In this document: one piece after another, positions 1 through 64,000 of the stretch
How positions within the stretch are numbered: position 1 is the stretch's first letter
Layout: each line of letters opens with the position of its first letter
DNA from: Escherichia coli
GTDB lineage: Bacteria; Pseudomonadota; Gammaproteobacteria; Enterobacterales; Enterobacteriaceae
DNA: 64,000 nt
Assembly (NCBI RefSeq): GCF_003334815.1
Contig: NZ_QOWO01000013.1
Reading direction: 5' to 3' (one strand)
Translations under genes and position numbers: made by a program
The notes under the pieces: model-generated
The model's input: the letters and a program-made list of their open reading frames with translations, nothing else
The model's database searches: none
Told to the model about the DNA's origin: nothing

Positions 1-1326
1 GCCGGACTATTTACCGGTATCTACGCTAACCAGTCCGGCCCGTGGACCAACAACGTCGCGCCAGGCAAAAACATCTCCACTATGGGGCGCTACTTTAAGG
101 ATGCCGGCTATCACACCTGTTACATCGGCAAATGGCATCTCGACGGTCATGACTATTTCGGCACTGGCGAGTGTCCGCCGGAGTGGGACGCTGATTACTG
201 GTTCGATGGGGCGAACTATCTTAGCGAACTGACGGAAAAAGAGATTAGCCTGTGGCGCAATGGCCTAAACAGCGTCGAAGATTTACAGGCGAACCATATC
301 GACGAAACCTTCACCTGGGCGCATCGTATCAGCAATCGGGCGGTGGATTTTCTGCAACAGCCTGCGCGCGCAGACGAGCCTTTCCTGATGGTGGTTTCGT
401 ATGATGAGCCGCATCACCCGTTCACCTGTCCGGTGGAGTATTTAGAGAAATACGCTGATTTTTACTACGAGCTGGGCGAGAAAGCACAGGATGACCTGGC
501 TAACAAACCGGAACATCACCGCTTATGGGCGCAGGCGATGCCATCGCCAGTCGGTGATGACGGGCTTTATCACCATCCGCTCTATTTTGCCTGTAATGAC
601 TTTGTTGATGACCAAATCGGACGGGTCATCAATGCCTTAACGCCAGAGCAACGTGAAAATACGTGGGTTATTTATACCTCCGATCACGGCGAAATGATGG
701 GCGCACATAAGCTGATCAGTAAAGGGGCGGCGATGTATGACGACATCACCCGCATTCCGCTGATCATCCGTTCGCCGCAAGGGGAGCGGCGACAGGTCGA
801 TACGCCAGTCAGTCATATCGATTTACTGCCGACAATGATGGCGCTGGCAGATATTGAAAAACCAGAGATTCTGCCGGGGGAAAATATCCTTGCCGTGAAA
901 GAGCCACGCGGCGTGATGGTGGAATTTAACCGCTACGAGATTGAGCATGACAGCTTTGGCGGTTTTATTCCGGTGCGTTGCTGGGTGACGGATGACTTTA
1001 AACTGGTACTCAACCTCTTCACCAGTGATGAACTTTACGATCGCCGTAATGACCCAAATGAAATGCATAACCTGATCGATGATATCCGTTTTGCAGACGT
1101 TCGCAGCAAAATGCATGACGCCTTATTGGATTACATGGACAAAATTCGCGATCCGTTCCGCAGTTACCAATGGAGTCTGCGTCCGTGGCGTAAAGATGCA
1201 CGGCCGCGCTGGATGGGGGCGTTTCGTCCACGTCCACAAGATGGCTATTCGCCAGTTGTACGCGACTATGACACCGGCCTACCGACACAAGGGGTGAAGG
1301 TGGAGGAGAAAAAACAGAAGTTCTGA
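1..1326 (+). CDS. yidJ: Sulfatase-family protein, 5' end truncated by window start
   Basis: Frame 1 is open from position 1 through the listed ORF (82..1326); translation matches sulfatase family; gene neighbourhood yidI-yidH-yidG-yidF-emrD. Confidence 0.85.
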   Translation, partial: AGLFTGIYANQSGPWTNNVAPGKNISTMGRYFKDAGYHTCYIGKWHLDGHDYFGTGECPPEWDADYWFDGANYLSELTEKEISLWRNGLNSVEDLQANHIDETFTWAHRISNRAVDFLQQPARADEPFLMVVSYDEPHHPFTCPVEYLEKYADFYYELGEKAQDDLANKPEHHRLWAQAMPSPVGDDGLYHHPLYFACNDFVDDQIGRVINALTPEQRENTWVIYTSDHGEMMGAHKLISKGAAMYDDITRIPLIIRSPQGERRQVDTPVSHIDLLPTMMALADIEKPEILPGENILAVKEPRGVMVEFNRYEIEHDSFGGFIPVRCWVTDDFKLVLNLFTSDELYDRRNDPNEMHNLIDDIRFADVRSKMHDALLDYMDKIRDPFRSYQWSLRPWRKDARPRWMGAFRPRPQDGYSPVVRDYDTGLPTQGVKVEEKKQKF

Positions 1327-1330
1327 CGAT

Positions 1331-1361
1331 AATGCCCGCTGATGATCACCCGGCGGGCATT
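1331..1361. terminator. Inverted repeat (aatgcccgc...gcgggcatt) between convergent yidJ and yidI
   Basis: 9-bp perfect stems read directly from sequence; lies in the 46-nt gap between the two stop codons. Confidence 0.45.
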
Positions 1362-1372
1362 ATTCAGGCTGC

Positions 1373-1822
1373 TTAAACCAGTGAACCGCCGGTCAGGAAG
1401 GAAAAGATAAGGAATATCAGCAAAATGCTGCACACGATGCCGATACCAAAAAGCAAGGTATGGAAAGCCAGCGTCCCGCCGCCAAAAACCAGCGCGCCGC
1501 GAATGCCCCAGCGATTTTCCTTACGCATACCGCCAATAAATGCGCAAAGTAGCGCAGCAATGGCCAGTGCGATACCGCTTTGATTGAGGATTTTATCGAC
1601 ATCTACGTCCTCTTTTTTCTCCACGGTGGTAATTTTTTCGCCTTTTATTCCGGCGAGAAGACCTCTTTTAATTTCAGCCGTTTTGTCCGCCACGATGCTT
1701 TCAAACGTTGGCGGTGGTGCGGAGAAAGGGCCGAATGAAAAGTGGATAATCCCCATCATTAAAGCGATGGCACCGAACAGCATGCCCAATGAACTGATTT
1801 TATTTTGAGCTATGATACCCAT
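1373..1822 (-). CDS. yidI: Small inner-membrane protein, 149 aa
   Basis: Internal Met of the 185-aa ORF gives 149 aa (recalled K-12 length); GGAGG Shine-Dalgarno immediately upstream on minus strand; hydrophobic segments. Confidence 0.75.
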   Translation of the reverse strand: MGIIAQNKISSLGMLFGAIALMMGIIHFSFGPFSAPPPTFESIVADKTAEIKRGLLAGIKGEKITTVEKKEDVDVDKILNQSGIALAIAALLCAFIGGMRKENRWGIRGALVFGGGTLAFHTLLFGIGIVCSILLIFLIFSFLTGGSLV

Positions 1823-1929
1823 CTGACCTCCTTGTAGCGGATGGCAAAAGCATATCAGGAAACGGGCGGACGAAATTCTTAAAAAAACCGCTAAAGGTAG
1901 AGCGTTAGTGAAATTGCAAAGGAGCAACA

Positions 1930-2277
1930 ATGAAAATTTCCCGCCTCGGAGAAGCGCCTGATTACCGCTTCTCGCTGGCTAATGAGCGTACTTTTCTGGC
2001 GTGGATCCGTACTGCACTAGGATTTCTGGCGGCGGGGGTTGGGCTTGATCAACTTGCGCCAGATTTCGCCACGCCCGTCATTCGCGAACTGCTGGCGTTG
2101 TTGTTGTGTCTGTTTTCCGGCGGGTTAGCGATGTATGGCTACTTGCGCTGGTTACGCAATGAAAAAGCGATGCGTCTGAAAGAGGACCTGCCCTACACCA
2201 ACAGCTTATTAATCATTAGCTTAATATTGATGGTCGTGGCGGTGATCGTTATGGGACTGGTGTTGTATGCCGGATAG
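1930..2277 (+). CDS. yidH: DUF202-type small membrane protein, 115 aa
   Basis: ORF track; length and sequence match recalled YidH. Confidence 0.8.
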   Translation: MKISRLGEAPDYRFSLANERTFLAWIRTALGFLAAGVGLDQLAPDFATPVIRELLALLLCLFSGGLAMYGYLRWLRNEKAMRLKEDLPYTNSLLIISLILMVVAVIVMGLVLYAG

Positions 2278-2629
2278 CCGCAAAGCCAGACGCATTGCCG
2301 ACCCAGGACTGCAGCCGGAGCGCACATCACTGGCGTGGTTTCGTACCATGCTGGGCTACGGCGCGTTGATGGCGTTGGCTATCAAACACAACTGGCACCA
2401 GGCGGGCATGTTATTCTGGATTTCGATTGGCATTCTCGCCATCGTGGCGCTGATCCTCTGGCACTACACCCGTAATCGCAATTTAATGGATGTCACGAAT
2501 AGCGATTTTTCCCAATTTCACGTAGTCCGTGACAAATTTTTGATCTCCCTCGCGGTGTTATCTCTCGCAATACTGTTTGCTGTAACGCATATACATCAAC
2601 TTATCGTATTTATTGAGAGAGTCGCATGA
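2267..2629 (+). CDS. yidG: Small membrane protein, 120 aa, overlaps yidH by 11 nt
   Basis: ORF track; overlapping start suggests translational coupling. Confidence 0.8.
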   Translation: MPDSRKARRIADPGLQPERTSLAWFRTMLGYGALMALAIKHNWHQAGMLFWISIGILAIVALILWHYTRNRNLMDVTNSDFSQFHVVRDKFLISLAVLSLAILFAVTHIHQLIVFIERVA

Positions 2630-3123
2630 CAGGAAGTCAGGTCATTGATGCTGAAGAGGACAGGCATAAACTGGTTGTAGAGTACAAGGATGCTCTGCAA
2701 CCTGCCGATTTTTATCACAATTTCAAACAGCGGGGCATCCGCTCCGTACAGCTCATTCCCTATCTTGAATTTGATGACCGGGGCGATCTGACGGCCGCTT
2801 CGGTGACAGCAGAGCTGTGGGGGAAATTTTTAATTGCCCTGTTCGAGTGTTGGGTGCGGGCAGATATCAGTCGTATCTCGATTGAGCTTTTTGACGCCAC
2901 CTTACAAAAATGGTGTGGCAGCGAAAACCCGCAACCGCGCTGTGACTGCCAGGCGTGCGACTGGCATCGCCTGTGCCCGCACGCTCGGCAGGAGACGCCA
3001 GACAGCGTGCTTTGTGCGGGCTATCAGGCGTTTTATTCTTACTCCGCACCGCATATGCGGGTGATGCGTGATCTGATAAAGCAGCATCGTTCTCCCATGG
3101 AGCTGATGACGATGCTGCGGTGA
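2626..3123 (+). CDS. yidF: Cys-rich protein resembling the C-terminal half of an AslB-like anaerobic sulfatase-maturating enzyme
   Basis: 165 aa; CDCQACDWHRLCP...CAGYQAFYSYSAPHMRVM motif; ATGA overlap with yidG stop. Confidence 0.8.
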   Translation: MTGSQVIDAEEDRHKLVVEYKDALQPADFYHNFKQRGIRSVQLIPYLEFDDRGDLTAASVTAELWGKFLIALFECWVRADISRISIELFDATLQKWCGSENPQPRCDCQACDWHRLCPHARQETPDSVLCAGYQAFYSYSAPHMRVMRDLIKQHRSPMELMTMLR

Positions 3124-3130
3124 CGTGCGC

Positions 3131-4315
3131 TTAAACGGGCTGCCCCTGATGCGACATCCGCGTCGCCAGCGGCAGCCAGCACAGCACGATCAACAATCCC
3201 ATTAAGGTCATCAACAACCCCAGGCTGCCCTGACCGGTTTGCGGCAACATCGCAGAGAGCGACGCCAGCACGCCGGAACCAATGTTTTGCAGACCGCCGA
3301 CCAGCGCGCCAGCCGTGCCCGCCAGGAAGGGGAACGGCTCCATCGCGCCGCTGGTCGCCAGCGGAAACAGCATCCCGGCACCGAAAAAGAACAGCGCGGC
3401 GGGAACGAGCAGCGTCCAGACATTCATCACGCCAAACCAGTCGGGGATCCACATCAGCAAGCCAGCCAGCAGGCAGCAGATAACCGACTGCCACATTAAC
3501 GTGGAGAAGCGTTTATTGGGACGTCCGGCAAACCATGCGCCAAAAAACGCTGCCGGAATCGGCAGAATAAACAAAATACTGACCGTCATACTGCTCAGCC
3601 CTAACACCGCGCCCATCAGCACGCCGGAGCAGGCTTCAAAGGCGGCAATCCCGGCCAGACCGCCAATCAGCATCAGCAAATAACAGTTAAAACCGCTGTT
3701 ACCGAAAAGCGTTTTATAACTGGTAAGCAGGCGCGTGCGCGGTGCATCGACCGGACGCGTTTCCGGCATCCAGCGGGCCATACTGAAGGTCACACCAGCA
3801 CAAAGAACCAACAAAAAGAGATAACAGGCGCGCCAGTTCCACATCGTATCCAGCAGACCGCCGATTAGCGGTGCGAGCAACGGACTGACGAGAATCCCCA
3901 TGTTTAACAGGCTGTTAGCATGGCGCAACTGTGTCCGTTCATATAAATCTCGCGGTAAAGTACGCGCCATTACGCCGCCAACGCCGGTGCCCATCCCCTG
4001 CATCGCGCTGGCGGCAATCAACACCGTCAAACTGGAGGTCGTGACCGCGACCAGCGTTGCCAGCATAAAAATGGACATTCCGACGAGGATCACCGGTCGG
4101 CGGCCCACGCGGTCGGAAATCGGGCCATAAAACAGCTGTGAGACACCGTAAGTCAGCAGATAAGCGCCCATTACGCTCTGCACCGCCCCTTCACGGACGT
4201 TGAGATCGCGCGCCATATCGGCAATAGCTGGAATATAAATGGCTTGCGCCATCTGACCGACGGCCACGAGTAATACCAACATCAATAACAAATTGACGTT
4301 TCTTTGCCTTTTCAT
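3131..4315 (-). CDS. emrD: MFS multidrug efflux transporter EmrD
   Basis: 394 aa from MKRQRNVNLL...; the ORF track's MIMKRQ start is 2 codons longer. Confidence 0.9.
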   Translation of the reverse strand: MKRQRNVNLLLMLVLLVAVGQMAQAIYIPAIADMARDLNVREGAVQSVMGAYLLTYGVSQLFYGPISDRVGRRPVILVGMSIFMLATLVAVTTSSLTVLIAASAMQGMGTGVGGVMARTLPRDLYERTQLRHANSLLNMGILVSPLLAPLIGGLLDTMWNWRACYLFLLVLCAGVTFSMARWMPETRPVDAPRTRLLTSYKTLFGNSGFNCYLLMLIGGLAGIAAFEACSGVLMGAVLGLSSMTVSILFILPIPAAFFGAWFAGRPNKRFSTLMWQSVICCLLAGLLMWIPDWFGVMNVWTLLVPAALFFFGAGMLFPLATSGAMEPFPFLAGTAGALVGGLQNIGSGVLASLSAMLPQTGQGSLGLLMTLMGLLIVLCWLPLATRMSHQGQPV

Positions 4316-4488
4316 TATCACGGATGCTTTTATAAAAATAATTAGAATAAGTCACTACGCATTCCCATAAATGCGGGAGAGGAATCTATCACATTGATGA
4401 ATGTTAGCCAGATATACGCCAGGAATGGGGAATTGTTTAGCGGCAGAATATGTAAACAAAAGCGGCAATAAATGTTGCCGGGAGAGAT

Positions 4489-4528
4489 GGTAGGGCGGAT
4501 AAGATGCGTCAGCATCGCATCCGACACC
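4489..4528. repeat. REP-like palindromic unit
   Basis: ggtagggcggataagatgcgtcagcatcgcatccgacacc resembles the E. coli REP consensus. Confidence 0.4.
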
Positions 4529-4540
4529 AACCCGCACGCT

Positions 4541-4572
4541 AAATATAAAAGGGGAGCGGTTTCCCGCTCCCC
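4541..4572 (-). terminator. Rho-independent terminator of tisAB
   Basis: ggggagcgg/ccgctcccc stem followed on the minus strand by a U-run, just 3' of the tisB stop. Confidence 0.6.
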
Positions 4573-4594
4573 TTTGGTGCGACTTGAATCTGAA

Positions 4595-4684
4595 TTACTT
4601 CAGGTATTTCAGAACAGCATCAAGCAGTTGCAGTGCTGCAACAATGAGTTTGAGGATAAGAATGGCGATATCCACCAGGTTCAT
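4595..4684 (-). CDS. tisB: Type I toxin TisB, 29 aa
   Basis: Hand translation of the minus strand gives MNLVDIAILILKLIVAALQLLDAVLKYLK followed by TAA; too short for the ORF track. Confidence 0.9.
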   Translation of the reverse strand: MNLVDIAILILKLIVAALQLLDAVLKYLK

Positions 4685-4785
4685 ACGCGTCTCCTGTGGT
4701 TCAGGAGCACTGCCAGCTGACGTACCTTTCCGCTGCCTGTTGCCAGCTGTTGTGCACGCGGTATCTCAAGGAGAAACGTTGTGCT

Positions 4786-4807
4786 TGTTGACATAACACA
4801 GTGTGCT
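4786..4807. promoter_or_regulatory. Probable IstR-1 pairing site in the tisAB 5' leader
   Basis: tgttgacataaCacagtgtgct is a 21/22 direct repeat of 5044..5065; about 100 nt upstream of the tisB start. Confidence 0.55.
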
Positions 4808-4918
4808 CACGCGGGGTTAAGGCGCTGACGGCACCACCCGTTTCAGCCAGGACTTAGTGCGCCGGGTAACGATGCGGCCCCCGCATAACACATTGCGTAC
4901 AGTGATATTATAGAAGTT

Positions 4919-4938
4919 TACTGTATAAATAAACAGTA
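4919..4938. promoter_or_regulatory. LexA box between divergent tisAB and istR
   Basis: taCTGTataaataaACAGta fits the CTGT-N8-ACAG SOS-box consensus. Confidence 0.8.
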
Positions 4939-4984
4939 ATATTTGGACAAAACGCAAACTGTGATCGATACTCAACTATGCACT

Positions 4985-5128
4985 AAATACGTCAAAATTC
5001 GTGCCGAAATTGCGCGTTCTGCGCGGAACACGTATACTTTCAGTGTTGACATAATACAGTGTGCTTTGCGGTTACCAGCCGCAGGCGACTGACGAAACCT
5101 CGCTCCGGCGGGGTTTTTTGTTATCTGC
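4985..5128 (+). ncRNA. istR: Antisense sRNA IstR (IstR-2 / IstR-1); 5' end approximate
   Basis: Plus-strand terminator at about 5098..5122; contains the 22-nt repeat complementary to the tisAB leader; position divergent from tisB. Confidence 0.55.
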
Positions 5129-5248
5129 AATTCAGTACAAAACGTGATCAACCCCTCAATTTTCCCTTGCTGAAAAATTTTCCATTGTCTCCCCTGTAAA
5201 GCTGTGCTTGTATAAATATTGTTAAACACAAAACCAACAAGGTCCCCA

Positions 5249-5347
5249 ATGACTACTTCCATGCTCAACGCAAAACTACTACCAACTGCGCCATCCGCCG
5301 CAGTGGTCGTCGTGCGTGTGGTGGTGGTCGTCGGCAATGCGCCGTAG
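5249..5347 (+). CDS. ivbL: ilvB operon leader peptide, 32 aa
   Basis: Hand translation gives MTTSMLNAKLLPTAPSAAVVVVRVVVVVGNAP followed by a stop; Val/Leu-rich control codons. Confidence 0.9.
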   Translation: MTTSMLNAKLLPTAPSAAVVVVRVVVVVGNAP

Positions 5348-5370
5348 GGACTGGAACAACACACGATTCC

Positions 5371-5406
5371 AAAACCCCGCCGGCGCAAACCGGGCGGGGT
5401 TTTTCG
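5371..5406 (+). terminator. ilvB attenuator (rho-independent terminator)
   Basis: ccccgccgg...ccgggcgggg stem followed by tttttcgttt, between ivbL and ilvB. Confidence 0.8.
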
Positions 5407-5452
5407 TTTAAGCACCTCCCGGAAAGTCGGCCCAGAAGAAAAGGACTGGAGC

Positions 5453-7141
5453 ATGGCAAGTTCGGGCACAACATCGACGCGTAAGCGCTTTACCGGCGCA
5501 GAATTTATCGTTCATTTCCTGGAACAGCAGGGCATTAAGATTGTGACAGGCATTCCGGGCGGTTCTATCCTGCCTGTTTACGATGCCTTAAGCCAAAGCA
5601 CGCAAATCCGCCATATTCTGGCCCGTCATGAACAGGGCGCGGGCTTTATCGCTCAGGGAATGGCGCGCACCGACGGTAAACCGGCGGTCTGTATGGCCTG
5701 TAGCGGACCGGGTGCGACTAACCTGGTGACCGCCATTGCCGATGCGCGGCTGGACTCCATCCCGCTGATTTGCATCACTGGTCAGGTTCCCGCCTCGATG
5801 ATCGGCACCGACGCCTTCCAGGAAGTGGACACCTACGGCATCTCTATCCCCATCACCAAACACAACTATCTGGTCAGACATATCGAAGAACTCCCGCAGG
5901 TCATGAGCGATGCCTTCCGCATTGCGCAATCAGGCCGCCCAGGCCCGGTGTGGATAGACATTCCTAAGGATGTGCAAACGGCAGTTTTTGAGATTGAAAC
6001 ACAGCCCGCTATGGCAGAAAAAGCCGCCGCCCCCGCCTTTAGCGAAGAAAGCATTCGTGACGCAGCGGCGATGATTAACGCTGCCAAACGCCCGGTGCTT
6101 TATCTGGGCGGCGGTGTGATCAATGCGCCCGCACGGGTGCGTGAACTGGCGGAGAAAGCGCAACTGCCTACCACCATGACTTTAATGGCGCTGGGCATGT
6201 TGCCAAAAGCGCATCCGTTGTCGCTGGGTATGCTGGGGATGCACGGCGTGCGCAGCACCAACTATATTTTGCAGGAGGCGGATTTGTTGATAGTGCTCGG
6301 TGCGCGTTTTGATGACCGGGCGATTGGCAAAACCGAGCAGTTCTGTCCGAATGCCAAAATCATTCATGTCGATATCGACCGTGCAGAGCTGGGTAAAATC
6401 AAGCAGCCGCACGTGGCGATTCAGGCGGATGTTGATGACGTGCTGGCGCAGTTGATCCCGCTGGTGGAAGCGCAACCGCGTGCAGAGTGGCACCAGTTGG
6501 TAGCGGATTTGCAGCGTGAGTTTCCGTGTCCAATCCCGAAAGCGTGCGATCCGTTAAGCCATTACGGCCTGATCAACGCCGTTGCCGCCTGTGTCGATGA
6601 CAATGCAATTATCACCACCGACGTTGGTCAGCATCAGATGTGGACCGCGCAAGCTTATCCGCTCAATCGCCCACGCCAGTGGCTGACCTCCGGTGGGCTG
6701 GGCACGATGGGTTTTGGCCTGCCTGCGGCGATTGGCGCTGCGCTGGCGAACCCGGATCGCAAAGTGTTGTGTTTCTCCGGCGACGGCAGCCTGATGATGA
6801 ATATTCAGGAGATGGCGACCGCCAGTGAAAATCAGCTGGATGTCAAAATCATTCTGATGAACAACGAAGCGCTGGGGCTGGTGCATCAGCAACAGAGTCT
6901 GTTCTACGAGCAAGGCGTTTTTGCCGCCACCTATCCGGGCAAAATCAACTTTATGCAGATTGCCGCCGGATTCGGCCTCGAAACCTGTGATTTGAATAAC
7001 GAAGCCGATCCGCAGGCTTCATTGCAGGAAATCATCAATCGCCCTGGCCCGGCGCTGATCCATGTGCGCATTGATGCCGAAGAAAAAGTTTACCCGATGG
7101 TGCCGCCAGGTGCGGCGAATACTGAAATGGTGGGGGAATAA
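5453..7141 (+). CDS. ilvB: Acetolactate synthase I large subunit
   Basis: 562 aa; TPP-enzyme motifs; Shine-Dalgarno upstream. Confidence 0.95.
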   Translation: MASSGTTSTRKRFTGAEFIVHFLEQQGIKIVTGIPGGSILPVYDALSQSTQIRHILARHEQGAGFIAQGMARTDGKPAVCMACSGPGATNLVTAIADARLDSIPLICITGQVPASMIGTDAFQEVDTYGISIPITKHNYLVRHIEELPQVMSDAFRIAQSGRPGPVWIDIPKDVQTAVFEIETQPAMAEKAAAPAFSEESIRDAAAMINAAKRPVLYLGGGVINAPARVRELAEKAQLPTTMTLMALGMLPKAHPLSLGMLGMHGVRSTNYILQEADLLIVLGARFDDRAIGKTEQFCPNAKIIHVDIDRAELGKIKQPHVAIQADVDDVLAQLIPLVEAQPRAEWHQLVADLQREFPCPIPKACDPLSHYGLINAVAACVDDNAIITTDVGQHQMWTAQAYPLNRPRQWLTSGGLGTMGFGLPAAIGAALANPDRKVLCFSGDGSLMMNIQEMATASENQLDVKIILMNNEALGLVHQQQSLFYEQGVFAATYPGKINFMQIAAGFGLETCDLNNEADPQASLQEIINRPGPALIHVRIDAEEKVYPMVPPGAANTEMVGE

Positions 7142-7144
7142 GCC

Positions 7145-7435
7145 ATGCAAAACACAACTCATGACAACGTAATTCTGGAGCTCACCGTTCGCAACCATCC
7201 GGGCGTAATGACCCACGTTTGTGGCCTTTTTGCCCGCCGCGCTTTTAACGTTGAAGGCATTCTTTGTCTGCCGATTCAGGACAGCGACAAAAGCCATATC
7301 TGGCTACTGGTCAATGACGACCAGCGTCTGGAGCAGATGATAAGCCAAATCGATAAGCTGGAAGATGTCGTGAAAGTGCAGCGTAATCAGTCCGATCCGA
7401 CGATGTTTAACAAGATCGCGGTGTTTTTTCAGTAA
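7145..7435 (+). CDS. ilvN: Acetolactate synthase I small (regulatory) subunit
   Basis: 96 aa; begins 4 nt after the ilvB stop. Confidence 0.95.
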
Positions 7436-7455
7436 CCGCTCAAGGCTTGAACAAC

Positions 7456-7492
7456 ATCGCGCTTATCGTTAAGGTAAGCGCGTATTTTTTTT
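7456..7492 (+). terminator. ilvBN terminator
   Basis: cgcgcttatcgttaaggtaagcgcg hairpin followed by a run of about 9 T. Confidence 0.7.
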
Positions 7493-7510
7493 ACCCGCCA
7501 GGACAAGACC

Positions 7511-8101
7511 ATGATCACCGTTGCCCTTATAGACGATCACCTCATCGTCCGCTCCGGCTTTGCGCAGCTGCTGGGGCTGGAACCTGATTTGCAGGTAGTT
7601 GCCGAGTTTGGTTCGGGGCGCGAGGCGCTGGCGGGGCTGCCGGGGCGCGGTGTGCAGGTGTGTATTTGCGATATCTCCATGCCCGATATCTCCGGTCTGG
7701 AGCTGCTAAGCCAGCTGCCGAAAGGTATGGCGACGATTATGCTCTCCGTTCACGACAGTCCTGCGCTGGTTGAGCAGGCGCTTAACGCGGGGGCACGCGG
7801 CTTTCTTTCCAAACGCTGTAGCCCGGATGAACTCATTGCTGCGGTGCATACGGTTGCCACGGGCGGCTGTTATCTGACGCCGGATATTGCCATTAAACTG
7901 GCATCCGGTCGTCAGGACCCGCTAACCAAACGTGAACGCCAGGTGGCGGAAAAACTGGCGCAAGGAATGGCGGTGAAAGAGATTGCCGCCGAACTGGGCT
8001 TGTCACCGAAAACGGTACACGTCCATCGCGCCAATCTGATGGAAAAACTGGGCGTCAGTAACGACGTAGAGCTGGCGCGCCGCATGTTTGATGGCTGGTG
8101 A
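7511..8101 (+). CDS. uhpA: Response regulator UhpA (NarL/FixJ family)
   Basis: 196 aa; receiver domain plus LuxR-type HTH. Confidence 0.95.
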
Positions 8102-9603
8102 TGAAGACGTTGTTCTCCCGCTTAATTACCGTTATTGCCTGCTTTTTTATCTTCTCTGCCGCATGGTTTTGCCTGTGGAGTATCAGCCTGCATCTGGTTG
8201 AGCGCCCTGATATGGCGGTGCTGTTATTTCCGTTTGGTCTGCGTCTGGGGCTAATGCTGCAATGCCCGCGCGGATACTGGCCCGTATTGCTGGGCGCGGA
8301 GTGGCTGCTGATTTACTGGCTAACGCAGGCGGTCGGTTTAACCCATTTTCCGTTATTGATGATCGGTAGTTTACTGACGTTACTGCCCGTAGCGCTGATC
8401 TCGCGCTATCGCCATCAGCGTGACTGGCGCACCTTGCTGTTACAGGGGGCGGCGTTAACGGCGGCGGCGTTGTTGCAGTCGCTGCCCTGGCTTTGGCACG
8501 GCAAAGAGTCGTGGAATGCGCTGTTGCTGACTTTAACTGGCGGCCTGACGCTGGCCCCGATATGTCTGGTGTTCTGGCACTATCTCGCCAATAACACCTG
8601 GCTGCCGCTCGGTCCGTCACTGGTTTCTCAGCCAATCAACTGGCGCGGGCGACATCTGGTCTGGTACTTGCTGCTGTTTGTTATCAGTCTCTGGCTCCAG
8701 TTGGGATTGCCGGACGAACTGTCGCGCTTTACGCCATTCTGTCTGGCGCTGCCGATTATCGCGCTGGCCTGGCACTATGGTTGGCAAGGGGCGCTGATTG
8801 CGACGTTGATGAACGCCATCGCGCTGATCGCCAGTCAAACCTGGCGCGATCATCCGGTGGATTTATTGCTCTCGCTGCTGGTGCAAAGTCTGACAGGGTT
8901 GTTGCTTGGCGCTGGCATCCAGCGGTTGCGTGAACTTAACCAGTCGCTGCAAAAGGAACTGGCGCGCAATCAGCATCTGGCTGAACGGTTGCTGGAAACC
9001 GAAGAGAGCGTGCGCCGTGATGTGGCGCGTGAGCTGCATGATGATATCGGTCAGACCATCACTGCTATTCGTACTCAGGCGGGCATTGTTCAGCGGCTGG
9101 CGGCAGATAACGCCAGCGTGAAGCAGAGCGGGCAGCTCATCGAACAACTATCGCTGGGCGTTTACGACGCGGTGCGCCGTTTGTTGGGTCGGTTACGTCC
9201 GCGCCAGTTGGATGATCTCACCCTGGAGCAGGCCATCCGCTCACTGATGCGGGAAATGGAGCTGGAAGGGCGCGGTATTGTCAGCCATCTCGAATGGCGA
9301 ATCGATGAATCAGCGTTAAGCGAAAACCAGCGCGTGACGCTGTTTCGTGTCTGCCAGGAAGGGCTGAACAACATTGTGAAACATGCTGATGCCAGCGCGG
9401 TCACCCTGCAAGGCTGGCAGCAGGATGAACGGTTGATGCTGGTTATTGAAGACGATGGCAGCGGTTTGCCGCCGGGTTCCGGGCAACAAGGTTTTGGCCT
9501 CACCGGAATGCGCGAGCGCGTAACGGCGCTGGGTGGCACATTACACATTTCCTGTCTGCACGGCACGCGTGTCAGCGTTTCTCTACCTCAACGCTATGTC
9601 TAA
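8101..9603 (+). CDS. uhpB: Sensor histidine kinase UhpB
   Basis: 500 aa from the ATG that overlaps the uhpA TGA by 1 nt (TGATG); N-terminal membrane domain plus HisKA_3/HATPase. Confidence 0.9.
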
Positions 9604-9612
9604 GGTTTGATG

Positions 9613-10932
9613 ATGTTGCCGTTTCTGAAAGCGCCTGCCGATGCGCCATTAATGACTGATAAATATGAAATTGATGCCCGCTATCGCTACTGGCGTCGGC
9701 ATATTCTGCTGACCATCTGGCTGGGTTACGCGCTGTTTTACTTCACGCGGAAAAGTTTTAACGCCGCCGTACCAGAAATCCTTGCTAACGGCGTGCTCAG
9801 CCGTAGCGATATCGGCCTGTTAGCGACCCTGTTTTACATTACCTATGGCGTGTCGAAGTTTGTCTCCGGCATTGTCAGCGATCGCTCAAATGCCCGTTAT
9901 TTTATGGGGATAGGGCTTATCGCCACGGGCATTATCAACATTCTGTTTGGCTTCTCGACGTCGCTATGGGCGTTTGCCGTGCTCTGGGTGCTGAACGCCT
10001 TTTTCCAGGGCTGGGGTTCACCGGTGTGTGCGCGTCTGTTAACGGCCTGGTATTCACGTACCGAGCGCGGCGGTTGGTGGGCATTATGGAACACGGCGCA
10101 TAACGTCGGCGGCGCACTCATTCCCATTGTGATGGCAGCGGCTGCGCTGCATTACGGCTGGCGTGCCGGGATGATGATTGCTGGTTGTATGGCGATAGTC
10201 GTGGGGATTTTTCTCTGCTGGCGGCTACGCGATCGCCCGCAGGCGTTAGGTTTACCGGCGGTCGGTGAATGGCGACACGACGCGCTGGAAATTGCTCAAC
10301 AACAAGAAGGGGCAGGGTTGACGCGTAAAGAGATCCTCACCAAATATGTGTTGCTGAATCCGTATATCTGGCTGCTTTCGTTTTGCTATGTGCTGGTCTA
10401 TGTGGTCCGGGCGGCGATCAACGACTGGGGCAATTTGTATATGTCCGAGACACTGGGCGTCGATCTGGTCACGGCGAATACGGCAGTGACGATGTTTGAA
10501 CTGGGCGGATTTATCGGTGCGCTGGTAGCCGGTTGGGGCTCGGACAAATTGTTTAACGGCAACCGAGGGCCGATGAATTTGATTTTCGCCGCCGGAATTT
10601 TGCTTTCAGTCGGCTCCCTGTGGCTGATGCCATTTGCCAGCTACGTGATGCAGGCAACCTGCTTCTTCACCATTGGTTTTTTTGTCTTTGGCCCACAGAT
10701 GTTAATCGGTATGGCGGCGGCAGAGTGTTCCCACAAAGAGGCGGCAGGGGCGGCGACGGGGTTTGTCGGCTTGTTTGCTTATCTGGGGGCGTCGCTTGCT
10801 GGTTGGCCGCTGGCGAAAGTACTCGATACCTGGCACTGGAGCGGATTTTTTGTGGTTATCTCTATCGCCGCCGGGATTTCCGCACTGCTGTTACTGCCCT
10901 TTTTGAACGCCCAGACACCGCGCGAAGCGTGA
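9613..10932 (+). CDS. uhpC: Glucose-6-phosphate sensor / MFS protein UhpC
   Basis: 439 aa from the ATG at 9613; the ORF track's 9607 start is a TTG two codons upstream. Confidence 0.9.
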   Translation: MLPFLKAPADAPLMTDKYEIDARYRYWRRHILLTIWLGYALFYFTRKSFNAAVPEILANGVLSRSDIGLLATLFYITYGVSKFVSGIVSDRSNARYFMGIGLIATGIINILFGFSTSLWAFAVLWVLNAFFQGWGSPVCARLLTAWYSRTERGGWWALWNTAHNVGGALIPIVMAAAALHYGWRAGMMIAGCMAIVVGIFLCWRLRDRPQALGLPAVGEWRHDALEIAQQQEGAGLTRKEILTKYVLLNPYIWLLSFCYVLVYVVRAAINDWGNLYMSETLGVDLVTANTAVTMFELGGFIGALVAGWGSDKLFNGNRGPMNLIFAAGILLSVGSLWLMPFASYVMQATCFFTIGFFVFGPQMLIGMAAAECSHKEAAGAATGFVGLFAYLGASLAGWPLAKVLDTWHWSGFFVVISIAAGISALLLLPFLNAQTPREA

Positions 10933-10987
10933 TGCATCTCACCTTTTCACTTCATATCCGGCAAAACTAAGAAATTTTCCAGGTTTT

Positions 10988-11008
10988 GCCTGGACGCTAT
11001 CTCAGGCC
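10988..11008. promoter_or_regulatory. Candidate UhpA-binding inverted repeat in the uhpT promoter
   Basis: gcctgg-N9-caggc dyad about 60 nt upstream of the uhpT start; a tacaat -10-like hexamer lies downstream. Confidence 0.4.
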
Positions 11009-11069
11009 TGATTTGCTGCTGATTTTTACAATGCATGCCTCACGCAGGTATTCATTTCAGGAGTAACCC

Positions 11070-12461
11070 ATGCTGGCTTTCTTAAACCAGGTTCGCAAGC
11101 CGACCCTGGACCTTCCGCTCGAAGTGCGGCGCAAAATGTGGTTCAAACCGTTCATGCAATCCTACCTGGTGGTCTTTATCGGCTACCTGACGATGTACCT
11201 GATTCGCAAGAACTTTAACATCGCGCAGAACGATATGATTTCGACCTACGGGTTGAGCATGACGCAGCTGGGGATGATCGGCCTGGGTTTCTCCATCACT
11301 TATGGCGTGGGTAAAACGCTGGTTTCCTACTACGCCGACGGCAAAAACACCAAACAATTCCTGCCGTTCATGCTGATCCTCTCTGCTATTTGTATGCTGG
11401 GCTTCAGTGCCAGTATGGGCAGCGGCTCGGTTAGCCTGTTCCTGATGATTGCCTTCTACGCCTTAAGCGGCTTTTTCCAGAGTACCGGCGGTTCGTGCAG
11501 TTACTCCACCATCACCAAATGGACGCCGCGTCGTAAACGCGGGACATTCCTCGGTTTCTGGAATATTTCTCACAACCTTGGCGGTGCAGGCGCAGCAGGT
11601 GTGGCGCTGTTCGGGGCAAATTACCTGTTCGATGGCCATGTCATCGGCATGTTTATCTTCCCGTCGATTATCGCGCTGATTGTCGGTTTTATCGGCCTGC
11701 GTTACGGCAGCGACTCCCCGGAATCTTATGGCCTCGGCAAAGCTGAAGAACTGTTCGGCGAGGAGATCAGCGAAGAGGACAAAGAGACAGAATCTACCGA
11801 TATGACCAAGTGGCAGATCTTTGTTGAGTATGTGCTGAAAAACAAAGTGATCTGGCTGCTGTGCTTCGCCAACATTTTCCTCTATGTGGTACGTATTGGT
11901 ATCGACCAGTGGTCAACCGTATACGCGTTCCAGGAACTGAAACTCTCTAAAGCGGTGGCGATTCAGGGCTTTACGCTGTTTGAAGCTGGTGCGCTGGTCG
12001 GTACGCTGCTGTGGGGCTGGCTCTCTGACCTGGCGAACGGTCGCCGTGGCCTGGTGGCCTGCATCGCGCTGGCGCTGATTATCGCCACGCTCGGTGTGTA
12101 TCAACATGCCAGTAACGAATATATCTATCTGGCTTCTCTCTTTGCGTTGGGTTTCCTGGTCTTTGGCCCGCAATTGTTGATTGGTGTGGCTGCTGTTGGC
12201 TTTGTACCTAAAAAAGCGATTGGCGCTGCCGATGGTATTAAAGGCACCTTTGCTTACCTGATTGGTGACAGCTTTGCCAAGTTAGGTCTGGGAATGATTG
12301 CCGATGGGACGCCGGTATTCGGCCTTACCGGCTGGGCAGGCACCTTCGCCGCGCTGGATATCGCCGCGATTGGTTGTATCTGCCTGATGGCGATAGTGGC
12401 GGTAATGGAAGAACGCAAAATCCGCCGCGAGAAAAAAATTCAGCAGTTGACAGTGGCATAA
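11070..12461 (+). CDS. uhpT: Hexose-phosphate:phosphate antiporter UhpT
   Basis: 463 aa MFS organophosphate antiporter. Confidence 0.95.
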
Positions 12462-12479
12462 ACGTAACTGGTGACTTTT

Positions 12480-12505
12480 GCCCGGCATGACGCCGGGCTT
12501 TTTTT
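12480..12505 (+). terminator. uhpT rho-independent terminator
   Basis: gcccggc-atgac-gccgggc followed by 7 T. Confidence 0.7.
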
Positions 12506-12506
12506 A

Positions 12507-14273
12507 TTATTCCGTGACTTCCAGCGTAGTGAAGGCAAACTTCTCGCCATCAAATAGCCCCTGACTGGTTAGTTTTAGCGCGGGGATCACTGGCAGAGAA
12601 AGAAACGCCATCTGAATAAACGGCTCATCGGGTAACGGACCGCATTCACGGGCGGCGGCTTTCAAGGCGTCAATTTGTTCCGCCAGCGACTGCGCCGTGT
12701 CGGTGCTCATCAGCCCGGCAATGGGTAACGGCAGATGACTTTGTACCTGGCCGTTACGTACCACGCACAGCCCGCCGCCATCCTGAATCACCTGATTGAC
12801 CGCCAGCGCCATCTCTTCGGCACTGCGACCGATCACCACAATATTATGGCTGTCATGGCTGACCGTCGCAGCCAGCGCACCTTCATTCAGTCCAAAGCCG
12901 CCAAGCAAACCACAAGCCGGAGCCAGCCGTTGCCCGTAACGCTCAAGTACGGCAATAAAGCTCACATCATCGCGATCAAAACCATTTTCGCTGTAGACGC
13001 TGGAGTGGGAGTGCGTAATCAATTCGTTATGGATGACGTCAATGACCCGATAGCGTTTTCCGGGCGTAAATTGCAGGGCAAAGTCGCTGGCGGAAACTGG
13101 CTGGCGGGCAATGGTGTTGCCATATGGCGGAGCGGATTGTGCCAGTCTCGCCGACTCTTCCGCCTGTAAGGTTTGCGCATCAATCGGCTCGCCTTTCACC
13201 AGTACCTGCTGCACCGTGACCTTACGCGCATCGCTCAACAGGACGATATCGGCCTGCTTGCCGGGTGCCAGTAAGCCGAGGTGATTCAGACCAAAGTGGC
13301 GCGCCGTCGACCAGCTGGCGACGCGATATGCCACATGCAGCGGCACATTGTGTTGTTCGATCAGGCGGCGAATTAAGGCATCGATGTGTCCTTCATGGGC
13401 GATCTCCCACGGGTTACGGTCATCGGTACAGAGCATGCATTGCGGGCTGTTAAATTCGTTGATCAACGGTGCCAGCGCGTTGAGATTGCGGGCAGCGGAC
13501 CCTTCGCGGATCATCAACGACATGCCGAGTTGTAATTTCCGGCGTCCTTCTTCCAGCTGATAACTTTCGTGGCAGTTTTCAATACCCGCAGTAATATAGG
13601 CGTTAAGTTCTTTACCACCCAAACCCGGGCAGTGACCGTCCAGCGTCAGGTGGCGAAATGCATCCAGTTTATCGAGCAGCGCATTCTGCCCGCTAATTAC
13701 GCCAGGGTAGTCCATCATTTCTGCAAGGCCGGTAACCTGCGGATGGTCCCGCCAGGCGAGCATCTGTTCAAGGGTAAAACTGGCACCGTTAACATCGCAG
13801 CCTTCCAGGGCGGGTACGCAAGAGCTGACCTGTAAGTACTGGTTTTGCCTTGCCTGTTCGGCACAGCGGGCAAACCAGGCGAATCCGGCTTCGCCCATCA
13901 CGTTGACGATTTCATGAGGGTCGCAAATAACGGTCGTCAGGCCGCGCGGCAGGGTAGCGGTTTCAAAAGTGACCGGCGTCATCATGCTGGATTCAATATG
14001 CAGGTGAGCATCAATAAACCCTGGCACCGCCGTTGCGCCGCGAGCATCAATCCGCTGCAAAGCCGGAGCATCAGTGTATTCTGCGCCAACACCGGCAATG
14101 TAACGTCCTTTAATCACAATTGGGCCGGAAATTTCTCCGCCATTGATCAGGTCGAGAATAGAGACATTATCAATAATATAATCGGCAACAGCGTCGCCAC
14201 GGGAAACGGCTAACAATTCCTGGTATTCAGCCCGGCTAATGTGATGAAATTTATGGTTAATAGAATTATTCAT
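12507..14273 (-). CDS. ade: Adenine deaminase
   Basis: 588 aa; amidohydrolase-fold metal-binding His motifs. Confidence 0.95.
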
Positions 14274-14447
14274 ATTTTTCTCATTTTGATTTTATCAATT
14301 TGATTATTATTTATCATAAAGAAACGTCGCGAGATTATTAAAGAATATCCATTAATGTGCAATTGAAATGTGATAATTATCACTGAACCGTTGTTGTCAT
14401 TTGTTTTACAAAAGCAAGGGATTAAATCTCCTCCAATGGACAAAAAA

Positions 14448-15782
14448 ATGAATAATGACAATACCGATTACGTGAGTAATGAATCAGGGACGCTTTCGCG
14501 ATTATTTAAACTACCTCAGCATGGGACCACCGTCCGCACAGAATTGATTGCGGGGATGACCACTTTTTTAACCATGGTGTACATCGTTTTTGTGAACCCG
14601 CAAATCCTCGGCGCGGCACAAATGGACCCGAAAGTGGTGTTTGTTACCACCTGTTTGATTGCCGGTATCGGCAGTATTGCGATGGGGATATTTGCTAACT
14701 TACCCGTGGCGCTGGCTCCGGCAATGGGGCTGAACGCCTTCTTTGCCTTCGTGGTCGTGGGGGCGATGGGCATCTCCTGGCAGACCGGGATGGGCGCAAT
14801 ATTCTGGGGCGCAGTTGGACTATTTTTGCTCACGCTGTTTCGTATCCGGTACTGGATGATCTCCAACATTCCCTTAAGTTTACGTATTGGTATCACCAGC
14901 GGAATTGGATTATTTATCGCCTTAATGGGATTAAAAAATACTGGCGTTATTGTCGCCAATAAAGACACGCTGGTGATGATTGGCGATTTAAGTTCTCACG
15001 GCGTGTTGTTAGGTATTTTAGGGTTTTTTATTATAACCGTGTTGTCATCACGTCATTTTCATGCCGCGGTGCTGGTTTCTATTGTGGTGACGTCTTGCTG
15101 TGGATTATTTTTCGGTGATGTTCATTTTAGCGGCGTCTATTCCATTCCGCCTGATATTAGCGGCGTCATTGGTGAAGTAGATTTGAGCGGCGCGTTAACA
15201 CTTGAACTCGCCGGTATCATTTTCTCCTTTATGCTGATCAACCTATTTGATTCATCAGGAACATTAATTGGTGTAACTGATAAAGCGGGCTTAATAGATG
15301 GTAACGGTAAATTCCCCAATATGAATAAGGCGCTGTATGTTGATAGCGTCAGTTCGGTGGCGGGTGCGTTTATCGGCACCTCGTCTGTTACTGCCTATAT
15401 TGAAAGTACTTCTGGTGTGGCAGTCGGTGGCCGCACGGGGCTGACTGCGGTTGTGGTTGGCGTTATGTTCCTGTTGGTTATGTTCTTCTCACCGCTGGTG
15501 GCGATAGTTCCTCCTTACGCAACCGCCGGAGCGTTAATCTTTGTTGGCGTGCTGATGACTTCGAGCCTGGCGCGCGTTAACTGGGATGATTTTACCGAAT
15601 CGGTGCCTGCGTTTATTACCACGGTGATGATGCCCTTTACTTTCTCGATCACCGAAGGGATTGCACTCGGCTTTATGTCGTACTGCATCATGAAAGTATG
15701 CACCGGGCGCTGGCGCGATCTGAACCTGTGTGTGGTGGTGGTCGCAGCTCTGTTTGCACTGAAGATTATTCTGGTGGATTAG
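14448..15782 (+). CDS. adeQ: Adenine permease (NCS2/AzgA family)
   Basis: 444 aa from MNNDNTDY...; alternative in-frame starts at 14436 and 14370. Confidence 0.85.
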   Translation: MNNDNTDYVSNESGTLSRLFKLPQHGTTVRTELIAGMTTFLTMVYIVFVNPQILGAAQMDPKVVFVTTCLIAGIGSIAMGIFANLPVALAPAMGLNAFFAFVVVGAMGISWQTGMGAIFWGAVGLFLLTLFRIRYWMISNIPLSLRIGITSGIGLFIALMGLKNTGVIVANKDTLVMIGDLSSHGVLLGILGFFIITVLSSRHFHAAVLVSIVVTSCCGLFFGDVHFSGVYSIPPDISGVIGEVDLSGALTLELAGIIFSFMLINLFDSSGTLIGVTDKAGLIDGNGKFPNMNKALYVDSVSSVAGAFIGTSSVTAYIESTSGVAVGGRTGLTAVVVGVMFLLVMFFSPLVAIVPPYATAGALIFVGVLMTSSLARVNWDDFTESVPAFITTVMMPFTFSITEGIALGFMSYCIMKVCTGRWRDLNLCVVVVAALFALKIILVD

Positions 15783-15834
15783 TAACTGGCGAGGGTTTCC
15801 AGATATCATGAGTTCTGATTACGCAGGAGAACTC

Positions 15835-16287
15835 ATGATCTGGATAATGCTCGCCACGCTGGCGGTAGTGTTTGTGGTTGGTTTTCGGGTGCTGACATCC
15901 GGGGCCAGAAAAGCGATTCGCCGTCTCAGCGATCGGCTGAACATCGATGTCGTACCCGTGGAGTCGATGGTCGATCAAATGGGAAAGTCAGCTGGTGACG
16001 AATTTTTACGTTATTTGCATCGTCCGGATGAGTCGCACCTGCAAAACGCCGCGCAGGTGTTGCTCATCTGGCAAATTGTCATTGTCGATGGTAGCGAACA
16101 GAACCTGCTGCAATGGCATCGGATTTTACAAAAAGCTCGCCTCGCCGCGCCGATTACCGACGCTCAGGTCAGGCTGGCGCTAGGTTTTCTGCGCGAAACC
16201 GAACCTGAAATGCAGGATATTAATGCTTTTCAGATGCGCTATAACGCGTTCTTTCAGCCTGCCGAGGGCGTTCACTGGTTGCATTGA
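15835..16287 (+). CDS. yicN: DUF1198 small membrane protein, 150 aa
   Basis: AGGAGA Shine-Dalgarno 5 nt upstream of the ATG at 15835. Confidence 0.8.
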   Translation: MIWIMLATLAVVFVVGFRVLTSGARKAIRRLSDRLNIDVVPVESMVDQMGKSAGDEFLRYLHRPDESHLQNAAQVLLIWQIVIVDGSEQNLLQWHRILQKARLAAPITDAQVRLALGFLRETEPEMQDINAFQMRYNAFFQPAEGVHWLH

Positions 16288-16294
16288 AACCGTT

Positions 16295-16365
16295 TCGTCT
16301 TATCAGCCTACAGACCGCGCCTGACCTGTCGGGTGGATAAGACGTTCACGCCGCATCCGGTAATC
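16295..16365. repeat. REP/BIME element
   Basis: Paired palindromic units (tcttatcagcctac ... ggataagacgttcacgccgcatccgg). Confidence 0.5.
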
Positions 16366-16497
16366 TTTGCCCTGTTCCGTTTCGATCTTAACTCCAGCTC
16401 AAGCAACACCGTAAAAGTTGCAAAAACGTTAAATGCGTCACACATTTCAATGTTAAAGTGGTCGGCTTTTCCCCTGAAACATGCCACGGGTAACACC

Positions 16498-17688
16498 ATG
16501 AGTGAATTTATTGCCGAAAACCGCGGCGCGGATGCCATCACCCGACCGAACTGGTCAGCCGTTTTCTCGGTGGCGTTTTGTGTCGCCTGTCTGATTATCG
16601 TTGAGTTTTTGCCCGTCAGTTTGTTGACGCCAATGGCCCAGGATTTAGGCATTTCGGAAGGGGTTGCCGGGCAATCGGTGACCGTGACCGCCTTTGTGGC
16701 AATGTTTGCCAGTTTGTTTATTACCCAGACAATTCAGGCTACTGACCGCCGCTACGTTGTTATTTTGTTTGCCGTTTTGCTGACGCTCTCCTGCTTGCTG
16801 GTTTCCTTTGCTAACTCATTCAGTTTGCTTTTAATCGGTCGTGCCTGTCTGGGGCTGGCGCTGGGCGGGTTCTGGGCGATGTCGGCGTCGCTGACCATGC
16901 GTCTGGTGCCGCCGCGTACGGTGCCGAAGGCGCTGTCGGTGATCTTCGGCGCGGTTTCTATTGCGCTGGTGATTGCCGCGCCGTTGGGCAGTTTTTTAGG
17001 CGAGCTTATCGGTTGGCGCAATGTCTTTAATGCGGCGGCGGTGATGGGCGTGCTGTGTATTTTCTGGATTATCAAATCATTGCCTTCACTGCCAGGCGAA
17101 CCCTCGCATCAGAAACAAAATACTTTCCGCTTATTACAACGTCCGGGTGTGATGGCAGGGATGATCGCCATCTTCATGTCTTTCGCCGGGCAGTTTGCTT
17201 TCTTCACGTATATTCGCCCGGTGTATATGAACCTGGCGGGATTCGGCGTGGATGGCTTAACGCTGGTGCTGTTGAGTTTTGGTATCGCCAGCTTTATTGG
17301 TACGTCGCTTTCGTCGTTCATTCTTAAACGTTCGGTAAAACTGGCCTTAGCAGGCGCGCCGTTAATACTGGCTGTGAGTGCGTTGGTACTGACGTTGTGG
17401 GGAAGCGATAAAATCGTTGCTACCGGCGTGGCGATTATCTGGGGGCTAACTTTTGCATTGGTTCCCGTCGGCTGGTCAACGTGGATCACCCGCTCGCTGG
17501 CCGATCAGGCAGAAAAAGCCGGGTCTATTCAGGTGGCGGTTATTCAGCTTGCTAATACCTGTGGCGCGGCAATCGGCGGTTATGCGCTGGATAATATTGG
17601 TCTGACTTCGCCGTTGATGTTGTCCGGCACATTGATGTTGCTGACTGCATTGTTGGTTACTGCAAAGGTGAAAATGAAGAAATCCTGA
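16498..17688 (+). CDS. nepI: Purine ribonucleoside efflux pump NepI (MFS)
   Basis: 396 aa from [10 protein letters not shown]... Confidence 0.85.
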
Positions 17689-17728
17689 TATCAGGTAAAG
17701 AAGCGTTGGTCAGTAGTTGTTGCTGTTC

Positions 17729-18022
17729 TTACATATCCGGGCATTCTACCTTACCCAACGCTTCCCAATAATTGCTCTGATTATTACGTTCCATCGCCAC
17801 GATGGCCTCGCGTATATGTTGTTTATTGTTTTCATCTGACAACATTAACTTTTCCCACGCTTCATCTGATAATGACGCCTGTGGCGTGCAAATTTTACGT
17901 AAATCTTGTAATACCGTGGTTTTCTCTTTTGCGGACTGCAGTGAGCTAAAAGGCGACTCGGCGTATACGATGCCTGGCATAGCGAAAAAAGTGAAAATAA
18001 GCAGTAGTGTCGTTGGTTTCAT
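17729..18022 (-). CDS. yicS: Secreted protein of unknown function, 97 aa
   Basis: N-terminal signal peptide MKPTTLLLIFTFFAMPGIVYA. Confidence 0.75.
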   Translation of the reverse strand: MKPTTLLLIFTFFAMPGIVYAESPFSSLQSAKEKTTVLQDLRKICTPQASLSDEAWEKLMLSDENNKQHIREAIVAMERNNQSNYWEALGKVECPDM

Positions 18023-18243
18023 GGATTCAACCTTTTACAAATGTGTATCGAATGAAGCATAAGTGTAGTTTGCTTTCATCGCTCTCATCATGCTGTACGA
18101 AACGCGCTTGCGTGGTCAGTAAGAAGTGCCAGACTTTATATTCCACTTTTATTCCTTTTTATTCTTATCGATAGCGTTTCGTTTTTTAAACCGCAGCGAC
18201 CTTACCGCTATAGTCAGGTAATCATTAATAAAAGGATAAAAAA

Positions 18244-19062
18244 ATGAAACTGACAACACATCATCTACGGACAGGGGCCGCATTATTGCTGGCCGGAATT
18301 CTGCTGGCAGGTTGCGACCAGAGTAGCAGCGATGCAAAACACATTAAAGTTGGCGTTATAAATGGCGCAGAACAAGATGTCGCGGAAGTCGCTAAAAAGG
18401 TGGCAAAAGAGAAATATGGCCTCGATGTTGAACTGGTAGGATTTAGCGGTTCGTTGCTACCGAACGATGCGACAAATCATGGCGAACTTGATGCGAATGT
18501 CTTCCAGCATCGACCCTTTCTTGAACAAGATAATCAGGCGCATGGTTATAAACTGGTAGCGGTGGGAAATACGTTTGTCTTCCCTATGGCGGGTTATTCC
18601 AAAAAAATCAAAACCGTGGCGCAAATAAAAGAAGGCGCGACAGTGGCGATCCCCAACGACCCGACCAACCTTGGTCGCGCACTTTTACTGTTGCAAAAAG
18701 AGAAGCTAATTACTCTGAAAGAGGGAAAAGGGTTATTACCTACCGCGCTGGATATAACCGATAATCCTCGTCATTTGCAGATTATGGAACTCGAGGGGGC
18801 GCAGCTCCCGCGCGTACTGGATGATCCCAAAGTTGATGTAGCGATTATCAGCACCACTTACATTCAGCAGACCGGGCTTTCTCCGGTGCACGACAGCGTA
18901 TTTATTGAAGATAAGAATTCGCCGTATGTGAATATTTTGGTGGCACGGGAAGATAATAAGAATGCAGAAAACGTGAAGGAATTTCTGCAATCTTATCAAT
19001 CACCCGAAGTCGCTAAAGCGGCAGAAACCATTTTTAACGGTGGCGCGGTGCCTGGCTGGTAA
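18244..19062 (+). CDS. nlpA: Lipoprotein 28 (MetQ/NlpA family)
   Basis: 272 aa; lipobox LLAGC. Confidence 0.9.
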   Translation: MKLTTHHLRTGAALLLAGILLAGCDQSSSDAKHIKVGVINGAEQDVAEVAKKVAKEKYGLDVELVGFSGSLLPNDATNHGELDANVFQHRPFLEQDNQAHGYKLVAVGNTFVFPMAGYSKKIKTVAQIKEGATVAIPNDPTNLGRALLLLQKEKLITLKEGKGLLPTALDITDNPRHLQIMELEGAQLPRVLDDPKVDVAIISTTYIQQTGLSPVHDSVFIEDKNSPYVNILVAREDNKNAENVKEFLQSYQSPEVAKAAETIFNGGAVPGW

Positions 19063-19065
19063 TTC

Positions 19066-19989
19066 TCACTTATGCCGCGCCGGACGATTTATTTTTCTGG
19101 CGCGGCGACGGGAATCCATTGAAATCAAAATCACCGATGACAGAATCAGCAGCGTTCCCAGCCAGTCCGGTAATGTGAACGTGATCCCCAGCAACAGCAA
19201 AGAGAGTAGCGCGCTACTTAATGGTTCTGCACAGCTCAAAATGCTGGCTTTTGGACCGCCAATTAATTGTGCTCCTTTCAGGTACAGACTAAATGTCAGG
19301 GACGTACCAATGACCACCAAATAAAAAAACGCCAGAATCAAACTGCCGTTAACGACAAAGTTTGTTCCTTGTCTGGCATAAAAAGGCAACAGAATCAGAC
19401 CGCCAATCAGCATACTCCAGCCGACGACTGGTAACGTGCCATAGCGGGCAATTAGCGTTGAGGGATAGGTGGTATAGAATGCAGCAGCAAATGCCGAGGC
19501 AATGCCCCAGAACAACGCGGCAGGAGAGATCGATAATGACGTCGGATTACCGTGTGTCACCAATAAAAAAGTCCCGACCAGCGATGTCAAAATAGCGCAG
19601 AAAACCAGAATGCCCGGGCGCGATTTACGCACCAGTGAGAACCAGGCGACGATAATCGTCGGTGAGAGGAATTGCAGCACCGTTGCCGTGGCTGCGTTCG
19701 ATTTTTCGATGGTTAGCAAAAAAGTGAGCTGTACAGTTAGCGCGCCAACCACGGAAAAAATCAGCAGGCTAATGGCATCTTTATGATTGTTAATAATAGA
19801 AAAGATTTTATCGCCATGAACAAATGACAGCGTCAGTAGAATCAAACCGGCGAATATCAAACGCGTCATAGTCAAAAACTGCGACGACATCTGGCTTTGC
19901 TCCATGATGTATTGCGCGCAGACCCCTGAACTTCCCCACAACACGGCGGCAATCAGAACGTTCAGCATCCCCTTTCTGGTGGAACCCAT
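19066..19989 (-). CDS. yicL: EamA/DMT-family transporter
   Basis: 307 aa, about 10 TM segments; its stop lies 3 nt from the nlpA stop. Confidence 0.85.
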
Positions 19990-20099
19990 TTTTCCCTCTG
20001 CATACTGTTTTGTCGTTTATGTATGCAGGCATGATAGCAAAAATGGCGAGGATGGCTCTGTTTGCGCCACGCCGATTTTTCTTAGCCCAGACTGGTGAG

Positions 20100-21284
20100 C
20101 TAAATATCTTTAATAAACAGCAGGCAAATCATCGCAATACCCAACATCCCTATCGCCAGCCAGAACAACGCATGGTAGCTCCAGATTTCAACCATAATTC
20201 CGTCAACAGAGCCGGCGATAATCCAGCCGACGCGTGAAGTATTTGCATATAACGTTGTCGCAGAGCCTATTTTTTCAGGCATCAAGTCCTGAAAATAAAG
20301 CATGCCGATACCACAGAGAATACCAAGGAAGATGGCATTAAGAATTTGCAATTCCAGCTCAACCGCCGGAGTCGTCGCCATGAGTACGCTGGCGTAAAAA
20401 CACATTCCACTCACGATAGCAATGAGCATTAATAGTCGCTTGCCAATACGTTTCATGTAATAGCCTGCGATTAACATCATCGGAATTTCCAGACCGGCAG
20501 CGATACCAATCATTTCTCCAGCCAGTTTATCGGTTAGATGCAGTTCATCAATAATAAATAGCGGCATATTTATCATGTAGAGATTATTCGCCGCCCACAT
20601 CATTGAACAGACCACAAAAAGTAGCCGCGTATCCCGCTTCCTGTGGGTGGAGGGTAAAATTTCTACGGGTTGGGTAACGACAGGAATATTTCTTTGTATT
20701 GATGGCAAAAACAACCAGACTATCAGTCCGCAAACAACAAATGCGATGGCAGCGGTGAGATACATCACTTTAAAACTAAATCCCATTGCCAGTTCATAAG
20801 CGAGCGGTGGCCCGATAACCCAGGCAAGCGAGATCTGAGCACGTAAAAATGTACTGAACATGACCGTCTCACGGCCTGTTCTGTCGGCGTGTTCACGGGC
20901 GAGGGCGAACATTTGCGGGTTTGCGGTGGAAGCAAAACTACTCAGAAGTACGCCCGTTGAGAGGAGAATGAAGTAGTTGCGATTCCACGCAAAAAGCGTG
21001 CAGGCCAGCACTCCAAATAAGCAACATAGCAGAATCAGTAATTTACGGTCGCCTTGTTTATCGGAGTGCCTTGCCAGAAATTGACTGACCAGAATTCCCA
21101 TAATAGCGCTACCGGTGAAGAAAAAACCTACCATTATAGGACGGGCTTTCAGTTCATCTGCGAGGAATATACTTAGGGTAGGAGTCTGAAGAGCGCCCGC
21201 AATACCCGTCAGAAAGGCGACAAGTAAAAATGCCGCGGCAGTGAGATCAAGTATTTTTGATGGAGTGGTAGCCGTTTTTTGCAT
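20100..21284 (-). CDS. setC: Sugar efflux transporter C (MFS, SET family)
   Basis: 394 aa. Confidence 0.85.
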   Translation of the reverse strand: MQKTATTPSKILDLTAAAFLLVAFLTGIAGALQTPTLSIFLADELKARPIMVGFFFTGSAIMGILVSQFLARHSDKQGDRKLLILLCCLFGVLACTLFAWNRNYFILLSTGVLLSSFASTANPQMFALAREHADRTGRETVMFSTFLRAQISLAWVIGPPLAYELAMGFSFKVMYLTAAIAFVVCGLIVWLFLPSIQRNIPVVTQPVEILPSTHRKRDTRLLFVVCSMMWAANNLYMINMPLFIIDELHLTDKLAGEMIGIAAGLEIPMMLIAGYYMKRIGKRLLMLIAIVSGMCFYASVLMATTPAVELELQILNAIFLGILCGIGMLYFQDLMPEKIGSATTLYANTSRVGWIIAGSVDGIMVEIWSYHALFWLAIGMLGIAMICLLFIKDI

Positions 21285-21920
21285 TCTTCTGAATCACCGG
21301 GCGAAAAAATATAACTGAGTTACAAATAAGTACCAGTCGAATGAGTATTGTATTAAGAATTTTTGAGTATCGCTGATACAACCAGAAAGCAATGCTAGCG
21401 CAATATTATAGGGCCAGCAATTGAGATTATTAGTAAAAGCATGTTAAGAATTAATTACCGAATTTATATATTAATTATAGTAAGGCAATGAGCTATTTTT
21501 GATAGTAAAAATAAAACAAGTTGATTTGATATATTAAATGAACAAATTAATCTTGATGGCAGTCTGATTATTGGTGAAGTTTATAGTCAGTTTTTTTCGC
21601 CAGCGGTTAAAGAAATAGAATAGTCGTATAAAAAAGGGTGTTCTGGGGCGAGTAAAACAACATCTTCACCTTAATGGCGATACAGTTGGCTGAGAGTCAG
21701 CAGGGGGGCAAATCACCTGCAAATAAACACGGCGCATACTGGCGTGAATATCGCGGATGCGTTCGAGGACAGAAGAACCGACAGGCGGATTCTTCAGCCG
21801 CTCATCGTCCATCACAAAACCTTAGACCAGGTATTCCTGAAGCCGATTGAATATTGAGCAGTAGAAAATATCTGGATTGACAGTATTACAAGGGGTTGGA
21901 GAACGTCAGGAGAGGCATTT

Positions 21921-22015
21921 TGGCGGAAGATCACAGGAGTCGAACCTGCCCGGGACCGCTGGCGGCCCCAACTGGATTTGAAGTCCAGCCGCCTCACCGG
22001 AGACGACGATCTTCC
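21921..22015 (-). tRNA. selC: tRNA-Sec (selenocysteine, anticodon UCA)
   Basis: Reverse complement reads GGAAGATCGTCGTCTCCGGTGAGGCGGCTGGACTTCAAATCCAGTTGGGGCCGCCAGCGGTCCCGGGCAGGTTCGACTCCTGTGATCTTCCGCCA. Confidence 0.95.
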
Positions 22016-22307
22016 GCGCCTCGATTGCTACATGGAGGCGGGGCGCATTATAGCTACTTCCTTGAGTTTCTACATCCCCCAGATCAGTTTTTTCCGCCTA
22101 ATACACGCAGCGTATTATCACGAAAGCATTATAGTTCATATAAAACCCATATTTTACAATGATATATGAGCGGAATTAACGCTACCACGATCACATAAAA
22201 CAAGAATCATAAATTAATAACCAGATATCGGAATATTCGCTCTCACAGGGATGGTTTACAAAATGCGTTATCGGTCTCAGCACCCCTATAGCATCAAGGA
22301 AAAGCAG

Positions 22308-23695
22308 ATGAAGAGTGAAGTGTTGTCCGTTAAAGAGAAAATTGGTTATGGCATGGGAGACGCCGCCAGCCACATTATTTTCGATAACGTAATGTTATAT
22401 ATGATGTTCTTTTATACCGATATTTTTGGCATTCCTGCCGGTTTTGTCGGAACCATGTTTTTGGTCGCTCGTGCACTGGATGCGATTTCCGATCCTTGCA
22501 TGGGGTTGTTGGCCGATCGAACGCGCTCTCGCTGGGGTAAATTTCGTCCGTGGGTACTGTTTGGCGCACTGCCATTCGGGATCGTCTGTGTACTGGCCTA
22601 TAGCACGCCAGATCTCAGTATGAACGGCAAAATGATCTATGCAGCAATTACTTACACCCTACTTACCTTACCTTACTTTATACCGTCGTCAATATCCCTT
22701 ACTGCGCATTGGGTGGTGTAATCACCAATGACCCGACTCAGCGTATCTCGCTGCAATCCTGGCGTTTTGTGCTGGCGACCGCGGGAGGCATGCTTTCTAC
22801 TGTTCTGATGATGCCACTGGTTAATTTAATTGGCGGTGATAATAAACCACTCGGTTTCCAGGGCGGTATCGCGGTCCTTTCCGTGGTGGCATTCATGATG
22901 CTGGCATTTTGTTTCTTCACCACTAAAGAACGCGTTGAAGCACCACCTACAACAACGTCTATGCGGGAAGATTTACGTGATATCTGGCAAAACGACCAGT
23001 GGCGGATTGTCGGTTTACTAACCATTTTCAATATCCTGGCGGTGTGCGTACGCGGTGGGGCGATGATGTATTACGTCACATGGATTTTGGGCACGCCGGA
23101 AGTGTTTGTCGCTTTTCTCACCACTTATTGCGTGGGTAACCTGATTGGTTCCGCACTGGCAAAACCTCTGACCGACTGGAAATGTAAAGTCACTATCTTC
23201 TGGTGGACGAACGCCCTGCTGGCAGTGATTAGCCTCGCGATGTTCTTTGTTCCCATGCAGGCCAGCATCACTATGTTTGTCTTCATCTTCGTGATTGGTG
23301 TGTTGCATCAACTGGTGACACCTATCCAGTGGGTAATGATGTCCGATACCGTCGACTACGGCGAGTGGTGCAATGGTAAACGCCTGACCGGGATCAGTTT
23401 TGCTGGCACGCTGTTTGTGCTCAAACTGGGGTTGGCCTTCGGCGGCGCTCTTATCGGCTGGATGCTGGCTTATGGCGGATATGATGCGGCAGAAAAAGCG
23501 CAGAACAGCGCCACGATTAGCATCATTATTGCGCTATTCACGATTGTTCCGGCGATCTGTTATTTGCTGAGCGCGATTATCGCTAAACGCTACTACTCAC
23601 TCACGACGCACAATCTGAAAACCGTTATGGAACAGCTGGCTCAGGGTAAACGCCGTTGCCAGCAACAATTCACCTCTCAAGAAGTGCAGAACTAA
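22308..23695 (+). pseudogene. yicJ: GPH-family sugar:cation symporter YicJ, disrupted by a +5 frameshift
   Basis: Reading frame switches at 22671..22675 within cttac-cttac-cttac (22662..22676); ORFs 22251..22721 and 22709..23695 together span 1388 nt, i.e. 460 codons + stop + 5. Confidence 0.8.
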
Positions 23696-23704
23696 GGAAC
23701 GGCA

Positions 23705-26023
23705 ATGAAAATTAGCGATGGAAACTGGTTGATTCAACCTGGCCTCAATTTGATTCACCCGCTTCAGGTGTTCGAGGTTGAACAGCAGGATAATGAAATG
23801 GTGGTCTATGCTGCCCCCCGTGATGTGCGTGAACGTACCTGGCAGCTTGATACGCCTTTATTTACGTTGCGCTTTTTCTCCCCACAGGAAGGTATTGTCG
23901 GTGTGCGGATTGAGCATTTTCAGGGGGCGCTGAATAACGGTCCTCATTATCCGCTCAATATTTTGCAGGACGTGAAGGTCACAATCGAAAACACAGAACG
24001 TTATGCTGAGTTTAAAAGTGGCAACTTAAGCGCGCGTGTCAGCAAAGGTGAGTTCTGGTCACTGGATTTTCTGCGCAACGGCGAACGTATTACCGGTAGT
24101 CAGGTGAAAAATAATGGCTACGTGCAGGACACGAATAATCAACGCAATTATATGTTTGAGCGGCTTGATCTTGGCGTTGGCGAAACAGTTTACGGTCTGG
24201 GAGAGCGCTTTACTGCCCTGGTGCGCAATGGCCAGACGGTAGAGACCTGGAACCGGGACGGCGGCACAAGTACTGAACAGGCGTATAAAAATATCCCGTT
24301 CTACATGACTAACCGTGGTTATGGGGTACTGGTCAATCATCCCCAGTGTGTCTCTTTTGAAGTGGGATCGGAGAAAGTCTCCAAAGTGCAGTTCAGCGTT
24401 GAGAGTGAATATCTCGAATACTTTGTTATCGACGGCCCGACGCCGAAAGCGGTACTTGATCGTTATACCCGCTTTACTGGTCGTCCGGCGCTGCCGCCCG
24501 CGTGGTCCTTCGGCCTGTGGCTAACCACTTCATTTACCACCAACTACGACGAAGCGACGGTAAACAGCTTTATCGATGGTATGGCGGAACGCAATCTGCC
24601 GCTGCATGTTTTCCACTTTGACTGTTTCTGGATGAAAGCCTTCCAGTGGTGCGATTTTGAGTGGGACCCGCTGACTTTCCCTGACCCGGAAGGGATGATC
24701 CGCCGCCTGAAAGCGAAAGGACTGAAAATCTGCGTCTGGATTAACCCCTATATCGGTCAAAAATCCCCCGTCTTTAAAGAGTTACAAGAGAAAGGCTATT
24801 TACTCAAACGCCCGGACGGTTCGCTATGGCAGTGGGATAAATGGCAGCCAGGTCTGGCGATTTATGACTTTACCAATCCGGATGCCTGCAAATGGTACGC
24901 CGACAAACTGAAAGGTCTGGTCGCGATGGGCGTTGATTGCTTTAAGACCGACTTTGGCGAACGTATCCCAACTGATGTTCAGTGGTTTGACGGTTCCGAT
25001 CCGCAGAAAATGCATAACCATTATGCGTACATCTACAACGAACTGGTGTGGAACGTGCTCAAGGACACCGTTGGTGAGGAAGAAGCTGTCTTGTTTGCCC
25101 GCTCGGCCTCCGTCGGTGCGCAGAAATTCCCGGTACACTGGGGTGGCGATTGTTACGCTAACTACGAATCAATGGCGGAAAGCCTGCGCGGTGGTTTGTC
25201 TATTGGCCTTTCAGGTTTTGGCTTCTGGAGCCACGATATCGGCGGCTTTGAAAATACCGCTCCGGCGCACGTTTACAAACGCTGGTGCGCGTTTGGTTTG
25301 CTCTCCAGCCATAGCCGTTTACACGGTAGCAAATCTTATCGTGTGCCGTGGGCCTACGATGATGAGTCCTGTGATGTGGTGCGCTTCTTCACGCAACTGA
25401 AATGCCGCATGATGCCGTATCTGTATCGTGAAGCTGCGCGTGCGAACGCGCGGGGTACGCCGATGATGCGGGCCATGATGATGGAGTTCCCGGACGATCC
25501 GGCTTGTGATTACCTTGACCGTCAATACATGTTAGGCGACAACGTGATGGTTGCGCCGGTGTTCACTGAAGCGGGCGATGTGCAGTTCTACCTGCCGGAA
25601 GGTCGCTGGACACACCTGTGGCACAACGATGAACTCGACGGTAGTCGCTGGCATAAACAGCAGCACGGCTTCCTGAGTCTGCCCGTTTATGTGCGTGATA
25701 ACACTCTACTGGCGCTGGGCAACAACGATCAACGTCCCGATTACGTGTGGCACGAAGGCACGGCATTCCACCTCTTTAATCTGCAAGACGGGCATGAAGC
25801 CGTCTGTGAAGTGCCCGCTGCTGACGGATCGGTGATCTTTACTTTAAAAGCAGCACGTACTGGCAACACGATTACTGTGACTGGTGCGGGCGAGGCGAAG
25901 AACTGGACACTGTGCCTGCGCAATGTTGTGAAAGTAAATGGTCTGCAAGACGGTTCGCAGGCTGAAAGTGAGCAGGGGCTGGTGGTGAAGCCTCAAGGGA
26001 ATGCGCTGACAATTACGTTGTAA
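23705..26023 (+). CDS. yicI: Alpha-xylosidase (GH31)
   Basis: 772 aa. Confidence 0.95.
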
Positions 26024-26038
26024 TCTATTGATGGAATG

Positions 26039-26063
26039 CCGGGTACGTCTGAGTCGTACCCGG
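26039..26063. terminator. Stem-loop between convergent yicI and yicH
   Basis: ccgggtacg / cgtacccgg 9-bp stems; no clear U-run. Confidence 0.4.
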
Positions 26064-26075
26064 CGAGATTGATGT

Positions 26076-27785
26076 TTACCGCACCGGCTCCGTCGATGTA
26101 ACTTCACCGCTGGAAACGATGCCAGCATTCATGGTTTGAGTCACTTGCTGCTTTGCGGCGTTCACGGCATGCAATTGCCCGCTAACCGTAGGTTTCAACG
26201 GGACATTGGCCTGAATATCGCCACTGGCGGTAAGCTGAATATTGCCGTCGCCAGTCAACGGTAATTCAGGCCATCCCCACTGTTGCAAAATATTCACCGG
26301 CACACCGCGTCCATTCAGGCTGATATGTGTCTGACGTTGTGGCGTTTGTGAAACACTGGCGGTGGCTTCCAGAATGCCTTTTTCAGTAAATGCACTCAGT
26401 TCGCTGATATTCACCGTGCTGCTGTTGGCGGTCAGCGCCAGCGACGGGCGACGAACATCAACACGATTGAATGTCGCGGCGGCGGCATTCAGATTCGCCG
26501 AGCCACTCCAGACGCCCCATTTATGATCGGTAACCAGCGTCAGGTTGGCACCGTAACCATCGAGCGCGGTGAGCTGCCACGGGAAGTCAGGGTCGATATC
26601 AATGATCAGATTGCGGCTGGCGCTAAATCTCTTCAGTTGCAGGCTGTTTAACCAACCGGGTGTCGTTTCCATCCACAACTGTTGCCAGTTTTTCGGCAAG
26701 GTATATTCCAGCCCGGCAATTGCCGCATCATCAAGGATCAACGTTTTCCCGTCACGCAGCCAGTTCCCTGACGTTCTGACCATACCCCCTTCCCAGCGGC
26801 TGGTGAACTGGCGCAGCGCTACGCCCTGCGGGGAAAATTCCGTGTTTATAATCGGGTCAAATAAATGCAGCGAACCATAAATGAACTCGCTAGCGTTCAT
26901 CGACAGTTTGCCTTCCTGTGTCTGCCAGTCATCTTTACTGAAGGTCATGTTGCGCAAGCTGAGATCGAGGTCGGTCACCGCCCAGTCCGGACCTTGCAAA
27001 CGAGCATCGATCACTTCCAGGCGACCAATCTGCAACGACGGGACAGAGCGTAATGGCGCAAAGAAGTCGGTTAGCGATTTTTCGCTTTGTAGACGTATAT
27101 CCGCCATGCGCAGGTTTTCCACTTGCCAGCTGCCGTCGGCGTTACGCTGCGCGTTTCCGGTTAATGTCCCGCGGGCGATGTCGGCACCCAGGTTAGTCAG
27201 CGTAACGCGATCGTTATCAATACTGCCTTCAATCAGTACATTGGTGGCAGGAACATCATTGAGCGAAAGCGATCCGGCACTAAACTGAATCTGCGCCTTC
27301 GTACCCAGCACTTTACCGGCTTTTGGTGACCACGGAACTACGCCGCCATTTACCCGCTGCGCGCTCAGTTTCCATTCGCTATTCGGGCTATTAAACGCCA
27401 TATCACGCAGTTGCAGACGATCGGCTTTGAACGGTAGCGGCGCGGTCTGGTCGGTGAGATTCAGCGTCCCGTTTTCCAGCAGGATGGTATCGACATGGCG
27501 TGGTTCGGTCAGTTGCCGACTGCTTAGCGCAATGTCGACACTTTTGGCCACCAGGGTCGCGGGCTGGCCATCACGACCAAACGTGACGTTCTCCAGCACG
27601 ATATGAGATGGCGCGGAAAAACGGTGATCCATCGCCCCGAAGGCCAGATGATAGTCGCTATTCTCGGAAACCCATGCGCTGATATGTTCTGCTCCCCAGC
27701 GGGTTTGCAGAAGAAAATAGAGGCCAGCGATCGCCACTAACAGAGCGATGAGAATGTAGAGAAGCAGCTTCCCAATAAATTTCAT
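26076..27785 (-). CDS. yicH: AsmA-family protein
   Basis: 569 aa from MKFIGKLLLY... with an N-terminal TM anchor. Confidence 0.85.
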   Translation of the reverse strand: MKFIGKLLLYILIALLVAIAGLYFLLQTRWGAEHISAWVSENSDYHLAFGAMDHRFSAPSHIVLENVTFGRDGQPATLVAKSVDIALSSRQLTEPRHVDTILLENGTLNLTDQTAPLPFKADRLQLRDMAFNSPNSEWKLSAQRVNGGVVPWSPKAGKVLGTKAQIQFSAGSLSLNDVPATNVLIEGSIDNDRVTLTNLGADIARGTLTGNAQRNADGSWQVENLRMADIRLQSEKSLTDFFAPLRSVPSLQIGRLEVIDARLQGPDWAVTDLDLSLRNMTFSKDDWQTQEGKLSMNASEFIYGSLHLFDPIINTEFSPQGVALRQFTSRWEGGMVRTSGNWLRDGKTLILDDAAIAGLEYTLPKNWQQLWMETTPGWLNSLQLKRFSASRNLIIDIDPDFPWQLTALDGYGANLTLVTDHKWGVWSGSANLNAAAATFNRVDVRRPSLALTANSSTVNISELSAFTEKGILEATASVSQTPQRQTHISLNGRGVPVNILQQWGWPELPLTGDGNIQLTASGDIQANVPLKPTVSGQLHAVNAAKQQVTQTMNAGIVSSGEVTSTEPVR

Positions 27786-27905
27786 GGTCTTCCATCCCGT
27801 GAAATGCACATAAGGGAGTTATGCACGATTTACGCGCAATCCTCAAGGCGGGAATGGTTAAAGAGGTGAGACTGCGGCGGTAATTATCTTACCGCCGCCA
27901 GTGAA

Positions 27906-29297
27906 TTACTGTTTTTCTGGTGGGAAAATCAGATTCAGCACGATGGCAGTAATACCGCCCGCGGCGATCCCGGAGGAGAGCAGGTTTTTCAGCCATTCAG
28001 GGGCAAACTGCAAAATCAGCGGCTGCTGAGACACGCCCAGACCAACCGCCAGCGACAGCGCGATAATCAGAATCGCCCGACGGTTCAGCGGCTCACGAGA
28101 AACGATACGCACACCGGAGGCGGCGATGGTGCCAAACATTACAAGCGTTGCGCCGCCCAGAACCGGTTCTGGAATGTGTTGTACAAAACCGCTCACTGCC
28201 GGGAACAGACCCAGCACGATCAACATCAGCGCGACGACAAAACCGACATAGCGGCTGGCAACACCAGTCAACTGGATCACTCCGTTGTTTTGCCCGAAGC
28301 AGGAGTTCGGGAAGGTGTTAAACACCGCCGAAACAAACGAGTTCAGGCCGTTTGCCAGCACGCCGCCTTTCAGGCGTTTCATGTACAGCGGACCGGACAC
28401 TGGCTGTTCGGAAACGTCAGAGGTCGCCGTGATATCGCCAATGGTTTCCAGCGAAGTGATCATAAAGACCAGCATCAGCGGCAGCAGCAGACTCCATTCA
28501 ATGCCAAGACCGTAATAGAGCGGCGTTGGCACCATAATCAGTTCTTGCGTCATAGGTTCGTTGCTTTCTGGCAACATGCCCATAAACCACGCCAGCGCAT
28601 ATCCGGCCGCCATCGCAATTACCAGTGAGGCCACGCGTAAGTAAGGGTTACGTTGACGGTTAAGCAGGATAATTAAGGCTAAGACCACGCCTGCCAGCAG
28701 CAGATTTTTCGGTGCGCCGAAGGTGTTATCGCTCATGGCTGCGTAACCGCCGCCAATGGACGTTAACCCAACCTGAATTAGCGACAGGCCGATAATCATC
28801 ACCACAACGCCAGAAACCAGCGGCGTAATAATGCGGCGCGCCAGATGCAGAACGCGGGAGATCACCATCTCGGTGCAACTTGCCAGCATCAACGTGCCGA
28901 ACAAAGCCGCCATCATGGTAGGAACATCAGCACCACCGGTTTTCAGCGCGGTACCGCCCATAATCAGCGGGGCAACAAAGTTGAAGCTGGTGCCCTGAAT
29001 AGACAACAGCCCGGAGCCAACCGGACCCCAGGCCTTAATTTGAATAATCGATGCCACACCGGAGGCAAACAGCGACATACTAATAATGTGTTGCGTGTCT
29101 TGTGCCGGTAAACCCAGCGCCTGGCAGATTAATAGCGCTGGCGTGATCACCGCAACGAACATCGCCAGCAGATGCTGACAGGCGGCAAACAGGGTTTGAG
29201 GAAGCGGCGGACGATCTTCAAGACGGTAAATCAGTTCGCTGTTTTGAGTCTGCGCAACCGGTTGCGCATTTTCTGACTCGAGGGTGGAAACAGACAT
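27906..29297 (-). CDS. xanP: Xanthine permease (NCS2)
   Basis: 463 aa from [10 protein letters not shown]... Confidence 0.9.
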
Positions 29298-29576
29298 CGA
29301 AAACAATCCCGTGGTAGCAAAGCGGGCATTTTAGCTGACCGAAAGAGAAAAGCAAACGTTTGCCACATCCTCATCTAAATATTTAAATGAGATAAATGCA
29401 CTTTTTTATATAACTTTTGGTATTTTTCTGCTTAAAATCCATGCCATTTGTTCATTAACAGCTGAGAATTTGACCCAGGAAAGCATAACTCGATACCCGT
29501 CATAGTTCATGAAGTTGCCACTGCGCGATGAAGTATGACGAGTATGAAAGAGTGATGCGGATACAAAGGAGTAACT

Positions 29577-30782
29577 ATGTTTCATCTCGATACTTTAGCA
29601 ACGCTTGTTGCCGCAACGCTGACGTTGCTGCTCGGGCGTAAGTTGGTCCATTCCGTCTCCTTTTTGAAGAAATACACCATACCGGAACCTGTTGCGGGTG
29701 GTTTGTTGGTGGCGCTGGCGCTACTAGTACTGAAAAAAAGCATGGGCTGGGAAGTCAACTTTGATATGTCCCTGCGCGATCCGTTAATGCTGGCTTTCTT
29801 CGCCACCATTGGCCTGAACGCCAACATTGCCAGTTTGCGTGCCGGTGGGCGTGTGGTTGGCATCTTCTTGATTGTGGTTGTTGGTCTGTTGGTGATGCAA
29901 AATGCCATTGGCATTGGTATGGCTAGCTTGTTAGGGCTTGATCCGCTGATGGGGCTGTTGGCCGGTTCTATTACGCTTTCCGGCGGTCACGGTACGGGCG
30001 CTGCGTGGAGTAAATTGTTCATTGAACGTTATGGCTTCACCAATGCGACGGAAGTGGCGATGGCCTGTGCAACGTTCGGTCTGGTGCTGGGCGGCTTGAT
30101 TGGCGGTCCGGTGGCGCGCTATCTGGTGAAACACTCCACCACGCCGAACGGTATTCCGGATGACCAGGAAGTCCCGACGGCGTTTGAAAAGCCGGATGTG
30201 GGACGCATGATCACCTCGTTGGTGCTGATTGAAACTATCGCGCTGATTGCTATCTGCCTGACGGTGGGGAAAATTGTTGCGCAACTTTTGGCTGGCACTG
30301 CTTTTGAACTGCCGACCTTCGTCTGTGTACTGTTTGTTGGCGTGATTCTGAGCAACGGTCTGTCAATAATGGGCTTTTACCGCGTCTTTGAGCGTGCGGT
30401 ATCCGTGCTGGGTAACGTAAGCTTGTCGTTGTTCCTGGCGATGGCGTTGATGGGGCTGAAACTGTGGGAGCTGGCTTCGCTGGCGCTGCCGATGCTGGCG
30501 ATTCTGGTGGTACAGACCATCTTCATGGCGTTGTATGCCATCTTCGTTACCTGGCGCATGATGGGCAAAAACTACGATGCGGCAGTGCTGGCTGCGGGTC
30601 ACTGTGGTTTTGGCCTCGGTGCAACGCCAACGGCAATCGCCAACATGCAGGCGATCACTGAACGCTTTGGCCCGTCGCACATGGCGTTTTTGGTGGTGCC
30701 GATGGTCGGTGCGTTCTTTATCGATATCGTCAATGCGCTGGTAATTAAGTTGTATTTGATGTTGCCGATTTTTGCCGGTTAA
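29577..30782 (+). CDS. gltS: Sodium/glutamate symporter
   Basis: 401 aa. Confidence 0.95.
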   Translation: MFHLDTLATLVAATLTLLLGRKLVHSVSFLKKYTIPEPVAGGLLVALALLVLKKSMGWEVNFDMSLRDPLMLAFFATIGLNANIASLRAGGRVVGIFLIVVVGLLVMQNAIGIGMASLLGLDPLMGLLAGSITLSGGHGTGAAWSKLFIERYGFTNATEVAMACATFGLVLGGLIGGPVARYLVKHSTTPNGIPDDQEVPTAFEKPDVGRMITSLVLIETIALIAICLTVGKIVAQLLAGTAFELPTFVCVLFVGVILSNGLSIMGFYRVFERAVSVLGNVSLSLFLAMALMGLKLWELASLALPMLAILVVQTIFMALYAIFVTWRMMGKNYDAAVLAAGHCGFGLGATPTAIANMQAITERFGPSHMAFLVVPMVGAFFIDIVNALVIKLYLMLPIFAG

Positions 30783-30822
30783 CCGATGAAGCGGCGGTAG
30801 AAGTGCCGCCGCAACAAAGACA

Positions 30823-30855
30823 AATGCCTGATACGCTTCGCTTATCAAGCCTGCG
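30823..30855. repeat. REP-like sequence between gltS and recG
   Basis: gcctgatacgcttcgcttatcaagcctgcg resembles the REP consensus. Confidence 0.3.
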
Positions 30856-30950
30856 TATTGATTCATAATTTATTGAATTTGTAGGGTGATGAATCGCATC
30901 CGGCAGGAAGGTAGGGTAACCTGAAATGGCGGTCTTCTCACTGCCGCCTT

Positions 30951-33032
30951 TTACGCATTCGAGTAACGTTCCGTCTCCGGCATCCAGCGTTCTATCAGGG
31001 CTTTTGCCTGTTGTGGGTAACGTTCGTGAATATGGCGTGCCAGGCGCTGAACTTCCGGGATCATCGCCTGATCGCGCAGTAAATCCGCCACTTTAAATTC
31101 AGCATTACCCGTCTGACGCGTGCCTAACAATTCGCCAGGGCCGCGAATCTCCAGATCTTTTTGCGCAATCACAAAACCGTCGTTACTGTCGCGCAGCACT
31201 TGCAGGCGAATTTGCGCCGTTTTAGAAAGCGGCGTTTTGTAGAGCAGCACGCAGTGAGAAGCCACCGCGCCACGACCTACGCGCCCGCGCAGCTGGTGTA
31301 ACTGCGCCAGACCCAGACGCTCCGGGTTTTCGATAATCATCAGACTGGCGTTAGGCACATCAACGCCGACTTCAATAACGGTTGTGGCAACCAGCAGGTG
31401 TAGCTCACCTTGTTTAAACGACGCCATCACCGCCTGTTTCTCGGCAGGTTTCATCCGCCCGTGTACCAGGCCAACGTTCAACTCTGGTAGCGCCAGTTTC
31501 AACTCTTCCCAGGTAGCTTCCGCCGCCTGCGCTTCCAGCAATTCCGACTCTTCAATCAACGTACAAACCCAGTATGCCTGACGACCTTCAGTTATGCAGG
31601 CGTGGTGCACGCGGTCAATGATGTCGGTACGGCGGGTATCAGGAATAGCGACCGTAGTCACTGGCGTGCGGCCTGGCGGCAGCTCATCTATCACCGAGGT
31701 ATCGAGATCGGCATACGCAGTCATTGCCAGCGTGCGGGGGATCGGCGTGGCGGTCATGATCAACTGATGCGGATGGAAGCCCTGCTGCTGGCCTTTCTCC
31801 CACAATGCCAGACGCTGATGCACGCCAAAACGATGCTGTTCGTCGATAATCACCAGCGCCAGGCCGTTAAACTGCACCTGTTCCTGGAAGATGGCGTGTG
31901 TACCGACAATCATCTGCACCTGACCGCTGGCGATGGCTTCCTGCTGTGCCAGCCGTGCTTTACCTTTCTGCTTACCGGCGAGCCAGCCCACTTCGATACC
32001 GAGCGGTGCAAACCAGTTGCGGAAGTTATTGGCGTGCTGCTCGGCGAGTAATTCGGTTGGTGCCATCAATGCTACCTGTTTGCCGTGGGCAATCGCACGC
32101 AACGCGGCGAGGGCGGCGACCAGCGTTTTACCGGAACCTACATCGCCCTGCACCAGACGCATCATCGGCACATCCAGCGCCATATCGCGCTCGATCTCCG
32201 CCACTACGCGTGCCTGTGCGCCCGTTGGCTTGAACGGTAAGGCGGCGAGGAGTTTATTTTTCAGCGTGTCATTGGCGCTCAGCGGCTGGGCATGAAAACG
32301 CTGTGCTCCGGCACGTAAGGCTAACATGCTGAGGTTGTGCGCCAGCAGTTCTTCCAGAATCAGACGACGTTGCGCCGGATGCTGCCCGGTTTCCAGATCG
32401 CTAAGCTGTAGCGTCGGTGGCGGGCGGTGCAAAGTGCGCAACGCTTCCGGTAGCGTCATCATTCCTTGTGACAGTTCCGGCGGCAGGAGTTCTTCAATGG
32501 CGCAGGTGTCGAGCAGATCCAGCGCCTGGTCGGTTAATTTACGCAGCGTGGCCTGCTTTACGCCTTCCGTTGTTGGATAAACCGGCGTGAGCGTTTCCTG
32601 TAATTCTGGCGTGCTGAGATCGCCCTGCACGCGGTATTCCGGGTGGATCATCTCCGCACCATATTTACCGCGCTTTGCTTCGCCATAAGCCAGTACACGG
32701 CGGCCCGCCGCCAGGCTATTTTTCATTGCCGCGCTGAAATTGAAAAAGCGCATGGTGAGGATGCCGGAACCGTCGCTGATCTGGCAGGTCATCATCCGCC
32801 GACCGCCGAAGGAGATATTGCAGTTCAGCACTTCGCCTTCCACCGTGGCATAAACGCCCGGCAGTAGTTCTCCGATGGGGTAGAGATGGGTGCGATCTTC
32901 GTAGCGCAGGGGAAGGTGTAAGAGTAGATCCTGCACGGTATGCAGGTTGATTTTCGCCAGTTTGTTACTAAGTGCTGCGCCAACGCCCGTTAGGGAACTG
33001 AGTGGGACAGCATCTAACAGGCGACCTTTCAT
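30951..33032 (-). CDS. recG: ATP-dependent DNA helicase RecG
   Basis: 693 aa from MKGRLLDAVPL...; DEQH helicase motifs. Confidence 0.95.
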   Translation of the reverse strand: MKGRLLDAVPLSSLTGVGAALSNKLAKINLHTVQDLLLHLPLRYEDRTHLYPIGELLPGVYATVEGEVLNCNISFGGRRMMTCQISDGSGILTMRFFNFSAAMKNSLAAGRRVLAYGEAKRGKYGAEMIHPEYRVQGDLSTPELQETLTPVYPTTEGVKQATLRKLTDQALDLLDTCAIEELLPPELSQGMMTLPEALRTLHRPPPTLQLSDLETGQHPAQRRLILEELLAHNLSMLALRAGAQRFHAQPLSANDTLKNKLLAALPFKPTGAQARVVAEIERDMALDVPMMRLVQGDVGSGKTLVAALAALRAIAHGKQVALMAPTELLAEQHANNFRNWFAPLGIEVGWLAGKQKGKARLAQQEAIASGQVQMIVGTHAIFQEQVQFNGLALVIIDEQHRFGVHQRLALWEKGQQQGFHPHQLIMTATPIPRTLAMTAYADLDTSVIDELPPGRTPVTTVAIPDTRRTDIIDRVHHACITEGRQAYWVCTLIEESELLEAQAAEATWEELKLALPELNVGLVHGRMKPAEKQAVMASFKQGELHLLVATTVIEVGVDVPNASLMIIENPERLGLAQLHQLRGRVGRGAVASHCVLLYKTPLSKTAQIRLQVLRDSNDGFVIAQKDLEIRGPGELLGTRQTGNAEFKVADLLRDQAMIPEVQRLARHIHERYPQQAKALIERWMPETERYSNA

Positions 33033-33037
33033 GGCAC

Positions 33038-33727
33038 TTACCCTGCAGCCTGCATAGTAGCCCACCAGTCGGCATCAGCTTCGATCTCGCCTTGCTGATT
33101 GACGTGGGGATAAGGCAGGCCTTTGCGTTTTGCGACTTTCGCCAGCACCGGATAGCCGCCTTCAAACAACAGGCGTTGTTGCTCTGCTTCCGGCAACATG
33201 CTGTTTTCACGCAGGTACATGCCTGCATTTTGCCGCTGACGCTGGGCTTCGTAAAGAATGAGGGCTGAGGCAACGGAAACATTCAGCGACTGCACCATGC
33301 CGATCATCGGAATGATGATGTCCTGATCCGCCAGGGCCAATGCTTCCTGCGTGATGCCCGTTTTCTCCTGTCCCATCAAAATGCAGGTCGGGCGAGTGTA
33401 ATCAATTTCGCGGAAATCGACAGCGTTATCAGAAAGATGGGTTGCCAGAATCTGCATGCCCTGGCCTTTGAGATGAGCGACGGCATCGCCAATGGTGCGG
33501 TGTGTTTTCACCTGTACCCAGCTGTTACTACCCGCCGCTGCCGAAGCCATGGTGCGCATGCGGCTACCAGGCCAGACGGCGTGAACTTCATGTACGCCAA
33601 CGGCATCTGCGGTACGAATAATCGCAGAAACGTTATGAGGTTTGTGGACCTGCTCCATGCAGACGGTCAGATCAGGCTGCCGCCTGGCGAGCATTTCGCA
33701 GATGCGTGCATAACGTGTTGGGTTCAT
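33038..33727 (-). CDS. trmH: tRNA (Gm18) 2'-O-methyltransferase
   Basis: 229 aa. Confidence 0.9.
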   Translation of the reverse strand: MNPTRYARICEMLARRQPDLTVCMEQVHKPHNVSAIIRTADAVGVHEVHAVWPGSRMRTMASAAAGSNSWVQVKTHRTIGDAVAHLKGQGMQILATHLSDNAVDFREIDYTRPTCILMGQEKTGITQEALALADQDIIIPMIGMVQSLNVSVASALILYEAQRQRQNAGMYLRENSMLPEAEQQRLLFEGGYPVLAKVAKRKGLPYPHVNQQGEIEADADWWATMQAAG

Positions 33728-33733
33728 AAAACA

Positions 33734-35842
33734 TTAATTTCGGTTTCGGGTGACTTTAATCACGTCTGGCATCACGCGGATTTTGCGCATGATATTCGCC
33801 AGATGCACACGGTCACGAGCGGTCAGACGAATAAAGGCGCTGTAGACGCGACCATCTTTCTCTTCCGTATTCAAACTTTGAATATTCGAAGTCGTGGTGT
33901 TAATTGCCGCCGTCAGGTTTGCCAGCGCACCCTGATGATTGAACATCTCCACCTTGATTTCGGTGATGAACTCCTGCGCCGTCTCTTTATCCCATTCCAC
34001 AGCCATAAACTTCTCTGGCTCTTTCTGGTAGCCACGGATATTACGGCAGGATTCATGGTGGATCACCAGACCTTTACCGGGGCTGACGTGGGCGATAATC
34101 GGGTCGCCAGGAATAGGGCGGCAGCATTTCGCAAAGGTGATCAGCACGCCATCGGCACCTTTAATGGGCAGATGTCCGTGGCTTTGGGTTGCCGGTGGAA
34201 TGGAGGCGTCCCCATGTTGCAGATTTTTCGCGACCACCACGCTCATTGCGTTACCAAGTCCGATTTCTGCCAGCAGATCGTCAAGCGTTGCCAGCTTCAT
34301 GCGATCCAGCTCGCGCTGAATATTTTCCTGCGGGATTTCATTCAGCTTACGGCTACCACCCAAAGCATGGTTGAGCAGACGACGGCCCAGGCTTACAGAA
34401 TCATCACGCTTGAGGTTTTTCAGCAACTGACGAATTTTGGCGCGCGCTTTCGAGCTAACGACAAAGTTCAGCCAAGCGGCATTCGGGCGAGCGCCCGGAG
34501 CGGTAATGATTTCAACGGTTTGACCGCTGGTAAGCGGCTGCGACAGCGGGTAAGGCTGGCGGTCAACGCGTGCGCCCACGCAGGCATGACCGATATCGGT
34601 ATGCACTGCATAAGCGAAGTCGACGGGCGTTGCACCGGCAGGCAGCTCGACAATGCGCCCTTCCGGTGTGAAAACGTAAATCTCATCCGGGAAGAGATCG
34701 GATTTAACGCTCTCGATAAATTCAAACGAACTACCGGCGCTCTGTTGCAGCTCCAGCAGGCTTTGCATCCAGCGCTGGGCGCGGATTTGTGCGGTAGTAC
34801 TGGTTTCGCCGTGCTCTTTATAAGCCCAGTGCGCGGCAACACCCATCTCCGCCATCTGGTCCATATCTTCGGTACGGATCTGGACCTCAACCGGCACACC
34901 GTGCGGGCCGATCATCGAGGTGTGCAAAGACTGATAGCCGTTCGCTTTTGGAATGGCGATATAGTCTTTCACGCGGCCCGGACGCGGCTTGTACAGGCTG
35001 TGCATCTGGCCCAGCACGCGATAACAGGTGTCAGAATCATTGACGATCACGCGGAAAGCGTAGATGTCCATGATCGAGTGAAAACGCTGCTCTTTGAGCA
35101 CCATTTTGCAGTAAATCGAATAAAGATGCTTCTCGCGACCACTGACGCGGCACGGTATTCCCGCTTCCTGCAAACGCCCTTCGATTTCAGAAAGAATCTT
35201 CTGGATCATCTCTTTACGGTTGCCGCGCGCGGCTTTCACCACTTCTTTGATTACGCGATAACGGTTGGGATACAGCGCCTCAAAACCCAGCTCTTCGAGT
35301 TCGGTTTTAATGTGGTGGATACCTAAACGGTGCGCCAGCGGGCTATAAATTTCGAGAGTTTCACGGGCGATGCGGCGACGTTTGTCCGGGCGAAGTGAGC
35401 CCAGCGTGCGCATGTTGTGGGTACGGTCGGCAAGTTTGATGAGGATGACGCGGATATCCTGCACCATCGCCATAATCATCTTGCGAAAGTTTTCGGCCTG
35501 CGCCTCTTTCTTATCGCGGAACTTGAGTTTATCAAGTTTCGACACCCCCTCTACCAGCTCGGCGACGCTTTTACCAAAAAGCTGTTCCATATCCTGGTAG
35601 GTGGCGGGAGTATCTTCAATCACGTCATGCAGCAGCGCCGCCATCAGCGTTTCATAGTCGAGTTTCATCTCGGCCAGAATGCAGGCAACCGCTACCGGGT
35701 GCGTGATATAGGGTTCACCGCTTGAACGTGTTTGCCCCTCGTGAGCATCACGTGCAACGAGATACGCCTGCCGCAGACGCTTGATTTGGTCTTCCGGCAG
35801 GTAGGTTTGAATCAGTTGATTCAGGCTTTCAAACAGATACAA
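33734..35842 (-). CDS. spoT: Bifunctional (p)ppGpp synthetase/hydrolase SpoT
   Basis: 702 aa; start codon is TTG (reverse complement of caa at 35840..35842). Confidence 0.95.
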   Translation of the reverse strand: MYLFESLNQLIQTYLPEDQIKRLRQAYLVARDAHEGQTRSSGEPYITHPVAVACILAEMKLDYETLMAALLHDVIEDTPATYQDMEQLFGKSVAELVEGVSKLDKLKFRDKKEAQAENFRKMIMAMVQDIRVILIKLADRTHNMRTLGSLRPDKRRRIARETLEIYSPLAHRLGIHHIKTELEELGFEALYPNRYRVIKEVVKAARGNRKEMIQKILSEIEGRLQEAGIPCRVSGREKHLYSIYCKMVLKEQRFHSIMDIYAFRVIVNDSDTCYRVLGQMHSLYKPRPGRVKDYIAIPKANGYQSLHTSMIGPHGVPVEVQIRTEDMDQMAEMGVAAHWAYKEHGETSTTAQIRAQRWMQSLLELQQSAGSSFEFIESVKSDLFPDEIYVFTPEGRIVELPAGATPVDFAYAVHTDIGHACVGARVDRQPYPLSQPLTSGQTVEIITAPGARPNAAWLNFVVSSKARAKIRQLLKNLKRDDSVSLGRRLLNHALGGSRKLNEIPQENIQRELDRMKLATLDDLLAEIGLGNAMSVVVAKNLQHGDASIPPATQSHGHLPIKGADGVLITFAKCCRPIPGDPIIAHVSPGKGLVIHHESCRNIRGYQKEPEKFMAVEWDKETAQEFITEIKVEMFNHQGALANLTAAINTTTSNIQSLNTEEKDGRVYSAFIRLTARDRVHLANIMRKIRVMPDVIKVTRNRN

Positions 35843-35860
35843 GGGCGACCCGCTTTGTGA

Positions 35861-36136
35861 TTAACGACGACCTTCAGCAATAGCGGTAACGGCTTGTAAT
35901 TCAGCGGCTTCCTGCTCTTGCTGTTCCTGGCGTTCGCGAACGTCGAGGATCTGGTTGTTGATCAGACCTTCTTCGATTTCGCGCAGCGCGATTACAGTGG
36001 TTTTATCGTTTTCTTCCGGTACCAGCGGATCCTTTCCGCCTACCTGCATCTGACGAGCGCGACGCGCGGCGACCAGTACCAGGTCAAAACGGTTACCAAT
36101 TTTCTCTACAGCGTCCTGAACAGTTACGCGTGCCAT
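35861..36136 (-). CDS. rpoZ: RNA polymerase omega subunit
   Basis: 91 aa [21 protein letters not shown]... Confidence 0.95.
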
Positions 36137-36190
36137 ACTTAAAAAGCTCCACAGGTGAAGAAATGACTGGGCATGATACTGAAATCAGGT

Positions 36191-39368
<3,178 letters not shown>

Positions 39369-39658
39369 GGTTCTCTCCCTAAAAATCTGTCTGGCAGGGT
39401 AGCGATTTGTGCGCATTGTCACGATTGAGATTTTTTAAGGGGAGGGGAAATTGATAACTTGTAGTTATGTGAAATCGCTATTTTCTGTAGCAGAGATGCA
39501 TTCTTCTGACTTCTTGTCTGAGAAAATGCATAAGAAAAAATAGGTTAAAACTGAGGGGGGAAAAGAAAGGTGCAATATTTAGCCATTGTGTTCACTGCAC
39601 CTGGACCTTGGCTTACGCATCGGGTGTCTCAATCAACAAAAAGAGTTTTTAGTTTCTG

Positions 39659-40483
39659 CTATTTCTTCTCTGTAATTTTTACACTGTTTTCCAACTGCTT
39701 GATGCTGACCTGCGGGGTCGGCAACTCCTCAGGCATGGTTCCGCCAAGTTCCTGAATGGTTTGCCTCACCTTGCGACCCACGTCAAAGTGTGTGGTGTTT
39801 GCTTGCTGTTTTGAATTCACGCCATCCCGCTTGAGTTTTTCTTCTGTTTGGGTAGCTCGAAAGAGATTAGCCGCCAGTTCTGTTGAACCCATATGATCCA
39901 GGATCTTCTGATTCTTTTTCAGCCCCTTCCGCTGATGAATAGCTTTCTGATCTAATCCACCATACAGCCCCTGGTAACCATGATTCTGAAATATGGCGAA
40001 ATCAGTAGCTGTCGCTACCCCAGCTTGCTGTGCTGCCTCAACCAATTGTTTGTTATGTTCTTTCAACTCATTTCTCAGAAACAGACGCTTTTCGTCTTCA
40101 CGAAGTTGCTTAAATGCTTCATCGTCAGCAAGCTCCTGCCGTCGGGTCTGGATAGCAAAATAAGTCTGCCCTGCCGCAATGACCGGTTTCGCAGGGTCGC
40201 CGTTTTGTACTACCAGGTAACAGGCATAGCGGGAGAGTACGATGTCTTTTAATGCTCTTTTGGCATTTGAGCCAATTTTGACCATATCGAGGATCTCCTC
40301 GAAATGGTCATCAATTGTGTGACCACTGTTCTCACAGGCTTCTTTGGCGCGCGTTAATACAGGTATAAAGTGACGATACTCTGAATAACCCAGTAGTTTC
40401 CCAAGTTGTCTTGCTGACCATTGTTCTGCTCCGTTTGCATTAATCAGTTTTATCTCTTCAAAAGGTTGATGATGTTCGTTCAT
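39659..40483 (-). CDS. dinD: DNA-damage-inducible protein D
   Basis: 274 aa from MNEHHQPF...; LexA box in its promoter. Confidence 0.85.
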   Translation of the reverse strand: MNEHHQPFEEIKLINANGAEQWSARQLGKLLGYSEYRHFIPVLTRAKEACENSGHTIDDHFEEILDMVKIGSNAKRALKDIVLSRYACYLVVQNGDPAKPVIAAGQTYFAIQTRRQELADDEAFKQLREDEKRLFLRNELKEHNKQLVEAAQQAGVATATDFAIFQNHGYQGLYGGLDQKAIHQRKGLKKNQKILDHMGSTELAANLFRATQTEEKLKRDGVNSKQQANTTHFDVGRKVRQTIQELGGTMPEELPTPQVSIKQLENSVKITEKK

Positions 40484-40526
40484 TGCCCACTCCATGTGAT
40501 ATCAATTGCAAAGAAAGTAAATCTGT

Positions 40527-40546
40527 AACTGTATTTATATACAGTT
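40527..40546. promoter_or_regulatory. LexA box upstream of dinD
   Basis: aaCTGTatttatatACAGtt fits CTGT-N8-ACAG; about 45 nt upstream of the dinD start. Confidence 0.75.
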
Positions 40547-40703
40547 GTGAGTATCTCACGTTCTCAGTGTGCTGGGCAAAAAAACATCGCAAAATCTGGA
40601 GCAGGCACGCAAAACAGAATTGAATGTTGCGGGGAAGAAAAATGCCGCTCTGTTTGAGTGGCGGCATTTGTGAAGGCGGAAAAGTAAGAATTGGCGTTAC
40701 GAG

Positions 40704-41567
40704 TTATTCGATGTTCTGAATCTGCTCGCGCATCTGCTCAATCAACACTTTCAGCTCGATGGCGGAGTTTGTCACTTCGGCATTGATAGACTTCGACGCA
40801 AGAGTGTTCGACTCGCGGTTGAACTCCTGCATCATAAAATCCAGACGACGACCAACCGCTTCTTTTTTCTTCAGAATGTTGTAGGTCTCTTTGACATGCG
40901 CTTCGAGGCGATCCAGTTCTTCGGCAACGTCAATTCGTTGTGCCAGCAGAACCAGTTCCTGCTCCAGACGGTTGTTTTCCAGTTGCACCTGAGCATCTTC
41001 CAGCTTCGCGACCAGACGCTCACGCTGCCATTGCAGGATTTCCGGCATATGGGAGCGGACTTTGACCACTTCGGCGGTGACGCCTTCCAGACGCTGCTCG
41101 ATCAATGCTTTCAGTGCCTGACCTTCGGTTTCGCGCGCGACAATAAAGTCGTCCAGCGTACCATCCAGCGCCGCGAGAATTTCAGCGGCAATGGCGTCAA
41201 GATCCTGCTCCTGGGCTGCCATCACGCCCGGCCAGCGTAGAATATCAACCGGGTTGATTTCCCCTTCGTCACTCTGCATTTTTACCCAGTTCGCGGCAGT
41301 TACCAGCTGTTTAGCCAGTTTTTCGTTGAGGATCAGCTCACCTTGCGCGCTAACATCTGGCTCATAGCGCAGGGTACATTCCACTTTACCGCGCGTCAGG
41401 CGAGAACGAATACGCTCGCGAACGACAGGTTCAAGGCTACGGAACTGCTCCGGCAGACGAAAGTAAGTTTCCAGATAACGCTGGTTTACCGAGCGCATTT
41501 CCCAGGTTGCGCTCCCCCATTCACCCTTGATTTCACGCCGGGCGTAGGCGGTCATACTGCGGATCAT
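40704..41567 (-). CDS. yicC: YicC-family stress-induced protein
   Basis: 287 aa. Confidence 0.9.
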   Translation of the reverse strand: MIRSMTAYARREIKGEWGSATWEMRSVNQRYLETYFRLPEQFRSLEPVVRERIRSRLTRGKVECTLRYEPDVSAQGELILNEKLAKQLVTAANWVKMQSDEGEINPVDILRWPGVMAAQEQDLDAIAAEILAALDGTLDDFIVARETEGQALKALIEQRLEGVTAEVVKVRSHMPEILQWQRERLVAKLEDAQVQLENNRLEQELVLLAQRIDVAEELDRLEAHVKETYNILKKKEAVGRRLDFMMQEFNRESNTLASKSINAEVTNSAIELKVLIEQMREQIQNIE

Positions 41568-41693
41568 AGACGTTCCTGTTTATAAAAGGAGAGGTGGAAG
41601 GATTATAGCCATCGATGCCTTGTCAGGATAGGAATAACCGCCGGAAGTCCGTATAATGCGCAGCCACATTTGTTTCAAGCCGGAGATTTCAAT

Positions 41694-42410
41694 ATGCGTC
41701 CAGCAGGCCGTAGCAATAATCAGGTGCGTCCCGTTACCCTGACTCGTAACTATACAAAACATGCAGAAGGCTCGGTGCTGGTCGAATTTGGCGATACCAA
41801 AGTGTTGTGTACCGCCTCTATTGAAGAAGGCGTGCCGCGCTTCCTGAAAGGTCAGGGCCAGGGCTGGATCACCGCAGAGTACGGCATGCTGCCACGTTCT
41901 ACCCACACCCGTAACGCTCGTGAAGCGGCGAAAGGTAAGCAGGGTGGACGCACAATGGAAATCCAGCGTCTGATCGCCCGTGCTCTTCGCGCGGCAGTAG
42001 ATTTGAAAGCGCTGGGTGAGTTCACCATTACGCTGGACTGCGACGTGCTTCAGGCTGATGGTGGCACGCGTACCGCGTCGATTACGGGTGCCTGCGTGGC
42101 GCTGGTAGATGCGCTACAGAAGCTGGTGGAAAACGGCAAGCTGAAAACCAATCCGATGAAAGGGATGGTAGCCGCAGTTTCTGTCGGAATTGTGAACGGC
42201 GAAGCGGTTTGCGATCTGGAATACGTTGAAGACTCTGCCGCAGAGACCGACATGAACGTAGTGATGACCGAAGACGGGCGCATCATTGAAGTGCAGGGGA
42301 CGGCAGAAGGCGAGCCGTTCACCCATGAAGAGCTACTCACCTTGTTGGCTCTGGCCCGAGGGGGAATCGAATCCATTGTAGCGACGCAGAAGGCGGCGCT
42401 GGCAAACTGA
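41694..42410 (+). CDS. rph: Ribonuclease PH, apparently full length
   Basis: 238 aa from [10 protein letters not shown]... to ...[18 protein letters not shown]; 5-G run at 42360..42364 keeps the frame open. Confidence 0.9.
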
Positions 42411-42415
42411 TTTTT

Positions 42416-42443
42416 AAGGCGACTGATGAGTCGCCTTTTTTTT
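42416..42443 (+). terminator. pyrE attenuator (rho-independent terminator)
   Basis: ggcgact-gatg-agtcgcc followed by 8 T, starting about 8 nt after the rph stop. Confidence 0.8.
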
Positions 42444-42475
42444 GTCTGTAGAAAAGTAAGATGAGGAGCGAAGGC

Positions 42476-43117
42476 ATGAAACCATATCAGCGCCAGTTTA
42501 TTGAATTTGCGCTTAGCAAGCAGGTGTTAAAGTTTGGCGAGTTTACGCTGAAATCCGGGCGCAAAAGCCCCTATTTCTTCAACGCCGGGCTGTTTAATAC
42601 CGGGCGCGATCTGGCACTGTTAGGCCGTTTTTACGCTGAAGCGTTGGTGGATTCCGGCATTGAGTTCGATCTGCTGTTTGGCCCTGCTTACAAAGGGATC
42701 CCGATTGCCACCACAACCGCTGTGGCACTGGCGGAGCATCACGACCTGGACCTGCCGTACTGCTTTAACCGCAAAGAAGCAAAAGACCACGGTGAAGGCG
42801 GCAATCTGGTTGGTAGCGCGTTACAAGGACGCGTAATGCTGGTAGATGATGTGATCACCGCCGGAACGGCGATTCGCGAGTCGATGGAGATTATTCAGGC
42901 CAATGGCGCGACGCTTGCTGGCGTGTTGATTTCGCTCGATCGTCAGGAACGCGGGCGCGGCGAGATTTCGGCGATTCAGGAAGTTGAGCGTGATTACAAC
43001 TGCAAAGTGATCTCTATCATCACCCTGAAAGACCTGATTGCTTACCTGGAAGAGAAGCCGGAAATGGCGGAACATCTGGCGGCGGTTAAGGCCTATCGCG
43101 AAGAGTTTGGCGTTTAA
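42476..43117 (+). CDS. pyrE: Orotate phosphoribosyltransferase
   Basis: 213 aa from [11 protein letters not shown]... Confidence 0.95.
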
Positions 43118-43124
43118 AGAAACT

Positions 43125-43148
43125 CGCCGGATGAAAAGTCATCCGGCG
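43125..43148. terminator. Hairpin between convergent pyrE and slmA
   Basis: cgccggatga-aaag-tcatccggcg perfect 10-bp stems. Confidence 0.5.
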
Positions 43149-43153
43149 TCATA

Positions 43154-43750
43154 TTACTGCAACTGTGCCGCAATTAGCGGCCAGCGGGCGTCAAAATCAT
43201 CCGTCGGGCGGTATTTAAATTCGCTGCGGACAAAACGTGACAGCATACCTTCACAGAAGGCCAGGATCTGGCTTGCCAGCAGGGTTTCATCGGTGGTGTA
43301 ACCTTCACCCTCACGCATTCTCTTTTCACGCAATACCTGGCGCAGCTGCGCTTCAATACGCTCGAACAGCTGGTTGATGCGCCCTTGCAGGCGATCCTGT
43401 TCAAACATTAGCGCATGACCAGTGAGGATGCGGGTCAGGCCAGGATTACGCTCACCAAAACCGAGAAGCAGCAACACAATCAGACGCAGGCGCGCTGTGG
43501 TGTCTTTCTCATCTTTCAGAATCAGGTTGATGCGAGTAATCAGGCTATCTTCGATAAACTCAATCAGGCTATCGAACATGCGGGTCTTACTGGGGAAGTG
43601 GCGATACAGTGCCGCTTCGGAAACGCCGACAGAGGCGGCCAGTTTTGCCGTCGTGATACGTTGGCTTCCATCGCTGGATTCCAGCATCAGCGCCAGAGAC
43701 TGAAGTATTTCCTCGCGACGGTTCCTTTTCGCAGTTTGTTTTTCTGCCAT
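43154..43750 (-). CDS. slmA: Nucleoid occlusion factor SlmA (TetR family)
   Basis: 198 aa from [16 protein letters not shown]... Confidence 0.9.
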
Positions 43751-43856
43751 GTTACAAAATACCCCTGAAAATAAGCACTTGCCAGGCGGCACCCACGCTA
43801 TGACCGCAAACGAAATGTTTGCGGCTATGTTATGACGTTATTCGGATGCGTATGTG

Positions 43857-44315
43857 CTACTGACGACCAGAGTGACCAAAGCCGCCTTCACCGCGGTCGG
43901 TGGCGTCGAAATCTTCCACCAGATTAAATTCAGCCTGTACTACCGGAACAAAAATCATCTGGGCGATGCGTTCGCCAGGTTGAATGGTGAAGCTGTCCTG
44001 ACCACGGTTCCACACGGAAATCATCAACTGGCCCTGATAGTCAGAATCGATCAATCCTACCAGGTTACCAAGCACGATACCGTGCTTATGTCCCAATCCG
44101 GAGCGCGGCAGCATCATTGCCGCCAGTGAAGGATCGGCAATATGAATCGCCAGCCCGGTCGGAACCAGCGTAGTGTCACCCGGAGCCAGTTCTACGGCGT
44201 CGTTGAGACAGGCACGCAGGTCAAGTCCGGCAGAGCCAGAGGTGGCATAAGTCGGGAGCGGAAATTCCTTCCCAACGCGCGGGTCCAGAATCTTAACGTC
44301 GATTTTTTTCATCAT
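43857..44315 (-). CDS. dut: dUTP diphosphatase
   Basis: 152 aa (MMKKIDVK...); a second Met gives 151 aa. Confidence 0.95.
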
Positions 44316-45513
44316 AACGGGTCACGATCTCGTCGAGTAATAATTGGCCAAGGAGCTCTTTGCGCTCAAGCGGTAAGACTTTATCTCCGTCCTGCCAGAA
44401 AAGGTGTAATGCGTTGTTGTCGCTGTTAAATCCTTGAGTTGGCTGGGAAACATCGTTCGCGCAGATCAGATCAAGGTTTTTACGGATACGTTTTTGCCGG
44501 GCGTATTCTTCCACATTATTTGTTTCGGCGGCAAATCCAACGACGTAGGGTCGATGGTCTTTTAGTGCGGCAACGCCTGCGACGATATCGGGGTTTTTAA
44601 CCATTTTTATTGTTAATTCATCACCCTGCGTGGCCTGCTTTTTGATTTTCTCTGGGGCCACGGTAGCTGCGCGATAATCCGCCACGGCGGCGCAGCCGAT
44701 AAAAATATTTTGCTGCTGTACAGAAGCATTCACGGCGGCTTCCATTTCCAGCGCGGTCATCACATCAACACGTTTAACAAACGGTGGCGTCGGTAGTGAA
44801 ACCGGACCTGATACCAGCGTGACGTTCGCGCCACGACGGGCAGCGGCGGCGGCGATAGCAAAACCCATCTTGCCGGAGCTGTGATTAGAGATATAACGCA
44901 CCGGATCGAGCGGTTCACGCGTCGGGCCGGCGGTAATCATAATGTTCAGATGTTTCAGGTCGTTGACGGGCGAAAAATGCGCTACCGCCATATCCACAAT
45001 GGTTAACGGATCGAGCATTCGCCCAGGACCGATATCACCACAAGCCTGACTGCCACTGTCTGGCCCCCAGATGAGCAAACCACGGGAAGCAAGCACCTCT
45101 AAATTATGCTGCGTGGCAGCGGCACGGTACATCTGCTGGTTCATGGCGGGGAGCACGGCTACAGGCGCAGGTGTAGCCAGACAAATCGTCGATACCAGGT
45201 CATTCGCCATTCCGGCAGCAACACGGGCAATCAAATCTGCCGTGGCAGGGGCGAGAATCACTAAATCAGCCCATTTACCCAGCTCAATATGGCCCATAGC
45301 GGCTTCGGCTGCCGGGTCCAGCAGACTGTCGGAAACGGGATAACCAGAAACCGCCTGCAAGCTAAGTGGGGTGATAAAGGCTTTTGCCGCTTCGGTCATG
45401 GCTACGCGGACGTCGGCCCCGCGATCGCGCAAACGACGCACCAGTTCAGGGGTTTTATAGGCAGCAATACCGCCGCTAACGCCGAGAACGATTTTTTTAC
45501 CGGCCAGGCTCAT
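44293..45513 (-). CDS. coaBC: Bifunctional phosphopantothenoylcysteine decarboxylase / synthetase
   Basis: 406 aa from [20 protein letters not shown]...; 3' end overlaps the dut start. Confidence 0.95.
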
Positions 45514-45684
45514 GATGATTTTTCCTGTAGGGTGACACCAGAAGTTGGCGATTTTATCACAATACTTTTGTTGTCGTGCCTTCACCTGAGATTCACTTTG
45601 CGAGGCGCTTTCCAGGATTGAAAACTGGCCGTCGATTTAACGAAACGGCTATGACAGGATGCGAGCACCACAAAGGAGGTGAAG

Positions 45685-46353
45685 GTGAAAAACAATTCAC
45701 AGCTGTTGATGTCGCGCGAAAAAATGCTGAAGTTTGGTATTAGCGCCTTAACGGATGTCGAGCTGCTGGCGCTATTTCTGCGTACCGGAACGCGCGGTAA
45801 AGATGTATTAACCCTGGCAAAAGAGATGCTGGAGAATTTCGGCTCTCTTTATGGCTTGTTAACCTCTGAATATGAACAATTTAGTGGCGTTCATGGAATT
45901 GGCGTGGCGAAATTTGCCCAGTTAAAGGGGATTGCTGAACTGGCGCGGCGTTACTACAACGTGCGGATGCGTGAAGAAAGCCCTTTACTCAGCCCGGAGA
46001 TGACGAGGGAATTTTTACAAAGCCAGCTCACGGGTGAGGAGCGGGAGATCTTTATGGTGATCTTTCTCGACTCCCAACACCGGGTTATAACGCATAGGCG
46101 TCTTTTTTCCGGCACGCTAAACCATGTTGAAGTCCATCCTCGGGAAATTATCCGCGAAGCGATAAAAATAAACGCCTCGGCGCTGATCCTTGCACATAAT
46201 CACCCTTCGGGTTGTGCTGAACCCAGTAAAGCGGATAAACTCATTACTGAACGGATAATAAAGAGTTGTCAGTTCATGGATTTACGCGTGCTCGACCATA
46301 TCGTGATTGGGCGTGGAGAGTATGTTTCTTTTGCCGAACGCGGCTGGATTTAA
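45685..46353 (+). CDS. yicR: RadC-like JAB-domain protein (UPF0758)
   Basis: AAGGAGG Shine-Dalgarno then GTG at 45685; in-frame GTG also at 45679; HNHPSG JAMM-like motif. Confidence 0.85.
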
Positions 46354-46548
46354 CCCGCTATGCGCGATCCTTCGGGATCTTTGTCTGTTCGGGACTTGAG
46401 CACATCGCTGAGTCAGCGTATACTACGCCACCTTTGAGAATCTCGGGTTTGGCATTTGGGCCTGGCAATCGAGAGTTCACATAGAACTGCGATGACCGGG
46501 CTGTAAAGCCTGACGAGGCGCCAATACCCCATACGAAGCTCGAGCTAA

Positions 46549-46806
<258 letters not shown>

Positions 46807-46823
46807 GTACTTAGAGGAAATAA

Positions 46824-46994
<171 letters not shown>

Positions 46995-47015
46995 TTCTCG
47001 CTTTGATGTAACAAA

Positions 47016-47049
47016 AAACCTCGCTCCGGCGGGGTTTTTTGTTATCTGC
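47016..47049 (+). terminator. rpmBG terminator
   Basis: ccucgc-uccg-gcgggg stem with one G-U pair, followed by a 6-U run; 34-nt identical to 5095..5128. Confidence 0.7.
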
Positions 47050-47091
47050 TTGCCCCCATATTGACTGCATCTGTTCATTCCTGGAGATGCT

Positions 47092-47901
47092 ATGCCTGAA
47101 TTACCCGAAGTTGAAACCAGCCGCCGCGGCATAGAACCGCATCTCGTTGGTGCAACCATTCTTCATGCAGTGGTGCGCAACGGACGCTTGCGCTGGCCGG
47201 TTTCAGAAGAGATCTACCGTTTAAGCGACCAACCAGTGCTTAGCGTGCAGCGGCGGGCTAAATATCTGCTGCTGGAGCTGCCTGAGGGCTGGATTATCAT
47301 TCATTTAGGGATGTCTGGCAGCCTGCGCATCCTTCCAGAAGAACTTCCCCCTGAAAAGCATGACCATGTGGATTTGGTGATGAGCAACGGCAAAGTGCTG
47401 CGCTACACCGATCCGCGCCGCTTTGGTGCCTGGCTGTGGACCAAAGAGCTGGAAGGGCATAATGTGCTGACCCATCTTGGACCGGAGCCGCTTAGCGACG
47501 ATTTCAATGGTGAGTATCTGCATCAGAAGTGCGCGAAGAAAAAAACGGCGATTAAACCGTGGCTGATGGATAACAAGCTGGTGGTAGGGGTAGGGAATAT
47601 CTATGCCAGCGAATCACTGTTTGCGGCGGGGATCCATCCGGATCGGCTGGCGTCATCACTGTCGCTGGCAGAGTGTGAATTGTTAGCTCGGGTGATTAAA
47701 GCGGTGTTGCTGCGTTCGATTGAGCAGGGTGGTACAACGCTGAAAGATTTTCTGCAAAGTGATGGTAAACCGGGCTATTTCGCTCAGGAATTGCAGGTTT
47801 ACGGGCGAAAAGGTGAGCCGTGTCGGGTGTGCGGTACGCCGATTGTGGCGACTAAACATGCGCAGCGGGCAACGTTTTATTGTCGGCAGTGCCAGAAGTA
47901 A
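47092..47901 (+). CDS. mutM: Formamidopyrimidine-DNA glycosylase
   Basis: 269 aa; N-terminal PELPEVE; C-terminal zinc finger CxxC...CxxC. Confidence 0.95.
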
Positions 47902-47910
47902 TTCATGCGC

Positions 47911-47932
47911 GCCGGATGGCATACCATCCGGC
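47911..47932. terminator. Hairpin between convergent mutM and coaD
   Basis: gccggatgg-cata-ccatccggc perfect 9-bp stems. Confidence 0.4.
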
Positions 47933-47939
47933 ATAAACG

Positions 47940-49704
<1,765 letters not shown>

Positions 49705-50022
49705 AGTAAATAGCTGACTTATGGATGTGCTGGGGATTCTATGTATTTAGCTGTGGCTTTACCATTACTTTTCCCGTTTTTGACTTAAATAGCTTCAGTT
49801 TGGTCTGATCTGCCGCTACATCTTCTTTTTTTTGTATTTTTATGCGATTCATTGAAACTCGGCCCCATTTTCAAATCTACATAGGCCGTACTGACATTAT
49901 CGAAATGCTATTTTTTATCTATTTGATTTTTATGATTAAAGTATATTTTGTGTATAAAAATCATTCGGGTCGGATTGCTGCGAAAGAAATGATACACTAG
50001 CACGTCAAAGTAAGTGCGTTAT

Positions 50023-50061
50023 CAGTATTCAGGTAGCTGTTGAGCCTGGGGCGGTAGCGTG
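50023..50061 (+). promoter_or_regulatory. JUMPStart element containing the ops site (RfaH loading)
   Basis: Exact GGCGGTAGCGTG at 50050..50061 in the waaQ leader. Confidence 0.8.
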
Positions 50062-50144
50062 CTTTATTCTGCTTAACTTAACCAGACAATCACACAAAAG
50101 AGTCGCTAGTGGAAAAGCCATTTCGAAAAATCCTGGTCATAAAG

Positions 50145-51179
50145 ATGCGATATCATGGGGATATGTTATTAACTACTCCTGTCATCAGTACGCTCAAGCA
50201 GAATTATCCTGATGCAAAAATCGATATGCTGCTTTATCAGGACACCATCCCTATTTTGTCTGAAAACCCGGAAATTAATGCGCTCTATGGGATAAGCAAT
50301 AAAGGTGCGGGAACTTTCGATAAAATTAAAAATGTGCTTTCGTTGATAAAAACTCTGCGTGCGAATAATTATGACCTGGTCATTAATCTTACGGATCAGT
50401 GGATGGTGGCGCTGCTGGTACGTTGTTTACCTGCACGGATGAAAATATCGCAACTTTATGGTCATCGGCAGCATGGTATTTGGAAAAAAAGCTTCACACA
50501 CTTAGCGCCAATACACGGTACACATATTGTTGAGCGTAATTTATCGGTCCTTGAGCCATTAGGTATTACCGATTTCTACACCGACACAACAATGAGTTAC
50601 GCCGAAGATTGCTGGAAGAAGATGCGCCGGGAATTAGATGCCCTGGGCGTAAAAGATCATTATGTTGTCATCCAACCGACAGCGCGTCAGATATTTAAGT
50701 GTTGGGATAACGATAAATTTTCTAAGGTTATCGATGCGCTGCAACAGCGAGGCTATCAGGTTGTGCTAACCTGTGGGCCCTCGGCAGATGATCTCGCTTG
50801 TGTAGATGAGATTGCACGAGGTTGCGAAACAAAACCCATTACTGGCCTTGCAGGTAAAACACGTTTTCCTGAACTGGGTGCATTAATTGATCATGCAGTG
50901 CTTTTTATTGGTGTGGATTCTGCGCCGGGACATATTGCAGCGGCAGTGAAAACGCCAGTCATTAGTCTATTTGGTGCAACGGATCACGTATTCTGGCGTC
51001 CCTGGACCGAGAATATTATTCAATTCTGGGCGGGGAATTATCAGAAAATGCCGACCCGGCATGAACTTGACCGCAACAAAAAATATCTTTCTGTTATCCC
51101 AGCGGAGGATGTGATCGCCGCTACGGAAAAGCTGTTGCCAGAAGATGCCCCTTCAGCTGACAGGAATGCACAATTATGA
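50145..51179 (+). CDS. waaQ: LPS heptosyltransferase III
   Basis: 344 aa from MRYHGDMLL...; the ORF track's GTG at 50109 would add 12 codons. Confidence 0.85.
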   Translation: MRYHGDMLLTTPVISTLKQNYPDAKIDMLLYQDTIPILSENPEINALYGISNKGAGTFDKIKNVLSLIKTLRANNYDLVINLTDQWMVALLVRCLPARMKISQLYGHRQHGIWKKSFTHLAPIHGTHIVERNLSVLEPLGITDFYTDTTMSYAEDCWKKMRRELDALGVKDHYVVIQPTARQIFKCWDNDKFSKVIDALQQRGYQVVLTCGPSADDLACVDEIARGCETKPITGLAGKTRFPELGALIDHAVLFIGVDSAPGHIAAAVKTPVISLFGATDHVFWRPWTENIIQFWAGNYQKMPTRHELDRNKKYLSVIPAEDVIAATEKLLPEDAPSADRNAQL

Positions 51180-52300
51180 TCGTGGCGTTTTGTTTATATA
51201 AATATTTTCCATTTGGTGGGCTTCAACGTGACTTTATGCGCATTGCATCAACAGTTGCCGCACGGGGCCACCATGTTCGGGTATATACACAGTCGTGGGA
51301 AGGCGATTGCCCGAAAGCATTTGAGCTTATTCAGGTGCCAGTTAAGTCCCATACCAACCATGGACGCAATGCAGAATATTATGCCTGGGTACAAAATCAT
51401 CTCAAAGAGCATCCCGCAGATCGCGTTGTTGGGTTTAATAAGATGCCTGGCCTGGATGTTTATTTTGCCGCTGATGTTTGTTACGCCGAGAAAGTTGCGC
51501 AAGAAAAAGGTTTTTTATATCGTTTAACATCACGATATCGCCATTATGCCGCATTTGAGCGAGCGACTTTCGAGCAGGGTAAATCGACGAAACTTATGAT
51601 GCTGACCGATAAGCAAATCGCCGATTTCCAGAAGCATTATCAAACTGAACCTGAACGTTTTCAAATTCTTCCTCCCGGTATTTATCCGGACAGAAAATAC
51701 AGTGAGCAAATCCCAAACAGCCGTGAAATTTATCGCCAGAAAAATGGCATAAAAGAGCAACAAAACTTATTACTGCAGGTTGGATCAGATTTTGGCCGTA
51801 AAGGTGTAGATCGCTCAATTGAAGCTTTGGCATCGTTACCGGAATCATTACGTCACAATACGCTTTTATTTGTTGTTGGTCAGGATAAGCCGCGAAAATT
51901 TGAAGCGCTGGCAGAAAAACTCGGCGTGCGGAGCAATGTGCATTTCTTCTCCGGTCGCAATGATGTGTCAGAATTAATGGCAGCCGCTGATTTATTACTG
52001 CATCCCGCTTATCAGGAAGCCGCGGGTATCGTTCTTCTAGAAGCGATCACTGCTGGGTTACCTGTTTTAACAACAGCGGTATGTGGGTACGCGCATTATA
52101 TTGCGGATGCCAATTGTGGAACGGTCATCGCTGAACCTTTCTCTCAGGAACAATTAAATGAAGTTTTACGTAAAGCGTTAACTCAGTCGCCATTGCGAAT
52201 GGCCTGGGCGGAGAATGCTCGCCATTATGCCGATACTCAGGATTTGTATAGCTTGCCAGAAAAAGCCGCGGATATCATTACAGGTGGTTTAGATGGTTGA
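51176..52300 (+). CDS. waaG: LPS core glucosyltransferase I
   Basis: 374 aa; ATGA overlap with waaQ. Confidence 0.95.
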
Positions 52301-53090
52301 ATTAAAAGAGCCGCTTGCCACACTTTGGCGTGGTAAAGATGCTTTTGCAGAGGTCAAAAAACTGAACGGCGAGGTCTTTCGTGAACTGGAGACTCGTCGT
52401 ACATTACGCTTTGAACTGTCCGGGAAAAGCTATTTTCTTAAATGGCACAAGGGGACGACATTAAAAGAGATTATAAAAAATCTACTCTCATTGCGGATGC
52501 CCGTTTTGGGCGCAGACAGAGAGTGGCACGCTATTCATCGCCTGAGTGATGTTGGCGTTGATACAATGAAGGGCATTGGGTTTGGCGAAAAAGGGTTAAA
52601 TCCATTAACTCGCGCATCATTTATTATTACCGAAGATCTCACTCCCACAATTAGCCTTGAAGATTATTGTGCCGATTGGGCAGTCAACCCGCCTGATATA
52701 CGTGTTAAGCGTATGCTGATCGCACGTGTAGCAACTATGGTGCGTAAAATGCATACTGCAGGGATAAATCACCGCGACTGTTACATTTGCCACTTTTTGC
52801 TTCATTTGCCATTTACTGGCCGGGAAGATGAATTAAAAATTTCAGTTATCGATCTGCATCGGGCACAGATACGTGCAAAAGTACCGCGCCGCTGGCGCGA
52901 TAAAGACCTGATTGGTTTATATTTCTCATCAATGAATATTGGCCTGACGCAAAGAGATATCTGGCGATTTATGAAGGTTTATTTTGGGATGCCTTTACGC
53001 AAAATATTGTCTCTTGAACAGAATTTATTGAACATGGCAAGCGTTAAGGCCGAGCGTATTAAAGAGCGAACACAACGCAAAGGATTATAA
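52293..53090 (+). CDS. waaP: LPS core heptose(I) kinase
   Basis: 265 aa; 8-nt overlap with waaG. Confidence 0.95.
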
Positions 53091-53126
53091 AAATATTTAT
53101 TAGTATGTACTGGAACTAACTTTATT

Positions 53127-54062
53127 ATGACTATTTATTTTATAAATTGGGTTGCAGATTATGAATTAAAAATGATTCAGTACCTGAAAAAAAAGTACAA
53201 GATAAAAAATATAACAACACCAAAAAAATATAACTGGATTAATAAAAAAATATCAAAAATAGGGATGGATAATGCATGGCTGGGGCGATTATTCATCAAG
53301 CATTACCTCAATGATATTAAAAAAGATGACATAATTATCATTAATGACAGTGTTGTTAATAAAGGTATCAATAAACAAATATTAAAAAATATTAACTGTC
53401 ATAAAGTTTTGCTTCTAAGAAATACTGTTGGCGAAGATTTTATTCTTGATAACGCGAATTATTTCGATATTATATATGATTTTGAGCATAGATTTATAGG
53501 GAATGAAAAGATCAAGGCAATAGAACAATTTTTTCCTATAGGAATGGATGAAATTAGAAATTATAGTTTATCTGACAAAAATAACAGCCAGCCAATATGT
53601 TTTTTCCTTGGTCGTGATAAAGGGCGTCTTCAAATAATTAATGAGTTAGCCGAGAGATTAACAACACTAGGATGTAAGCTAGATTTTAATGTTGTCAAAG
53701 ATAAGACATCATCTACGACTTCAAAGTATTTGATTGAAAAACAAATATCTTATGAAGAGAATATTAGAAGAACATTAAATGCTAATATAATTGTTGATAT
53801 AACCAAAGAAAACCAATCTGGCTGGACTCTTCGTATACTTGAGGCACTATTTTTCAATAAAAAATTAATTACTAATAATATAAATGTATTTGGTTCAGAA
53901 ATCTATAGTGAATCTCGCTTTTTTATAATAGGTCATGATGATTGGGATAAGTTAGAGTATTTTATTAACTCATCTGTTAAACCAATGGATTATGATAGTT
54001 TATATAAATTCAGTCCAGATAAAATGATGTCAACGATTGTTTCTGATTTTATAGACAAATAA
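53127..54062 (+). CDS. waaS: LPS core biosynthesis protein WaaS (K-12 core type)
   Basis: 311 aa; very AT-rich. Confidence 0.8.
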
Positions 54063-54105
54063 AACCGTTAAAACAGTGAGTTTTACTCAATTAATGAGAG
54101 TTTCT

Positions 54106-55185
54106 ATGAAAATAGCGTTTATCGGCGAAGCTGTTTCTGGATTTGGCGGCATGGAAACTGTCATCCGTGATGTTATTACTACCTTCAGGCAACAACATAT
54201 CCAAAGTGAAATGTTTTTCTTTTGTCGTAATGACAAAATGGATAAGGGATGGCTGGAAGGTATTAAATACTCATGTTCATTTTCCAATATTCGTTTAGGT
54301 TTTTTGCGTCGGGCGAAACATATTCATGCTCTAAGTAAATGGCTTCAGGAGTACCAACCAGATATCGTTATTTGTATTGATGTGATCTCCTGCCTGTTTG
54401 CCGCAAAAGCACGTAAAAAATCAGGAATTGATATGCCAGTATTTTCATGGCCACATTTTTCTTTAGATCACAAAAAACATGCTGAATATATCACCTGTGC
54501 CGACTATCATTTAGCAATCAGCTCTGGCATTAAACAGCAAATGATTAATCGAGGTGTAGCAGAATCGACGATAAATGTTATTTTTAATCCCGTCGAAACT
54601 AAAGACTCAGTCATTCCCGCGCCCGAGGAAGGTGAAACGGCAACGTTTATTTATGTTGGGCGTATGAAATTTGAAGGCCAGAAAAGAGTTAAAGACCTGC
54701 TTGATGGCTTATCACAAGCGAAAGGTAACTGGAAACTCCATGTATTGGGTGATGGCTCCGATTTCGAAAAATGCCAGGCTTATGGTAGAGAATTAAATAT
54801 TGATGATCGAATTGTCTGGTATGGTTGGCAACAATATCCCTGGGAATTGGTCCAGCAAGATATTGAAAAAGTGAGTGCGTTATTGCTCACGTCATCTTTT
54901 GAAGGTTTCCCAATGACCCTACTTGAAGCCTTGTCGTGGGGGATTCCTTGTATCAGTGCCGATTGTGTCTCCGGGCCTGCTGACATTATTCAACCTGATG
55001 TCAATGGCCATCTGTATCAACCGGGAGATATTGCTGGTTTTGTAACTCTTCTAAATAAATATATAGCAGGTGAAATTCATATCGAACATGAAAAAATTCC
55101 TGCGTCGATCGATGAATTTTACCAATCGAAGTATTACGATAGATTACATAAGGTAATTATTTCTGCTATTTCCCGGAGGAAATAA
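54106..55185 (+). CDS. waaB: LPS alpha-1,6-galactosyltransferase
   Basis: 359 aa from MKIAFIGEAV... Confidence 0.85.
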   Translation: MKIAFIGEAVSGFGGMETVIRDVITTFRQQHIQSEMFFFCRNDKMDKGWLEGIKYSCSFSNIRLGFLRRAKHIHALSKWLQEYQPDIVICIDVISCLFAAKARKKSGIDMPVFSWPHFSLDHKKHAEYITCADYHLAISSGIKQQMINRGVAESTINVIFNPVETKDSVIPAPEEGETATFIYVGRMKFEGQKRVKDLLDGLSQAKGNWKLHVLGDGSDFEKCQAYGRELNIDDRIVWYGWQQYPWELVQQDIEKVSALLLTSSFEGFPMTLLEALSWGIPCISADCVSGPADIIQPDVNGHLYQPGDIAGFVTLLNKYIAGEIHIEHEKIPASIDEFYQSKYYDRLHKVIISAISRRK

Positions 55186-56204
55186 TGCAGCAGGTGTTTT
55201 TCCAGGAAACTGAGTTTCTTAATTCAGTTATTGATTATGATCATAAAGTAGAAACAGAAAATCTTTGTCTGGACATCGCTTATGGAACTGACAAAAACTT
55301 TCTATTTGGTTGCGGAATTTCGATTGCTTCAATATTAAAATATAATGAAGGAAGTCGATTGTGTTTCCATATTTTTACTGATTATTTTGGTGATGATGAT
55401 CGTAAGTATTTTGATGCCCTGGCGTTGCAGTATAAAACCAGAATTAAAATATATCTGATTAATGGTGATCGACTGCGCTCATTGCCTAGCACTAAGAATT
55501 GGACTCATGCAATATATTTTCGTTTTGTTATTGCAGATTACTTTATTAATAAGGCGCCTAAAGTCCTTTATCTGGATGCAGATATCATTTGTCAGGGGAC
55601 TATTGAGCCACTAATTAATTTCTCATTTCCTGACGATAAAGTCGCAATGGTTGTTACAGAAGGGCAAGCTGACTGGTGGGAAAAACGCGCCCATTCGTTA
55701 GGTGTTGCGGGAATTGCTAAAGGTTACTTTAACTCCGGTTTTTTATTGATTAATACTGCCCAATGGGCGGCTCAGCAGGTTTCTGCACGAGCTATTGCAA
55801 TGCTAAATGAGCCAGAAATAATCAAAAAAATAACACATCCTGATCAGGATGTGTTAAATATGTTGCTGGCGGATAAACTTATTTTCGCTGATATTAAATA
55901 TAACACCCAGTTCAGCTTAAATTATCAACTCAAAGAAAGCTTTATAAACCCAGTAACCAACGATACTATTTTTATCCATTATATCGGGCCAACCAAGCCC
56001 TGGCATGATTGGGCCTGGGATTATCCTGTATCACAAGCCTTTATGGAGGCAAAAAATGCTTCGCCATGGAAGAATACGGCGTTGCTGAAACCGAACAATA
56101 GCAATCAATTAAGATATAGCGCAAAACATATGCTTAAAAAGCATAGATATCTAAAAGGATTTAGCAACTATCTTTTTTATTTTATTGAAAAGATAAAGCA
56201 TTAA
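55185..56204 (+). CDS. waaO: LPS alpha-1,3-glucosyltransferase (GT8)
   Basis: 339 aa; TAATG overlap with waaB. Confidence 0.85.
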   Translation: MQQVFFQETEFLNSVIDYDHKVETENLCLDIAYGTDKNFLFGCGISIASILKYNEGSRLCFHIFTDYFGDDDRKYFDALALQYKTRIKIYLINGDRLRSLPSTKNWTHAIYFRFVIADYFINKAPKVLYLDADIICQGTIEPLINFSFPDDKVAMVVTEGQADWWEKRAHSLGVAGIAKGYFNSGFLLINTAQWAAQQVSARAIAMLNEPEIIKKITHPDQDVLNMLLADKLIFADIKYNTQFSLNYQLKESFINPVTNDTIFIHYIGPTKPWHDWAWDYPVSQAFMEAKNASPWKNTALLKPNNSNQLRYSAKHMLKKHRYLKGFSNYLFYFIEKIKH

Positions 56205-56243
56205 AACTGGGAAACTATAAAGTAATGATATAAGGGTAGCATT

Positions 56244-57260
56244 GTGGACTCATTTCCTGCCATAGAGATAGATAAAGTTAAAGCCTGGGATTTTCGGCTA
56301 GCTAATATAAATACTTCTGAATGTTTAAATGTTGCCTATGGTGTCGATGCTAATTATCTTGATGGTGTAGGTGTTTCCATCACATCAATTGTCCTAAATA
56401 ATCGATATATTAATCTTGATTTTTATATTATTGCTGATGTTTATAATGATGGTTTTTTTCAAAAAATTGCAAAGCTTGCAGAGCAAAACCAATTAAGAAT
56501 CACGTTATATAGAATTAACACTGATAAGCTCCAGTGCTTGCCTTGTACACAGGTCTGGTCAAGAGCAATGTACTTCCGTTTATTTGCATTTCAATTATTG
56601 GGTTTAACGCTTGATCGTTTGCTTTATCTTGATGCAGATGTTGTTTGTAAAGGCGATATTAGCCAACTATTACATCTGGGTTTAAATGGAGCGGTTGCTG
56701 CTGTTGTTAAAGATGTTGAGCCAATGCAAGAAAAGGCGGTATCCAGGTTGTCTGATCCTGAATTACTTGGGCAGTACTTTAATTCCGGTGTCGTTTATTT
56801 AGACTTAAAAAAATGGGCTGACGCAAAACTAACAGAAAAAGCGTTGTCTATTCTTATGAGTAAAGATAATGTTTATAAATACCCTGATCAGGATGTTATG
56901 AATGTCTTACTGAAAGGGATGACATTATTTTTGCCTCGTGAGTACAATACAATTTATACAATTAAAAGTGAATTAAAAGACAAAACACATCAAAACTATA
57001 AAAAGCTGATTACAGAAAGTACTCTTCTTATTCATTATACAGGTGCAACTAAACCGTGGCACAAATGGGCAATTTATCCATCGGTAAAATACTATAAAAT
57101 AGCTTTAGAAAATTCCCCCTGGAAAGATGACTCTCCACGAGATGCGAAATCAATTATTGAATTTAAAAAAAGATATAAACATCTTTTAGTGCAACATCAT
57201 TATATCTCAGGAATTATAGCAGGAGTCTGTTATCTTTGCCGAAAATATTACCGTAAATAA
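56244..57260 (+). CDS. waaJ: LPS alpha-1,2-glucosyltransferase (GT8)
   Basis: 338 aa; GTG start; paralogous to waaO. Confidence 0.85.
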   Translation: MDSFPAIEIDKVKAWDFRLANINTSECLNVAYGVDANYLDGVGVSITSIVLNNRYINLDFYIIADVYNDGFFQKIAKLAEQNQLRITLYRINTDKLQCLPCTQVWSRAMYFRLFAFQLLGLTLDRLLYLDADVVCKGDISQLLHLGLNGAVAAVVKDVEPMQEKAVSRLSDPELLGQYFNSGVVYLDLKKWADAKLTEKALSILMSKDNVYKYPDQDVMNVLLKGMTLFLPREYNTIYTIKSELKDKTHQNYKKLITESTLLIHYTGATKPWHKWAIYPSVKYYKIALENSPWKDDSPRDAKSIIEFKKRYKHLLVQHHYISGIIAGVCYLCRKYYRK

Positions 57261-57277
57261 CATTTAACTGGTTTATT

Positions 57278-57976
57278 ATGATTCAGAAGAGCAAGATCAA
57301 AGACTTGGTTGTTTTTACCGATGAAAACAATTCAAAGTACCTCAATGTATTAAATGACTTCTTGTCTTATAATATAAATATCATCAAGGTTTTTCGTTCT
57401 ATTGATGATACAAAAGTTATGCTTATTGATACCGATTACGGTAAATTGATTCTTAAGGTTTTTTCTCCGAAAGTTAAGCGTAACGAACGTTTCTTTAAGT
57501 CTCTGTTAAAAGGTGATTATTACGAACGCCTTTTTGAGCAAACCCAAAAAGTACGAAATGAAGGGTTAAATACACTCAATGACTTTTATTTATTGGCTGA
57601 ACGGAAAACCTTACGTTTTGTCCATACTTATATCATGATCATCGAGTATATTGATGGCATAGAGTTGTGTGATATGCCCGATATTGATGATGCGCTAAAA
57701 AATAAAATTCAGCAATCAATTAATGCCTTACATCAACATGGCATGGTTTCTGGCGACCCCCATCGTGGTAACTTCATTATAAAAAATGGTGAGGTTCGAA
57801 TTATCGATCTCTCCGGAAAGCGTGCTTCAGCGCAGCGTAAAGCGAAAGATCGTATTGACTTAGAGCGTCATTACGGTATTAAAAATGAGATTAGAGATCT
57901 AGGCTATTATCTTTTAGTATATCGTAAAAAAATGCGCAATTTTATTCGGCGTTTGAAAGGGAAACCAGCGCGCTAA
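57278..57976 (+). CDS. waaY: LPS core heptose(II) kinase
   Basis: 232 aa. Confidence 0.85.
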   Translation: MIQKSKIKDLVVFTDENNSKYLNVLNDFLSYNINIIKVFRSIDDTKVMLIDTDYGKLILKVFSPKVKRNERFFKSLLKGDYYERLFEQTQKVRNEGLNTLNDFYLLAERKTLRFVHTYIMIIEYIDGIELCDMPDIDDALKNKIQQSINALHQHGMVSGDPHRGNFIIKNGEVRIIDLSGKRASAQRKAKDRIDLERHYGIKNEIRDLGYYLLVYRKKMRNFIRRLKGKPAR

Positions 57977-58046
57977 AAAAAATCCCACAATTACATGTCT
58001 TCACCAGGACAGTTTTAAGCGGAGTTATTTATTTCACAGGTTTATC

Positions 58047-58898
58047 ATGAAGAATATTAGATACATTGACAAAAAAGATGTTGAAAACCTGATTGAAAAT
58101 AAAACATCTGATGATGTTATTATTTTTCTTTCGGGCCCTACATCGCAAAAAACACCTTTGTCAGTATTACGAACAAAGGATATTATTGCTGTCAATGGTT
58201 CTGCGCAATATCTGTTAAGTAATAATATCGTTCCTTTTATATATGTACTTACAGATGTCCGATTTTTACATCAGCGTCGTGATGATTTTTATAAATTTAG
58301 CCAGAGAAGTCGTTATACCATAGTAAACGTTGACGTTTATGAACACGCTTCCAAAGAAGATAAACTTTATATCCTCCAGAACTGCCTCGTATTACGGTCC
58401 TTTTACCGTCGGGAAAAAGGTGGTTTTATAAAGAAGATTAAATTTAATATTTTGAGACAGATTCACAAAGAACTGCTGATCTCTGTACCGTTGTCTAAAA
58501 AAGGTCGTCTGGTTGGATTTTGCAAGGACATTAGTCTTGGTTATTGCTCATGCCATACTATTGCCTTTGCTGCAATTCAAATCGCATATTCACTTAAGTA
58601 TGCGCGGATTATTTGTTCTGGTCTTGATTTAACGGGTAGCTGTTCTCGTTTCTATGATGAGAATAAAAATCCCATGCCCTCGGAATTAAGTAGGGATTTA
58701 TTCAAAATATTGCCATTTTTTCGTTTTATGCATGATAATGTAAAAGATATTAATATTTATAATTTATCAGATGATACAGCTATTTCTTACGATGTAATTC
58801 CATTTATTAAACTTCAAGACATCAGTGCAGAAGAATCAAAAGATATGACAAGAAAAAAAATGCAATATAGAACTTCAACCGATTCTTATGCTAATTAA
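58047..58898 (+). CDS. waaZ: LPS core biosynthesis protein WaaZ
   Basis: 283 aa. Confidence 0.8.
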   Translation: MKNIRYIDKKDVENLIENKTSDDVIIFLSGPTSQKTPLSVLRTKDIIAVNGSAQYLLSNNIVPFIYVLTDVRFLHQRRDDFYKFSQRSRYTIVNVDVYEHASKEDKLYILQNCLVLRSFYRREKGGFIKKIKFNILRQIHKELLISVPLSKKGRLVGFCKDISLGYCSCHTIAFAAIQIAYSLKYARIICSGLDLTGSCSRFYDENKNPMPSELSRDLFKILPFFRFMHDNVKDINIYNLSDDTAISYDVIPFIKLQDISAEESKDMTRKKMQYRTSTDSYAN

Positions 58899-58930
58899 TC
58901 ATCCTGAAACTAAAATAATATGGTATAAAA

Positions 58931-60004
58931 ATGCGCTTAGGAACTTTTCACAAAAAGAAAAGATTTTATATAAACAAAATCAAGATTAATTTCCTTTCTT
59001 TTTTATTTCGTAATAAAATAAATAATCAAATTACAGATCCAGCACAAGTTAAATCATGCCTTATTATTCATGATAATAATAAACTTGGTGATCTAATTGT
59101 ATTAAGTTCGATTTATCGTGAACTTTATAGTAAAGGGGTTAAAATAACTCTTCTCACAAATAGAAAGGGTGGGGAATTTCTCTCTAATAATAAAAATATA
59201 TTTGAGTTCTGTATTAAAGAATCAACCGGTTTTCTTGAAATGCTTACTCTATGTAAGCATCTGCGGGATTTACAGTTCGATATTGTATTAGACCCCTTTG
59301 AAACTATGCCCTCATTTAAGCATAGCTTAATATTATCAAGTTTAAAAGATTCTTACATTCTGGGTTTTGATCATTGGTATAAGCGTTACTATTCATTTTA
59401 CCATCCCCACGATGAATGTTTAAAAGAACATATGAGTACACGAGCAATAGAAATACTGAAGCATATTTATGGTGAGGGTAAATTTTCCACCAACTACGAC
59501 TTGCATTTACCAGTAGATGTTGAAGATAAAATAAAAGAATTTATTGGAGATACAAGAATAGTCATTATTAATCCATTAGGTGCAAAAAAAATATGCCGTC
59601 TTACGTTTGAGCAAATAAAAGTTATATATCAAGAAGTGAAAACACACTTTGAAAATTATCGGATTATATTTACCGGGTTACCGCAAGATTTATTGACAAT
59701 ACCAATACTTGAAATCGAAACACTACCATTTGATGAGTTTATTTATACCGTTGCGTTGACCAAGTATAGTGATTTTGTCATTTCTGTTGATACAGCTCTT
59801 GTTCATATCGCTGCGGCTTATCATAAACCAACGCTTGCATTTTACCCTAATTCACGTACTCCGGAATATCCCTCGCATTTAATTTGGTCCCCGAATCATC
59901 ATAAATCTATACAAATAGTATCCCCAACATATACGGTAAAAGATATCGATACTGAAACTTTAACTAATTCAGTAAAGAGATTAAGTTGTATAGATAAGAA
60001 GTGA
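58931..60004 (+). CDS. waaU: LPS heptosyltransferase IV
   Basis: 357 aa. Confidence 0.8.
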   Translation: MRLGTFHKKKRFYINKIKINFLSFLFRNKINNQITDPAQVKSCLIIHDNNKLGDLIVLSSIYRELYSKGVKITLLTNRKGGEFLSNNKNIFEFCIKESTGFLEMLTLCKHLRDLQFDIVLDPFETMPSFKHSLILSSLKDSYILGFDHWYKRYYSFYHPHDECLKEHMSTRAIEILKHIYGEGKFSTNYDLHLPVDVEDKIKEFIGDTRIVIINPLGAKKICRLTFEQIKVIYQEVKTHFENYRIIFTGLPQDLLTIPILEIETLPFDEFIYTVALTKYSDFVISVDTALVHIAAAYHKPTLAFYPNSRTPEYPSHLIWSPNHHKSIQIVSPTYTVKDIDTETLTNSVKRLSCIDKK

Positions 60005-60022
60005 GTTTTAACTCACTTCTTA
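59997..60022. terminator. Palindrome between convergent waaU and waaL
   Basis: aagaagtgagtt-tt-aactcacttctt perfect 12-bp stems, overlapping the waaU stop codon. Confidence 0.5.
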
Positions 60023-60035
60023 AACTTGTTTATTC

Positions 60036-61295
60036 TTAATTAATTGTATTGTTACGATTATTAATGACGAGTAAGAGGACTATAGCGGATATAATGATAA
60101 TTGGAATGCTGCGTGCCCATATGATCACATCACTGAGTCCAATCCCCACAATGCCAAGCGTTAATATCAACAAACCCAAAGCTCGTTTTTTATATGCTAT
60201 ATAAAATAGTGAAAAATAGAGGAAAAGTGTGGAAAAAATTCCCATCAGACCTTTCAGTGACCCTGCTTCAATTATCTCATTATGTAGATGTACGTTAGAA
60301 AACTCCAATGCCCCTCTTAGCCTATTGTGTTCTGCAACTAACAAATTCATACTTTCAGCGCGTGACTCTGCTGATCTAAATGAAAAAGGTGACTTTATGA
60401 ATATATTTAAACCAATTTCGTACATTGCCAGTCTTGCACCTAGGGAAGTAACACTATTAGCATTGGTATAACTGTTTAAGTCATTTAATGCTTCATTATA
60501 GCGATTCTGTATTGGTTTATTAAATATAATAACAATGCTAGCTAATATAGCAATTAGTAGAACAATAGAGGAAGTGAATTTCTTGGGTGATTTATTATAA
60601 TAAGCTATTAATGCAGCAACACAAATTATAGGGAACAGGAGTAGGGTTGCTCTGGTTTGTGTTAGCGCCAGAACATAAAGTACCGCGCAACTATTTAATA
60701 AAAATAAAAAAGGATGATTTTTCTTAGTATAAAGAATCGCAACGCCACTAACTATCCCTATTAGCATTGTTGAATATGCTGCTCCTGTTGCCGTTCCTAC
60801 ACCAAAAGAAATGCGGTCATTTTCATGAATGCTATTAATATACATTGCATATCCAGCAATTAGAAATGACAGAGAATACAAAGTGTATAATACACTCTCT
60901 TTTTTTGATTTTAGCTGGCTAGTTAGTGTCAAGAAAACAATAAAAGAACCAAATATAAATATTTTGGCAGTATTTAAATAACTATGGTAAGTAGCACGAA
61001 ATGGCGAATTATCTACTTTAAACGCAGAATACCAAATTAAATCAAGCAAGCCTATTAAAAATATAGAAAGGGGAAGAATAAGGTTTTTTATATTATAATT
61101 TTCTTGTCTGCCACGTAAAATTAGTGACAATAAGCAAACTATAGCAGTGATATTATATATTTTTATGCTGAAAGTATTATCGACGAATGCAATTATCATT
61201 GAAAAAAAACATAATATATAAGTTATTATCTCTAAAATCATTGATGATTTCAGAGTGTAAGGTTTCAATGAATGAAGTTTAAAGGATGTTAGCAT
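60036..61295 (-). CDS. waaL: O-antigen ligase
   Basis: 419 aa polytopic membrane protein. Confidence 0.9.
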   Translation of the reverse strand: MLTSFKLHSLKPYTLKSSMILEIITYILCFFSMIIAFVDNTFSIKIYNITAIVCLLSLILRGRQENYNIKNLILPLSIFLIGLLDLIWYSAFKVDNSPFRATYHSYLNTAKIFIFGSFIVFLTLTSQLKSKKESVLYTLYSLSFLIAGYAMYINSIHENDRISFGVGTATGAAYSTMLIGIVSGVAILYTKKNHPFLFLLNSCAVLYVLALTQTRATLLLFPIICVAALIAYYNKSPKKFTSSIVLLIAILASIVIIFNKPIQNRYNEALNDLNSYTNANSVTSLGARLAMYEIGLNIFIKSPFSFRSAESRAESMNLLVAEHNRLRGALEFSNVHLHNEIIEAGSLKGLMGIFSTLFLYFSLFYIAYKKRALGLLILTLGIVGIGLSDVIIWARSIPIIIISAIVLLLVINNRNNTIN

Positions 61296-61304
61296 GTTTT
61301 ACCT

Positions 61305-62264
61305 TTATAATGATGATAACTTTTCCAAAACTGCTTGACTGTTGAGGTTAATTAAATTTTCTCTTGGAGCCCTACATACCATCTGATTCTTCCCATACCC
61401 ACCAATTAATCCCGGATCGGTTGGTCCATAAACCGTGATATTGGGTCTATCCAGTGCCGCCGTTAAATGGCTTAACCCCGTATCCACCGACACTACAAAT
61501 TTAGCCCCGGCCAGCACGCGGGCAACGCCTTCCAGACTCATCTTCGGCAATACTTCAACATAAGCAAATCCTTCCGCCAGTCGTTTCGCCCGTTCTTCCT
61601 CATGCGGCGCGCCCCACGGAAGTTTAATCCGTATTCCTGAATCAGCCAGTAAACCAATCAATTCTCGCCAGTGTTCTTCCGGCCAGTGTTTATCATCACG
61701 GGTCGTCGCATGAAGAAATACGGCATATTCGCCAGCATCTGTAGGCAGGTTCGTCAGAAAATGCTGTGCGATAGCATAATCGCCCTGGGTTTGCGGTTTG
61801 CTATAGCCCAAACTTTTGGCAAACAGTTCGCGGGTGCGTTCTACGGCGTGCTGCTGTTTTGCAATATGATGCTTACGATTGTAAAACAGGCTGGCTAAAG
61901 GTTCGCGAGCGGTTTGCCAGTCCATGCCATGCTTTACGCCATGCGCCAGACGCGTCACCAGCGCCGCGCTTTTTACCAGCCCCTGAGCGTCGATAACTGC
62001 GTCATAGTTCTCTGCTTGTAGCGCTTCACGAAACGCTTTGCGTTCCGCTTTTATGGGGGCCGAGAACCAGGCTTTACGCCAGCGACGTATTGCCACAGGA
62101 ATAACTCGCTCAACGGCAGCGTGCCAGGAAGGAATCTGTGCGAACCCTTCTTCCACCACCCAGTCAAACTTAATCCCTGGGATTGCCTGCTGGGCATCAG
62201 TGAGTGCGGGCAACGTATGGAGAACATCGCCCATCGACGATGTTTTAACGATCAAAACCCGCAT
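61305..62264 (-). CDS. waaC: LPS heptosyltransferase I
   Basis: 319 aa MRVLIVKTSSMGDVLH... Confidence 0.95.
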   Translation of the reverse strand: MRVLIVKTSSMGDVLHTLPALTDAQQAIPGIKFDWVVEEGFAQIPSWHAAVERVIPVAIRRWRKAWFSAPIKAERKAFREALQAENYDAVIDAQGLVKSAALVTRLAHGVKHGMDWQTAREPLASLFYNRKHHIAKQQHAVERTRELFAKSLGYSKPQTQGDYAIAQHFLTNLPTDAGEYAVFLHATTRDDKHWPEEHWRELIGLLADSGIRIKLPWGAPHEEERAKRLAEGFAYVEVLPKMSLEGVARVLAGAKFVVSVDTGLSHLTAALDRPNITVYGPTDPGLIGGYGKNQMVCRAPRENLINLNSQAVLEKLSSL

Positions 62265-62267
62265 CCG

Positions 62268-63314
62268 TCAGGCTTCCTCTTGTAACAATAGCGCGTTGAG
62301 TTCTTCCAGTACGCGCTGGGGAGTAATGTCGATTAAGCTCTGGTGATAACCCTCCGCAGCGTCACCTTTACGCACTTTGTGATAGCCGGTAATCAAACGG
62401 ATCACGCGCGCTTTATGGGATAGCGGCGGTGTGAAGTCCGGGCTACTCGGACCATACAGGGCAACCAGCGGACGATTGAGCGCCGCCGCAACATGCATCA
62501 GGCCAGAATCGTTAGTGACAATGGCTTTACAGGCTGCAATCAGGATAACCGCTTGATCAAGCTGTGTTTCCCCCGCCAGGTTCCGACACCATGCCTGCTG
62601 CTCGGTATTCAAAGCGGCAAGAATCTCATTGCCCGCTTCATGATCTTTCGCCGAGCCAAACAGAACCACCTGATAACCTTCATCAATCAGCTGCTTTGCC
62701 AGCTCCGCATAGTGGTAGTGTGGCCAGCGTTTTGCCGGACCAAACTCCGCACCCGGGCAAAAACCAATCATCGGACGTTCTGATGAAAGCGAAAATTGAT
62801 TACAGGTATATGATTTTTCACCTTCGCTCACCTGCAACTGCGGCCATAACAATGGCTGCGGCAGATCTTGTGCTGTGCGCATAATGCCTTTGTCATAGGC
62901 CAGCGCTATATAGCGTTCCACCATTAGCGGCCAGGCTTCTTTATCGAGCACGCGTACATCGTTGAGTAAACCGTAGCGCATCTCGCCGCGCCAGCCGGTG
63001 CGATGAGGAATACCCGCGAAGAAAGGCACTAATGCAGATTTGAAGGAGTTGGGTAAGACGTAGGCGCGGTCGTAGCGCTTTTCACGCAGGCTATGACCCA
63101 GTTTGCGGCGTTCGCCGATTTCCAGCGCTCCGTGACCGAGAGGCATAGGAATAGCTTCGTTAACTTCCGGCATCCGCGATAATAATGGACGGCACCATGC
63201 CGGTGCCATCACATCGATTATCGCCTGGGGATAGCGCGCCTGGAGCGTGCGATAGAGACTTTGCGACATCATCATGTCGCCAACCCAAGACGGGCCGATC
63301 ACCAGTATTTTCAT
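62268..63314 (-). CDS. waaF: LPS heptosyltransferase II
   Basis: 348 aa. Confidence 0.95.
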   Translation of the reverse strand: MKILVIGPSWVGDMMMSQSLYRTLQARYPQAIIDVMAPAWCRPLLSRMPEVNEAIPMPLGHGALEIGERRKLGHSLREKRYDRAYVLPNSFKSALVPFFAGIPHRTGWRGEMRYGLLNDVRVLDKEAWPLMVERYIALAYDKGIMRTAQDLPQPLLWPQLQVSEGEKSYTCNQFSLSSERPMIGFCPGAEFGPAKRWPHYHYAELAKQLIDEGYQVVLFGSAKDHEAGNEILAALNTEQQAWCRNLAGETQLDQAVILIAACKAIVTNDSGLMHVAAALNRPLVALYGPSSPDFTPPLSHKARVIRLITGYHKVRKGDAAEGYHQSLIDITPQRVLEELNALLLQEEA

Positions 63315-63323
63315 GCAGAGCTC

Positions 63324-64000
63324 TTATGCGTCGCGATTCAGCCAGGCCATGTATTCCGTTACACCTTCAGCAACGGTTTTGAACGGTTTGTCGTAACCCG
63401 CCGCGCGCAGATTTGTCAGATCTGCCTGAGTGAACGCCTGATAGCGGCCTTTCAGTTTATCCGGGAACGGAATGTATTCGATCTGGCCTTTCTTGTGATA
63501 AGCCAGCGTAGCATCAGCTACCGCCTGGAAGGATTCCGCACGACCAGTACCGAGATTGAAGATGCCGGAAACGCCATTTTCCAGGAACCACAGATTCACA
63601 TCAGCCACGTCGCCCACATAGACGAAGTCGCGTTTGAAGTTCTCGCTACCTTCAAACAGCTTCGGTGATTCACCGTTGTTAAGCTGGGTGTTGAGATGGA
63701 AAGCGACGCTCGCCATGCTGCCTTTATGGCCTTCACGCGGTCCATAAACGTTGAAATAACGGAAGCCAACAATCTGCGAGTTCGCTTCAGGCAGGATTTG
63801 ACGAACATATTCATCAAACAGGAATTTTGAGTAACCGTAGACGTTCAACGGTTTTTCGTACTCGCGGGATTCAATAAAGTCGGAGGTGCGTCCGCCGTAG
63901 GTGGCTGCGGAAGAAGCGTACAGGAACGGGATTTCACGCTCCAGGCAGTAGTGCAGCAGCTCCTTGGAGTATTGATAGTTGTTATCCATCATATACTTGC
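63324..64000 (-). CDS. hldD: ADP-L-glycero-D-manno-heptose 6-epimerase, C-terminal part only
   Basis: Stop at 63324; reading frame is open to the window end, so the start lies beyond position 64000. Confidence 0.9.

Follow-up and report, generated by a model that had tools for sequence, protein, structure and literature searches.

YidF of Escherichia coli is a reduced descendant of an anaerobic sulfatase-maturating enzyme retained under purifying selection

Introduction

The yidJ–yidF region of E. coli raises the question of why a protein of only 165 residues that resembles an anaerobic sulfatase-maturating enzyme (anSME) is encoded close to a sulfatase, and what became of the rest of the enzyme. 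The initial annotation of this region, which was based on a 64-kb stretch of DNA (the window, meaning the whole stretch that was analysed), described YidF as what looks like half of a maturase, being either a domain remnant or a stand-alone accessory module. A literature search for yidF, alone or together with sulfatase, returned no relevant paper, and the "YidF" mentioned in a JBC paper is a typographical error for YdiF. Here, we propose, with a probability of roughly 60%, that yidF descends from a full-length anSME gene which stood at the same place and underwent internal deletions, and that its non-catalytic product, which probably carries one Fe-S cluster, works together with the membrane proteins YidH and YidG.

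Gene layout of the locus

Positions 1-3600 of the window are 100% identical to E. coli K-12 MG1655, and the gene order yidJ–yidI–yidH–yidG–yidF–emrD is that of E. coli K-12. The genes are arranged as follows:

yidJ, 1..1326, + strand: 3' 1326 nt of the gene for a 497-aa cytoplasmic Cys-type sulfatase, which runs off the left end of the window and has its stop at 1326
yidI, 1373..1822, - strand: small membrane protein, on the strand opposite to its neighbours
yidH, 1930..2277, + strand: DUF202 membrane protein, 115 aa
yidG, 2267..2629, + strand: second DUF202 membrane protein, 120 aa
yidF, 2626..3123, + strand: 165 aa, reduced and apparently non-catalytic descendant of a full-length anSME gene
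emrD, 3131..4315, - strand: convergent neighbour, its stop 7 nt from the yidF stop

The active-site motif of YidJ (C52-T-P-A-R) lies just left of the window, and the full protein was taken from locus L001. The adjoining 6 kb on that side contain yidK, yidL, and two pseudogenes, and no maturase gene. yidG overlaps yidH by 11 nt, and its stop codon overlaps the start of yidF (ATGA). The layout and the features of YidF are as initially described, apart from two corrections concerning the Cys cluster (discussed below) and the adjacency of the sulfatase gene: yidJ does not sit beside yidF, as yidI, yidH, and yidG stand between them. yidI is a variable insert that is missing in some E. coli strains and in most other genera. 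A scan of positions 1300-3400 for promoters and terminators returned no promoter-like site and only weak terminator-like sites, located inside genes.

Relation of YidF to sulfatase-maturating enzymes

The proposed derivation of YidF from an AslB-like anSME is borne out by profile, sequence, and structure comparisons. YidF matches the NCBIfam anSME model TIGR03942 with E=5e-21 (75.1 bits) and the anSMEcpe sequence (4K36) with E=5e-4 in a phmmer search. The structure prediction that had been suggested as a check gave an AF2 model (pLDDT 81.6, pTM 0.79, with low confidence in the Cys loop) whose only significant PDB matches in Foldseek are anSMEcpe entries (E ~5e-6, query-normalised TM 0.62-0.65). 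The curated cutoff of the TIGR03942 equivalog family is a whole-protein score of 349.45 bits; YidF and the other reduced forms (78-102 bits) lie below this cutoff, and the full-length orthologues (458-484 bits) lie above it and also match the SPASM model TIGR04085 at 59-62 bits.

In the suggested profile search, the anSME profile matches YidF and the radical-SAM and SPASM profiles do not: a Pfam scan (E<=0.001) returned neither Radical_SAM (PF04055) nor SPASM (PF13186), and the NCBIfam model TIGR04085 gave no match. The best row of the Pfam scan, TolB_like, was rejected as a chance match (E=1.8). The view of YidF as the C-terminal half of a maturase has to be amended accordingly, as the protein is not an intact SPASM half. 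Four parts can be distinguished:

Codons 1-7 (MTGSQVI), 2626..2646, + strand: retained ancestral N-terminus; the radical-SAM CxxxCxxC motif, which comes next in full-length orthologues, is deleted
Codons 16-98, 2671..2919, + strand: homologous to anSME residues ~156-242 (last beta/alpha units of the barrel; anSMEcpe 175-246)
Codons 99-128, 2920..3009, + strand: Cys-rich loop and site of an internal deletion (full-length residues ~243-300 gone)
Codons 129-165, 3010..3120, + strand: tail with C130 (3013-3015) and the block AGYQAFYSYSAPHMRVMRDLIKQHRSPMELMTMLR, which is nearly invariant across genera

The segment CAGYQAFYSYSAPHMRVM corresponds to residues 130-147. YidF has cysteines at positions 75, 97, 106, 108, 111, 117, and 130, and the CxxxCxxC motif is absent, as had been noted before. 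C108 (2947-2949), C111 (2956-2958), and C117 (2974-2976) of the loop align, together with C130, to C317, C320, C326, and C348 of anSMEcpe, which are the ligands of auxiliary cluster II (PMC5715301). The ligands of auxiliary cluster I in anSMEcpe are C255, C261, C276, and C330 (PMC5715301); the first three fall into the segment deleted from YidF (~55-60 residues), and the fourth was removed by a further deletion of four residues. The C-terminal Cys cluster recognized earlier thus holds for the four auxiliary-cluster-II cysteines and not for auxiliary cluster I, all four ligands of which are gone. Among the reduced forms, CxxCx5C...C is kept in 26 of 29 and CxxxCxxC in none (0/29); three of the auxiliary-cluster-II cysteines are invariant and one nearly so, the third being replaced by Tyr in three Citrobacter clusters. 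Judging from the loss of CxxxCxxC, the SAM-binding core, and all auxiliary-cluster-I ligands, formylglycine formation by radical-SAM chemistry should be beyond the capacity of YidF.

Origin by internal deletion

Full-length yidF orthologues (370-374 aa, above the anSME cutoff) occupy the same place after yidH-yidG in ~15 Enterobacteriaceae genera. They lie directly 3' of yidH-yidG in, among others, Atlantibacter, Pluralibacter, Kluyvera, Kosakonia, Trabulsiella, Yokenella, Buttiauxella, Leclercia, and five Citrobacter species, and their N-terminus reads MTGC[HQ]VMAKPASSRCNLxCRYCFY, i.e., the CxxxCxxC motif is present. Together with the family profile and the structural match, these syntenic orthologues establish that YidF shares common descent with bona fide anSMEs. 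According to the alignments, the blocks missing from E. coli YidF are residues ~8-155 (the radical-SAM core) and ~243-300 plus Cys330. E. coli yidF still has the ancestral start codon and its translational-coupling overlap (ATGA) with yidG, and its first 20 nt are the same as in the full-length genes (MTGCQVM...) at 19 of 20 positions. In-frame deletions inside a full-length anSME gene have hence removed the core in E. coli and spared the start.

The initial statement that nothing nearby supplies the N-terminus stands: a tblastn search of the whole window with four full-length orthologues gave no match to their residues 1-125, and no maturase is encoded in the 6 kb upstream of the window. When the N-terminal 480 nt of the Citrobacter gene were searched by blastn against 5426 E. 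coli genomes, only weak matches to aslB were returned. The idea that yidG and yidH fill the space of the lost N-terminus has to be abandoned, since yidH-yidG precede full-length yidF likewise and with the same ATGA overlap. An upstream remnant inside yidG, suggested by a tblastn match running 8-9 codons 5' of the yidF ATG, was also rejected because the near-identity of the start region to that of the full-length genes accounts better for the N-terminus.

Reduced forms (162-363 aa) were observed in Escherichia, Citrobacter, Klebsiella, Leclercia, Kluyvera, and Shimwellia, with graded intermediates in Kosakonia (363 aa), Kluyvera (311 and 220 aa), Shimwellia (315 aa), E. lignolyticus (249 aa), and K. 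aerogenes (162 aa). They have at least two independent origins. Monophyly of the short forms was recovered in only 6 of 100 bootstraps, and one shared origin for all of them was rejected on this basis; in 86 of 100, the short forms of Leclercia fall together with the full-length ones of that genus. A short clade of Escherichia, Citrobacter, Klebsiella, and Superficieibacter has 94% bootstrap support, behind which there may be long-branch attraction.

Selection on the reduced gene

Among E. coli, E. albertii, and E. marmotae, yidF has a dN/dS of 0.147-0.169 at normal dS (0.53-0.71); two reduced Citrobacter alleles compared with each other yield 0.144, and the Leclercia group yields 0.27. Fisher p is <1e-9 for each of these comparisons, and the full-length genes have values of 0.07-0.15. 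Within the gene, dN/dS is 0.16 in codons 16-98 (AF2 pLDDT >90) and 0.02-0.10 in the tail. Of 5426 complete E. coli genomes, 5421 contain the gene. All but one of 30 sampled E. coli records annotate it as an intact CDS, and the frame is also intact across genera. The reduced yidF is fixed in Escherichia and is under purifying selection. A neutral pseudogene was rejected on the basis of these ratios, which are not close to 1, and of the intact frames. The two readings offered initially both apply in part: YidF is a remnant by origin and, as dN/dS indicates, it has been maintained as a protein in its own right. Within E. coli, pN/pS is 0.21-0.35 and constraint is therefore relaxed.

These data bear on two other explanations. 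The first is that yidF is a decaying remnant, i.e., that the maturase was no longer needed, the gene eroded, and a non-functional ORF is left whose removal is still pending. Consistent with decay is the spectrum of degraded forms, which includes full-length copies with a frameshift or a broken motif (L028, L035, L033, L052), and YidF changes far more quickly than its neighbours (at the protein level, 5-10 times faster than yidH, which is under very strong constraint with dN/dS 0.01-0.03, or emrD, the control for substitution rates). One E. coli strain carries a frameshifted allele, and loss is therefore tolerated at least occasionally. Moreover, reduced forms occur mostly where yidJ is gone (missing in 7 of 9 reduced-form lineages versus 12 of 35 full-length lineages), which fits simple decay after substrate loss. 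We nevertheless consider this explanation unlikely, because dN/dS is low at normal dS in three separate reduced lineages and lower still in the tail, several independent deletions all left the frame intact, the auxiliary-cluster-II cysteines have survived at an overall identity of ~45-55%, and the gene is retained in nearly all E. coli genomes.

The second explanation holds that selection acts on translation itself or on the avoidance of harm and not on the product, in that an open frame serves the coupling or stability of the yidHG message or that a toxic misfolded peptide is avoided. In line with such a role, nearly all lineages conserve the ATGA overlap with yidG, and the deletion junction (codons 1-15, omega 0.47) is the least constrained part; furthermore, a terminator named yidF was used in a terminator study, so transcription appears to pass through the gene. 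However, an open frame needs no conservation of amino acids, whereas the tail protein is nearly invariant while its synonymous sites are saturating (dS 0.57-1.27), and specific metal-ligand cysteines are conserved. Toxicity would be ended by a clean deletion, yet this is almost never seen. We regard selection on translation or harm avoidance as quite improbable.

Linkage to yidH-yidG and to yidJ

The genes yidH-yidG precede yidF in every Enterobacteriaceae locus examined, and the same six-gene set (yidL, yidK, yidJ, yidH, yidG, and yidF) was found in Vibrio litoralis. The connection between YidF and YidJ assumed initially is weak, as yidJ is gone from E. albertii, E. marmotae, Citrobacter, Klebsiella, and Leclercia genomes in which the reduced yidF is still found (loci L003, L084-L088, and L090-L092 have reduced yidF without yidJ). 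Another alternative is that YidF is an accessory in YidJ maturation, in which it would pass electrons to a full-length radical-SAM maturase from another locus (AslB or YdeM) or dock the sulfatase to it. We consider this the least probable of the alternatives: E. coli and Superficieibacter have an intact Cys-type yidJ alongside the reduced yidF, E. coli also has aslB, and auxiliary cluster II is reportedly the outer cluster in the electron path proposed for anSMEcpe by Goldman et al. in 2013, but the reduced gene is under selection in the genomes without yidJ, its invariant neighbours are yidH-yidG and not the sulfatase, and full-length anSMEs, to our knowledge, need no helper protein of this kind.

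Proposed function and implications

Our preferred reading, a non-catalytic anSME descendant working with YidH/YidG, can be outlined as follows. The old module to which the gene belonged comprises yidL (AraC regulator), yidK (Na+/solute symporter), yidJ (cytoplasmic Cys-type sulfatase), yidH and yidG (DUF202), and yidF (anSME). Internal deletions took out the catalytic core and left the last beta/alpha units of the barrel, the auxiliary-cluster-II cysteines, and the C-terminal helices. The product would be a small pseudoenzyme of compact fold, in which C108, C111, C117, and C130 may hold one [4Fe-4S] cluster, and which could serve as a cytoplasmic redox or scaffolding subunit of the YidH/YidG membrane pair. 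This partnership is suggested by gene order, the ATGA overlap, and co-retention. If YidF is no radical-SAM catalyst, the maturation of Cys52 of E. coli YidJ must come from something else, possibly AslB, YdeM, or the aerobic system reportedly proposed by Benjdia et al. in 2007 (FEBS Lett.).

A bolder and rather doubtful extension assigns a second function to the C-terminal third of the enzyme in this anSME lineage, one that is linked to YidH/YidG and free of radical chemistry, and holds that enterobacteria repeatedly stripped the enzyme down to that module. The module could, for instance, be the redox or gating subunit, with a single cluster, of a channel for small anions or solutes. Such a function, if real, would offer a first way of approaching what bacterial DUF202 proteins do, and it would provide a case of a half-SPASM Fe-S protein that stands alone.

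The "radical SAM protein" label given to YidF by annotation pipelines is wrong, so it provides no basis for inferring that YidJ is matured through YidF in E. coli, and the question is sharpened to which agent converts Cys52 of YidJ. The comparative set also amounts to a clean natural experiment that shows how much of a radical-SAM/SPASM enzyme, and which portion, is viable by itself: the same catalytic parts were lost repeatedly and in frame, and the auxiliary-cluster-II site and the tail stay under selection. Finally, YidH and YidG, which are very conserved DUF202 proteins, become tied to a sulfatase/maturase module that reaches into Vibrio.

Comparison with known systems

The other two anSME homologues of K-12, YdeM and AslB, belong to the same family as YidF; both presumably keep the N-terminal radical-SAM region, and we take ydeM to be paired with the sulfatase gene ydeN and aslB with aslA. 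We know of no link of either gene to DUF202 genes. Of the two, only aslB gave DNA matches, weak ones, with the N-terminal Citrobacter probe.

To the anSMEs (AslB, AtsB, ChuR, anSMEcpe; TIGR03942), YidF is connected by clear homology, by orthology through the full-length forms, by the same type of locus beside a Cys-type sulfatase, by the same auxiliary-cluster-II Cys pattern and C-terminal A-P-x-M-x-x-M...R-x-P motif, and by an AF2 model that superposes on anSMEcpe alone. In contrast to these enzymes, it has neither the CxxxCxxC cluster nor the SAM-binding core nor auxiliary cluster I, is 165 instead of ~370 aa long, stays below the cutoff (75 versus 349 bits), is retained in loci where no sulfatase gene is its neighbour, and would not be a radical-SAM catalyst. 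With the SPASM/twitch domains (PF13186, TIGR04085) it shares the CxxCx5C...C part that ligates the second auxiliary [4Fe-4S] cluster, but it matches neither model, and the first half of the seven-Cys motif and its beta-hairpin are deleted. SPASM domains as free-standing proteins are not known to us.

Pseudoenzymes are catalytically dead paralogues kept for a scaffolding or regulatory role. YidF resembles them in that catalytic residues were lost under continued purifying selection and in that the same motifs were lost recurrently and independently. It differs in having arisen by large in-frame deletions and not by point substitutions, and any new role of it is putative.

Layout of the yidF locus

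The first 3600 nucleotides of the window (1-3600) match E. coli K-12 MG1655 at 100% identity, and the annotated record places the following genes at this end:

yidJ, stop at 1326, open at the left window end: sulfatase
yidI, 1373-1822, minus strand
yidH, 1930-2277: DUF202 membrane protein
yidG, 2267-2629: DUF202 membrane protein
yidF, 2626-3123: 165 aa, relative of anaerobic sulfatase-maturating enzymes (anSMEs)
emrD, 3131-4315, minus strand

yidJ had been described as adjoining the maturase-like yidF; in fact three genes stand between the two. Full-length YidJ begins straight at the mature sulfatase fold and carries the Cys-type motif C52-T-P-A-R, which on sequence grounds marks it as a cytoplasmic Cys-type sulfatase. 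Beyond the left window end come the solute:sodium symporter gene yidK, the AraC-type regulator gene yidL, and two pseudogenes, with no maturase gene among the annotated genes there.

yidI is a variable insert found in K-12, O157:H7, E. albertii, E. marmotae, and C. youngae and missing from other E. coli strains (loci L094, L095, and L097 745-805) and most other genera; in E. coli without yidI the yidJ-yidH gap is only ~60 nt. Among 5426 E. coli genomes compared with window 1-3600, ~305 matching genomes cover less than 80% of it and yidF is fully covered in all 5421 that carry it; part of the yidJ side therefore varies within E. coli.

YidF as a reduced relative of anSMEs

The initial annotation read YidF as the C-terminal half of an anSME, with its Cys cluster and without a radical-SAM region. 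The likeness itself stands, as YidF matches the NCBIfam anSME profile TIGR03942 (E=5e-21), albeit with a score of only 75 bits where the curated cutoff is 349 and with residues 17-101 aligned to profile positions 160-245 of 363; a Pfam scan found neither a Radical_SAM nor a SPASM domain. When YidF was searched against solved structures by sequence, the sole meaningful match was the anSME anSMEcpe, which aligns in two segments (residues 27-95 of YidF with 175-246 of the enzyme, and 105-152 with 314-370). The losses in YidF therefore exceed the 150-odd N-terminal residues: ~55-65 internal residues are absent as well, and the C-terminal Cys cluster is itself incomplete. In anSMEcpe, auxiliary cluster I is ligated by C255, C261, C276, and C330 and auxiliary cluster II by C317, C320, C326, and C348 (PMC5715301). 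Aligned to this enzyme, YidF has lost all four cluster I ligands and kept all four of cluster II as C108, C111, C117, and C130. Where K-12 YidF has Cys106 (RCDC; window 2941-2943), the other E. coli alleles examined have Arg (RRDC/RRGC), and this strain-specific Cys is unlikely to be a metal ligand.

The missing N-terminal region is not supplied nearby, as the annotation had held. In tblastn of four full-length orthologues against the 64-kb window, residues 1-125 were matched nowhere else, and no full-length maturase lies just upstream of the window. The N-terminal part of the full-length gene occurs in 0 of 5426 E. coli genomes, where only aslB was matched, weakly.

An AlphaFold2 model of YidF (36-sequence alignment) reached pLDDT 81.6 and pTM 0.79, being confident for residues 12-100 and 130-165 and poor in the Cys loop (100-130), as expected in the absence of a cluster. 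Foldseek against the PDB returned only anSMEcpe entries as significant (E ~5e-6, query-normalised TM 0.62-0.65), in agreement with the anSME assignment. The kept pieces are the last barrel strand-helix units, the cluster II loop, and the C-terminal helices, which would pack against one another in the parent enzyme.

Origin by deletion within a full-length gene

Scanning a single genome from each species yielded 326 loci that encode relatives. Immediately after yidH-yidG, about 15 Enterobacteriaceae genera encode a protein of 370-374 aa that starts with MTGC[HQ]VMAKPASSRCNLxCRYCFY. Carriers include Atlantibacter, Pluralibacter, Kluyvera, Kosakonia, Trabulsiella, Yokenella, Buttiauxella, Dryocola, one Leclercia, and Citrobacter werkmanii, braakii, youngae, sedlakii, and amalonaticus; most loci have yidJ upstream and emrD downstream. 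These orthologues score 458-484 bits on TIGR03942, above the cutoff, and also match the SPASM model. The yidG stop and full-length yidF start overlap as ATGA, identically in E. coli, whose first 20 nt of yidF are 19/20 identical to the full-length genes. The proposal that yidG and yidH occupy the place of the missing half thus fails, since both precede full-length yidF with the same overlap; they are ancestral neighbours and displaced nothing. E. coli yidF arose by in-frame deletion within a full-length gene. Aligned to the full-length proteins, the first loss spans about residues 8-155 (radical-SAM cluster motif and SAM-binding core) and the second about residues 243-300 plus 4 further residues.

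Several loci are atypical. At L028, L033, L035, and L052, yidF copies of otherwise full length are broken: the gene is frameshifted in Pluralibacter gergoviae and Kluyvera genomosp. 3, the CxxxCxxC motif is damaged in strain RIT691 (CNLNSRCFY), and one Trabulsiella strain has lost the yidF 3' end with part of emrD. Separate 162-aa and 204-aa calls in an Atlantibacter-like MAG (L002 7955-7957) stem from two N bases, an assembly artefact, and a true gene split was rejected. Superficieibacter electus (L093 5983-6003) has GTGA in place of ATGA; the gene caller used an ATG 18 nt downstream, and the in-frame GTG start would keep the yidG coupling. Locus L017, labelled Chryseobacterium sp. 18061, holds yidJ, yidH, yidG, yidF, and emrD, whose products are 84-87% identical to those of E. 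coli; it is almost certainly Enterobacteriaceae DNA, either mislabelled or present as contamination.

Repeated reduction

Reduced forms and, from a profile search over 1.8 billion representatives, graded intermediates are as follows:

Reduced (162-178 aa), E. coli, E. albertii, E. marmotae: 82-96% identity to K-12 YidF
Reduced (162-178 aa), several Citrobacter: ~50%
Reduced (162-178 aa), Klebsiella, Leclercia, Silvania, Superficieibacter: 42-47%
Intermediate, Kosakonia: 363 aa, motif damaged
Intermediate, Kluyvera: 311 and 220 aa
Intermediate, Shimwellia: 315 aa
Intermediate, [Enterobacter] lignolyticus: 249 aa
Intermediate, Klebsiella aerogenes: 162 aa

CxxxCxxC was found in 0 of the 29 reduced forms examined, and CxxCx5C...C is kept in 26 of them. 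In a neighbour-joining tree of the shared ~150 residues (100 bootstraps), monophyly of all reduced forms was recovered in only 6/100 replicates. The Leclercia/Silvania reduced forms cluster with the full-length Leclercia protein (86/100), and those of Escherichia, Citrobacter, Klebsiella, and Superficieibacter with one another (94/100), a grouping that may partly reflect long-branch attraction. Deletion boundaries vary among groups and are nested inside the Leclercia group, where a 213-aa form is without residues 14-112, 130-142, and 247-293 and a 168-aa form without 9-155 and 238-295. These comparisons indicate at least two independent reductions, stepwise, in-frame each time, and converging on the same kept pieces.

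Selection and retention

Codon ratios (dN/dS, Nei-Gojobori method) of yidF and of its neighbours as controls:

yidF, three Escherichia species: 0.147-0.169 (dS 0.53-0.71, equal to that of emrD)
yidF codons 16-98: 0.16
yidF tail (codons 129-165): 0.02-0.10
Reduced Citrobacter yidF, two alleles: 0.144
Leclercia group yidF: 0.27
Full-length yidF: 0.07-0.15
emrD: 0.03
yidH: 0.01-0.03
yidG: 0.07-0.12
yidI: 0.14-0.20

Fisher tests on non-synonymous versus synonymous counts gave p<1e-9 for each pair in the set covering the reduced Citrobacter alleles, the Leclercia group, and the full-length genes, and pN/pS within E. coli is 0.21-0.35. Of 5426 complete E. coli genomes, 5421 carry yidF, which is annotated intact in 29 of 30 E. 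coli entries sampled over the identity range. Its amino-acid sequence is clearly under purifying selection, albeit relaxed, and this constraint, seen in dN/dS, pN/pS, and retention, would not be shown by a neutral pseudogene.

The only broken allele of the 30, in E. coli T309.Ta3 (L094 1501-2002), carries a duplicated 4-bp GCTC near codon 22, and its annotation records a frameshift. The Cys-loop segment (window 2920-3009) has an unusually high dS of 1.56 among Escherichia species, versus 0.45-0.75 in the rest of yidF.

Linkage to yidH-yidG

yidH and yidG lie directly upstream of yidF at every Enterobacteriaceae locus examined; the sulfatase neighbour varies. E. coli and Superficieibacter alone combine reduced yidF with yidJ, which is missing beside the reduced gene of E. 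albertii, E. marmotae, Citrobacter, Klebsiella, Leclercia, and one further relative; full-length yidF is accompanied by yidJ in 23 loci and lacks it in 12. In E. albertii (L090 2527-2727), yidL is down to a 66-aa remnant, yidK and yidJ are deleted, and yidI-yidH-yidG-yidF is intact.

The complete module also occurs outside Enterobacteriaceae, with another gene order. Vibrio litoralis (L042 5980-12368) has a full-length anSME clustered with yidH-like and yidG-like DUF202 genes, genes for an AraC regulator and an SSS symporter, and a sulfatase that shares 74% identity with YidJ, so the DUF202 pair has long belonged to the module. Marinomonas flavescens (L038) is a second case, its anSME bearing an additional C-terminal CPCGSGEKFKRCC tail.

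The sole experimental hint located on the DUF202 proteins is weak: a D-alanine export overexpression screen recovered YidH through three rounds and YidG in the first only, and a direct transport assay of YidH was negative (PMC10299036).

Proposed role and comparison with known systems

YidF has lost everything required for radical-SAM catalysis and cluster I and has kept the cluster II ligands and tail under purifying selection, in constant linkage with yidH-yidG. We propose that it is made via translational coupling from yidG, folds into a compact unit binding one [4Fe-4S] cluster, and serves YidH/YidG as a cytoplasmic partner, probably with no direct part in formylglycine formation on YidJ. 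Three other explanations are disfavoured, namely that YidF is a helper for another maturase, that selection acts only on yidF translation or against toxicity, and that the gene is plainly decaying; each sits poorly with the constraint at the amino-acid level, with the persistence of yidF where yidJ is missing, or with both.

The feature is real and was correctly spotted, its basic form being ordinary and its evolutionary twist moderately interesting. K-12 YidF is already known as a short anSME-like protein, as reflected in public annotation, and older comparative work on sulfatase-modifying enzymes reportedly also remarks on it. We found no literature on its in-situ origin, second deletion, recurrent reduction, selection, or DUF202 linkage, which is weak evidence, as few subscription journals were covered.

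YidF shares common descent with the anSME family but fails its defining tests, as it does those of radical-SAM proteins and of the SPASM domain, and it should not be filed under any of the three. It works unlike any characterised protein, and the most fitting description is a pseudoenzyme derivative of the anSME lineage.

Follow-up and report, generated by a model that had tools for sequence, protein, structure and literature searches.

The tisB/istR-1 locus

Between emrD (3131..4321, minus strand) and ivbL (5249..5347, plus strand), the 64,000-nucleotide stretch of Escherichia coli DNA analysed here (the window) carries the toxin gene tisB and the divergent, non-overlapping istR gene, which annotation, scans and published promoters (PMC11264685) resolve into two nested transcripts from two promoters with one common terminator (Table 1). 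These neighbours define the chromosomal site emrD / ivbL-ilvBN, the same location that is given for tisB/istR in the literature (PMC9040746). Positions 4400-5300 show 100% DNA identity to E. coli K-12 MG1655, and the toxin, sRNAs, LexA box, promoters, target and terminators are therefore the published ones. An initial annotation had proposed a complete tisB/istR SOS toxin-antisense module; this is borne out by the K-12 identity, by the RefSeq annotation, and by Rfam and NCBIfam models scoring above their curated thresholds.

The toxin reading frame, MNLVDIAILILKLIVAALQLLDAVLKYLK, comprises the 29 codons and stop that had been assigned to TisB and corresponds to RefSeq K-12 tisB (b4618). Its product matches two NCBIfam equivalogs at full length (1-29 of 29): NF011340 at 69.6 bits (cut-off 53) and TIGR04459 at 59.9 bits (cut-off 38). 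TisB depolarises the inner membrane, and its toxicity is neutralised by IstR-1 (PMC4147584, PMC2826370, PMC9040746). The LexA box TACTGTATAAATAAACAGTA, with its CTG-N10-CAG core, is read exactly where it had been placed; it begins 6 nt from the TATAAT -10 hexamer of tisAB, with 8 nt to the CTG core. LexA control of tisAB and istR-2 has been described (PMC4147584, PMC11264685).

On the plus strand, the full Rfam istR model (RF01400) aligns to 4990-5119 with 150.1 bits (gathering score 45). The longer sRNA, IstR-2, has a promoter that is the only sigma-70-like match of a promoter scan in the region, and is reported not to repress tisB (PMC11264685). For IstR-1, the promoter points to a start at 5045 (75 nt) and RefSeq places it at 5047 (73 nt), so T5044 belongs to IstR-2 only; nucleotides 1-12 of IstR-1 are predicted by folding to be unpaired (P>0.94). 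The plus-strand transcript had been expected to end at about 5122, a position corrected to 5119 by both the annotated IstR 3′ end and the end of the Rfam alignment. Two Rfam hits far under the gathering score were set aside, P6 at 5373-5558 as a terminator-driven chance match and naRNA4 at 4494-4526 as a REP-like hairpin.

Table 1. Features of the tisB/istR-1 locus (positions in the window)
Feature	Position	Strand	Basis
tisAB intrinsic terminator: 12-bp GC-rich stem, 4-nt loop, T-rich tail	4548..4575	-	Inverted-repeat and terminator scans
tisB CDS, 29 aa + stop, membrane-depolarising type I toxin	4595..4684	-	ORF, RefSeq b4618, NCBIfam
tisA ORF, 37 codons, AUG 4794..4792 inside IstR-1 target	4681..4794	-	ORF call
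tisB Shine-Dalgarno AGGAGA, predicted within stable structure	4690..4695	-	Sequence; RBS AGGAGA in PMC11264685 Table 1
33-nt segment in E. coli and L084, missing in other genera; lengthens standby-to-AUG distance	4752..4784	-	Alignment
IstR-1 target, single-stranded part of standby site in tisAB mRNA, ~+93 to +114	4787..4808	-	Repeat copy 4786-4807; standby, PMC6690012, PMC7708055
Invariant 29-nt core GUCCUGGCUGAAACGGGUGGUGCCGUCAG of 5′ structure element in +42 mRNA	4825..4853	-	Alignment
tisAB leader, +1..+41 of primary transcript; masks 5′ half of target, removed to give active +42 RNA	4860..4900	-	Start at 4900 inferred from -10 box (~1 nt)
tisAB -10 hexamer TATAAT	4907..4912	-	Sequence; PMC11264685 Table 1
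LexA box TACTGTATAAATAAACAGTA, common to divergent tisAB and istR-2 promoters	4919..4938		Sequence; related loci
IstR-2 promoter: -35 TGGACA 4944-4949, 17-nt spacer, -10 GATACT 4967-4972	4944..4972	+	Promoter scan; PMC11264685 Table 1
IstR-2 sRNA, 140 nt, SOS-induced	4980..5119	+	RefSeq annotation; Rfam RF01400
IstR-1 constitutive promoter: -35 TTGCGC 5010-5015, 17-nt spacer, -10 TATACT 5033-5038	5010..5038	+	Sequence; PMC11264685 Table 1
IstR-1 antitoxin sRNA: single-stranded 5′ tail, two stem-loops, terminator	5045..5119	+	Annotation, fold, pairing start
IstR pairing segment, 22 nt	5045..5066	+	DNA repeat copy 5044-5065
istR intrinsic terminator: 10-bp stem 5094-5117, T-run ends 5119	5094..5119	+	Terminator scan; Rfam alignment end

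A direct repeat that encodes an RNA duplex

The two transcription units are connected by a 22-nt plus-strand direct repeat. The copies, TGTTGACATAACACAGTGTGCT at 4786-4807 and TGTTGACATAATACAGTGTGCT at 5044-5065, are identical at 21/22 positions, as had been noted, and the one difference (C4797 vs T5055) becomes a G.U wobble in RNA and is no true mismatch. Because the minus strand encodes tisAB and the plus strand istR, a same-strand repeat amounts to RNA-RNA complementarity; the initial annotation had the strand logic right. The in-silico duplex prediction that it had suggested as a check returned 22 contiguous pairs at -36.5 kcal/mol. When both strands of the 64-kb window were scanned for duplexes, the tisAB site reached -37 kcal/mol, the next best unrelated site -23 kcal/mol, and the background -10.4 +/- 2.8 kcal/mol. 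Chance similarity without function is a vanishingly improbable account of the repeat. Analytically, the 1.1-kb region should hold 2e-6 such pairs by chance and 64 kb 0.008, shuffling the region 200 times produced none, and the repeat is kept at the same place in 22 loci from at least eight genera. Searching the whole window for the IstR 22-mer with up to three mismatches retrieved only 4786-4807 and 5044-5065, with none expected in shuffles.

The upstream copy had been placed about 100 nt from the tisB start, and it ends 101 nt from the AUG (4786 vs 4684). The resemblance to the reported standby-site mechanism that had been drawn from this distance is well founded: IstR-1 pairing ∼100 nt upstream of the sequestered tisB ribosome-binding site (RBS) has been published for this very sequence (PMC6690012, PMC7708055, PMC4147584, PMC5668327). 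Across related loci, the conserved duplex joins IstR 5045-5066 with tisAB 4787-4808, shifted one base from the DNA repeat. It begins exactly at the promoter-inferred IstR-1 start, and position 5044 is unpaired in 11/19 sequences. This frame refines the repeat as it had been noted; from the K-12 MG1655 system the locus differs in nothing.

Three further similarities were considered and rejected. Full-length IstR-1 and tisAB give -78 kcal/mol over ∼70 nt in RNAduplex, which would suggest a longer, older duplication; we regard this as a GC-driven artefact, because gapped DNA alignment outside the 22-mer is no better than shuffles (214/2000 equalled its score) and the IstR-1 stem-loops would have to melt. 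A second IstR-1 binding site at CATAACACATTG (4884-4895, in the +1 leader), a third but partial repeat copy, was dismissed; among the matches listed, this motif occurs only in Escherichia and Citrobacter leaders. In other genera the leader retains a CAGUGUG-like motif with IstR polarity in its stead, able to form a cis pairing with the target's 5′ half, and CATAACACATTG therefore fits the published model in which the leader masks the target. Finally, the repeat D3 (4775-4795 / 5198-5218, 76% identical) was taken as chance.

Conservation of the pairing across Enterobacteriaceae

Related loci were found via a contig pattern outside the repeat, GCGGNNACCANCCGCN{10,26}CGCTNCGGCG. It returned at least 120 stretches and proved less specific than estimated, since ∼80% of the stretches listed were chance matches in GC-rich genomes. 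At least 24 Enterobacteriaceae loci came from the pattern, in a sample that does not include Escherichia and Salmonella species representatives; 22 of the 24 loci listed had sufficient upstream DNA. The genera compared are Citrobacter, Enterobacter, Kosakonia, Phytobacter, Pluralibacter, Trabulsiella, Lelliottia and Superficieibacter. A Siccibacter locus also matches the istR pattern, with upstream DNA too short to judge the repeat. Pair counts refer to 19 distinct sequences, one from E. coli and 18 from loci syntenic with it (emrD-tisB-istR-ilvB), and count sequences, not events.

The architecture of the module is shared throughout. All 22 listed loci with enough upstream DNA have the repeat at the same place, at a spacing of 236-258 nt, in at least eight genera, and the Rfam istR gathering score is passed by 14/14 related loci tested. 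Among the matches listed, the order emrD-tisB-istR-ilvB recurs in every related locus with the relevant flank, a TATACT, TATAGT or TATAAT -10 precedes the repeat in every related locus, a LexA-like box lies at the equivalent position in most, and the spacing from Shine-Dalgarno (SD) sequence to tisB AUG is kept in 17 loci of the alignment. The tisAB -10 is TATAAT or TATACT, 8-9 nt from the LexA CTG core, in the 17 loci with both located.

Within the duplex, 94.3% of IstR/target cells are able to pair in the 19 distinct sequences, and sliding the partner by 1-3 columns lowers pairing to 22-50%. Compensatory A-U/G-C exchanges occur at 5051/4793 (6 vs 12 sequences, one break) and at 5056/4798 (15 vs 4, no break), one-sided changes are mostly U.G, and the observed covariation score was reached by 0/500 shuffles. 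Since the covarying segments are direct DNA repeat copies, gene conversion could in principle also yield such a pattern. In 6/19 sequences an A.C mismatch stands close to the 5′ end of IstR, at column 6 (the Kosakonia, Phytobacter and Superficieibacter variants), which indicates that perfect pairing is not strictly required; three other positions show single breaks, and L084 has a natural A.C mismatch at column 8. The similarity of the copies starts 6-7 nt past the IstR-1 -10 in nearly every genus and ends after 22-23 nt. The natural compensatory changes are independent support for the published pairing, and the comparison places its 5′ boundary at the IstR-1 start.

The same comparison bears on the idea that the repeat is a DNA-level element, such as a duplicated -35-like or protein-binding site, whose copies are kept alike by gene conversion. 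Both copies do contain TTGACA, a perfect -35 hexamer, the repeat core ACACAGTGT is nearly palindromic, and concerted change of the two copies would be expected. However, neither TTGACA is followed by an acceptable -10 at 16-18 nt, the promoter scan gave the IstR-2 promoter only, and in nearly every genus the similarity sets in at the IstR-1 transcription start and ends 22-23 nt on. One-sided differences are also strongly biased to T in the istR copy vs C in the tisAB copy (columns 12, 14, 21 and 23), a bias that is neutral only in RNA, as U.G. Direct biochemistry demonstrates that the RNA duplex forms and that RNase III cleaves it (PMC6690012, PMC4147584), and the literature reports that IstR-1 supplied in trans from a plasmid restores repression in a chromosomal istR deletion. 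A DNA-level role is thus exceedingly unlikely, and pairing between IstR-1 and tisAB RNA is the reading we follow.

A different role for the duplex has a precedent in hok/sok, where hok is coupled to mok: IstR-1 could block translation of tisA, to which tisB would be translationally coupled. The tisA AUG lies inside the 22-nt target, tisA ends within the first codons' stretch shared with tisB (stop and start overlap at 4681-4684), and the 37-codon frame is kept in >99% of E. coli loci (PMC11264685). Beyond E. coli this arrangement dissolves although the pairing with IstR persists: 15/22 other-genus loci listed have ACG in place of the tisA AUG, and frame and length vary, in several loci running into tisB in frame. 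The compensatory exchange at 5051/4793 is itself the change that destroys the tisA AUG; because an exchange preserving IstR pairing also removes the start codon, the comparison argues across genera that tisA is not a gene. Its translation product has no match among NCBIfam protein families, the literature reports no evidence of tisA translation (PMC11264685), and standby has been demonstrated instead (PMC6690012). Coupling to tisA is accordingly very improbable, tisA is probably not a real gene, and the target is better read as part of a standby site.

The published standby model for tisB

Published work distinguishes three isoforms of the tisAB RNA, an inert +1 primary transcript, an active +42 form and an inert +106 RNase III cleavage product (PMC6690012, PMC5668327). 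The predicted folds are weakly compatible with this series. Leader nucleotides 3-22 are predicted to pair with nucleotides 84-104 of the tisAB RNA, and in 11/17 loci among the matches listed a helix between leader and 5′ target half is predicted with P>=0.66. Leader truncation lifts the predicted unpaired probability of the target's 5′ half (0.23 before, 0.33 after); over the full target, the change from +1 to +42 is not significant (0.41 to 0.43). The predicted +42 fold leaves the target only partly open, with an unpaired probability of 0.48-0.50, and the SD/AUG region of tisB stays at ∼0.3 in the +1, +42 and +106 forms. Thermodynamic folding alone thus reproduces the +1 vs +42 accessibility switch only weakly. 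RNAalifold, run on 14 leader-to-target sequences, missed the leader-target helix and found no compensatory pairs in an alignment whose leaders differ in length and align poorly. Upstream of the target, the 29-nt core GUCCUGGCUGAAACGGGUGGUGCCGUCAG is identical in 16/17 aligned loci, with one extra C in the remaining one (L067); the 5′ element around 4825..4853 has been described as the S1-binding stem-loop/pseudoknot that forms the second half of the standby site (PMC6690012, PMC7708055).

These elements suggest the following course. LexA bound at 4919-4938, between two divergent promoters, would be cleaved after DNA damage, freeing both, with tisAB transcribed leftwards from ∼4900 to the terminator at 4548-4575 and IstR-2 rightwards. 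The primary +1 tisAB RNA would be inert, its tisB SD/AUG locked in structure and its 41-nt leader paired with the 5′ half of the upstream segment. Leader removal would give the +42 RNA, in which segment 4808..4787 is single-stranded and, with the invariant 5′ stem-loop/pseudoknot, would constitute the standby site. There, a 30S subunit would wait via protein S1 until the tisB RBS ∼100 nt downstream opens transiently. IstR-1, expressed constitutively under a separate promoter, would pair through its free 5′ tail (5045-5066 with 4787-4808, 22 bp including two G.U), excluding the ribosome, and an RNase III cut would leave inactive +106 RNA. Since the duplex excludes the ribosome and is cut by RNase III, TisB would be made only if strong SOS induction lets tisAB mRNA outnumber IstR-1; the toxin would then depolarise the inner membrane and lead to dormancy and persistence.

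For this sequence the key experiments are in the literature: transcripts mapped by Northern blots and primer extension, tests of RNase III dependence, toeprints, 30S/S1 binding assays, and work with delta1-41 and delta-istR strains. Binding of 30S/S1 at the standby site was shown directly (PMC6690012, PMC7708055), and RNase III cuts the IstR-1/tisAB duplex to give the +106 RNA, +42 being the only active form (PMC6690012, PMC7708055, PMC4147584, PMC5668327). The same body of work (PMC6690012, PMC7708055, PMC4147584, PMC5668327, PMC11264685) reports that restored IstR-1/tisAB complementarity restores repression, that the plus-strand RNA ends at ∼5045 (5′) and ∼5119 (3′), and that deleting or occluding 4787-4808 in the +42 RNA affects tisB translation.

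A rival view puts the weight on decay of the message. IstR-1 could act mainly via RNase III cleavage and decay of tisAB mRNA, with exclusion of standby ribosomes secondary: RNase III accepts a perfect 22-bp duplex as substrate, rnc and istR-1 mutants contain more tisB mRNA, and cleavage yields the inert +106 RNA (PMC4147584, PMC6690012). Yet in purified systems that lack RNase III, IstR-1 prevents the binding of 30S and S1, toeprint formation and translation in vitro (PMC6690012), and cleavage and steric exclusion are sequential and mutually compatible. A mainly degradative mode is therefore unlikely, and standby exclusion by IstR-1 remains the preferred account; our analyses found no contradiction to this tisB/istR-1 model.

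Relation to other type I modules

Several E. coli and enterobacterial systems share parts of this design. The closely comparable dinQ/agrB of E. coli is also SOS-induced, with divergent non-overlapping toxin and sRNA genes, a LexA-controlled toxin, an inert primary mRNA activated by 5′ processing (dinQ +44), and an sRNA that pairs via a repeat-derived stretch (PMC5668327). However, dinQ works without standby: AgrB induces a refolding that sequesters the SD, and the toxin is unrelated (PMC5668327). The enterobacterial zorO/orzO and shoB/ohsC are likewise divergent, with antitoxins that bind a long 5′ UTR well upstream of the RBS, mRNAs activated by 5′ processing, and a predicted 5′ pseudoknot and standby (PMC7708055, PMC4147584); unlike tisB/istR, they have no LexA box, other toxins and sRNA sequences, and strain-variable pairing regions (PMC11264685). 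The plasmid R1 hok/sok system shares a small membrane toxin, an antisense RNA, RNase III duplex cleavage and an mRNA that needs processing. It differs in that Sok is cis-encoded and overlapping and blocks the leader ORF mok, which is coupled to hok, and in that activation is by 3′ processing; in tisB/istR, the leader ORF tisA is not conserved and control is via standby.

We thus assign the locus, with a probability of about 0.97, to the chromosomal type I toxin-antitoxin module tisB/istR-1 of E. coli K-12, under standby control via IstR-1 pairing. Vogel et al. 2004 and Darfeuille et al. 2007 reportedly described the K-12 MG1655 pair (b4618/b4616), which is also the subject of Romilly et al. 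2019 and 2020. It is an already known, textbook system, and nothing is new in the locus itself: the finding is right and ordinary, because this is base for base the locus used to establish the ribosome-standby mechanism. That mechanism has been published for exactly these letters (PMC6690012, PMC7708055, PMC4147584, PMC5668327). Recognising tisB/istR correctly from raw sequence adds no new biology.

Distribution and outlook

The comparison extends the known range of the module. A published survey covers Citrobacter, Salmonella, Escherichia/Shigella and one Enterobacter (PMC9040746); beyond it, we find the module in Kosakonia, Phytobacter, Pluralibacter, Trabulsiella, Lelliottia, Superficieibacter and several Enterobacter species, in conserved gene order and with the pairing of IstR and target intact. 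Within E. coli, the cassette is missing from ∼20% of genomes, an absence already published for phylogroup B2. Among the matches listed, the target lies 101 nt from the tisB AUG in E. coli and one other locus (L084), vs 59-69 nt in the other loci with the tisB AUG identified; the 101 nt are explained by the 33-nt insertion in Escherichia. Taken jointly, there is good reason to believe that the module occurs in more genera than published, that the ancestral standby-AUG distance was ∼59-69 nt and the ∼100 nt of Escherichia is derived through the insertion at 4752-4784, and that the pairing-preserving exchange, by removing the tisA start, argues against tisA as a gene.

The tisB/istR-1 module is the reference case for ribosome standby and for an SOS-induced toxin that yields persister cells. 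Against this background, the related loci indicate that the standby distance is evolutionarily flexible (∼65 nt vs ∼100 nt), a point of possible interest for research on standby.

The tisB/istR locus

Positions 4400-5300 of the window are identical to the E. coli K-12 MG1655 sequence in reverse-complement orientation (window position x is K-12 coordinate 3858237 - x). RefSeq annotates emrD, ysdE, ivbL and ilvB as the genes flanking tisB/istR. The Rfam istR model (RF01400) matches 4990-5119 with 150.1 bits (gathering score 45), and the tisB ORF scores above the cut-offs of the NCBIfam TisB equivalogs. The initial annotation of a complete tisB/istR module, with a 29-aa TisB on the minus strand and a LexA box, thus agrees with the exact identity to MG1655, the RefSeq annotation and both sets of models. 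All sequence-level defining features of tisB/istR-1 are present, and the locus is the type locus itself, beyond family membership; its expression, processing and toxicity rest on the literature. The -10 box of IstR-1 would place its start at G5045, giving a 75-nt RNA; the RefSeq start lies two bases later. The IstR-2 promoter was the sole match of a promoter scan in the region.

Features of the tisB/istR locus (window coordinates)
Feature	Position	Strand	Source
tisB (b4618), 29-codon ORF MNLVDIAILILKLIVAALQLLDAVLKYLK	4595..4684	-	ORF and RefSeq K-12 annotation
IstR-2, 140 nt	4980..5119	+	RefSeq
IstR-1, 73 nt	5047..5119	+	RefSeq
LexA box, 20-nt palindromic TACTGTATAAATAAACAGTA	4919..4938		read from sequence
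IstR-1 promoter	-35 TTGCGC 5010-5015; -10 TATACT 5033-5038	+	PMC11264685 Table 1 hexamers, placed in window
IstR-2 promoter	-35 TGGACA 4944-4949; -10 GATACT 4967-4972	+	PMC11264685 Table 1 hexamers and promoter scan
tisAB -10 TATAAT	4912..4907	-	PMC11264685 Table 1 hexamer, placed in window
Terminators	4575..4548; 5094..5117	-; +	terminator scan

Several smaller elements surround the module. The small protein gene ysdE (4397..4471 (+)) is annotated between emrD and tisB and is followed by a REP-like hairpin (4494..4526), a sub-threshold match to Rfam naRNA4 (22 bits; gathering score 59.5). The istR terminator with its following bases (GAAACCTCGCTCCGGCGGGGTTTTTTGTTATCTG, 5094..5127 (+)) recurs with one mismatch 42 kb off, at 47015..47048 (+). 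Other E. coli genomes carry an exact 34-nt match to this segment directly downstream of rpmG, hence a second BLAST place per genome. The 3' end of istR has been noted to have short matches, which were taken as common terminator sequence (PMC11264685). Within the terminator, 5102..5117 is matched by an inverted copy at 5371..5386 in the ivbL attenuator terminator (16 nt, 94% complementary), probably a chance resemblance of two GC-rich terminators.

A direct repeat predicts an RNA duplex

A repeat finder recovered the 22-nt direct repeat noted initially, with copies at 4786-4807 and 5044-5065 and 21/22 identity. Chance expectation for a repeat of such quality is 2e-6 in a 1.1-kb region and 0.008 in the 64-kb window, and no comparable one arose in 200 shuffles. 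A whole-window search with the IstR 22-mer, allowing up to three mismatches, matched the two repeat sites only. Because tisAB lies on the minus strand and istR on the plus strand, this plus-strand repeat is RNA-RNA complementarity, as originally argued. The lone DNA mismatch (C4797 versus T5055) becomes a G.U wobble and 5066/4808 is an extra G.U pair, so the predicted duplex of IstR 5045-5066 with tisAB 4787-4808 has 22 contiguous pairs (-36.5 kcal/mol). When the IstR-1 5' tail was scanned against both window strands, the tisAB site reached -37 kcal/mol and the best unrelated site -23, over a background of -10.4 +/- 2.8 kcal/mol. In the predicted fold of IstR-1, the first 12 nt form a free 5' tail (unpaired probability >0.94) and two stem-loops come after it.

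Conservation in related genera

The pattern used to scan one genome per species covered the terminator and stem-loop 2 of IstR, both outside the repeat. Most matches were chance ones in GC-rich genomes. The matches listed include at least 24 Enterobacteriaceae loci, from Citrobacter, Enterobacter, Kosakonia, Phytobacter, Pluralibacter, Trabulsiella, Lelliottia, Superficieibacter and Siccibacter. Among these, all 14 loci tested passed the Rfam istR gathering score (59-133 bits), and emrD and/or ilvB adjoined the TisB-like ORF in every locus with relevant flank sequence. In 22/22 listed loci with enough upstream DNA, a same-strand copy of the IstR 5' segment lies 236-258 nt upstream, which, with the shuffles, excludes chance as the source of the repeat. 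In nearly every genus, similarity starts 6-7 nt past the IstR-1 -10 box and ends after 22-23 nt.

The two copies were joined as an artificial hairpin and pairs were counted on 19 distinct sequences. Counted per sequence, not per evolutionary event, 94.3% of cells hold a standard pair. Position 5051/4793 is A-U in 6 sequences and G-C in 12, with one break; position 5056/4798 is A-U in 15 and G-C in 4, with none. One-sided changes are largely U.G (columns 12, 14, 21 and 23). The covariation score was reached by 0/500 shuffles, and pairing falls to 22-50% when the partner is shifted by 1-3 columns. Because column 1 (T5044) is unpaired in 11/19 sequences and column 23 (5066) is paired in 19/19, the conserved duplex sits one base off the DNA repeat, starting at the promoter-derived IstR-1 start.

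Such concerted change could also arise by gene conversion homogenising the two direct-repeat copies. Selection acting on the RNA is favoured by the U.G bias and by how sharply the similarity begins at the transcription start. The same two features, and the fact that neither TTGACA is followed by a -10 box, contradict a purely DNA-level role for the repeat. Another proposal, repression of tisB via coupling to tisA translation, draws on the tisA AUG lying within the IstR target. The other genera contradict it: in 15/22 loci among the matches listed ACG replaces the start codon and the frame is not maintained, the pairing nevertheless being conserved, and one compensatory exchange is the very change that abolishes the tisA AUG.

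Two side observations concern individual loci. Enterobacter sp. EA-1 (locus L067) has no intact TisB-like ORF in a scan of ATG-initiated ORFs; a Shine-Dalgarno sequence and ATG are present, the tisB region gives a 26-aa tblastn match, and emrD and ilvB match in fragments only. The record may contain frameshifts from low sequence quality, or pseudogenes. Several loci of Enterobacter, Lelliottia, Citrobacter and Superficieibacter (L037, L058, L078, L087, L102, L103, L114) have a second CTG-N10-CAG motif (e.g. CACTGCGAACATTTACAGTA) over the tisAB -10/+1, beside the main LexA box. This motif, which has no equivalent at the E. coli tisAB transcript start, may represent another LexA site or chance.

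The standby mechanism

The mechanism has been published for this exact sequence: tisAB is repressed by LexA and its primary +1 RNA is inert; loss of 41 nt yields the +42 RNA, opening a single-stranded region that lies ∼100 nt 5' of the sequestered RBS; this region and a 5' stem-loop/pseudoknot form a standby site binding 30S via S1; and IstR-1 pairing over it prevents standby and brings about RNase III cleavage, leaving the inert +106 RNA (PMC6690012, PMC7708055, PMC4147584, PMC5668327). Either RNase III cleavage or steric exclusion may contribute more to repression; IstR-1 inhibits in RNase III-free systems (PMC6690012). The initial match of the first repeat copy, ∼100 nt upstream of tisB, to this standby site is borne out by published work (PMC6690012, PMC7708055). 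The original observation is confirmed and its interpretation supported.

A tisAB transcription start placed at 4900 would agree with the published isoform numbers. From it, +42 would be 4859, 51 nt ahead of the pairing site (a 50-nt window in PMC7708055), and +106 would be 4795, within the duplex. The predicted E. coli +1 fold pairs leader nt 3-22 with nt 84-104, covering the 5' half of the target, and leader-target pairing probability was ≥0.66 in 11/17 loci. Truncation raised the unpaired probability of this 5' half from 0.23 to 0.33 (Wilcoxon p = 0.002, across phylogenetically non-independent loci); the whole-target change was not significant, and RNAalifold found no covariation for the leader-target helix. 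In every isoform, most of the SD/AUG region is predicted to be paired. Of the 17 aligned loci, 16 share an identical 29-nt core of the 5' element (4825-4853), and L067 has one extra C. Folding lends partial support to the published mechanism.

Variation and distribution of the module

The tisAB 5' UTR has an insertion of 33 nt (4752-4784 (-)), downstream of the IstR target and ahead of the RBS structure, that is predicted to form a small local hairpin (UCUC-CUU-GAGA). Among the aligned loci from the matches listed, E. coli and 'Citrobacter sp. Awk 4' (L084) share it and all other genera lack it; the target-AUG distance is ∼100 nt in these two and 59-69 nt elsewhere.

The window encodes the K-12 variant of TisB, with Asn at position 2 (start codon 4684..4682). 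Ser at this position (N2S) occurs in 85% of E. coli loci and is more toxic at low induction (PMC11264685); the listed Citrobacter loci also encode Ser. Of 5,425 complete E. coli genomes, about 1,076 lack the whole cassette and retain emrD, ysdE, ivbL and ilvB, in agreement with published loss in phylogroup B2 (PMC9040746). In one of them (L124, 986..1139 versus window 4482..5171), homology ends at ∼4482-4491 and restarts at ∼5131-5172, with ∼115-155 nt of unrelated DNA between.

The system at this locus is already known. Three points from sequence comparison go slightly beyond the published accounts found. The 33-nt insertion accounts for the ∼100-nt distance in E. coli and L084. Conservation does not extend to the tisA start codon. 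Finally, a syntenic tisB/istR module is present in more genera than the Citrobacter, Salmonella, Escherichia/Shigella and one Enterobacter listed in PMC9040746.

Follow-up and report, generated by a model that had tools for sequence, protein, structure and literature searches.

In the 64,000-nucleotide stretch of Escherichia coli DNA analyzed here (the window), a 34-nt non-coding sequence, AAACCTCGCTCCGGCGGGGTTTTTTGTTATCTGC, occurs exactly at 5095–5128 and again at 47016–47049, both times on the plus strand and about 42 kb apart. How did two distant sites come to carry the same 34 nucleotides? A sequence-only reading of the window, whose account of the exact repeat our search reproduced, had offered recent copying or shared selection, for example on a common factor-binding site. 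The window holds no third match to the 34-mer at three or fewer mismatches, and 100 shuffles gave 0 matches. The identity ends sharply, since the next base differs between the copies at either end (5′, g/a; 3′, a/t).

Fold, genomic setting and RNA 3′ ends of the two copies

Each copy folds, as the earlier reading had described, into a 6-bp stem (CCUCGC/GCGGGG) with one U-G pair and a UCCG loop, followed by U6GUU; the core hairpin has a ΔG of −10.0 kcal/mol. Folded with its context, the first copy reaches −18.4 kcal/mol (z −3.7) and the second −24.6 kcal/mol (z −7.5), and both were recovered by a terminator scan, copy 1 at 5094–5117. Copy 1 is made up of an A-tract (5095–5097), the stem-loop (5098–5113) and U6GUU (5114–5122), while in copy 2 the stem-loop spans 47019–47034 and U6GUU 47035–47043. 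On the sense strand, a G+C-rich hairpin thus runs directly into a U-rich tract at the end of a transcription unit in both cases. Compared with canonical C(UNCG)G intrinsic terminators, the two share the G+C stem, the YNCG loop, the U-rich tract of 8–9 nt, the A-tract and an RNA 3′ end 8 nt past the stem, and we see no essential difference, except that two loci 42 kb apart use the same version down to the tail.

Copy 1 closes a full-length, plus-strand Rfam match to istR (RF01400, 4990–5119; 150.1 bits against a gathering threshold of 45), covering the IstR-2 region with IstR-1 inside it; istR is the sRNA antitoxin to the tisB toxin. The tisB gene lies at 4595–4684 on the minus strand, as transferred by offset from the annotation of strain 300709, which is 100% identical to the window over 1.3 kb. 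From the same annotation and from the sequence, ivbL, encoding the leader peptide of ilvBN, lies at 5249–5347 on the plus strand, with ilvB downstream of it in the same direction as copy 1; the ilvBN leader and promoter lie about 130 nt downstream of copy 1, which shields this co-directional unit. Copy 2 starts 22 nt past the stop codon of rpmG (ribosomal protein L33; 46827–46994, plus strand), identified from its ORF, its translation and the RefSeq annotation of an identical region, and is followed after 43 nt by mutM (fpg; 47092–47901, plus strand; ORF and annotation), the co-directional gene that it shields as the terminator of rpmB-rpmG. Rfam returned nothing at copy 2, which is therefore not a member of istR: copy 1 is the IstR-1/IstR-2 terminator itself, while copy 2 belongs to no istR-like RNA and has only the 34 nt in common with it.

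Several other features surround the copies. A LexA box is found at 4919–4938, upstream of copy 1, and a 21-nt direct repeat with one mismatch (4787–4807 and 5045–5065) corresponds to the IstR-1 5′ end and, on the other strand, its tisA/tisB mRNA target, which is known biology. The attenuator terminator of ivbL (5371–5400; CCCCGCCGGCGCAAACCGGGCGGGGTTTTT) has a 13-nt word in common with the reverse strand of the module, and the portion of the Term-seq table used here places an RNA 3′ end for it at MG1655 3852831(−) (PMC7815308). In the same window, Rfam finds tRNA-Sec (selC) at 21925–22015 on the minus strand and a JUMPstart element (waa operon leader) at 50023–50061 on the plus strand.

The sequence-only reading had proposed Term-seq as a way of confirming the 3′ ends, and published MG1655 data match both copies. 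In the portion of the Term-seq table used here, the primary 3′ end of istR-1/istR-2 is MG1655 3853116(−) and that of rpmG is 3811202(−), the latter with 940,057 reads in LB at OD 0.4, among the higher counts in that portion (Adams et al. 2021, eLife, PMC7815308, supplementary file 1). The table gives 61-nt contexts in which the 3′ end is base 51, as checked on the SgrS entry, and the two loci are in the same register. According to these entries, the istR and rpmG RNAs both end in GGGGUUUUUUGU, at window positions 5121 and 47042, 8 nt past the stem and within the U-tract in vivo. Because the mapped ends precede them, the last 7 identical bases (TATCTGC) are DNA, not RNA. That the module sits at the 3′ ends of plus-strand transcripts is thus upheld by the end of the Rfam istR match, by the position behind rpmG and by Term-seq ends that fall, in these entries, at the same place in both copies.

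The further claim that the module should terminate in this orientation only holds in part. An orientation bias is present: the other strand has a C-A mismatch in place of the U-G wobble, and its core hairpin reaches −4.3 kcal/mol, against −10.0 for the plus strand. Exclusivity is doubtful for the rpmG copy, which sits inside a longer 17-bp palindrome (47008–47045; GTAACAAAAAACCTCGC / GCGGGGTTTTTTGTTAT) where the A-tract and the U-tract lengthen the pairing; its minimum free energy is −24.6 kcal/mol on the plus strand and −17.5 on the minus strand (z −7.5 and −6.2), and the reverse-strand hairpin is followed by U6. The istR copy has no such palindrome, and its reverse strand gives no convincing fold (−9.5 kcal/mol, z −0.9), with only three T's after the hairpin. 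The rpmG copy, a near-perfect 38-nt palindrome folding on both strands, accordingly has the A-tract, hairpin and U-tract of bidirectional terminators, a class to which A-tracts have been linked (PMC12207403). Unlike such terminators, neither copy is faced by a convergent gene in the annotation, the wobble weakens the reverse hairpin, and the istR copy lacks the reverse U-run.

Both 34-mers are, then, ordinary intrinsic terminators, and both elements are already known, the IstR terminator from Rfam and Term-seq and the rpmG terminator from Term-seq. The IstR-1/IstR-2 terminator reportedly goes back to Vogel et al. in 2004. Gifford and Wallace are said to have placed an attenuator between rpmG and fpg (mutM), in the radC-rpmB-rpmG-fpg operon, in 1999; copy 2 occupies the same position, and the Term-seq entry there is a very strong 3′ end. 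To our knowledge, that work makes no mention of identity with the istR terminator, and in the literature we found no paper connecting the istR and rpmG terminators and none with the hairpin sequence.

Copy number and variation within E. coli

BLAST of the 34-mer found the module in 5,426 of 5,426 complete E. coli genomes, with a median of 2 and a maximum of 3 places per genome at E ≤ 1e-3 (5,425–5,426 genomes), none of them on plasmids in this set. At E ≤ 10, the median rises to 5, the extra places being partial matches of 18–20 nt. The genome-wide search that the sequence-only reading had suggested therefore brought no more full copies. That reading had named membership in a genome-wide family with many near-identical copies as the outcome that would speak against it, and the answer is divided: within E. 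coli there are two copies per genome, while across bacteria, as described below, the 22-nt core is a common type of terminator.

An exact repeat in non-coding DNA, with a true REP-like element nearby (about 4495–4530, within the tisB-istR cassette), might suggest a dispersed repeat or a member of a mobile family such as REP/BIME, ERIC or MITE. We give this explanation almost no weight. The module resembles REP/BIME families in being a short palindromic repeat in intergenic DNA, but those occur in tens to hundreds of copies at variable intergenic sites, whereas the module has two full copies per E. coli genome, carries neither a REP consensus nor flanking repeats, and is fixed at the same two orthologous loci across genera. 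The other places in the genome are partial matches, for example at the metY terminator. The latter, the one partial place inspected, lies in the metY-rimP spacer after tRNA-fMet (metY) (1488–1520 of the E. coli locus L001) and was considered as a third copy and rejected: it has the 3′ arm and tail in common with the module (19 nt, CGGGGTTTTTTGTTATCTG), but its 5′ arm and loop differ. Conservation of this tail extends to Salmonella and, almost fully, to Serratia, which marks it as an old terminator in its own right.

The two copies are polymorphic within the species. The rpmG copy has a CCCG loop in 1309 genomes, the istR copy has the tail GTTACCTGC in 1856, and a third istR tail allele, ATTGCCTGC, is rare. 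As the loop of one copy and the tail of the other vary separately, the two copies drift independently within E. coli. Combining the identity classes of the BLAST places, we estimate that the copies are identical over 34 nt in about 2,400 genomes (45%), one difference apart in about 1,570 (29%) and two apart in about 280 (5%), so that they stand 1–2 SNPs apart in about 34% of genomes. By this estimate, exact 34/34 identity is a property of the strain type, found in about 45% of complete E. coli genomes.

The istR copy is absent from the remaining 20% or so (about 1,080 genomes), because the whole tisB-istR cassette has been replaced there by about 165 unrelated bases. The replacement lies between ysdE and ivbL and removes the REP-like element, tisB, the LexA box, istR and the terminator. 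It was seen by alignment in strain TUM13773 and a second time in locus L151; these delimit the cassette in the window to about 4482–5174, including copy 1 and 46 nt beyond it. A locus of a divergent Escherichia, reached via the IlvB protein P0025, likewise has no tisB-istR. In the separate species Escherichia sp. SCPM-O-B-8794, the rpmG loop is TACG and the istR tail is GTTACCTGC, which suggests that the T completing the identity in K-12-type strains is probably derived.

Conservation in related genera and recurrence across bacteria

We compared the two loci across genera, as the sequence-only reading had recommended, and the outcome speaks against the recent copying that it had proposed. The rpmG terminators, reached via RpmG or MutM proteins or by pattern scan, have the stem CCTCGC/GCGGGG in Salmonella, Citrobacter, Pluralibacter, Pseudocitrobacter, Phytobacter, Cedecea, Pantoea, Erwinia and Izhakiella. 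At istR, the same stem, mostly with a TCCG loop, was found at 14 loci confirmed by Rfam from about 10 genera (Escherichia, Salmonella, Citrobacter, Klebsiella, Enterobacter, Leclercia, Kosakonia, Siccibacter, Phytobacter and Pluralibacter). With the stem shared by istR in some ten genera and by rpmG in Enterobacteriaceae and Erwiniaceae, the likeness is old rather than recent, all the more as the copies drift separately in E. coli. The stem itself is what is conserved, maintained by compensatory change, because its wobble has been exchanged for a Watson-Crick pair in two places: the Salmonella istR arm is GCGAGG, giving U-A, and the rpmG stem of locus L144 is CCCCGC/GCGGGG, giving C-G. Locus L147 has a wholly different yet complementary stem. 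One Enterobacter-type rpmG locus has another hairpin.

The bases past the U-tract are less constant. The tail GTTAYCTGC is found at both loci in Escherichia only; elsewhere the tails read GTTTTCTG followed by G, C or A, or diverge after GTTTT, other genera having GTTTTC or GTTTTT at the start. In Salmonella, both loci combine a TTCG loop with GTTTTCYGGC, and there are 3 differences in 34. Based on the stems, loops and tails across genera, the two terminators were probably already alike at about 32–33 of 34 positions in early Enterobacteriaceae.

How special is the hairpin? We scanned one genome per bacterial species with the pattern CCTCGCNNCGGCGGGGTTTTTT (20 specified bases, corresponding to CCUCGC-YNCG-GCGGGG plus U6), and at least 120 stretches matched, against about 0.5 expected by chance (2 × 2.98e11 / 4^20). 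Among the 120 matches listed with full flanks, where many species are represented by one of their two loci, 13 lie behind rpmG and 13 behind istR. A further 11 of those listed stand directly upstream of a P2-like prophage tape-measure gene, 9 at the ends of tRNA operons (Vibrio, Kangiella, Xanthomonas, Stenotrophomonas and Aeromonas, confirmed by ARAGORN) and 6 at a gene for a small membrane protein (Enterobacter, Lelliottia and Kosakonia); the rest of those listed comprise many single loci in Gamma- and Alphaproteobacteria, Bacteroidota and others. Among the matches listed, the choice of the two free loop bases is far from even (UU 49, UC 31, CU 14, UA 10) and places the loops among UNCG-type tetraloops, which are extra stable, and the 8 bases past the T6 run follow a consensus, K-T-T-(G/T)-Y-C-T-G, in many taxa (L015–L134). 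Because the loop bases are biased and the tail consensus recurs at other terminators, the state space of loop plus tail is small.

Examples of this tail (window positions 5120–5128 and 47041–47049) from unrelated terminators are ATTGCCTG, TATGCCTG and GTTATCTG, and related tails occur at the E. coli rpsT, manZ, tdh and metY terminators. In the portion of the Term-seq table used here, TTTATCTG has 16 occurrences, the most of six 8-mers of the same composition (2–11 for the others; PMC7815308). At the prophage loci L029, L039, L056, L075, L077, L088, L116 and L119, the hairpin and T6 are followed by ATTGCCCGGAG, immediately 5′ of the tail tape-measure gene; this hairpin next to the tape-measure gene is found in P2-like and Klebsiella prophages, and 79 phage records match it. 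Proteus penneri offers a second example of identical terminator modules in one genome, two unrelated loci (L090 and L091) being identical over 30 nt (CCTCGCTTCGGCGGGGTTTTTTGTTATCTA). Rare loops are common to the two loci of a pair in Rosenbergiella (L029/L030) and in Enterobacter sp. R1 (L039/L040).

This recurrence bears on the other suggestion of the sequence-only reading, shared selection for a trans-acting factor (Hfq, ProQ or another) recognizing this sequence on both RNAs. Hfq generically binds 3′ modules that combine a terminator hairpin with a U-tail; the shape of the present module, a hairpin ending in UUUUUUGU-3′, would be compatible with it, and the Rfam label of istR, as a label, is Hfq-binding RNA. 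Yet in distant taxa the same core closes phage genes and, in Vibrio, Kangiella and Xanthomonas, tRNA operons; loop and tail change freely from genus to genus and inside E. coli; and the last 7 of the 34 shared bases come after the RNA 3′ ends mapped in the Term-seq entries used here. A common factor-binding site is thus unnecessary as an explanation, nothing points to a dedicated binding factor, and we consider this explanation highly improbable.

Origin of the identity and its meaning

We think it probable that the two 34-mers are separate, long-established Rho-independent terminators built on one very common design: A-tract, 6-bp G+C stem, YNCG loop and U6GUU. By the standard mechanism, RNA polymerase would pause in the U-tract, and the hairpin would form and strip the weak rU:dA hybrid, with release of the RNA 8 nt past the stem, a position shown by the Term-seq 3′ ends used here. 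Each terminator would end a unit with strong transcription (on one side IstR-1, a constitutive sRNA, on the other the ribosomal protein operon rpmBG) and stand directly ahead of a gene that runs in the same direction but has to be controlled separately (ivbL-ilvBN and mutM, respectively). Because a strong unit lies upstream and a separately regulated gene downstream, the constraint common to both sites may be selection for a very efficient terminator, which would explain why the design was retained at both. As the comparison across genera shows, both loci have retained the hairpin from a time before the enterobacterial genera diverged, with drift confined to the first two loop bases and the tail. 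In part of the E. coli population, this drift could have run into exact identity, or a short gene-conversion event could have nudged it there. As the hairpin is of a type met very often in bacteria and goes back a long way at both sites, there is nothing unusual in an exact match in this E. coli strain.

The first likeness of the two terminators may go back either to an ancient duplication or to convergence on the common design. In the former case, tisB-istR, on arising in the Enterobacteriaceae ancestor, would have taken the older rpmG terminator, about 40 nt including A-tract and tail, with purifying selection acting since. Among the matches listed, the hairpin behind rpmG extends to Erwiniaceae (Erwinia, Pantoea and Izhakiella), and istR was seen in Enterobacteriaceae only; several genera have flanks of the TGAYAAAAA type, as well as GTTTTCTG, in common at both loci; and the inferred ancestral versions would be only 1–2 of 34 positions apart. 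On the other hand, convergence is clearly possible, given over 100 unrelated loci to which the 22-nt core has spread or at which it arose. The left flank pairs with the U6G tract and is constrained by this, and no likeness extends outside the module. We therefore hold an ancient duplication to be possible, with the balance leaning against it.

More recent events deserve a closer look. Given the same core, position frequencies among the matches listed put the chance of also sharing the loop and the 9-nt tail at about 3.5e-5, so that constraint or history is needed for the tail. The Escherichia-only GTTAYCTGC and the Salmonella TTCG with GTTTTCYGGC, each at both loci, look like local homogenization, beyond what conservation alone would give. 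Both would follow if, independently in Salmonella and in the lineage of Escherichia, one locus had recently been copied onto the other or had converted it over a short tract (ectopic gene conversion), and the C-to-T change in the istR tail of K-12-type strains makes that tail equal to the one at rpmG. At 34 bp, the module also exceeds the length of roughly 23–27 bp that, according to what Shen and Huang reportedly found in 1986, RecA-dependent exchange in E. coli needs.

The distances between loci do not bear out such a process as a rule. The mean within a species is 4.25 differences in 34, against 4.98 across species (permutation p = 0.13, in a small sample of 8 taxa with both loci and with the Klebsiella pair left out; p 0.14–0.20 at genus level), so within-species distances are not significantly smaller, and general concerted evolution finds no support in this sample. 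Escherichia and Salmonella fit a conversion-like pattern, whereas the pairs in Citrobacter, Phytobacter and Enterobacter, 6–9 of 34 positions apart, do not. Unequal exchange between the two direct repeats would leave a chimeric junction that runs from the rpmG side through the module to the istR side, and none of the 5,426 E. coli genomes has one. Every parallel change is a single base. Where a genome has several of the matches listed, the same loop is found in 6 of 18 pairs (0.26 expected). Together with the independent SNPs at the E. coli loci and the third or so of genomes with non-identical copies, these observations make recent copying or conversion an unlikely source of the exact identity. 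Occasional short gene conversion in Escherichia or Salmonella is possible, and the tail constraint (consensus NTTRYCTG) is observed.

For the bases past the U-tract themselves (GTTATCTG; N-T-T-R-Y-C-T-G), we put forward, as a long shot, that they form a DNA element of very strong terminators or are kept alike by occasional short ectopic conversion. If this were so, the last 7–9 identical bases would reflect a constraint at the DNA level, or exchange between unlinked terminators, and not history alone.

Returning to the reading we prefer, two old terminators on one common design, the identity is explained by a recurrent design conserved over a long time, together with a small number of changes at single bases. 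Its biological weight is small, both terminators being textbook elements. One practical consequence concerns K-12-type strains, in which about 27 nt of the IstR and rpmBG 3′ ends are identical, so that short RNA-seq, CLIP and RIL-seq reads from them are not uniquely assignable. The module may also be of use as a candidate design part, a compact natural terminator kept behind highly expressed ribosomal protein, tRNA and sRNA units. More generally, two non-coding sites can match exactly over about 30 nt without recent copying if the design space of the element is small.

Follow-up and report, generated by a model that had tools for sequence, protein, structure and literature searches.

The gene ade (adeD, yicP) is a textbook cryptic gene, and the question of how it is switched on in nature makes the spacer between ade and its divergent neighbour adeQ (yicO) relevant. 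According to the accounts given in PMC2753651 and PMC13274399, Petersen, Moller and Valentin-Hansen described ade in 2002 (J Biol Chem 277:31373) as a cryptic gene under H-NS silencing that becomes active through insertion elements. More specifically, both papers refer to that work for the derepression that an hns mutation causes at ade, and PMC2753651 cites it for the relief of the H-NS repression of ade by IS5. In addition, the phenotype of a yicO::kan mutant was put down to read-through from the kan cassette into the neighbouring yicP, an apparent activation (PMC3809563). The function of adeQ as an adenine permease was established by Papakostas in 2013, as referred to in citing papers.

We consider it probable that adeD and adeQ share one control region, in which an AT-rich patch silenced by H-NS is combined with a CRP box, and in which CRP would act as activator after relief of the silencing. 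The region was already known as a published H-NS-silenced locus and the published picture is otherwise unchanged. The additions made here are modest and consist of a conserved CRP box, a second conserved palindrome and strong purifying selection on a region that is labelled 'cryptic'.

The adeD-adeQ locus

The window referred to below is the whole analysed stretch of E. coli DNA, with a length of 64,000 nucleotides. Within it, a spacer of exactly 174 bp separates the divergent genes adeD and adeQ (Table 1), and both the ORF list and the RefSeq annotation give the boundaries that had been assigned in a first, sequence-only reading of this DNA. The part of the window from 10737 to 16737 is 100% identical to positions 3,841,500-3,847,500 of E. 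coli K-12 MG1655, in reverse orientation, such that a K-12 position equals 3,841,500 + (16,737 - window position). The spacer itself corresponds to MG1655 3,843,790-3,843,963, likewise with 100% identity.

At the other end of adeD, the MG1655 annotation puts the small RNA UhpU (b4829, from the uhpT 3' region) at window 12242-12507 on the plus strand, where it occupies the whole 45-bp convergent uhpT-adeD spacer and adjoins the adeD stop codon. This 45-bp spacer shows 100% identity in E. whittamii and in strain E1V33.

Table 1. Positions of genes, control elements and natural insertions in the window (strand given where assigned)
Feature	Position	Strand	Basis
uhpT	11070..12461	+	ORF list, RefSeq annotation
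adeD (ade, yicP, b3665), adenine deaminase, 588 aa	12507..14273	-	ORF list, RefSeq annotation
adeQ (yicO, b3664), adenine permease, 444 aa	14448..15782	+	ORF list, RefSeq annotation
adeD-adeQ spacer, 73% A+T, divergent regulatory region	14274..14447	.	
Continuous AT-rich patch, ~270 bp, presumed H-NS-bound tract	14221..14491	.	composition; H-NS binding from literature
Conserved block: palindrome, third TTGAT, ade ribosome-binding region, candidate extended -10	14277..14305	-	cross-genus alignment
Candidate extended -10 for ade, TGaTAAAAT	14297..14289	-	promoter scan
Candidate sigma-70 promoter for ade: -35 TTAATA (14341..14336), 17-nt spacer, -10 TATGAT (14318..14313)	14313..14341	-	consensus match only
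CRP box TGTGATAATTATCACT, centre 14376.5	14369..14384	.	9/10 match to TGTGA-N6-TCACA, conservation, SELEX listing
Candidate -10 for adeQ, TACAAA (TAAAAA in other genera)	14407..14412	+	read by eye on alignment
AATGGA, weak Shine-Dalgarno-like, 9 nt before adeQ ATG, followed by A-run	14434..14439	+	conserved in alignment
IS5-family element in adeD	13953-13961		mapped natural genome
IS1A in adeD	14104-14112		two strains
IS903B in adeD, target duplication	14200-14209		mapped natural genome
IS5 in adeD, CTAA	14210-14213		mapped natural genome
ISApl1 in adeQ	14918-14920		mapped natural genome
ISVsa5 in adeQ	15563-15573		mapped natural genome

Base composition and silencing by H-NS

The GC content of the spacer is 27.0%, versus 49.1% for the whole window, and an equally AT-rich composition is reached by just 2.1% of the 174-bp windows across the 64 kb. 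The 33-kb neighbourhood has 19 annotated spacers with a length of 50 bp or more (mean GC content 43%), and the adeD-adeQ spacer has the lowest value of these. The low GC content continues on either side, and with <38% GC in 40-bp windows as the limit, the AT-rich patch extends ~50 bp (~17 codons) into adeD and ~45 bp (~15 codons) into adeQ. The first 50 codons of adeD have a GC content of 41%. Stretches more extreme than the ade spacer, at 19-30% GC in 174-bp windows, occur elsewhere in the window at 52966-61225 and 21298-21504; on the basis of the coordinate conversion, we take the former to be the waa/rfa LPS-core region of K-12.

The sequence-only reading had described the spacer as very AT-rich and as carrying A/T tracts, and the first description is fully borne out. 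Tracts are indeed present, with six A/T runs of at least four nucleotides (T5 at 14275; T4 at 14284, 14290 and 14404; A4 at 14410; A6 at 14442). Their number does not exceed what the composition predicts: mononucleotide shuffles yielded 3.7 +/- 1.7 runs (P = 0.15), and the tracts should therefore be viewed as a by-product of composition and were dropped as a feature in their own right. TpA steps, which favour the binding of H-NS, are depleted in the spacer (13 vs 23 expected, P = 0.0008).

For the high-affinity H-NS nucleation motif TCGATAAATT no close match was found within the spacer. The only matches with two mismatches near the spacer are located at 14248-14257 and 14289-14298, and the window-wide count is near chance (98 vs 78 expected), so that the motif was discarded as support from the sequence. 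Nevertheless, neither the nucleation motif nor TpA-rich steps are strictly required for the binding of H-NS. The AT-rich patch is the one feature on the side of the sequence that points to H-NS at ade, with the binding as such coming from the literature. The earlier claims on silencing fared accordingly. That adenine deaminase is cryptic and silenced by H-NS in K-12 agrees with Petersen 2002 as cited in PMC2753651 and PMC13274399. That the spacer is H-NS-type DNA stands as far as the AT-rich patch is concerned, which is as expected of an H-NS target, with the nucleation motif as a reservation. Moreover, a generic view of AT-rich DNA is incomplete, as it omits both the conserved CRP box and the strong purifying selection.

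Promoter regions are generally AT-rich, and the ade strand of the spacer carries four promoter-like hexamer pairs where 2.1 +/- 1.4 are expected. The spacer might then simply be an ordinary AT-rich bidirectional promoter, from which adeD and adeQ are expressed without a meaningful role of H-NS. The ade transcript is in fact detectable on arrays, with a ~2-fold difference (fold change 1.97) when aerobic and anaerobic cultures of MG1655 in glucose minimal medium are compared (PMC3688515, Table S12), which argues for some condition-dependent transcript despite the label 'cryptic'. We consider this explanation highly improbable. The published genetics say the opposite (Petersen 2002, as cited in PMC2753651 and PMC13274399), and the AT content of the spacer is well above that of the neighbouring spacers. 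In addition, insertion elements upstream of adeD have been selected repeatedly when adenine was available, as such mutations were enriched in E. coli that evolved with an adenine-excreting partner (PMC13274399). This implies a low basal expression, and silencing of a shared control region by H-NS remains our preferred reading.

Natural genomes were also searched for insertions. Among complete E. coli genomes otherwise 100% identical to the window, insertions were found in seven, of which six were mapped (Table 1). Those in adeD all lie within ~320 nt of the start of the gene, where they would disrupt it and not activate it. Among the mapped genomes there was no insertion inside the spacer, all being located in the coding sequence of adeD or adeQ, and for that reason the natural insertions say nothing on the activation model.

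Conservation of the control region

It is generally known that H-NS prefers AT-rich, acquired DNA (see also PMC4720273 for a statement to this effect), and ade has been reported as silent in PMC2753651 and PMC13274399. The AT-richness of the spacer could on these grounds be that of horizontally acquired DNA under xenogeneic silencing, and the spacer would then have no regulatory content of its own. The distribution of the low GC content argues against this, as it is limited to the ~270 bp of the patch, whereas the rest of adeD has 56% and the rest of adeQ 49% GC. Moreover, the region is present in 5409 of the 5426 complete E. coli genomes, with at least 99% identity in 5053 of these, and in 26 of the 5409 the 474-bp stretch around the spacer is not found intact. 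The gene order uhpT-adeD-adeQ-yicN is common to Escherichia and Citrobacter, and the adeD-adeQ pair is found in Cedecea, Kluyvera and Morganella as well, and hence in five genera. In Escherichia, Citrobacter, Cedecea and Kluyvera the divergent pair is separated by a spacer of 172-176 bp with 26-30% GC, and adeD has 51-58% GC despite this AT-rich spacer. In Morganella morganii the divergent pair is kept, with a spacer of 218 bp and 44% GC, in which no recognisable CRP box was found in the alignment. Hence it is only in the group of Escherichia, Citrobacter, Kluyvera and Cedecea that the spacer has this AT-rich design.

No other segment of the 6.7-kb locus is as well conserved within Escherichia as the spacer. 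The spacer identity amounts to 95-100%, versus about 70-85% at third codon positions (P 8e-10 to 8e-22, where P is the probability of so few spacer differences at the third-position rate). More specifically, the spacer of E. albertii is 98.3% identical, with 69-72% at the third codon positions of the flanking genes (P 8e-22), and that of the divergent strain E69 is 95.4% identical, with 78-85% at third positions (P 8e-10). At the positions of the window, the spacer is 100% identical in E. whittamii (third positions 73-78%, P 2e-19) and in the cryptic-clade strain E1V33 (third positions 73-81%). In Citrobacter and Kluyvera the spacer identity is 67-75%, compared with 54-55% at the third positions of adeD and adeQ (P 6e-8 and 5e-4). 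These rates indicate that the spacer is under strong purifying selection. Since synonymous sites are less conserved than the spacer, the AT-richness of the latter is a maintained regulatory feature and not a sign of foreign DNA, and an origin by acquisition is largely refuted; we regard it as having hardly any probability.

The same conservation bears on the nature of the silencing. H-NS targets usually evolve fast, and the extreme conservation of the spacer consequently fits poorly with a view of it as silenced DNA and nothing else. The slow evolution, together with the retention of the CRP box and of the second palindrome across genera, argues that the silencing within the shared control region is a regulated state and not a form of decay.

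Two small reading frames were considered as possible hidden proteins and rejected. An ORF of 63 aa on the minus strand across the spacer (14270..14461) is frame-shifted in two Escherichia species and has stops in other genera, and a mini-ORF of four codons (MRKI) that overlaps the ade ATG is broken in two species.

The CRP box

The middle of the spacer contains a CRP box that was absent from the earlier reading and had already been recorded in a supplement to a SELEX study. It is the only match to TGTGA-N6-TCACA with one mismatch in the 64-kb window. As 1.7 such matches are expected by chance per 64 kb, it is conservation and SELEX that carry the case for CRP. The genomic-SELEX study of CRP from 2011 (PMC3105977, supplement file 4) has a peak in the yicO<>ade spacer and gives its box as AGTGATAATTATCACA, which is the reverse complement of TGTGATAATTATCACT, and the SELEX coordinate agrees.

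Neither half-site (TGTGAT, ATCACTG) varies among the window sequence and seven sequences from Citrobacter, Cedecea and Kluyvera, whereas the central four nucleotides vary between the genera (aatt/tgca/aact/tgta). This combination of invariant half-sites and a variable core was reproduced by 10 of 20,000 column shuffles (P ~5e-4), and it reads as the classic footprint of a dimeric factor. The CRP box is thus credible through two independent lines, the in vitro SELEX listing and the cross-genus conservation.

In E. albertii, a change from G to T at the equivalent of 14372 turns the left half-site TGTGAT into TGTTAT. Counting this change, the 174-bp spacer of that species has only three differences.

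The conserved block beside the ade start

A second region of conservation is found next to the start of ade. Across four genera, the alignment is invariant over the 21 nt of 14277-14297 and again over 14300-14305, with variation only at 14298-14299, and none of 20,000 column shuffles gave an invariant run as long as the first. The block comprises the palindrome TTGATtttATCAA at 14286-14298, which is unique in the 64-kb window (0.03 expected), followed by a third TTGAT at 14300-14304, such that half-sites of the type TTGAT and ATCAA alternate.

These features could mean that the main control is exerted by a specific regulator that acts on TTGATtttATCAA and the third TTGAT, in which case the H-NS silencing would merely be the state without inducer. 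The near-total conservation of the spacer within Escherichia points the same way, in that it implies a dense functional content and circumstances under which the genes are put to use. However, the block lies only 4-32 nt from the ade ATG. The ribosome-binding region and the candidate -10 may explain part of its conservation and, together with the 5' UTR, could explain much of it. Nor does any known E. coli factor fit the palindrome. In comparisons by eye, FNR was rejected on the spacing, which is TTGAT-N3-ATCAA at TTGATtttATCAA and N4 in the consensus; PurR has only half a match, at AAGAAACGT, which is specific to Escherichia; and the match to Fur (~11/19) is as expected in AT-rich DNA. We therefore judge such a regulator unlikely as the main control, and retain H-NS silencing combined with CRP as the preferred reading. 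The more general suggestion that a dedicated regulator or an anti-silencer acts on the region, to which the near-total conservation of the control region and the invariant block would point, is somewhat less doubtful and is put forward tentatively. If it were true, both the adenine deaminase and the permease would be turned on by this factor in some natural setting that is not reproduced by laboratory media.

A genomic-SELEX peak of PlaR (YiaJ) has been reported for the spacer, as a further case of binding in vitro. The PlaR box ATnTGAAACnnnGTTCAnTT was rejected, as the spacer has only a partial and non-conserved match to it around 14383-14400.

Promoter candidates and start signals

The supplement text of PMC3415461 contains no transcription start for ade or yicO, and the promoter positions given here are predicted from the sequence. 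Of the candidates on the ade strand, the sigma-70 promoter has a -10 hexamer that is not kept outside Escherichia, while the extended -10 forms part of the conserved block. On the plus (adeQ) strand of the spacer, the promoter scan at a threshold of 9/12 gave no candidate. With the -10 read by eye on the alignment, the start of adeQ would be near 14418-14420, and the CRP box would be centred at ~-42, which is a Class II arrangement. Relative to the start of ade, the box would be near -70 or -94, depending on which candidate -10 is used.

A translation start of adeQ at the upstream ATG at 14436 was rejected, since it is out of frame in Citrobacter in the alignment. The string CTCCTCC just upstream of adeQ corresponds to GGAGGAG on the minus strand (14425-14434), a strong Shine-Dalgarno-like string. 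It is probably there by chance, as it is not followed by a suitably spaced start codon and is not conserved outside Escherichia.

A model for the control of ade and adeQ

In the model that we favour, H-NS would coat the AT-rich patch and thereby occlude both promoters, and adeD would be silent under laboratory conditions as a result of this occlusion. The silencing and the activation by insertion elements are taken from the literature, as it is represented in the citing papers; the manner of occlusion is our conjecture. The silencing would be lifted by a mutation in hns, or where an insertion element interrupts the AT-rich tract. The CRP box, in the middle of the patch, would have a Class II position for adeQ and would lie upstream, in a Class I-like position, for ade. 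Given this position of the box, CRP would provide cAMP-dependent activation once the silencing is lifted, which would extend the binding reported in vitro to a role in vivo. The CRP box and the palindrome TTGATtttATCAA are defined sequences that can be mutated.

Comparison with known systems

The candidate adeQ promoter resembles Class II CRP promoters of the galP1 and melR type, in that a near-consensus box lies ~42 bp upstream of the presumed start, and in that a weak conserved -10 is present with no recognisable -35. The Class II criterion is a spacing of -41.5, and at adeQ the spacing derives from the presumed start, so that the class assignment is a prediction. Features of the known systems that are found at ade-adeQ are the extended AT-rich tract, the match to the CRP consensus and the conservation of the CRP half-sites. 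An H-NS nucleation motif and TpA-rich steps are not among them, and neither are the xenogeneic traits of an atypical gene composition and a patchy distribution.

The nearest counterpart of ade among other loci is the bgl operon of E. coli. The bgl operon is cryptic and silenced by H-NS, is activated by insertion of IS1 or IS5 or by mutation of hns, and has a CRP-dependent promoter. In both systems, cryptic catabolic genes have an AT-rich silencer at the promoter as well as a CRP site, and the silencing is relieved by insertion elements or when H-NS is lost. The account of PMC2753651 places ade beside bgl. Unlike bgl, ade and adeQ form a divergent pair on one spacer, on which the role of CRP is a prediction. 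Also unlike bgl, ade-adeQ shows no evident antiterminator or leader RNA element, and a permissive Rfam scan of 13900-14800 revealed no riboswitch or sRNA. Finally, the locus analysed here is the cryptic ade (yicP) locus of K-12 itself, being the same DNA with 100% identity over adeQ, the spacer and adeD. In comparison with the published description of this locus (Petersen 2002), what has been added is the cross-genus footprint, the strength of the selection and the link to the SELEX of CRP.

Follow-up and report, generated by a model that had tools for sequence, protein, structure and literature searches.

A conserved stem-loop within the 3′ end of yicL at the convergent nlpA–yicL junction of Escherichia coli

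Introduction

Rho-dependent transcripts of Escherichia coli typically end at stable stem-loops that lack a U-tract, Rho having terminated diffusely downstream and the RNA having been trimmed back by PNPase and RNase II (Dar & Sorek 2018, PMC6061677). Overlapping bidirectional terminators (Ju et al. 2019; Wang et al. 2022) consist of one hairpin that is common to two convergent genes and is weak as an intrinsic terminator whichever way it is read. Convergent excludons (Sesto et al. 2013; ExcludonFinder, PMC12288877) have very short spacers and overlapping transcription, and the behaviour that defines them is mutually exclusive expression.

The junction between the convergent genes nlpA and yicL shares features with each of these systems. 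Like members of the Dar & Sorek class (PMC6061677; Peters et al. model), it has a GC-rich stem-loop without a U-tract just after the nlpA stop codon and shows bicyclomycin-sensitive termination a few hundred nucleotides downstream on the yicL-sense strand, but the stem-loop is inside the coding sequence of the opposing gene, in E. coli also within the last 12 codons of yicL itself, and Rho dependence is seen from the yicL-sense strand alone. As in overlapping bidirectional terminators, a single hairpin is common to both genes and would be a weak intrinsic terminator both ways, but nlpA and yicL seem weakly expressed, and some transcription in the yicL sense goes past the hairpin and is Rho-dependent. 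The very short spacer and the overlapping transcription are reminiscent of convergent excludons, and the pair yicL–yicU is in the excludome list, whereas the nlpA–yicL pair itself is absent from the list of ExcludonFinder.

Results

The nlpA–yicL junction in E. coli

The window, by which we mean the whole stretch of 64,000 nucleotides that was analysed, is from E. coli K-12 and is 100% identical to the BW25113, W3110 and MG1655 records. Positions in it (w) are related to MG1655 positions (m) by w = 3858237 − m, a conversion that is valid because the yicU ORF translates correctly under it. An earlier note on this DNA had placed the stop codons of nlpA and yicL 3 nt apart, and that spacing is exact (Table 1). 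The RefSeq ends of both genes are identical in the K-12 records with 100% identity, and the RefSeq gap is unchanged at 3 nt in four divergent E. coli lineages. A 96-nt query covering the junction had matches of ≥95% identity in 5363 of the 5426 complete E. coli genomes; every match that was sampled, from the top of the ranking to the bottom, spans 96 nt, so there are no indels in the sampled rows. The junction is fixed across E. coli.

Table 1. Features of the nlpA–yicL junction, in window positions unless MG1655 is named
Feature	Position	Strand	Details	Basis
nlpA CDS	18244..19062	+	lipoprotein-28, 272 aa; stop TAA 19060-19062	sequence and ORF listing
yicL CDS	19066..19989	-	EamA-type transporter, 307 aa in E. 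coli; stop TGA 19068-19066 (TCA 19066-19068 on the + strand)	stop by direct reading
Spacer between the stops	19063..19065		TTC, 3 nt	direct reading
nlpA in MG1655	3839175-3839993	-		RefSeq
yicL in MG1655	3838248-3839171	+		RefSeq
Segment in last nlpA codons (G-A-V)	19042..19050	+	GGCGCGGUG; pairs with central arm 19073-19081, giving H1	
Hairpin H2	19073..19107		arms 19073-19084 and 19096-19107; loop 19085-19095 (11 nt)	folding
E. coli-specific yicL extension	19066..19089	-	codons 301-307 (NRPARHK) and stop	absent in 80/80 other species
1-nt deletion and one substitution in H2 loop	19089..19090			comparison with E. whittamii, Escherichia sp. E1V33 and CUPF09
Sigma-70-like match, just past the hairpin	19119..19146	+	TTGAAA-16-CAGAAT with TG	consensus match only
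yicU (b4797)	19536..19595	+	19-aa small ORF, antisense within yicL; 474 nt downstream of nlpA stop	RefSeq

Tight spacing of this sort is a common arrangement in E. coli, no more than chance would give. In a small sample of three 50-kb regions of MG1655 (150 kb in total), 7 of the 22 convergent CDS pairs (32%) overlapped or were separated by ≤3 nt: yadE–panD and tcyP–ydjO have gaps of 3 nt, ycaM–ycaN has a gap of 0 nt, and amiD–ybjS (−4 nt), ybjD–ybjX (−4 nt), nudG–ynjH (−35 nt) and cho–ves (−41 nt) overlap. The most stable local hairpin of other sampled tight pairs is inside the 3′ coding end of one partner (yadE, ydjO, ynjF, ves, ybjX). Four pairs, yadE–panD, tcyP–ydjO, ynjE–ynjF and cho–ves, are like nlpA–yicL in combining an embedded hairpin with a gap of 3–8 nt or an overlap.

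A hairpin in the last codons of yicL

Folding of the junction places a hairpin, H2, wholly within yicL, where it takes up codons 295–306 and starts 10 nt past the nlpA stop codon. Its 12-bp stem is GC-rich and includes two G·U pairs on the + strand. Folded alone, H2 has a predicted free energy of −23.9 kcal/mol as nlpA-sense RNA and −18.7 as yicL-sense RNA. A 56-nt context in the nlpA sense folds to −27.0 (z = −5.5), and 0 of 200 shuffled sequences folded as well. Against a background made up of the best 45-nt fold in each random 165-nt E. coli region (mean −16.9, s.d. 3.5, 5th percentile −23.5), the H2 region, at −24.8, is in the lowest ~5%. The H2 palindrome is unique within the 64 kb of the window, where 0 chance matches are expected. 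The earlier note had held that 3 nt leave no room for a terminator. That argument fails here, since a conserved 12-bp GC hairpin sits within the last codons of yicL, and a stem-loop needs no intergenic DNA, so a tight gap does not imply that a terminator element is missing.

Several familiar identities for this part of the junction were considered and rejected. As a canonical intrinsic terminator, H2 has the GC-rich stem-loop but not the 7–8-nt U-tract: immediately past the stem come GACGGGAAUCC on the + strand and AUAAGUGAGAAU on the − strand, and a scan for consensus terminators found no site at the nlpA–yicL junction. Nor is H2 a REP/BIME palindrome, given its uniqueness in the window, the lack of any core match to the REP consensus at the junction and the lack of any match in an Rfam search of positions 18000–20200 at E ≤ 1. 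A U-rich loop, AUUUAUUUUU, which follows a small upstream helix, was discarded as an intrinsic terminator for nlpA: its U-run does not abut a stem and is unconserved, the corresponding loops in Citrobacter being GC-rich. The composition downstream of H2, inspected for the C>G bias that can indicate a Rho site, is unremarkable and not decisive.

H2 is present in Escherichia, Citrobacter and Intestinirhabdus, and only at loci with nlpA as the convergent neighbour. At loci that lack nlpA, the hairpins downstream of yicL are unrelated and often of the canonical U-tract type. In the 17 rows of our alignment that are not E. coli, the left arm is 98% identical though noncoding, and the right arm, which encodes RRRAR or RRAR, is 98.5% identical; identity falls to 69% in the spacer flanking the left arm and to 70% in the loop. 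Coding (RRRAR) also constrains the right arm. Across the alignment of 20 sequences, standard pairs fill 89.9% of the H2 pair cells, against 32–68% in registers slid by 1–3 columns. No compensatory double changes were found in the 12 pairs of these 20 sequences, a covariation test that is uninformative because the arms are nearly invariant, and the conservation of H2 is at the level of primary sequence only. The two G·U pairs hold only on the + strand. In 17 of the 20 sequences H2 folds more stably as nlpA-sense RNA (mean −23.6 versus −20.2), a count that, like the alignment as a whole, comes from species that are phylogenetically non-independent.

A third segment, in the last codons of nlpA, can pair with the left arm of H2, which is the central arm of the three (Table 1). 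The resulting alternative hairpin, H1, encloses the nlpA stop codon. In K-12, H2 dominates (−23.9 versus −16.7 for H1). Across species, the two are about equal in both the nlpA sense (H1 −22.6, H2 −23.5) and the yicL sense (H1 −22.0, H2 −20.4), and in Citrobacter H1 is as strong as H2. In Enterobacter sp. RIT418 (locus L032), nlpA is away from the yicL 3′ end and CCGCGCC is still found after the nlpA stop codon, where it forms H1; the central arm therefore travels with nlpA. The central arm could pair with either the nlpA end, as H1, or yicL, as H2, and selection may act on either.

Origin of the 3-nt spacer

The comparison took in yicL orthologues from 80 species of Enterobacteriaceae, with one locus for each. 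YicL has 300–303 residues in other species, with one exception of 304 residues among the 80 loci, which belongs to an Escherichia lineage whose DNA downstream of yicL is different. The 307-residue form is confined to E. coli among the species examined. Outside E. coli, nlpA also converges on yicL in two further Escherichia (E. whittamii and Escherichia sp. E1V33), in Intestinirhabdus and in about 14 species of Citrobacter; in these relatives YicL ends in ...SRRRAR-x-x* after 300 residues, its stop codon is within the hairpin loop, and the nlpA and yicL stop codons are 25–28 nt apart.

The difference comes down to a 1-nt deletion and a substitution in the loop of H2 (Table 1). Read in the yicL sense, AAA ATG TAA TCG has become AAA ATA AAT CGT, the ancestral stop at codon 301 has been lost, and the shifted frame stays open across the second arm (INRPARHK) as far as the TGA that is 3 nt from the nlpA stop codon. 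The short YicL is the ancestral form, because all outgroups carry it. When E. coli genomes were queried with the ancestral version, there was a single gap-free match, to strain CUPF09. Across nlpA and yicL this strain shares only 85% identity with K-12, and it therefore represents a divergent Escherichia lineage; PGAP labels its ancestral-type, 300-residue yicL a "frameshifted" pseudogene.

On this comparative sequence evidence, the 3-nt gap is the by-product of a recent, E. coli-specific frameshift at an otherwise ordinary convergent junction. nlpA–yicL differs from the other tight pairs in that this evolutionary route, from a spacer of 25–28 nt to one of 3 through a 1-nt loop deletion, is visible. 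The RNA elements predate the frameshift, so the 3-nt spacing probably changes little. Judging by the size of the ribosome footprint, a ribosome terminating on yicL would occlude the hairpin in the ancestral state and in the derived one.

Transcription across the junction

A bicyclomycin-sensitive Rho termination region in the yicL sense, antisense to nlpA, has been reported at MG1655 3839587 (+) (Adams et al. 2021, PMC7815308, Supp. file 2). Its Rho score is 2.47 (p = 2.6e-7), and the reads upstream and downstream number 107 and 54 without bicyclomycin and 451 and 563 with it (PMC7815308). The coordinate converts to ~18650 (−), inside nlpA and 416 nt past the yicL stop codon, and is the low-resolution peak of a statistic computed over stretches of 800 nt, the downstream one extending to the start of yicS, which has the same orientation. 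The location of this region inside nlpA indicates that at least some polymerases transcribing in the yicL sense get past the junction before Rho stops them. The same supplementary file of PMC7815308 has no entry for a Rho region on the nlpA-sense strand, and the Term-seq tables of that study contain no 3′ end near the junction (MG1655 38388xx–38393xx) and none assigned to nlpA or yicL. The supplements of TERMITe have no entry for either gene, those of SMRT-Cappable-seq have no end for either gene, and the Cappable-seq TSS tables have nothing in the interval.

On the opposite strand, yicU is among the small ORFs that were validated by western blot (PMC8921622), so a translated + strand RNA exists over yicL. 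The sigma-70-like match just past the hairpin (Table 1) is a possible candidate for an independent start of the yicU transcript. In the ExcludonFinder list, yicL–yicU is one of 165 convergent pairs whose transcription overlaps in at least 50% of 58 RNA-seq samples (PMC12288877, Table 1). Together with the Rho region beyond the yicL stop codon, this listing and the translation of yicU inside yicL bear out the claim of the earlier note that the two transcripts overlap at their 3′ ends.

Discussion

We favour a reading, to which we give a probability of roughly 0.55, in which a stem-loop without a U-tract marks the mRNA ends at this junction, with Rho acting downstream and exonucleases trimming back. 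The junction's functional 3′ element would be H2, whose fold is stable from either strand, somewhat more so in the nlpA sense. Because it has no U-tract, H2 most likely works as a pause site and as a barrier to 3′ exonucleases, setting stable ends for the mRNAs; efficient intrinsic termination at it is unlikely. RNA polymerase would be released further downstream, inside the opposing gene, via Rho, and PNPase or RNase II would then trim the RNA back to the stem. With release inside the opposing gene, the primary transcripts would overlap by tens to hundreds of nucleotides, and the mature transcripts by about the length of the hairpin. The parts of this scheme that we infer are the barrier and pause role of H2, the trimming back and the action of Rho on the nlpA-sense strand.

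The same hairpin could instead be an overlapping bidirectional terminator of the collision type, pausing both polymerases so that head-on collision, together with a trailing polymerase, brings about release that does not depend on Rho. We consider this unlikely. H2 does lie where two convergent genes meet, folds stably from either strand and lacks a strong U-tract, which fits the description of the class (Wang et al. 2022, bioRxiv 10.1101/2022.10.23.513370), but collision requires frequent transcription from both sides and its efficiency is lower for lowly expressed pairs (bioRxiv 10.1101/2022.10.23.513370), whereas the read counts here are low, at 107 reads per 800 nt. The Rho-dependent region downstream in the yicL sense indicates that some polymerases pass H2, which argues against full Rho independence, and the Term-seq tables of PMC7815308 hold no ends for the two genes. 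The reading that follows on from the earlier note's suggestion of mutual antisense interference, a functional excludon, is one we hold to be distinctly improbable. It would have effectively no termination at the junction and a long 3′ UTR overlap, through which nlpA and yicL, with yicU, repress each other by interference and RNase III cleavage of the duplex. The overlapping transcription of yicL and yicU in at least half of the RNA-seq samples (PMC12288877), the extension of yicL-sense RNA ~400 nt into nlpA and the translation of yicU from the nlpA strand within yicL are consistent with it, but regulation does not follow from overlap, yicU might be transcribed from a promoter of its own, for which the consensus match is a candidate, and the conserved hairpin argues that the junction itself sets the 3′ ends. 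The 3-nt spacing from which the excludon view arose is, moreover, common in E. coli and here the by-product of a recent frameshift, before which the same RNA elements were present with a spacer of 25–28 nt.

It is also very doubtful that the hairpin has no function, the outer arms being kept for coding (RRRAR, GAV), the central arm as a DNA palindrome, as a protein site or by hitch-hiking, and the junction being leaky. The count of 0 compensatory changes, the lack of 3′ ends mapped at H2 in the Term-seq tables of PMC7815308 and the lack of an Rfam family would all agree with a functionless hairpin. Against this, outside E. coli the central arm encodes no protein, yet it is 98% identical, with immediate flanks at ~69%, and it keeps its complementarity to coding segments on both sides; the G·U positions hold on the nlpA-sense strand, and comparable embedded hairpins are found at other tight junctions.

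Beyond the reading in which H2 and Rho define the mRNA ends, the arrangement allows a speculation to which we give very little credence: that the frameshift made the yicL mRNA non-stop or nearly so or, more generally, that the three segments (19042–50, 19073–84 and 19096–107) form a translation-sensing switch. If so, the frameshift would have put the yicL stop codon just 3′ of the gene's own protective hairpin, the hairpin-trimmed yicL mRNA would have its stop codon at or beyond its extreme 3′ end, and rescue by tmRNA or ArfA would limit YicL output. In such a switch, a ribosome terminating on one gene would hide that gene's own arm, leaving the central arm to pair with the arm of the opposing gene, and the stable 3′ end of each mRNA would require transcription into its neighbour.

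Overall, nlpA–yicL looks like an ordinary convergent junction with an embedded 3′ stem-loop, of a kind that is routine in E. coli. Overlapping transcription at the locus has already been catalogued, and the import for biology at large is small. For annotation, one consequence is that PGAP calls the ancestral 300-residue yicL of a divergent Escherichia strain a pseudogene. The junction also serves as a worked example of how the absence of intergenic space is not the absence of a terminator element, and as a case of datable micro-evolution in which deletion of 1 nt from a hairpin loop added seven residues to a transporter and reduced a spacer of 25–28 nt to 3, with the RNA elements unchanged.

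Complementary segments at the nlpA–yicL junction

Three GC-rich, mutually complementary segments lie where the convergent genes nlpA and yicL meet, one in the last nlpA codons (19042-19050), one in the spacer (19073-19084) and one in the last yicL codons (19096-19107). Together they permit two mutually exclusive hairpins, each of which surrounds the ancestral stop codon of one of the two genes. The central segment is also present 3′ of nlpA in one Enterobacter species where nlpA is located away from the yicL 3′ end. In the fold of the K-12 + strand, an outer 6-bp helix (AUUCUC/GGGAAU; 19062-19067 with 19110-19115) is added, in which the 3-nt spacer, along with part of each stop codon, pairs with sequence 3′ of the hairpin; judging from the aligned E. 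whittamii and Citrobacter sequences, this helix does not look conserved.

Other features of the region are collected in the table. The small ORF yicU lies antisense within yicL, 474 nt 3′ of the nlpA stop, and is preceded by GGAG in the window sequence; its transcript may arise either by read-through from nlpA or from a promoter of its own. The promoter-like match is antisense to yicL and directly 3′ of the hairpin, in a region where the density of such matches is that expected by chance. The neighbouring pair nepI–yicS is also among the published E. coli excludons (PMC12288877, Table 1).

Features near the nlpA–yicL junction, in window coordinates
Feature	Coordinates	Strand	Description
yicU (b4797)	19536-19595	+	19-aa small ORF, western-validated
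Sigma-70-like match	19119-19146	+	TTGAAA, 16 nt, CAGAAT, TG upstream; consensus match only
nepI (+) / yicS (-)	17688-17729	convergent	40-nt spacer

Variation in other Escherichia genomes

PGAP calls yicL of CUPF09, a strain labelled E. coli, a 'frameshifted' pseudogene (locus L087, 1522-2446), a call that we reject, as the frame is the ancestral one of 300 aa (…RRRARKM*). Since CUPF09 is only ~85% identical to K-12 across nlpA and yicL, it probably represents a divergent Escherichia lineage.

In two Escherichia lineages, represented by the yicL loci L006 (~1310-1345) and L012 (~3895-3950), nlpA is absent 3′ of yicL. L006 is near-identical to K-12 until the hairpin-loop position, where similarity stops, giving a 304-aa YicL; L012, which is more diverged, has a 300-aa YicL. 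The two have a related 3′ flank in common (…CTGG(T/C)ACTTCTTACTGA…). The end of similarity at the loop in L006 and the related flank in L012 suggest that the hairpin-loop position is an indel boundary.

The hairpin itself is interrupted in E. coli Iso00041 (L005, 1899-2596), in which an IS1A lies within it immediately 3′ of GCCGCGCCGG, at about window position 19084, splitting the arms apart and altering the yicL tail (CDS of 921 nt). This strain is a natural mutant with a disrupted hairpin.

Follow-up and report, generated by a model that had tools for sequence, protein, structure and literature searches.

A selC locus of Escherichia coli without a modern island holds a rhuM pseudogene fragment and an AT-rich promoter island upstream of setC

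The tRNA-Sec gene selC is a hotspot of integration at which islands such as LEE and PAI-I536 insert. When no island lies beside it, is the DNA that follows merely intergenic, or does it hold the remains of earlier occupants? We addressed this question in a 64-kb stretch of E. coli DNA (the whole of which we call the window), in which an earlier note had described selC as unoccupied, followed by about 636 bp of noncoding DNA and then by setC, with neither an integrase nor a direct repeat of the tRNA 3′ end. That note had further suggested that a conspicuously AT-rich part of the spacer could be either an H-NS-bound promoter region or a decayed island remnant. The only tRNA gene detected in the window by ARAGORN is tRNA-Sec at 21921..22015 on the minus strand, with anticodon TCA (UCA); it matches the Rfam covariance model RF01852 at 83.8 bits (gathering score, 47; E = 2.8e-17) and corresponds to selC (b3658) in the identical K-12 region. 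The gene downstream, at 20100..21284 on the minus strand, is a 394-aa open reading frame named setC in the identical RefSeq and K-12 records. The spacer between the two is exactly 636 bp (21285..21920; 38% G+C) and 100% identical to that of E. coli K-12 MG1655. Gene order is the same as in K-12 (yicI-yicJ-selC-yicT-setC-yicL-nlpA), and the 8-kb neighborhood departs from MG1655 at two points, a single-nucleotide polymorphism within setC and 5 bp inserted into yicJ. The longest open reading frame in the spacer is at most 61 aa. "Noncoding" is apt only insofar as no intact gene is present, and the description passes over an annotated pseudogene fragment (yicT/rhuM). No integrase was found between selC and yicL, either among the open reading frames of the window or in the identical K-12 annotation, which lists only yicT and setC there. 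A terminator was also sought after selC, and none was convincing: a weak terminator-like hairpin at 21680..21666 scored no better than shuffled sequence.

The attachment-site core comprises the last 24 nt of the tRNA and ~15 nt downstream (21906..21944, minus strand). We searched the 64-kb window for a second copy of the selC 3′ end using the last 30 nt of selC plus 21 nt downstream, both by blastn-short and with fuzzy k-mers (14-mers with at most one mismatch; 16-, 18-, and 20-mers with at most two), and found none. The same kind of repeat is readily seen in island-bearing strains, as well as after rhuM in two of the selC loci that we compared (L002 and L019). Since the core occurs only once in the window, the site is empty, and the window represents the island-free attB at which present-day selC islands insert. 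Of 5,426 complete E. coli genomes, 2,489 (46%) contain an intact match to a 191-bp probe spanning the selC/spacer junction, and 3,619 contain the whole spacer. The difference, ~1,130 genomes, consists of strains with an island between selC and the spacer. In these, the match on the spacer side extends into the last 24 nt of the tRNA, so that a 24-nt selC 3′-end repeat precedes the spacer, while selC itself lies in a second match. Strains NDM4, CE10, GN03551, and CDE6306 exemplify this arrangement, with island genes directly adjoining the repeat and spacer; these are a primase-helicase pseudogene in GN03551 and CbtA/CbeA toxin-antitoxin, DUF4942, and other genes in the remaining three. Homology with the B2-type allele described below also stops at 21906, at the edge of the core. 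The earlier description of selC as unoccupied, without integrase or repeat, is thus right in the modern sense, and the junction concerned is common to nearly half of complete E. coli genomes.

An older occupant has nevertheless left a trace in the spacer. As a query we used full-length RhuM (345 aa) from strain EC21GDE043, in which rhuM is the first gene after selC. In a tblastn search, this protein matched window positions 21675..21842 on the minus strand at an E value of 4e-19, with 41 identities among 67 residues (61%) over residues 121 to 187. The 168-bp segment coincides with K-12 yicT (b4653), annotated at 21681..21812, and with a rhuM pseudogene ("RhuM family protein") annotated by RefSeq at 21681..21842. 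The first 120 and last 160 codons are missing, and the ~56 codons that are left carry an 8-codon (24-bp) internal deletion and an in-frame TAA; an intact RhuM-domain open reading frame (~250 residues) is not present in the spacer. Unlike the AT-rich stretch, the fragment has normal G+C content. It is separated from selC by a 78-bp leader (21843..21920, minus strand) homologous to DNA upstream of rhuM in other Escherichia species; this homology extends ~58 bp past selC in Escherichia sp. E1V33 and ~82 bp in E. whittamii. On its other side, a 46-bp segment of unassigned origin (21629..21674) separates it from the AT-rich stretch.

The query protein matches Pfam family PF13310 (5.7e-118) and the PADLOC candidate defense family PDC-S05 (E = 2.8e-173), while neither NCBIfam nor PHROGs holds a family for it. 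RhuM homologs are scattered over phages and plasmids of many phyla. In the literature, rhuM is described as a gene of SPI-3, which in Salmonella Typhimurium 14028 is inserted at tRNA-selC (PMC3680342), and a second publication also places it in SPI-3 (PMC11770342). A literature search by the name "yicT" returned no relevant paper.

Comparison of alleles bears on the age of the truncation. We aligned five other K-12-type alleles with the window, four of which are diverged (93.7 to 97.2% identical over the spacer). All five have the same 5′ junction, 24-bp deletion, and 3′ junction of the rhuM fragment, and the truncation therefore arose before these lineages separated. Where the window has TAA, the four diverged alleles read AAA, and NDM4, which is identical to the window here, also reads TAA; the in-frame stop is thus a later mutation in an already dead gene. 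The earlier note had proposed that a spacer of identical length and sequence across island-free E. coli, with no att-like repeat, would refute its reading. This test was poorly chosen. Among genomes that have it, the spacer is indeed 618 to 638 bp long, at least 93.7% identical, and without att-like repeat, yet it holds a relic nonetheless, because decay preceded the divergence of these lineages. The near constancy of the spacer where present, together with the lack of an att repeat, an integrase, or any RNA family besides the tRNA, would favor the view that it is pristine, never-occupied intergenic DNA with the AT-richness of an ordinary promoter. We regard that view as scarcely credible, since it is refuted by an independently annotated rhuM fragment, roughly one E. 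coli genome in three lacks the spacer or has other DNA in its place, and G+C content falls to 29.6% over 331 bp, far below the 41% of the neighboring selC-yicJ intergenic region.

What, then, is the AT-rich stretch? Its composition is as unusual as had been noted: positions 21300..21619 have 29% G+C against a window mean of 49% (standard deviation, 8%), and just 2.4% of 320-bp intervals are as low, with all intervals of lower G+C content falling in the waa gene cluster. The 100-bp minimum at 21449..21548 (18%) belongs to the lowest 0.025%. Panyukov and Ozoline (PMC3661553) listed 78 promoter islands in MG1655 (U00096.2) in 2013, defined with PlatProm as regions of at least 300 bp with at least eight predicted start points per 100 bp. 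One of these, entry 3834632_331 in their Table 1, is located between selC(+) and setC(+) and maps to window positions 21298..21628 (331 bp; 29.6% G+C). The same mapping places four other published islands on G+C troughs of 26 to 31%; these lie in the waa cluster at 53019..54120, 56812..57534, 58652..59202, and 60823..61318, the most AT-rich spots of the window. Entry 3834632_331 carries the H-NS code "A," denoting binding in all compiled ChIP studies, and of five predictors of foreign genes, one was positive for the associated gene (PMC3661553). Furthermore, peaks of the sigma-38 and sigma-32 holoenzymes in genomic SELEX, which reports RNA polymerase binding in vitro, fall within the selC-setC spacer (PMC5493296). 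Both H-NS occupancy and low transcription of the stretch are as reported in papers on K-12, with which the window is identical here, and the suggestion of an H-NS-bound promoter region thereby finds support in the literature.

Our own motif searches gave mixed results. Hexamers resembling the −10 element (TANNNT) number 27 per 331 bp in the stretch, compared with a window mean of 8.4, which places it in the top 2.7% of the window. A two-hexamer sigma-70 consensus scan of 20900..22400 returned one site against 4.1 expected from shuffles, and the H-NS high-affinity motif matched twice against 1.06 expected, with no enrichment beyond base composition. Because the strict sigma-70 scan is unenriched, the term "promoter island" rests on the published PlatProm prediction and on an AT-driven density of −10-like sequences.

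The suggestion of a decayed island remnant holds for the rhuM fragment and not for the AT-rich stretch to which it had been applied, where homology to rhuM or to anything else searched was not detectable. We considered whether the stretch instead derives from coding DNA that has decayed, be it the missing 3′ half of rhuM or an island gene next to it, with no role in regulating setC. It lies directly 3′ of the rhuM fragment, where the 160 missing codons would be expected, islands and their cargo are often AT-rich, and in Pseudescherichia, Morganella, and Providencia the DNA beyond full-length rhuM also has only 27 to 42% G+C. However, a tblastn search with full-length RhuM found nothing significant in 21285..21674, and comparison of 21285..21700 with ~120 selC loci, including DNA downstream of intact rhuM, gave no match with an E value below 0.25 (tblastx and blastn). 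No paralogous copy of the stretch was found in 5,426 E. coli genomes, where it is single copy. It also diverges more slowly than the DNA flanking it: E. coli alleles differ by 2 to 3% over the AT-rich stretch, similar to neighboring genes, compared with 2 to 13% over the 46-bp segment at 21629..21674 and 3 to 10% over the leader. This slow divergence hints at some constraint, although the segments compared are short. Given these results, we consider an origin as decayed coding DNA improbable.

Alternatively, a small RNA or a small protein might be encoded within the stretch and have escaped annotation. Short open reading frames are present on the minus strand at 21294..21392 and 21247..21381, and RNA polymerase holoenzymes bind to the spacer in vitro (PMC5493296). 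On the other hand, an Rfam search up to E = 1 gave tRNA-Sec and, inside setC, a chance hit to a group II intron (E = 0.87) but nothing else, the folds of three tested segments were no more stable than those of shuffled sequences, and the K-12 annotation of the spacer consists of yicT alone. Promoter islands, moreover, are described in PMC3661553 as yielding short abortive oligonucleotides and not stable transcripts. We therefore think a hidden gene very improbable.

The AT-rich stretch travels with setC: the stretch was found in 3,630 genomes, setC in 3,722, and the whole spacer in 3,619. SetC is a sugar-efflux transporter of the major facilitator superfamily (NCBIfam TIGR00899, 646.7 bits, above the cutoff), the orthologs of which we found only in E. 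coli and E. albertii (90% identity), with SetB as next relative at 72 to 73%. Single-base variation in the window at position 20522 results in the change T255A relative to MG1655 SetC, an allele also seen in other E. coli strains. On the other side of selC, yicJ contains three tandem copies of CTTAC at 22652..22666 (plus strand) where MG1655 has two, causing a frameshift and a stop after about residue 137. Over 22600..22730, the 5,426 complete E. coli genomes include no exact match to the window, while one O111:H8 strain has the same length at 99.2% identity; the extra copy probably arose by recurrent slippage, as a private mutation, or through a sequencing error. A SetC relative of 81% identity (P0058, locus L129) that looked like an outgroup context was set aside. 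It is encoded on a metagenome contig (ERZ650280 NODE_1714) at ~4× coverage, with fruB of the setB neighborhood upstream and yicL-nlpA of the setC neighborhood downstream, and this contig was probably misassembled as a chimera across the paralogs setB and setC.

Together with the rhuM fragment, the AT-rich stretch and setC form a variable segment between selC and yicL (20019..21905, minus strand) that is carried by about two-thirds of E. coli genomes and replaced by other DNA elsewhere. In the B2-type strain EC21GDE043, homology to the window breaks at 20018 and 21906, and the interval instead contains full-length rhuM, a selC 3′-end repeat, and a hypothetical gene; this alternative allele occurs in at least 844 genomes. 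The segment, setC included, is likewise replaced in Escherichia sp. E1V33 (L101), where the selC-yicL interval (+112..+1506 after selC) has no setC and encodes a 404-aa open reading frame on the opposite strand with a Cys-rich N terminus. Because homology to the B2-type allele breaks at 20018 and 21906, the rhuM fragment, AT-rich stretch, and setC together are one allele of a variable selC-yicL interval.

Such an allele might have had a single origin. The whole 1.9-kb selC-yicL segment could be one old, integrase-less fossil islet acquired in a single step, of which setC is the surviving cargo and the AT-rich stretch a silencing handle. The swapping of 20019..21905 as a unit in B2-type E. coli and E1V33 would fit this possibility, as would the restriction of setC to E. 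coli and E. albertii, its G+C content (46%), its status as a 72 to 73% paralog of setB, and the one prediction in five that calls the associated gene foreign (PMC3661553). In E. albertii, full-length rhuM follows selC and setC adjoins yicL, which is also in keeping with it. However, the segment has no repeat boundaries in the window, and in particular no selC 3′-end repeat between setC and yicL, while in B2-type E. coli and Pseudescherichia vulneris the repeat comes directly after rhuM, such that rhuM alone is bracketed, without setC. DNA upstream of E. albertii setC, although AT-rich as well, does not align with the E. coli stretch, and the locus went unflagged by four of the five predictors of foreign genes (PMC3661553). 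We thus hold a single fossil islet to be possible while leaning against it. In E. albertii, an IS1 end ~360 bp upstream of setC (L126 1..78) breaks assemblies at that point.

To place the rhuM fragment in a wider context, we scanned for the selC 3′ end in one genome per species and recovered 120 loci. Full-length rhuM lies within ~150 to 250 bp of selC in Pseudescherichia vulneris, an Enterobacter sp., Morganella psychrotolerans, and Providencia rustigianii, and fragments of the gene are found by selC in Klebsiella, Kosakonia, Xenorhabdus, Photorhabdus, Erwinia, and two Providencia species. Escherichia sp. E1V33 retains a 14-codon remnant of the rhuM start at +112 after selC. In E. albertii, full-length rhuM occurs at +1658, behind an interval that looks like a collapsed island; this interval (L010, +164..+1584 after selC) contains a P4-type integrase fragment and a DUF4942-like open reading frame, as judged from translations. 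In B2-type E. coli (L002, repeat at 5258..5285) and P. vulneris (L019, repeat at +1391..+1406 after selC), intact rhuM is the sole gene between selC and a partial copy of the selC 3′ end, forming a 1.2- to 1.4-kb cassette without integrase. Three contigs filed as metagenome-assembled genomes of Bacillota, Clostridiales, and Sphingobacterium (L006, L032, and L052) carry an exact enterobacterial selC 3′ end, and two of the three also encode a RhuM ~78% identical to the E. coli protein; these contigs are probably misbinned.

These comparisons show rhuM to be an old and often eroded neighbor of selC, with modern islands inserting between it and the tRNA. Given the repeats in other genomes, we infer that rhuM reached selC by site-specific integration, the window itself being without an att repeat. 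RhuM identity roughly follows host kinship (87% in E. albertii, 79 to 81% in Pseudescherichia and Enterobacter, and ~70% in Morganellaceae), a pattern that would also fit an ancient, vertically inherited selC neighbor lost many times. One might go further and speculate that rhuM, a candidate single-gene phage defense, has been at selC since before the radiation of the Enterobacterales as an integrase-less mini-cassette bracketed by selC att repeats, that it was thereafter repeatedly eroded and replaced, and that the K-12 block of rhuM fragment, AT-rich stretch, and setC is a fixed fossil of this layer; we think this unlikely. If it were so, the H-NS platform at the far edge of the hotspot could also help to silence newly arriving islands.

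Altogether, we consider it very probable that the locus is an empty selC attB next to two older layers, namely a dead rhuM fragment and an H-NS-bound AT-rich stretch ahead of setC. Of the evidence for this, the anatomy, K-12 identity, genome census, and rhuM homology were computed here, while H-NS and RNA polymerase binding come from the literature. According to this scenario, rhuM, a gene associated with mobile elements that lies beside selC in many Enterobacterales, lost its 5′ part by deletion, its 3′ part by truncation, and 24 bp internally, so that 168 bp are left, a reduction that came before the diversification of the E. coli lineages carrying the fragment. The 331-bp AT-rich stretch would serve as an H-NS binding platform, the dense −10-like sequences of which may bind RNA polymerase; by holding the stretch silent, H-NS may keep the Escherichia-specific setC poorly expressed. 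The two suggestions of the earlier note are each partly right, for different subsegments: the rhuM fragment is the relic, and the AT-rich stretch is the promoter island.

Published work or the annotation of K-12 and RefSeq already covers the features of this locus, and what is mildly new is the breadth of selC-rhuM adjacency across the Enterobacterales. The locus offers a clean reference for an empty selC attachment site and matters little beyond correct annotation. It illustrates that an "unoccupied" tRNA hotspot can still hold fossils of earlier occupants, and its AT-rich flank is an example of H-NS-bound promoter islands marking genes of restricted distribution. The recurrent adjacency of selC and rhuM provides a modest lead for work on defense genes at tRNA hotspots.

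Relative to MG1655 (b3658-b4653-b3659), the spacer is identical and the differences, SetC T255A and the frameshifting third CTTAC in yicJ, both lie outside it. The window matches promoter island 3834632_331 in position, AT-richness, −10-like density, and the presence of a gene of restricted distribution downstream, with H-NS binding taken from published ChIP; it differs in that a simple sigma-70 consensus scan is unenriched, and only one in five foreign-gene predictors is positive. As in SPI-3 of Salmonella, a rhuM homolog lies downstream of selC, and a RhuM from Salmonella shares 85% identity with that of E. coli. By contrast, the window keeps just 56 rhuM codons, and its 1.9-kb selC-yicL interval is too small for the other SPI-3 genes, mgtCB, misL, and marT, none of which is present between selC and yicL, where we find only the rhuM fragment, AT-rich stretch, and setC. 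Within Salmonella, rhuM was not found in the first 3 to 4 kb after selC in loci of two subspecies (arizonae and diarizonae). The B2-type allele of EC21GDE043 shares the selC and yicL flanks with the window and has rhuM first after selC, but there the gene encodes the complete 345-aa protein and precedes a degenerate selC 3′-end repeat and a 122-aa hypothetical gene, with setC and the AT-rich stretch absent. Finally, CP4-type selC islands, as in NDM4 and CE10, use the same attachment site, with the island lying between selC and a 24-nt repeat that is followed by the same spacer; compared with these, the window, without integrase, repeat, or cargo, represents their empty target.
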